DNA of 63,383 nt, counting the filler, from Octopus bimaculoides (Eukaryota), in the NCBI RefSeq assembly GCF_001194135.2. It is 6 parts of 5 records of this genome, joined end to end, with 100 filler letters (N's around TTAATTAATTAA, not from the genome) between each part and the next. Parts side by side here need not be neighbours in the genome. Positions count along the whole stretch, not along the records: positions 40,624 to 49,379 come from NC_068990.1; positions 49,480 to 58,525 come from NC_068993.1; positions 58,626 to 61,280 come from NC_068991.1; 3 more parts are not named here. One strand, given 5' to 3'. The position numbers and the translations under genes were made by a program. The notes below the pieces were generated by a model that saw only the letters and a list, made by a program, of their open reading frames with translations, searched no databases and was not told the DNA's origin. Below, piece after piece: positions 1-63,383 of the stretch (position 1 is its first letter; each line of letters begins with the position of its first letter).

Positions 1-40890: not shown

Positions 40891-41239
40891 ATTTAATAAA
40901 AATGTTTATGTTACCCAGTGAGCAATGATTTGGGGGAGAACTTACCATTGAGTATTGTGTTTACATGACAGCCAATACATATCAATATTCAAATAGTATA
41001 GACACTATTTGATGTTGTATTTTCACAAACATCATTTCCTTCTTTAATTAGTTTTTAGGGTGTGAGTTGTTATTTCACATCTAGCAGCATTCTAAACGCG
41101 TGATCAAAGATATTCTAAATACAGTCACACCAAAGACTTGGGATGTGAAAAAAGGGGAAGCGATTATAGTCATATTTTTTTAACAGAATAAGAACTGAAA
41201 ATTAATTTAGAATCCTTAAACCTATCTATCGATCTATTC

Positions 41240-41282
<43 letters not shown>

Positions 41283-41415
41283 CGTGTGTGTGTGTGTGCG
41301 CGAGTGTGTGTATGCGTGCGTGTGTGTGTGTGTATGTGTGTGTGTATGTGTGTTTGTATTATTTGAAAAAAAATAGTAGAGATAGCTTTGGGAGTAAGCA
41401 TATAGAATGTGCAAC

Positions 41416-41462
41416 AAAACTGTCTGATGAATGGGAACATGAAACTCCGAGTACCAGTCTTT
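41416..41462 (+). ncRNA. Minimal type-I hammerhead ribozyme motif with intact catalytic core
   Basis: AAAACUGU CUGAUGA AUG GGAA CAU GAAAC U CCG A GUA CCAGUCUUU: core, stem II (3 bp + GGAA loop), stem III (ACU/AGU), GUA cleavage triplet, stem I with two mismatches. Confidence 0.65.
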
Positions 41463-42105
41463 TGTTATATTTCTGCTGTTTTTTAATAAAGTATATANNN
41501 NNNNNNNNNNNNNNNNNNNNNNNNNNNNNNNNNNNNNNNNNNNNNNNNNNNNNNNNNNNNNNNNNNNNNNNNNNNNNNNNNNNNNNNNNNNNNNNNNNNN
41601 NNNNNNNNNNNNNNNNNNNNNNNNNNNNNNNNNNNNNNNNNNNNNNNNNNNNNNNNNNNNNNNNNNNNNNNNNNNNNNNNNNNNNNNNNNNNNNNNNNNN
41701 NNNNNNNNNNNNNNNNNNNNNNNNNNNNNNNNNNNNNNNNNNNNNNNNNNNNNNNNNNNNNNNNNNNNNNNNNNNNNNNNNNNNNNNNNNNNNNNNNNNN
41801 NNNNNNNNNNNNNNNNNNNNNNNNNNNNNNNNNNNNNNNNNNNNNNNNNNNNNNNNNNNNNNNNNNNNNNNNNNNNNNNNNNNNNNNNNNNNNNNNNNNN
41901 NNNNNNNNNNNNNNNNNNNNNNNNNNNNNNNNNNNNNNNNNNNNNNNNNNNNNNNNNNNNNNNNNNNNNNNNNNNNNNNNNNNNNNNNNNNNNNNNNNNN
42001 NNNNNNNNNNNNNNNNNNNNNNNNNNNNNNNNNNNNNNNNNNNNNNNNNNNNNNNNNNNNNNNNNNNNNNNNNNNNNNNNNNNNNNNNNNNNNNNNNNNN
42101 NNNNN

Positions 42106-42920
42106 GCGTATGTATGTGTGTGTGTGTGTGTTGTGTATGTGAGTGAGTATTGTGTATGTGAGAGGTGTGTGTGCGTGTGTGCATGTATGTGTATGTGTAT
42201 GTGTGTACGTGTATGTGTGTGTATGTGTGTGTCTGTGTATGTGAGAAGTGTGTGTGTGTTTGTGTATGTGAGAGGTGTGTGTGCGTGTGTGTATGTGTAT
42301 GTGTGTGCGTGCGTATGTGTGTGAAAGCGTAAGGATGTTTGCCAGGTATGTGTGTTATTGTGTGTGTGCACTCCTGTGTGTGTGTGTGTATGTGTGTGTG
42401 TGCTCATGTGTATGCGGCTGTGTATGTACGTGTATATAGGCGTGCGCGTATATATGGGTGTGTGTGTGTGTCTTTGTGTGTATAGGGCTGTGTAAGGTGT
42501 GTATCTCTACCACTGTGCGTGTGTGTGCGTGTATATATGTCCGTTCGTCTATGGGTGTGTGTGAGGTCGCGCATGTATGTTTGTCATGTGTGTGGGCGGT
42601 ATATATGTAAGGTGTGTGAATGAGGGTATGTATGGGTTGTCAGGTGTGTGGAAGGTATGTGTGAATGGGGGTATATATGGGTTATGTGTGCAAGGGTGTG
42701 TATGCTTGGGTGTGTGTGTGTATGTTTGCGTGATTGTTAGCGTGTGTGTGTATGCGCAAGTGTGCGAGTGTATGTGCGTTTGTATAAGTGTGTGGGCGAG
42801 TCTGAGCGTGTAAGTGCATGCATATGTGTTTTGTGTGTGTAGTGTGTTGGGGGTAGGTGTGCTTACATGTGTGTGTATGGGTGCGTGTATTTTTTGTGTG
42901 TGGGTATGTGTGCGTGTAGG
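42106..42920. repeat. Long degenerate (TG)n/(TGTATG)n tract
   Basis: Direct reading. Confidence 0.9.
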
Positions 42921-43264
42921 AAGGGATGAAATAAATTGTGGAAAATTGTAGTGATTGTAATAAAAAAGTGAATAATGGATATAATGTAAAGTGGATGAGG
43001 TGGGTGGGGTAAAAAAAAAAGAATAATGAATAAAGAAAAGTGTTGCATTGTCGTAAAGGAGAGAGTGATAAGGAGGAGGGGGCTGTGTTGAGTCCGAAGG
43101 GGAAAGATGATCTAAGGTTAAAAATATAGCGCTGTTCTAAGTGGAGTCGCGAGGGAGTGGACCCATGGTGCAGGGCGAGGCCAAAAACGGAGATGTTAGA
43201 GGGGGAGTGGTTGGCCGGTGTGTGTTTGTGTGTGTGTGTAGGTATGTATGTATGTATCTATCTA

Positions 43265-43475
43265 TTTGTGTGTCTGTGTTCATCCCCCCACAATAGTTTG
43301 ACAACCGAAGTTGGTCTGTTTACGTTCCAGTAACGTACCGATTCGGCAAAAGAGACCGATAGATTAAGTAGTAGGCTTACAAAGAATAAATGTTGGGATC
43401 GATTTGTTCCACTAAAGGCGGTCCTCCAGCATGGCCGCAGTCAAATAACTGAAACAAGTAAAAGAGTAAAAGAAT
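43265..43475 (+). mobile_element. SINE family A, 3' half, CpGs retained
   Basis: TTGACAACCGAAGTTGG...TTCGGCAAAAGAGACCGATAG...CCAGCATGGCCGCAGTCAAATAACTGAAACAAGTAAAAGAGTAAAAG. Confidence 0.85.
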
Positions 43476-43880
43476 AAATGCATACATATAACTATCTGTC
43501 GATCTGTCTACCGCTATGCATCTTTCTGTCTATCTACCAACCTATTTCTATATCTCTGTCTCTCTTTTTTCTCCCCCACCCCCTATATATACATATGTTT
43601 GTGTGCGGATCAATTTTCGTGTATGAGTAATTCTCTGGTTTTTGGTTATGCTGATTCAATAAATTTTATCTTCCTTCAAAATAGGAACTTATATAGTTTC
43701 AAAACCACTCGTTTGAGCCGCTATTCTGACACACAACTACGTCCATCATTTTCATCTCGTCTCTCAAGTCCCTATTTATTTTCTTAATGAATCAAACTAA
43801 TGTTTTGAATCCATTTCAACCAGGAACATAATATCCATCCCCAGAACCGGTGGTAAAACAACCGTGCTCGTTCGTCTTAC

Positions 43881-43940
43881 CTGGTTCCACAATTTTCCCA
43901 AACACCAAGGAACAGAAATTTTGAATTCACTGGTTTTCAT
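43881..43940 (-). CDS. Speculative first coding exon (MKTSEFKISVPWCLGKLWNQ)
   Basis: ATG at 43940-43938, exactly 20 codons, consensus donor CAG|GTAAGA, phase 0. Confidence 0.2.
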
Positions 43941-44613
43941 TTAAAATTCAGCTAAGATATTATTAGATTCACAGTAAAAATTATTATATATTCTCCAAAT
44001 ACAAAATATTGATATTTCTATCTTTAATTATTGGTTTATTTATTGAGTGTCTTGATAGTGAAGTTGTTATCTTAACGGATGTTATTTTCTATTCTAGATT
44101 CCAAATCCGATATATTTTATTTTTGATAATTTTATGTAACTAAACAATATTCTCAAATTTTGTTACTATTTACATTTTGAAAAATATTTTTTTAAAATTT
44201 AAATATGATAATAAATTTTATACCAATCCAAATCATAAAATAACGAGTGAAAAATTGAAAATATTGATATGGAGAATATTTCGACAAACAGACACAATGC
44301 AAATATATTTATGAATTACCGTTTAAACTACTGAATTTTGAAACGAAATTGGTTCTATAAGAAATATTATACATAGAATTTTATACAATACTCTTTGAAT
44401 TCGGAATATTTTTATTTTCATATGTATTATTTTGTACAATATTTTTTTAAATGATGTTTTATTTACCATTTACTATTTTTGATTGATTCAGCATAGCTTT
44501 TAGCTCTGAAAACAAAAGTGTTAACGATTTGTAAATTCTTTATCGTTCATTGACATACCTGGAATTTTGTGAGACCTAAATAATTTTCAATTTTCAAGTT
44601 ACGCCCACATTAG

Positions 44614-44648
44614 TAATAATGGACTGAATTCAATTCAGTCCATTATTA
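44614..44648. repeat. Perfect 16-bp-arm palindrome
   Basis: TAATAATGGACTGAAT-TCA-ATTCAGTCCATTATTA. Confidence 0.95.
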
Positions 44649-46342
44649 TATAAGTATCATATTGATATGACAGTTATAATATTTCTAAACCAAGAAAATT
44701 GCCAATGTAAGCTGTCTGTCTTCAGTGATCACAGAATATTCTAGAGTGCATGGTATTAAGTGCTTTTGAATTGAAATGAGATATCCATATAATACCCTTT
44801 TGTAGATAATTTACCTTAAAGTGATGTTATAAACATCGATACATTTTAACAATTGATCAATTAGTGACTACTGATGTCTTAGTCGGGAAACCTAAATATG
44901 AATATCTATCCTTGGGTTTCGTCGTCTGTAGTCAGTTTAACTAAAAGCATTTGCCACAACCGAGAATTATCCATTAGCATCGTTTGAAGTCGGCTAATAC
45001 TTTTTATGTGGAATATAAACTTATTAATCATGCAACTGTATGTGTTATTATATTCAAATGGTGGAGAGAATTTGTGACTTTGCAACTATTTGATGCTGTA
45101 TTCATATATTTCTGCTAATATTTGTTAGATATGTATATTCCCCCTTCCATTACATCCTTCTACTTACATCATATGCTGCAGTCAATATGCAAAATGGCCA
45201 TCCGATAGAAAATACAGCTGATTATTATAAATCTGTTGGATAGAAATTTTGAACAAGCGCGCATAGAACAATGCGCACATAGAGTCATATATGTGTTACT
45301 TGACCTATTTTCCATTTGTTTCTCTCGTTGTTTGCGTATTGAACTGATTTGTTTTGCATTTTATGTTGTATATGCATATGTATACATACATACATGCATA
45401 CATATATATATATATATATATATANNNNNNNNNNNNNNNNNNNNNNNNNNNNNNNNNNNNNNNNNNNNNNNNNNNNNNNNNNNNNNNNNNNNNNNNNNNN
45501 NNNNNNNNNNNNNNNNTATTCAATAAGACATTCAATACTTCATTTCATTTTACCATCTATTTTCATATTATATGTTATATATTCCATATTCTATATCCCA
45601 CATTAATTTTACATGAATATAAATAAAACATAAAAAACAGACTGTTGGAACTCTTTTAAATAAAATTATATATATATAAAGTTGTAGTATATTGTCAACT
45701 TAATGTGACAATCCCAATAAGGGAATACACTACTGCCGTTTAGCCCTAGGAAGCTGGACCGCTTCCTGTCGGCCTTGACACAATTACTGTTAACTATTAT
45801 AAAATGTATATATATATATCGCATCGATTTCCAACTAAGTTTAACTTAATCTTTTTGATGCGACTTTACTCTATACTGTTTTCCCCCGTCCGTTTCTCTA
45901 ATTCCTTTCCCTTCCCTTCAACTTTTTCTATTTTTCTCTCCCTCTCCCCTCTTTCTTCTTTTCTCTCTCTTGTTGCTCACACGTGAATATCGTCCATCTT
46001 TCTTTACCTCACGTGATCATCGTTCTTTCTCTTTGTTTTCTCTTTTCAAAGAAATTATTTCTTCATCGTTCGCTAATATACCCTCGTTCTGGTCTAATGA
46101 CCCTTCATGTCTTCACTGTCTTCTTTTTGTTCCCCAAATTTGACCCTCCATAAATCCCAATTCTATTTTGGTACTTACGAGTGCAGCTATCTCCTCGTAT
46201 TTTCTTCTTGCATGGGAGAGGATGCTCAAATCGTAAAACTTTTCTAATTTTCTTGTGCGCAAACATAAAATAACCTGTTTGCTCCCTTGTATTACCCCGG
46301 CTTCATGTTTTTCTTTATTTTCGTACTACACACACACATATA

Positions 46343-46397
<55 letters not shown>

Positions 46398-46899
46398 GCA
46401 TACATGCGTATGTGTGTGTTTATGCTTGTAGATAGATGTGCATATATAAATGTACATATATAGAATTTTAGATACATTTATACATCCATGCATTTTATAA
46501 TAGTTCACATTTGAGTAAATTTTTGTCATCATTCTAACATTAAACGTAGTATTTCGTTCAATGGTCTGCTTCTATTATGCATACACAACCTCTATTATTT
46601 TTCATGTTACCTACAATTTGGATCTACATATATTTCATAACTAATTTTGTCTGTTCATAATCTCACATGCGTTCAGTTACCTCTGTTTCGCTGTTTACTT
46701 GTGTTATCAATTAGTTAGTTCGCACTATATATGTTATTCGCGGTTTTTACACTTAATTCACTGCCATACGTTGTATTCCTTGATATCCATTGATAAATTA
46801 CATGAAAAAAAACTCTAACAATACAGAACGCAGAATCCCTGTTCTTTACTATCCCTCTCACAGAAAGGGACTGTTATATTGTCACCGTTATTAACCTAA

Positions 46900-47380
46900 C
46901 TATTACAAACATGAGCAGTCTCATACAGAATTGACTGTATCACATTGTTTTCATATGATAGCTAGAATGTCCAAGGAGAGATCTGATCAGGTCACGATAC
47001 TCAATGCCTGATTGACTTTTGTTACAAATATTATCAGTGCAGCTGATACACAGAATCTTGTAGTTTATTGCTAATTTCTTCCTACCAATATTGTTATATT
47101 TGATATTTAGATAATCACTGCTTGCCCACAGGTCAAAGTATTAACCTTCTTTTTTTCAGTTCTGTTCATACCCGTTCTATAATGTTGCTGAGATTGTCCA
47201 TATTCCTATATGTAATTTTTGCTTCTAAATAATTCGAAATTTTCACATTTGCCCGTATTTTGATATTCTAAATTTCCTTCAGCTTGTCATGAGATTCTTC
47301 AGTGAAAGTCCAATCAATACCATACCAAATAACCTCCAATATATCCAATTTTGAACACAGTTCTGGTCGTTTTAATAATT
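46900..47380 (-). mobile_element. Possible highly decayed RTE-clade LINE fragment
   Basis: Minus-strand VIWYGIDWTFTEESHDKLKEI...KIS..EAKIT resembles the post-RT motif LLYG.ETWTLT...RLE..E...RR.L.ISW. Confidence 0.35.
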
Positions 47381-49379
47381 ACAGCAAAGAAAGCATTTAC
47401 AAATACAAATTACTTGTGATTACAAAATTTCTCGTCTAAACAGTTATGTTACCAGCATTAATAATCTACTGCGTCGACATTAAAAGTGACGGTATACATC
47501 CAACCAACTCCCTTCTACAAAATATTATGATAACAAAAGCATATGAAATAAATATTAAGAAAGTAGTTATTAAAGTATGTGAGCGAATATTAAAAACAGA
47601 GGAGCGCATCTTGCTATTGACAGAAAAATACATAATATTTAGTTGATAGTAGGAAAGAAATGAACGGAAACTCGAGCTGAATACCGTGTTTGAGACCAAT
47701 AATAAGATAGTATACGAGAAGATCAATACAAAATAAAGCACTTTGAGAAACATTGCGACGTCGATGGAGAATCAGTTGTTTTGGAAGATCCAACAGAAAA
47801 GCCGAATACAAGGCGATAGAAATGAAGAAACGGGGGAGGGGAGAAAATCTCACTAATATAATAAATATGGTATTGCCAGGAGAATTAACAAACAAAATCA
47901 AGTGTGGTTGCAAAATAATATTTTTAGTGATAGTAAACATCCCTATTTTGTAGTTAAAGCAATAAGGATACAAGGAATAAACTAGAACAATAGCTGCAAC
48001 ATCAAATGATTAAATATACGAGATCGAAACCAAATGAATATTAATCCCTCGCTACAAAATTAGAAAAAGGTCTCAAAATACCTACAGAAAGATAACATGA
48101 TTACAACAAATAAAGCCACGGGGTCTTTATTATCTAATAGGTGTATATACGTGTCGGCGGACATTCTAAAGATGGATGTAAATGGAGATGAAAAACATGA
48201 ATGTTGTTAGACAATAAGAAAAAAAAATAAACATAGTTATGCAATGATTATTAGCGAACAGATTTCAATAACATAACGCACTTTGAGATAATGAACACAT
48301 GAAAAAGACAGCCCTAATAACGTGGTAGTTTATTGAATACGCTGGGTTAAAATGGTGTTTATTAAGAATAAAAACAATAAAAAGCTATTATGGGGGAATC
48401 ATTTTCCCATTAGACGAACACATTTTTAAGGTGATCCTTATTGGTGCCTTCTAATTGTATTTTATCTAACAAATTGGCTAAACGAAAATGACACATATAA
48501 TGTGAGAAGAAATATGAATCATGTATTTAGTCGAGATGTCGTATTATACAGCCAGCGTAGATATCTGCTAAGAAATATAGATGTATACATTGGATTAGTA
48601 GTTTGTATAAACATATACTCAAAGAAGAAAATGATTTGTTAAAACGCAAAATATGAGAAGTGATATGGACAGTGAAATGGCATCATTAGAGTAACGAACA
48701 CCATACAAGTGCGTATGTATGTAGGAAAGTGATAAGTAAGTAAACACCAAGATTAATGAAATAATAAAAAAAGGAATATGACTAACGTAAAACATAAAAA
48801 ATACACAATGTTGATACTGGAAACTTGTTCATAGATAAAAGAAATCTTCCATGTAGTAAACTGTATGAGAAAACAAAGAAGAATTTACAAACGAACCAGA
48901 AAGTATTAAATTCGTTCACGAAACGCTGATAGTGATTACGTATGACTACATACTCATCGAGATGTGTCTTATAAAATGACAGTTGTAGTATAGGAAATGT
49001 CATAGCTTTTTTTGTGTGTATTTATTGAAAGGATGATCTGGATCGCTATTTCAGTGCCGTTGACATTGTTATCAATGCTATCCCCAAATCGCAGATCTAC
49101 ATCGGTTTTGTTTTTTTGCGGCATAATCTACTAATTATTCACAGATTCCCTGTGGTGTTACTACAATGGGAAATGGATTCAATCTCCATTTTGAAAGTGT
49201 TTAGTTACAAAAAATTAATTTCTGGATCTGCCGTTGAAAGGGAAAAGATCCCTGATCGTTTAAACAATCCTTTTTTGGGTAGTTGTTGCTTATTTTAGAG
49301 ATTATGTATGGAAAGAAAATAGGGGTAGAAGAACATCGCAAAGCTATGACACGGGGAGATATTGATAAATCGAGTATAG

Positions 49380-49479
49380 NNNNNNNNNNNNNNNNNNNNN
49401 NNNNNNNNNNNNNNNNNNNNNNNTTAATTAATTAANNNNNNNNNNNNNNNNNNNNNNNNNNNNNNNNNNNNNNNNNNNN
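49380..49479. other. Artificial scaffold spacer
   Basis: N44-TTAATTAATTAA(49424-49435)-N44. Confidence 0.95.
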
Positions 49480-50216
49480 TATATATTTAATTATATGTAT
49501 TTATTTTAACCTAATAAATAATAATTCGGATAGAATAAATGGGTTAATAGAAACCAAGGTAGCAAAGATCACAAAATAACTGGTGTAATTCCTGTTAGTG
49601 AGGCAGAAACTCCTTGATATTTTGGGTATTTGAGTAGTCCTAATCTCCAACAGTTTTTTCAAATGAATTACGTTATAACCTTCTCCAACTATAGTTATCA
49701 TACTCGGTCATAATGTCTTACGTTTAAGATGGTTCCCATACATTCCCTGAGGAGAAGTTTACATTTTTAACATCGACGATTCCTATGGATCGCATAAATT
49801 GTAATTCTTCGAAACATATGTCGGAATAAAGTATGCAGTTATAACATGCGTTTACTTCATTCCTTAAATTTTTATATATATATATATGTATATGTATTTA
49901 TATATGTGTGTGTTTGTGTATAGATGTATATGTGTGCGGGCGTGTAGGTGTTATGCGATGTTTGACCTTGTGACTGGCACAAACTGATTAGATTTTAGGA
50001 TCGATCCAGTACCAGACAAGGATTCTGGATTATGTTTCTGGTATTTTTACTTAATTTTTGAGTGCAGCTGGGTATATTTTTAGTATTCTCATTTGTGAGA
50101 GCAGTTGAGTTTATTTCAAATATTCTCATTTTAAAATTGCTGGCTAATCGCTGAGAGGATGTTGGTGTTGCTTTGGTGGAGGTTGGTACTCTCTGAGTGC
50201 TCTTATTATTATTATT

Positions 50217-50350
50217 AAATTCTGCCAAGATTGACTTTGCCTTTCATCCTTTCAAAGTTGATAAATTAAGTACCAGTGAAACACTGGTGTTGATGTAATT
50301 GACTAGTCCCCTCCCCAACAAATTTCAGGCCTTGTGCCTTTAGTAGAAAG
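50217..50350 (+). mobile_element. 5'-truncated SINE family N inserted in (ATT)n
   Basis: AAATTCTGCCAAGATTGACTTTGCCTTTCATCCTTTC...GGCCTTGTGCCTTTAGTAGAAAG, flanked by TTATTATTATT on both sides. Confidence 0.8.
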
Positions 50351-50904
50351 GGTTATTATTATTATTATGTAAGGTCAGACAACAAAGCATGTCAGTACTT
50401 TTGTTTCCCCAGTAAACTTTCACCATGTTAATTCCATATATCTTGAACCAGATCTACCTTCGGACAAACATGAAAGGTGAAATTTTTCTTTTCTGACATG
50501 AAATCAATGGTGTCAACAGGTTTTGTTGAATGGGCCTCAACTTATAAATAAATGATTGAACTCTGCCCCTGGTACTGAATACTCTTTCTACGTACATTAC
50601 TACTAACAAATATACATATTTGCTTCAGTCATTGGACTGTGGCAATGCTTGGGACTTACTTTGAAGGGTTTACTTGATCAAATCAACTCTGTAGTTATTC
50701 TGTCTCATTTTGCCAAACTGCTAAGTTACAGAGATGTAAAGAAATAACCAATGACTGTCCAGCAATGCAAGACAAACAAATACACACACATGCACACTCA
50801 TTTACACATACATGTGCACATACACATAAATAACAGGTTTGGTTTTACAGATGGAAGAAAAATCCCTATACATGCATACTTACAAGTATGTGTATAGATC
50901 ATCA

Positions 50905-51068
50905 TCATCATCATCATCATCGTTTAACGTCCGCTTTCCATGCTAGCATGGGTTGGACGATTTGACTGAGGACTGGTGCAACCGGATGGCTACACCAGGC
51001 TCCAATCTAATTTGGCAGAGTTTCTACAGCTGGATGCCCTTCCTAACGCCAACCACTCAGAGAGTGTA
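50905..51068 (-). mobile_element. Short 3'-UTR fragment of the RTE LINE with (GAT)n tail
   Basis: (CAT)nCGTTTAACGTCCGCTTTCCATGCTAGCATGGGTTGGACG..., nearly identical to 57255-57410. Confidence 0.85.
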
Positions 51069-51102
51069 GATGTGTGTATTTATTATTAGTTATGAAATTA
51101 GG

Positions 51103-51290
51103 GCAGTTGGCTGGTAGAACTGTTAGCATGCTGGGCAAAATGCTTTTCTGAGTTCAAATTCTGCTGAGGTCAACTTTGCCTGTCATCCTTTCAGATCAAT
51201 AAAATAATTACTTGCTGAGTACAGTGAGTTGATGCAATTAACTTACCTCTCTTCTGAAATTTGCTGGCCTTGTGCCAAAATTCGAATCTA
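51103..51290 (+). mobile_element. SINE family N, plus orientation
   Basis: GGCTGGTAGAACTGTTAGCATGCTGGGCAAAATGC..GAGTTCAAATTCTGCTGAGGTCAACTTTGCC...GGCCTTGTGCCAAAATT. Confidence 0.75.
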
Positions 51291-51354
51291 TTATTAGCTA
51301 TGAAACTTTATATGTTACTTTAGGTTTTTGAATCACTTTAGGTAGCTTCACACC

Positions 51355-51945
51355 TAATGATTAATATTGGGGGCAGTGTTAGTCAATTACATCAACCCCA
51401 ATGCTCAGCTGGTACTTATTTTATCGACTCCAAAAGGACAAGAGGTAAAATCAGCTCAGTTGATTTGAACTCATAACATAAAGACAGACGAAATGCTGCT
51501 AAGTTTTTCACCCAGCATTCTATTGATTCTGCCAATTTGCTACCTTCATCGTGATAATATTCCTTTGTACCATGGGCACAAGGCCTAAAGTTTTGAGTGG
51601 AGTGGCAGTTGATTACATTGACCCAGTACTCAACTGGTACCTATTTTATCAACCCCCAAAAGGATAAAAGGCAAAGTCAACCTCAGCAGGATTTGAACTC
51701 AGAATGTAGAGCTGGATGAAATGCCACTATGTTTTTGTTTAGTATGCTAATGATTCTGCCAGCTTGCCACCTTCATGATGATGATGATGATAACAACAGT
51801 GACAATAATAATAATTTCTCACATAAACACAAGGCCAGAAATTTAGTGGAAGGGAAACAATCAATTATATTAATTCCATTACTTGACTGGTAGTTTATTT
51901 TATCAACCCCAAAATGATGAGGTTAAATTTGACTAGATTTTGAAC
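51355..51945 (-). mobile_element. Three tandem SINE family N copies (about 51355-51548, 51570-51775, 51820-51945)
   Basis: Each repeats CTGGTA.TTATTTTATC.ACCCC.AAA.GA..A.AGG.AAA.T; CpG-depleted. Confidence 0.75.
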
Positions 51946-52769
51946 TTCTTTTTTTTTTTTTTGTTATAGGGAACTCATGTCCATATTATCTTCTTTCTCC
52001 TTTTCTATGACTGTAGAGTGTGATATGAGGGAAATTTAGCTGTTATTTCTAGGTAGGTAAATGGCCACGTAGAGGGTCCATCTGTGTGTGTGTGTATATG
52101 TAAGAGGGAAAGAATCAAACTGCATATATATGAGAGAGAGAGAGAGGTATAGCAAAAAATGTAGCGTGTTAGTTGGTGCAGAATAATTAAGTTTGTTCAA
52201 AGTTGTTTAAATTGTTTCATGAATCTCTTTTCTTGTCAGTGTCACTGATTAGGTTTCACTCCAGTTCTTGTGTTAGTAGTGTTGTTGGTGGTGGTGGTGG
52301 TTTAGTTTTGCTTGGGCTGACCGGTGATCAAAAGTGTTTAACCCATGACAACTTCAATTAGTTTTGGGGAATAGTGTATCTAGTGCTACGTTATTCAACA
52401 TGTTCTTCCATTTTATTTAAGCTAGCAGAGTGTGATTTGAGAGAGGTTTGTTTGTTATTTCTACCAAATCAATCAACTATCGTGAGGCTTCCTCATTGAC
52501 TCTGCATGTGGCATTTCTAATCTTGGGATGTGGTGGATCCTCCAGCCTTTGTACCTGGTTACCTTTCACCTGATTCTCTGACATCTACTTGTCATAATGA
52601 GTCTGCCACATACTGATTAATCTCAACATCCCATCTTCTCTTATGCCTATCTTCTCATCTACCTCCTATTTTAATTTCCTCTTTTTACTCTACATAGCTC
52701 ACTTTCCTCAATGTTACTGCTCTATGTTGTTGTTATTGTTATCTGATGCAACAACAACATCCAAGAACA

Positions 52770-52985
52770 ATGCCACGTCTGAAGGATGAGCACTGGAAGA
52801 CTACTACACCAACTTTTCTGGTGGCAGCAACCCATGCACTAGAGAATCCAGTGCAGTGCACCAAAGAAGACATGGGTGAAACAAACTGAGGAAGACCTGA
52901 AGTCACAGTGCCTAACCCTCAAGCATGCTAAGGCCAGAGGCATGGACTGGGAAGTATGGAATAATATCATCACCAGAGTCCATCA
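52770..52985 (+). mobile_element. Decayed RTE LINE ORF C-terminus
   Basis: PKKTWVKQTEEDLKSQCLTL..A...DWEVWNNII matches the RTE GRPKKTW...DL...DR..W motif. Confidence 0.55.
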
Positions 52986-55379
52986 TCCAGAAGCACTCAC
53001 AGCAGTGTATTGGTTGAGAGGTCGGCCGCTCCTTCCAGTTGTCAGTTAGAGATTAAAGAAGAAGATTAATCTATACCCAGTCCTTCCTTGTAATCCTTAT
53101 TCTTCATCACTTCACCCTCACAGGTTTAAACAGAAATATTTTTGTGGCAAACCATATTATCCCATTTCCTTTTTCTGTCATCCATAAATAATTGTGAATT
53201 TATAAAAAAAAAAAAATTTAAATAATAAAAATTATATATTGTGTAGTTAGTGATACTCAGGTAGAGCACATGACAAAATTCACTAATGCTGTATTTAGTT
53301 ACTTTATGGTTGAAATACTACAGGTGTAGTCTTTTCTGTCAACCTTATAAGATCAATAAAGTCACTTAAACATTAGGTTCTATTCAAGTGATTTTTCATC
53401 TCACTGAAGTTCATTGCTTTGCACCAAAGGTAGAAATTATAAATGTTATATGAACATTTTTACTTTAGTGCTGACAATGAAGTGTTATGTATAGAGACCA
53501 CACCTTATTCTTTTCTTGAAAGTGACCATATATTACCACACGTTCCCTTCGCATTGGCGCATTCTCATTGGCCTATTCTTGCAGAGTATTAGTGCACTGG
53601 ACTTATGTCTTAATGGCCTCTACTAAACAGTGATACACAAATATTAAAGTACTGGTGACTTGCTAATGAGGATTGGTTGCTAATCAATCATTAATAATGA
53701 CACTAATTATAGCACACAATATTCTTTTGATTTTCTTTAATTGGCTATTAGCAGGGTTGGAGTTTCTGTGGTAGAAGAGTGACAGTCCCTTGGTTTTAAG
53801 AGTATGTTCCTGAGAAGAAGATAAATCATATTCTGTTTCAATCTATTTTCAGTGAAATTAGCTGCTGAGGGCAACAACTAAATGAAAATATTTATTAGAA
53901 TATATTGGTCATGATACAAGATGAGAGTTTGTGTAATTACAGTGAGTTTGGGATAATGAGACATGTTTCTAAGGTAACCTTCCTGTCATCCACCACTACT
54001 AGTTTGGATACATTGATATTGAGCCAAAACTGGTCTAAGCAGCCTAATGGTGACAGGCTTATGCTCAGCGAAGTATAGTCTTCTTGTTGTCCACCACTGC
54101 TGAGTAGTATGGTAGTAGTACATTAATACTTGGCCACATTATGCTGGCATGATGTTGATGAATATGTATATTCAGTCAAGAATCTTTCTAAAAATTAAAC
54201 CAGTTTTGATAAAAATTACTGAGGCACAAGATGCCTTATTTATCTATATATATAACATCATCCTCCTCTTCATCATCATTTAACATTCGTCTTCTTTGCT
54301 AGCATGGTTTGGATGGTTTGACCAGAGCTGGTAAGGCCAGGAACCACACCATGTCAGTCATGCTCCCTCCCTTCTCCACAGTAGATAAAGGTAGTGGGGG
54401 TGGAAGCTGGAAGATAGATAAAGAGAGGGGTAATGGGGTGCCAGAATATATTCACAAAGTATGAAAAGGCAAGGGAAAATATAGATTTCGAATCAGGAGG
54501 GTAGGAAGGTATGGGAGGAGAGTGACAGGTAGGTTGATATTGAGGGAGAGTTGGCCATAGTGAGTGATGGAAAAAGGTAGGTGTGACTGATGGTAAATAT
54601 TAGTCTGCAGGATGAGGGGGGAGAGACAGAGGTGGCTCAGGAACAAGGAATTGACTTGCACCAGGACAAGAGATGTAGGAAGTGGCAGTGTCATATATCT
54701 GTAGATAGAGAGAAGGGAGATGTGCCGGGTGCAACAGTGGAGAGAGTGAGAGACTAATGAACTGTATCAGAGAAGGCCAAAATCACGTGACCTGAGATTC
54801 TCAGCGCTGGAGATGGTGGGAATTTATCTCCTTGCTAGTGATATAAACAAGCGCGTATTTTGCACTAAAATCTAATATGAAAGTTTCTCTCGTGGTATCT
54901 ACCACAGTATAATTTATTCTAACAGAACATCCATGTTTAAGTGGGGGTAAATATTACCTCATGGTATTAATGCTGCCTCTGTCGCTAAATATATATTTCA
55001 TGTGATGGAGATGGTGGTCAAAGGTATATGAAGATGGCAATAAGGAATGGGGCAACAAAGGTGGTGGAGGTATTGATGGCAAATAAGTGAGGAAGTTGAG
55101 ATGTAGCTTTGAGAAAATAGTATTGTTACTGAAAGGCACAAGAAGTGAGTGATCAGTGGAAAGTAGTATTGACTGGGATGATTATAAGGGTGAGTGCCAA
55201 TGGGTGGATAAGTATTTGCTGACACTGTTCTCAAATGATTGCGGTTGTTGAATAGTACCATTGTTAGAAGAGTAATGCGGGATGGGTGCTTGTAAAATAA
55301 GATGTAGTGTTGAGTTTGCTTGACATAGACAAACTATATGTAGAGTCTATCATGATACTTTTAGGACCTCACTTCCGCT

Positions 55380-55660
55380 ACGACAGACAGGTCTTCTGAG
55401 CATGGAAAATTACCAGTCATTTCGATCTTTTGTCATCTTCTCCATGAGGTTCAATATTTTGAGATCAGTTCTCACCACTTCATCCCATATCTTCCTGGGT
55501 CACCCTCGTCCATAAGTCTCATCCACTCTAAGTGACTGGCACTTCTTTAAGTAGCTGTCTTCATTCATATGCATTACATGACCAAATCAATGTTGTCAAC
55601 TCTCTTGTGAGCTACATCTGATGCCTCTTATACCTAATTTTTCTCTCAACACTGAGTGAG
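55380..55660 (-). mobile_element. Decayed RTE LINE 3' coding end
   Basis: LREKLGIRGIRC...FGHVMHMNEDSYLKKC...GRG*PRKIWDEVVRTDL...MTKDRNDW. Confidence 0.8.
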
Positions 55661-55865
55661 TAGGCTAAATAACTTGACAAGAAACCCTTTATTTGCTCCA
55701 GGACAAAAATAAAAATCAACTGGTGCATTGATATTATGTGAATGGGTGACATGTACAGAAATAGCCCCCCCCTCTCTCCAAACACACACATACACACACA
55801 CTAATTAATGTATTAAATTGTAATCATTCAGCTGCTTATCATTTTTATTTTTATATAATTTTCAG

Positions 55866-56070
55866 GAAAAACAAAGCATATATGAAGACACCTTGGCATG
55901 CCGTTCGTGTTGGAGACTTAGTACATTTGTCGTGCAATGAAGTCATTCCTGCTGACATTTTGTTGTTAAGGTCTAGTGATTCATCTGGCCTTTGTCACAT
56001 AGAAACAAGCAATGTTGATGGGGAAAACAACCTTAAACAAAGATTCTGTGTACAAGTCAATAAAAAACAG
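55866..56070 (+). CDS. ATP10: Internal exon of a P4-type ATPase (phospholipid flippase), class 5 / ATP10-like, actuator domain
   Basis: Acceptor TTTTCAG|G, donor CAG|GTTAGT, 205 nt (first base completes the upstream codon, ends in phase 0). [68 protein letters not shown]; the [15 protein letters not shown] and GLCHIET motifs fit the ATP10 subfamily. Confidence 0.93.
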
Positions 56071-56740
56071 GTTAGTATTGAGTGATACTTTACAACCTCA
56101 TGGCTTCTCGATTTCCAGTCTAACCTTGCAGTTGTCTGTCTTGCATAGAGATTACATGAGTTAGGTAATCCAATACCTCAAGCAGGCATGAGTAACTTAA
56201 AGTTATTGCTGATCAAGTATTTGATTTTTGTTTTCTCTTGTATAAACTAATGAATTTTATATTGTTTTATGCTTAGAAACTACTATGGTGAAATAAATTT
56301 TTATCAAGTAACACCTTTAATAATCAAATATCTACCTACTTGCTATATATTTACTTTACTCTTATCTAACTTTATTTATTAATTTGTTTTAATTTTTAAT
56401 ATTTGCCTTTACTTAATCTGAAAATAGATTACAACCATTGTAACTGGGAGAATATACCTCAGGTGAACATATGGCATACTAAGTATAAATATGTTACTAT
56501 CTCAGGTACGTAATATAGTGAGTTGAAAAGCTCCAGTTAACAGCTATTATCTGCAAAATTAATAAGCGAAAACATTGTCAGGAGTATTGGGAATTTAAAA
56601 ACGACAAAGAGATAACACCAAGAAAATAATTTCTTTGCATTTTGGGAAACAATAGATGATGTACTGCAGGAATGGAACAGTCTTTAAAGCTAGCTGGTGA
56701 AAGCAACAGGCATGTTTTAGTCATGTTTTAGACCTAAGGA

Positions 56741-56779
<39 letters not shown>

Positions 56780-57044
56780 ATTAGTATAGACAATCATGTG
56801 CAATGTGTTACCATAAAAGAAAACTATAGTTGTCATTAAATATGACTAGGGTGTTACAGCACCTATTTGCTGAGAATAAGGGTTAAAAATCTCCATTGCT
56901 GTAGTTAAAGCACACGATCGTATACATATGTACTGACAAGGGCTGTAATTGCCCCAAAACACCAGTTCAGAAATTCCCAATACTGATGAGTTGGTTTTGC
57001 ACTAAATTCATTGGCTCATCAGCATATATATATATATTTCATAA

Positions 57045-57220
57045 TCATTATCATCATTTCATGTCCATTTTCCATGCTGGCATGGGGTGGACAGTTTGAG
57101 TGGGGAGTGGCAAGCCAGGAGGCTGCACCAGGCTCTAATCTGATCTGGTAAAGTTTCTACAGGTGGATGCACTTCCTAACACCAACCACTCCGAGAGTGT
57201 AGTAGGTGCTTTTTACACGT
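57045..57220 (-). mobile_element. Older RTE 3'-UTR copy immediately adjacent to the younger one
   Basis: CATCATTTCATGTCCATTTTCCATGCTGGCATGGGGTGGAC...ACCAACCACTCCGAGAGTGTAGTAGGTGC. Confidence 0.75.
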
Positions 57221-57254
57221 CAATGTATATATATTTAAGTATATATATATAAAT

Positions 57255-58525
57255 CATCATCATCATCGTTTAACGTCCGCTTTCCATGCTAGCATGGGTT
57301 GGACGATTTGACTGAGGACTGGTGGAACCCGAAGGCTACACCAGGCTCCAATCTGATTTGGCAGAGTTTCTACAGCTGGATGCCCTTCCTAACGCCAACC
57401 ACTCCGAGAGTGTAGTAGGTACTTTTACGTGTCACCTGCACGAAGGCCAGTCAGGCGATATTGGGAACGGCCACGCTCAAAATGGTGTATTTTATGTGCC
57501 ACCCGCACAAGAGCCAGTCCAGGGGCACTGGCAACGATCTTGCTCGAAAGTCCTTACACANNNNNNNNNNNNNNNNNNNNNNNNNNNNNNNNNNNNNNNN
57601 NNNNNNNNNNNNNNNNNNNNNNNNNNNNNNNNNNNNNNNNNNNNNNNNNNNNNNNNNNNNNNNNNNNNNNNNNNNNNNNNNNNNNNNNNNNNNNNNNNNN
57701 NNNNNNNNNNNNNNNNNNNNNNNNNNNNNNNNNNNNNNNNNNNNNNNNNNNNNNNNNNNNNNNNNNNNNNNNNNNNNNNNNNNNNNNNNNNNNNNNNNNN
57801 NNNNNNNNNNNNNNNNNNNNNNNNNNNNNNNNNNNNNNNNNNNNNNNAAGTGGGCTGGCTACGCCCCTGGCAGAGGCCTTGGATTTAGGTCTCACTTGGC
57901 TTGCCGGGTCTTCTCATGCACAGCATATTTTCAAAGGTCTCGGTCAGAAGTCATCGCCTCGGTGAGGCCCAATGTTCGAAGGTCTTGCCTCACCACCTCA
58001 TCCCAGGTCTTCCTGGGCCTACTTCTTCCACAGGTTCCCTCCACTGCTAGGGTGTGGGACTTTTTCACACAGCTATCCTCGTCCATTCTCACCACATGAC
58101 CATACCAACGCAATCGTCTCTCTTGCACACCACAACTGATGCTTCTTAGGTTCAACTTTTCTCTCAAGGTACTTACACTCTGTCTAGTATGCACACTAAC
58201 ATTACACATCTATCGGAGCATACTGGCTTCATTCCTTGCGAGCCTATGTATGTCTTTGGCAGTCACAGCCCATGTTTCACTGCCATGAAGCATGGCTGTT
58301 CGTACACATGCATCATACAGTCTGCCTTTTACTCTGAGCGAGAGGACCTTTGTCACCAGCAGAGGTAAGAGCTCTCAGAACTTTGCCCAGGCTATTCTTA
58401 TTCTAGCAGCTACACTTTCAGCGCACCCTCCCCCACTACTAACTTGGTCACCTAGATATCGGAAGCTATCAACCACTTCTAGTTTTTCTCCCTGGAATGT
58501 GGCAGAAGTTGTTTTCTGCACATTT
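57255..58525 (-). mobile_element. RTE-clade LINE, 3' part (post-RT ORF, 3' UTR, (GAT)n tail), interrupted by a gap
   Basis: NVQKTTSATFQGEKLEVVDSFRYLGD...AWAKF*ELLPLL...LHGSETWAVT...MLR*MCNV...RRLRWYGHVVRM...GRSRPRKTWDEVVRQDL; two nonsense changes. Confidence 0.93.
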
Positions 58526-58625
58526 NNNNNNNNNNNNNNNNNNNNNNNNNNNNNNNNNNNNNNNNNNNNTTAATTAATTAANNNNNNNNNNNNNNNNNNN
58601 NNNNNNNNNNNNNNNNNNNNNNNNN
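58526..58625. other. Artificial scaffold spacer
   Basis: N44-TTAATTAATTAA(58570-58581)-N44. Confidence 0.95.
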
Positions 58626-59505
58626 TATATATATATATATATATATATATATTCATATGTGTATGTATATGTGCATATACTTTTACATATGTGGACATGT
58701 ATTTGTATATATATTTTTGTATATTCGTCTGCTTATCTATATGTGTGTATGTTTGTATTTATGTAGATGTACAAGTAATTTCATGTGCGCATTTTTATGT
58801 GTTCATTGTGCAAGCTAAACAATGTATCTAATTGTTTTTAGATACTTTTCGAATGCCATCATGTAACACTCTTTTCCCTTTCTCTCTCTAATTTTCTGTC
58901 TCTCTTTTTTTATTTCTTTTTCATCTTTTCCACTGTTTTCTTTATGCCCCTCCACTTACTATTTTCTGATTTTTTCCTTCTCTTTCTTTTGCCTGTAACA
59001 ACTAACTTGTATAAGCATAAGCCAGATTTTGTGCATGTGCATATGTGTGCATGCTTACATACATATGCATTTGTATATATATATTTATGTCTGACTATAT
59101 ATGTCTGAGTATGTATGTAGCTATGTACCTGCATCTGTATGTTTAGTGTATATATGTATATTATAGATGGTTTGGTATGTGTATATACTGCTAAATGTAT
59201 ATGTAATCTAGCGTGAAAAATTTTTTTAAACAGATATATCTTTTAATTTATTAATTGATTAATACTTTACAGCTAATTATTTACCCTTGGTATTCAGGCC
59301 TTGTCCTTCTTTATAAGCTATTTTTGATTTAAGGTTTTCTTCGATTTTTATTTGATTTTATACTGCAATTTGTTATTGCACACAACCGGTTATTGAAAAG
59401 ACTGTTAGTTGAAAGGACCAATGAAACAAGACCATTTTCAAATGTGTATCTATCAAACTAATTGTATATTTTTGCTTATAGCCTTATTTTTGTTCCATTC
59501 TAAAC

Positions 59506-59551
59506 AAAACTGTCCGACGAATGGGAACGTGAAGCTCTGAGTAACAGTTTT
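59506..59551 (+). ncRNA. Second copy of the 41.4-kb hammerhead family; perfect stem I but mutated core (probably inactive)
   Basis: AAAACUGU CCGACGA AUG GGAA CGU GAAGC U CUG A GUA ACAGUUUU: stem I 8/8 pairs; core changes U4>C and A15.1>G. Confidence 0.55.
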
Positions 59552-59562
59552 TGTGATATTTT

Positions 59563-59636
<74 letters not shown>

Positions 59637-59844
59637 CATCAGCATGGCCGCAGCTCTAAGCTGAAACTTAAAAAAAAAAATTTAAAAAAATAAAACAATA
59701 ACAAACGAGCATATGCATACACACGCACAGGCACATGCACACCCACGCCTACCCGCACATATAGGTGCACATCTGGGCACAGGACATCGCAAACAAAACA
59801 TAGACAAGAAAACAATAATAACCAGAGCACAGAAAACACACAAA

Positions 59845-59945
59845 TGGCTGAGTACTCCACAGACATGCTTAACATTAATGTAGTTCTCAGGGAGATTCAG
59901 CCTCACACAGAATATGACAAGGCTGGCCCCTTTGAATTACAGCTA
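59845..59945 (-). mobile_element. SINE tail T1 fragment, CpG-depleted
   Basis: GGCTGAGTACTCCACAGACATG...TAATGTAGTTCTCAGGGAGATTCAG...GACAAGGCTGGCCCCTTTGAATTACAG. Confidence 0.7.
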
Positions 59946-59953
59946 CAACTCGA

Positions 59954-59987
<34 letters not shown>

Positions 59988-60284
59988 AATGTATTTGTGT
60001 GTGTGTGTGTGTGTGTGTATAGTATAGGTTAGTTAAAACATGTTTGCAATAATGAATGTTGTATGGTGGAAATAAACGCAATTACCAAACTTTCATTCAT
60101 AAATCCATTTATTATTTCTTTCTTGTGCATTTCAATTTGTACATTAAGGTTCTTTGAATATGTACGATGTATTTTAAGGTTAAATAGTAATTTTGTTTAT
60201 GTTTGTGTAACAGATATTTTGGTTGGATTATATAGTCATTGGTGTTACATTACTTTCTATATTCTGTAACTGTCACAATATACT

Positions 60285-60430
60285 TTTCTAGGCCTGAATT
60301 TTTTGTGGGGAATGGGCCAGTTGATTAGATTGACTCCAGTACACAACTGGTACTTAATTTATCAACCCCGAAGAGATGAAAGGCAAAGTCAACTTTGGCA
60401 GAATTTGAACTCAGAACATAAAGACAGTTG
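60285..60430 (-). mobile_element. SINE family N, CpG-depleted
   Basis: GGCCTGAATTTTTG...CAACTGGTACTTAATTTATCAACCCCGAAGAGATGAAAGGCAAAGTCAACTTTGGCAGAATTTGAACTCAGAAC. Confidence 0.8.
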
Positions 60431-60577
60431 GTCATAATATACAAACATTTCTCATTGCACCAGTACACTGTTTACACTGTACAATGCTTACATTCTTTGT
60501 TTTCCGTGAATTTTTCACAGGTCCAGCTAGTATATATAATTATATATATATATATATAATTCTTTTACGAGAATGAT

Positions 60578-60631
60578 ATCAACTGTGACTTTGAAGTTTC
60601 AACCAGCTAAGCCATCATCAGACAGCCTGAT
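60578..60631 (-). ncRNA. Type-I hammerhead-like motif forming one arm of a 17-bp perfect hairpin (60605-60643)
   Basis: 5'-AUCA G GCUGU CUGAUGA U GGCU UAGCU GGUU GAAAC U UCAA A GUC ACAGU UGAU-3': core, GUC triplet, 9-bp bulged stem I, weak wobble-rich stem II. Confidence 0.5.
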
Positions 60632-60759
60632 GATGGCTTAGCTAGCTGAAAATGAATCACTCTCAATACCATTGTTGTTAATAATATATTTGTACTCTAC
60701 AAGCATATGGAGTACTCCTTCATATTAATGTAAAATTGTTTTTATTGTAACTGAACATA

Positions 60760-60816
<57 letters not shown>

Positions 60817-60954
60817 CACACACACACATCAGTTGAGTATCTCATTCGTTGCCAGGTAATTTTCACAACAGAATGCCTTTATTTCAAATTCTGTTTGTTC
60901 CATGTCAGAACATGTCTCCTCCAATTGTTAGGCCTCTTGATCAGGTCAGATTTC

Positions 60955-61280
60955 TGCGCAGGAGAAATACCTAGCTAAGGATAAACCTCTGTACCTGGCT
61001 TTCGTTGACATGGAGAAAGCCTTTGACAGGGTCCCCCGATCCCTTATTTGGTGGTCAATGAGGAAACTTGGGATAGAAGAATGGTTAGTGAGAGCTGTGC
61101 GAGCCATGTACAGAGATGCTGCCAGTAAGGTGAGGGTTGGAAATGAGTACAGCAATGAATTCCGGGTAGAGGTAGGGGTCCACCAAGGTTCCGTCCTCAG
61201 CCCCCTCTTATTTACCATAGTCCTCCAGGCAATCACAGAGGAGTTCAAGACAGGTTGCCCCTGGGAGCTCCTCTATGCTG
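60955..61280 (+). mobile_element. RTE-clade LINE reverse-transcriptase fragment, open up to the gap
   Basis: QEKYLAKDKPLYLAFVDMEKAFDRVP...GVHQGSVLSPLLF...WELLYA, stopping just before YADD. Confidence 0.95.
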
Positions 61281-61380
61281 NNNNNNNNNNNNNNNNNNNN
61301 NNNNNNNNNNNNNNNNNNNNNNNNTTAATTAATTAANNNNNNNNNNNNNNNNNNNNNNNNNNNNNNNNNNNNNNNNNNNN
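61281..61380. other. Artificial scaffold spacer
   Basis: N44-TTAATTAATTAA(61325-61336)-N44. Confidence 0.95.
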
Positions 61381-61418
<38 letters not shown>

Positions 61419-61937
61419 AAGAAATAGGTTATGAAAAAGTGTTTATACATATATATATATATTTATATATATATCTTCTTCTCCTATATATTCATAGAAT
61501 AAGTACCAGTGGAACACTAGGAGTCGATGTAATCAACTTCTCCCATCCCCCCAAATTGCTGGCTTTGTGCCAAAATTTGAAATCAGTATACACACGCACA
61601 CAAGCGCGCGCATTCACGCACACACATACTCACATACTAAAATAGCTTATATATATGTATACATATTAATACATACATACATTATATAAACAGATGTGTG
61701 TATTTTTCCCTTGTTAAAAATTAACACGGAAAAATAGATAAATAGTTACCAGGGTAGCAAAAAAATCACACAAGTAAAGAGGGTGTAATTCCTTGTTTTT
61801 AAAGGTAGAAATTCTGGGTTTATGTGAAATATTTTGTATAATATAAATAAATAAATAAACGCTGGTGTTATTCAAATTTAACTCCATTTATTTATTTATA
61901 CATACAGAGTATATATATATATATATATATATATATA

Positions 61938-62150
61938 CTCTTTTACTTGTTTCAGTCTTTTGATTGTGCCATGCTGGAGCACCGCCTTTAGTCGAGCAAA
62001 TCGACCCCAGGACTTATTCTTTGGAAGCCTAGTACTTATTCTATCGGTCTCTTTTGCCAAACCGCTAGGTTACGGGGACATAAACACATCAGCATCGGTT
62101 GTCAAGCGATGTTGGGGGGACAAACACAGACATACAAACACATACACACA
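61938..62150 (-). mobile_element. SINE family A, 3' half, young
   Basis: Reverse complement of the 12520-12735 segment (CTCTTTTACTTGTTTCAGTC...GCTGGAGCACCGCCTTTAGTCGAGCAAATCGACCC). Confidence 0.9.
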
Positions 62151-62912
62151 NNNNNNNNNNNNNNNNNNNNNNNNNNNNNNNNNNNNNNNNNNNNNNNNNN
62201 NNNNNNNNNNNNNNNNNNNNNNNNNNNNNNNNNNNNNNNNNNNNNNNNNNNNNNNNNNNNNNNNNNNNNNNNNNNNNNNNNNNNNNNNNNNNNNNNNNNN
62301 NNNNNNNNNNNNNNNNNNNNNNNNNNNNNNNNNNNNNNNNNNNNNNNNNNNNNNNNNNNNNNNNNNNNNNNNNNNNNNNNNNNNNNNNNNNNNNNNNNNN
62401 NNNNNNNNNNNNNNNNNNNNNNNNNNNNNNNNNNNNNNNNNNNNNNNNNNNNNNNNNNNNNNNNNNNNNNNNNNNNNNNNNNNNNNNNNNNNNNNNNNNN
62501 NNNNNNNNNNNNNNNNNNNNNNNNNNNNNNNNNNNNNNNNNNNNNNNNNNNNNNNNNNNNNNNNNNNNNNNNNNNNNNNNNNNNNNNNNNNNNNNNNNNN
62601 NNNNNNNNNNNNNNNNNNNNNNNNNNNNNNNNNNNNNNNNNNNNNNNNNNNNNNNNNNNNNNNNNNNNNNNNNNNNNNNNNNNNNNNNNNNNNNNNNNNN
62701 NNNNNNNNNNNNNNNNNNNNNNNNNNNNNNNNNNNNNNNNNNNNNNNNNNNNNNNNNNNNNNNNNNNNNNNNNNNNNNNNNNNNNNNNNNNNNNNNNNNN
62801 NNNNNNNNNNNNNNNNNNNNNNNNNNNNNNNNNNNNNNNNNNNNNNNNNNNNNNNNNNNNNNNNNNNNNNNNNNNNNNNNNNNNNNNNNNNNNNNNNNNN
62901 NNNNNNNNNNNN

Positions 62913-62945
<33 letters not shown>

Positions 62946-63182
62946 TAGATAGATACATACATATATATATATAGATACATATATATATATATATAAATAT
63001 ATATATAAACACCCAGATAAATACTTACGCACACATACAGACACATGTATATAGATAGATAAACGCACTCAATCACTCATACTCATACACACTCATACAC
63101 ATACACACAGTCACTCTTACACATACACTCGCTCATACATGCGTAATAAGTGTATTTGTAAGTCTGCTGAGATACTCAAAAT

Positions 63183-63360
63183 ATATGGAAGCAACGAACT
63201 ATTAAAAGCATGTTTTTTACATGCTTTTATCTATTATTTTCTTTATTATTGCCTCAGCTCCGTAGCTGAAGGTTTAATCAAAAGATATATGATAAAAATA
63301 AAGAAAATAATAGTTAAAAGCATGTAAAAACATGCTTTTAATAGTTCGTTACTTCCATAT
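63183..63360. repeat. About 178-bp foldback element with nested palindromes
   Basis: Arms of about 65 bp, ATATGGAAG.AACGAACTATTAAAAGCATG...TATTATTTTCTTTATT, and their reverse complement; each arm contains AAAAGCATGT/ACATGCTTTT; central CAGCT-CCGT-AGCTG hairpin. Confidence 0.9.
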
Positions 63361-63383
63361 ATATATATATATATATATATATA

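What the first reader, a model, noticed from the sequence alone, without database searches (positions are those of the whole stretch)
41416..59551. Two-copy family whose consensus is a complete minimal hammerhead ribozyme
Seen: 41416-41462 and 59506-59551 are homologous and carry complementary defects. The first has an intact CUGAUGA/GAAAC core and GUA cleavage site but two stem-I mismatches. The second has a perfect 8-bp stem I (AAAACUGU/ACAGUUUU) but core mutations. Their consensus, AAAACUGU CUGAUGA AUG GGAA CAU GAAAC U CCG A GUA ACAGUUUU, meets every type-I hammerhead constraint. Established: minimal type-I hammerheads occur in Penelope-like retroelements and non-autonomous retrozymes of metazoans. 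Inference: this is a dispersed ribozyme-bearing repeat family in this genome, possibly unannotated.
Basis: partly seen in the sequence, partly recalled or inferred. Interest (0 to 1): 0.75.

Follow-up and report, generated by a model that had tools for sequence, protein, structure and literature searches.

The report
Penelope retroelement ends, C4-variant hammerhead
The two motifs are worn ends of an abundant Penelope-type jumping gene whose hammerhead-shaped RNA motif has C instead of the textbook U at one core position in most copies, so it likely cut itself only slowly, as a pair or with protein help; cutting is untested.

Summary
Both motifs are real (40 of 47 nt identical) but lie on different contigs. 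They are 3' ends of a Penelope-like retroelement family: 1,116 exact pattern matches genome-wide, control 0. Long copies have a decayed RT plus C-terminal GIY-YIG ORF with Hydra-clade motifs, insert in (TA)n, and show inverted ends and a 70-nt tail. Copy 2 keeps about 940 nt of the element's 3' part; copy 1 is a 101-nt stub. Only 80 of 1,116 matches read CTGA at the core and 88 read the mirror CCAA, so the source core was CCGA (U4C) and CTGA is mostly CpG decay. Subfamilies about 34% apart at silent ORF sites differ in the motif only at two free positions, so it was conserved. It fits a minimal dimer-type hammerhead resembling published Hydra-2_aMil. No covariation and no RNA evidence of cutting were found. 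PLE hammerheads are known, and U4C is known from a viroid; I did not find a family-wide U4C PLE hammerhead in print. This scan has already noted the same reading on other DNA.

The parts
41391..41415 (-). Inverted tip of the element's 3' tail, joined to the sense fragment at a short AACAA microhomology
   Evidence: Matches the reverse complement of the tail end seen in long copies. A junction of this form is in 10 of the 30 loci (query-biased set).
41413..41491 (+). Copy 1: 5'-truncated 3' end of the element, ending at the short terminus 38 nt after the predicted cleavage site
   Evidence: 90.6% over 85 nt to the 3' end of full-length copy L161; G000 C10.
41416..41461 (+). Copy 1 hammerhead motif: stem I 41416-23/41454-61, core 41424-30, stem II 41431-40, GAA 41441-43, palindromic stem III 41444-52, A17 at 41453. 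The U4 state is likely CpG decay; the pair closing stem I is broken.
41492..41497 (.). (TA)n target repeat, running into an assembly gap
58626..59505 (+). Copy 2: distal part of the roughly 1.4-kb 3' UTR; cut on the left by the stretch start (a gap in G000)
   Evidence: 82% over 983 aligned columns to L061, which carries the ORF upstream; homology thins out upstream among the 30 loci.
59397..59428 (+). Block conserved between subfamilies, containing CCAAT; possible internal promoter element (inference)
   Evidence: alignment.
59506..59551 (+). Copy 2 hammerhead motif: subfamily-native CCGACGA core (59514-20), perfect 8-bp stem I, rare A15.1 to G at 59534, A17 at 59543
59552..59633 (.). Shortened 3' end (homology stops at 59562), a 10-nt duplication and a (TA)n tract

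Best explanation
The two motifs are decayed 3' ends of a Penelope-like retroelement family with Hydra-clade protein motifs, whose terminal repeat carries a minimal type-I hammerhead motif with an inherited C4 (CCGA) core that likely cleaved slowly, as a dimer and/or with help from the element's protein. Shown: a unit of about 3.7 kb (motif, 70-nt tail, short leader, RT + GIY-YIG ORF, 1.4-kb 3' UTR, motif); (TA)n flanks; 5' truncation; inverted 5' arms; two fixed 3' ends; C4 in most copies of the two main subfamilies. Inferred from the anole element: the endonuclease nicks AT-rich DNA and RT starts at one of two internal sites downstream of the motif, so it copies uncut RNA through the motif, and early template switches leave stubs like copy 1. 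Inferred: the palindromic stem III pairs between two motifs of a tandem transcript; cutting after GUA would trim read-through RNA and is not needed for insertion. The PLE identity alone is about 0.95; the confidence given includes residual cleavage.
For: Architecture: L061 has motifs 3,660 nt apart around an ORF 51-60% identical to an intact 713-aa relative. 11 of 20 loci fetched for the ORF start have a motif about 190-240 nt upstream of it, one of them inverted. Hydra motifs: DKT in 11 of 18 copies covering it and DKG in none; RWK in 9 of 17; CxxC and CxH flanks. Ends: 68 short, 52 with tail, 27 other or gapped, of 147 copies, as for the two RT start sites in PMC11167929. Core: 80 CTGA versus 88 CCAA of 1,116 (p 0.59). 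Of 12 neighbouring pairs with a TG arm, 10 have a CG or CA partner. Selection: two subfamily majorities (32 and 9 copies) differ at N7 and the loop-3 centre only, against 0.52 column identity upstream; four-fold sites are 0.53 identical between and 0.75/0.84 within groups. The double-hammerhead fold lies within 1 kcal/mol of the dimer minimum for two of three family-typical copies. Stem I core and stem III match Hydra-2_aMil. U4C lowers but does not abolish function in a viroid (PMC3088659 passage).
Against: Cleavage is untested. U4C, an A-U closing pair and a 3-bp stem II are all weakening. With C4 the model puts core C3-G5 in a competing hairpin (P 0.55, against 0.04-0.20 for three U4 copies). 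The sequence after the motif is as conserved as the motif (0.91), so selection for protein recognition, or exchange of 3' ends between subfamilies, could explain the conservation. No compensatory change: the one nominal signal (p 0.026) is CpG-type and in a query-biased sample. Monomer folds are no better than shuffles, and Rfam finds no hammerhead. RNA-seq shows no read-end pile-up at the site. The linker's second Cys reads Phe in 5 copies and Cys in 3, the unit is longer than most Hydra elements, and no tree with published Hydra proteins was built.
Confidence: 0.55

Rival explanations
1. Same PLE family, but the C4 motif is catalytically dead. It is kept as a structural or protein-binding part of the RT start region, or carried along with it.
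For: Hammerhead mutants did not affect insertion of the anole PLE in vitro. All inserted 3' ends lie downstream of the cut site, so the template was uncut. The downstream 35 nt are equally conserved. C4 favours a hairpin that masks the core.
Against: The subfamily differences fall on the positions a hammerhead leaves free (N7, the loop-3 centre, wobble changes in distal stem I), which a plain binding site need not respect. A second family in the window has both U4 and C4-derived cores, which suggests tolerance.
Confidence: 0.33
2. One reading: the source element had a canonical CUGAUGA hammerhead and the copies are complementary decays of it. A weaker form: a small U4 sub-lineage gave rise to copy 1.
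For: Copy 1 reads CTGATGA. Among loop-C copies CTGA outnumbers CCAA 26 to 15 (hand counts; p 0.12). 2 of 12 pairs are TG/TG, and one more was seen by eye (L123). All 26 published Hydra rows have a ctga core, so the remote ancestor probably did.
Against: 7% CTGA genome-wide, balanced by 8% CCAA. Both main subfamily majorities are CCGA. Copy 1 also shows CpG-type changes on both arms of stem II.
Confidence: 0.07
3. A non-autonomous retrozyme or SINE-like family with a circular RNA stage, only mobilised by PLEs.
For: Many copies are ORF-less stubs of about 110-250 nt with recurring junctions.
Against: The same end is continuous with a 1.4-kb UTR and an ORF. Copies show a 5' truncation gradient. 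Neighbouring motifs are inverted arms or flank an ORF, not short tandem units.
Confidence: 0.05

Closest known systems
Hydra clade of C-terminal-endonuclease Penelope-like elements (Craig et al. 2021, PMC8557442; seen: passages, section 11, supplement parts 1, 2, 52), esp. Hydra-2_aMil and Hydra-2_aJap
   Same: RWK and DKT motifs, CxxC/CxH flanks, C-terminal GIY-YIG, (TA)n targets, hammerhead near the 3' end. Hydra-2_aMil has the same stem-I core (ctgt/acag) and the same actc-N-gagt-a stem III and site (compared by eye).
   Different: Core CCGA, where all 26 listed Hydra rows have ctga (their descriptors required CUGA). Stem II is 3 bp closed by A-U. The unit is about 3.7 kb against mostly under 3 kb. 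The published octopus family Hydra-1_oBim has a different hammerhead in every stem and is 2,507 bp, so it is not this family.
Minimal type-I hammerheads in pLTRs of metazoan PLEs (Cervera and de la Pena 2014, PMC4209133; seen: parts 1-2 of 4)
   Same: Position in the terminal repeat, tiny palindromic helix III, predicted dimer, thousands of solo copies, opposite-strand pairs, low expected activity.
   Different: In the parts read, the only core change reported is U3-A8; there is no C4. The usual G10.1-C11.1 pair is A-U here.
Anole Poseidon PLE PAc (Frangieh et al. 2024, PMC11167929; seen: parts 1-2 of 4)
   Same: Two alternative 3' ends downstream of the hammerhead, AT-rich targets, insertion from uncut RNA.
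   Different: Other clade. Its ORF starts inside the hammerhead; here it starts about 200 nt after. The tail is about 70 nt here against 30-40 bp quoted there.
Natural U4C hammerhead of a viroid (second-hand, passage in Perreault et al. 2011, PMC3088659; the original, PMC147498, is not held)
   Same: Same core substitution.
   Different: There a variant of an efficient ribozyme; here the majority state of a genomic family with over 1,100 copies and a weak scaffold.

Membership tests
EN+ Penelope-like elements | Single ORF with RT and GIY-YIG endonuclease | tested here: met
   [quoted passage not shown] Pfam gives only a weak RVT_1 match (E 0.004) and none for GIY-YIG; that label rests on the motif pattern.
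EN+ Penelope-like elements | Partial tandem (pLTR), inverted 5'-truncated arm, optional tail | tested here: met
Hydra clade | RWK motif and DKG changed to DKT | tested here: met
   RWK in 9 of 17 and DKT in 11 of 18 decayed copies covering the site; DKG in none.
Hydra clade | CxCX5C linker | tested here: inconclusive
   Intact in L160, L161, L064; second Cys reads Phe in L061, L063, L125, L156, L162.
Hydra clade | No internal CCHH; CxxC and CxH flanking the conserved E and N | tested here: met
   CxLC and CRH motifs in most copies; no Cys pair inside the GIY-YIG core of L063 or L066.
Hydra clade | Insertion in (TA)n | tested here: met
Hydra clade | RT phylogeny groups with Hydra references | not tested
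   The published reference proteins were not available as stored sequences; no tree was built.
Canonical type-I hammerhead | Core C3 U4 G5 A6 N7 G8 A9 | tested here: not met
   U4 in 80 of 1,116 matches; the majority is C4.
Canonical type-I hammerhead | G12 A13 A14, A15.1-U16.1, NUH site, stems I-III able to pair | tested here: met
   Each of 11 pairs is standard or wobble in 128-146 of 147 copies (copies were selected by likeness). Stem III forms fully only between two molecules.
Canonical type-I hammerhead | Compensatory changes in stems | tested here: inconclusive
   None between subfamily majorities; only a CpG-type, bias-prone signal among copies.
Canonical type-I hammerhead | Self-cleavage after H17 | not testable with these tools
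   Standard RNA-seq shows no end pile-up, but such libraries do not map cleavage ends.
Non-LTR retrozymes | Short non-coding units in tandem, each with a hammerhead, no ORF | tested here: not met
   ORF present in long copies; neighbouring motifs are inverted or flank the ORF.

The most novel reading that the evidence does not exclude
C4 is a selected brake. It creates a hairpin that hides the catalytic core so that the RT can copy uncut RNA, and the element's protein or a partner motif releases it later. Such CCGA hammerheads would be a large class of protein-gated ribozymes that CUGANGA descriptors and Rfam miss in animal genomes.
Probability: 0.13. Interest if true: 0.62.

Novelty: new member of a known kind. 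Interest (0 to 1): 0.3.

Why it matters
Hammerheads in PLE terminal repeats are established, so the element itself is one more family of a described clade. The useful point is the core letter. A family that reached over 1,100 copies with C4, while keeping the rest of the motif, is a natural test of an open question: do PLEs need their ribozyme to cut (PMC8557442 calls the function unclear; PMC11167929 finds it dispensable for insertion in vitro)? It also shows two traps. A two-copy consensus in methylated DNA can restore a textbook core by CpG decay. And descriptor searches for CUGANGA would see only about 7% of this family.

Tried and rejected
Rfam on the window (best 150 of 387 rows shown, all microsatellite-type) and on each copy: no hammerhead match. 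Monomer folding: z +0.97, +0.28, +0.79, uninformative for a dimer-type motif. Pfam on five intact relatives: only chance-level hits. My first guess of a Neptune-clade element was dropped after reading the Hydra definition. Identity with Hydra-1_oBim was rejected by eye from its listed hammerhead and length. A U4 source lineage for copy 1 was tested and neither shown nor excluded. ATG/CAT as a compensatory change was rejected. Sequencing-run search: no RNA holder listed. Three raw RNA runs added by species label were laid at about 6% depth: 698, 744 and 468 reads on the 3' end, first mates on both strands about equally, no end pile-up, and 25-36 reads per run continuing from the tail into the ORF leader; 281, 211 and 231 mostly diverged reads on one ORF copy. 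This fits passenger transcription and says nothing on cleavage. Clusters S3-S5 are inverted-arm artefacts and were left out. Literature: searches showed no paper on a C4-core PLE hammerhead. Lunse et al. on PLE hammerhead variants (PMC5785218) and Ambros and Flores (PMC147498) are not held, and figures and the PMC4209133 supplement were not seen; any of these could already report it.
Full report
Observation. They match at 40 of 47 nt, and the next-best place in the window scores 28. They lie in separate stretches of the pack, on contigs C10 and C11 of G000. Rfam reports no hammerhead at either. I did not determine the host; earlier AI notes on this genome call it probably an octopus.

Family size and anatomy. 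A 34-nt degenerate pattern has 1,116 exact matches in G000 and its reversed control has none; this is a lower bound. Homology upstream of copy 2 thins out with distance among the 30 loci, as expected for 5' truncation. Long copies show the element. In L061 two motifs lie 3,660 nt apart on one strand around an ORF that aligns at 51-60% identity, in five pieces, to an intact 713-aa protein. Of 20 loci fetched for the ORF start, 11 show a motif about 190-240 nt upstream of it (one inverted), and 5 show one after a long 3' UTR. Every ORF copy seen has stops or frameshifts. Copies end either about 38 nt after the predicted cut site (68 of 147) or about 70 nt further on (52 of 147), with 27 other or gapped, and they sit in (TA)n. 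Many have an inverted arm. Copy 2 is the last 937 nt of such an element, 82% identical to L061. Copy 1 is a 79-nt 3' end fused to the inverted tip of the tail.

Clade. Craig et al. define the Hydra clade by RWK, DKT, a CxCX5C linker, CxxC and CxH flanks, no CCHH, and (TA)n targets. The copies show DKT in 11 of 18 and DKG in none, RWK in 9 of 17, and the flanking motifs. The linker is intact in three copies and has Phe for the second Cys in five. The unit is longer than most Hydra elements, and I built no tree. Their hammerhead table lists Hydra-2_aMil with the same stem-I core and stem III; the octopus family Hydra-1_oBim differs in every stem, so this is another family.

The core is CCGA. Genome-wide, 80 matches read CTGA and 88 read CCAA, the two products of deamination at one CpG (p 0.59 for equality). 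Of the first 100 rows listed, 80 read CCGA, 8 CTGA, 11 CCAA and 1 CCCA (hand count). Among 23 neighbouring pairs with both 5' sides intact, 12 include a TG arm; only 2 of these are TG/TG, with one more seen by eye. So U4 usually arose after insertion. Loop-C copies, the class of copy 1, lean towards CTGA (26 against 15, p 0.12), so a small U4 source is not excluded. Stem II is ACG/CGT around GGAA in most copies; copy 1's ATG/CAT is the double decay product. Copy 2's CCGACGA is native, and its rare core change is A15.1 to G (2 of 131).

Was the motif conserved? The majorities of two subfamilies (32 and 9 copies with full upstream sequence) differ by two substitutions in the motif, at N7 and the centre of loop 3, against 0.52 column identity in the 260 nt upstream. 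Four-fold degenerate ORF sites are 0.527 identical between these groups and 0.750 and 0.840 within them. Correcting for decay, I estimate about 34% divergence between the source elements; two or fewer changes in 39 nt would then have p 2e-5, but 0.055 at 15% divergence. The two changes hit positions that hammerheads leave free (established). Against this, the next 35 nt are 0.91 identical too, exchange of 3' ends was not tested, and there is no compensatory change; the one nominal signal is CpG-type in a sample enriched for copy 1's letters.

Fold. Single copies fold no better than shuffles. As dimers, two family-typical copies give the double hammerhead at -22.8 and -22.9 kcal/mol against minima of -23.8 and -23.9; a third, with a damaged stem I, gives -13.4 against -19.4; copy 1 gives -9.8 and copy 2 -19.9. 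With C4, C3-G5 pair with the start of stem II with probability 0.55, against 0.04, 0.04 and 0.20 in three natural U4 copies. These are model values without tertiary contacts.

Mechanism. Shown here: anatomy, targets, two 3' ends downstream of the motif, C4 majority. From the anole element: the endonuclease cuts AT-rich DNA, RT starts at two internal sites that define the tail, the hammerhead cuts only with protein present, and its mutants still insert. By analogy the template here was uncut RNA, which explains why the stubs carry a whole motif. Minimal PLE hammerheads cut weakly as dimers, and U4C lowers activity but left a viroid infectious (second-hand). I infer slow, dimer- or protein-assisted cleavage that trims read-through transcripts (0.55), with a dead structural relic as the main rival (0.33). 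The RNA runs show reads on both strands and no pile-up at the site, which does not decide it.

Prior knowledge. PLE hammerheads and the Hydra clade are published. Searches showed no C4-core PLE family, but the most relevant paper (Lunse et al.) is not held, and the descriptors of Craig et al. required CUGA. After I had recorded my reading, the scan's notes showed the same reading on other genomes; these are unchecked AI notes, not independent support. Papers seen: PMC4209133 parts 1-2 of 4; PMC8557442 passages, section 11, supplement parts 1, 2 and 52 of 59; PMC11167929 parts 1-2 of 4; passages of PMC3088659, PMC6765202 and PMC4105743; bioRxiv 2026.07.22.740005 part 1 of 5.

Verdict. A real, decayed, high-copy PLE family with Hydra-clade motifs; a new member of a known kind with a variant core. 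Interest 0.3.

Noticed in passing
window 31765-31976, minus strand: A young element of about 210 nt between (TA)n tracts with a canonical CTGATGA core at 31915, a G-C-closed stem II and almost no stem III. 40 of 40 scored hits are 96-100% identical and full length (1,210 candidates); all 20 loci examined are single copies without a tandem unit. A better candidate for an active non-autonomous ribozyme element than the finding itself. No Rfam hammerhead match.
   Followed up: partly
window 60561-60743: A second, older fold-back element with two head-to-head hammerhead motifs and a perfectly palindromic stem III. 40 of 40 scored hits span most of it at 75-80% apart from itself (1,728 candidates). 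Most of 25 aligned copies read CTGA, but CCGA, CCAA and CTAA occur, so C4 sources may exist there too. No ORF was sought.
   Followed up: partly
L125:2403-2475 (tail) and window 60693-60715: The tails of both families contain a hairpin beginning TACTCTAC; the family-1 tail folds into two hairpins (z -1.7). Possible RT or endonuclease recognition signal.
   Followed up: partly
window 59397-59428: A CCAAT-containing block about 85 nt upstream of the motif is kept between subfamilies whose UTRs have otherwise diverged.
   Followed up: no
window 60986-61279, plus strand: Open 98-aa piece of a non-LTR reverse transcriptase (Pfam RVT_1, E 1e-11), unrelated to this family.
   Followed up: partly
L066:4941-5888, minus strand: An RT fragment 48% identical to P0001 lies in opposite orientation just upstream of a family copy; it may be another Hydra-type family or an inverted arm.
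   Followed up: no
L067:4258-4614, plus strand: About 4 kb upstream of copy 2 in the genome, outside the window, a 119-aa frame with a DKG motif, probably a relic of another PLE clade.
   Followed up: no
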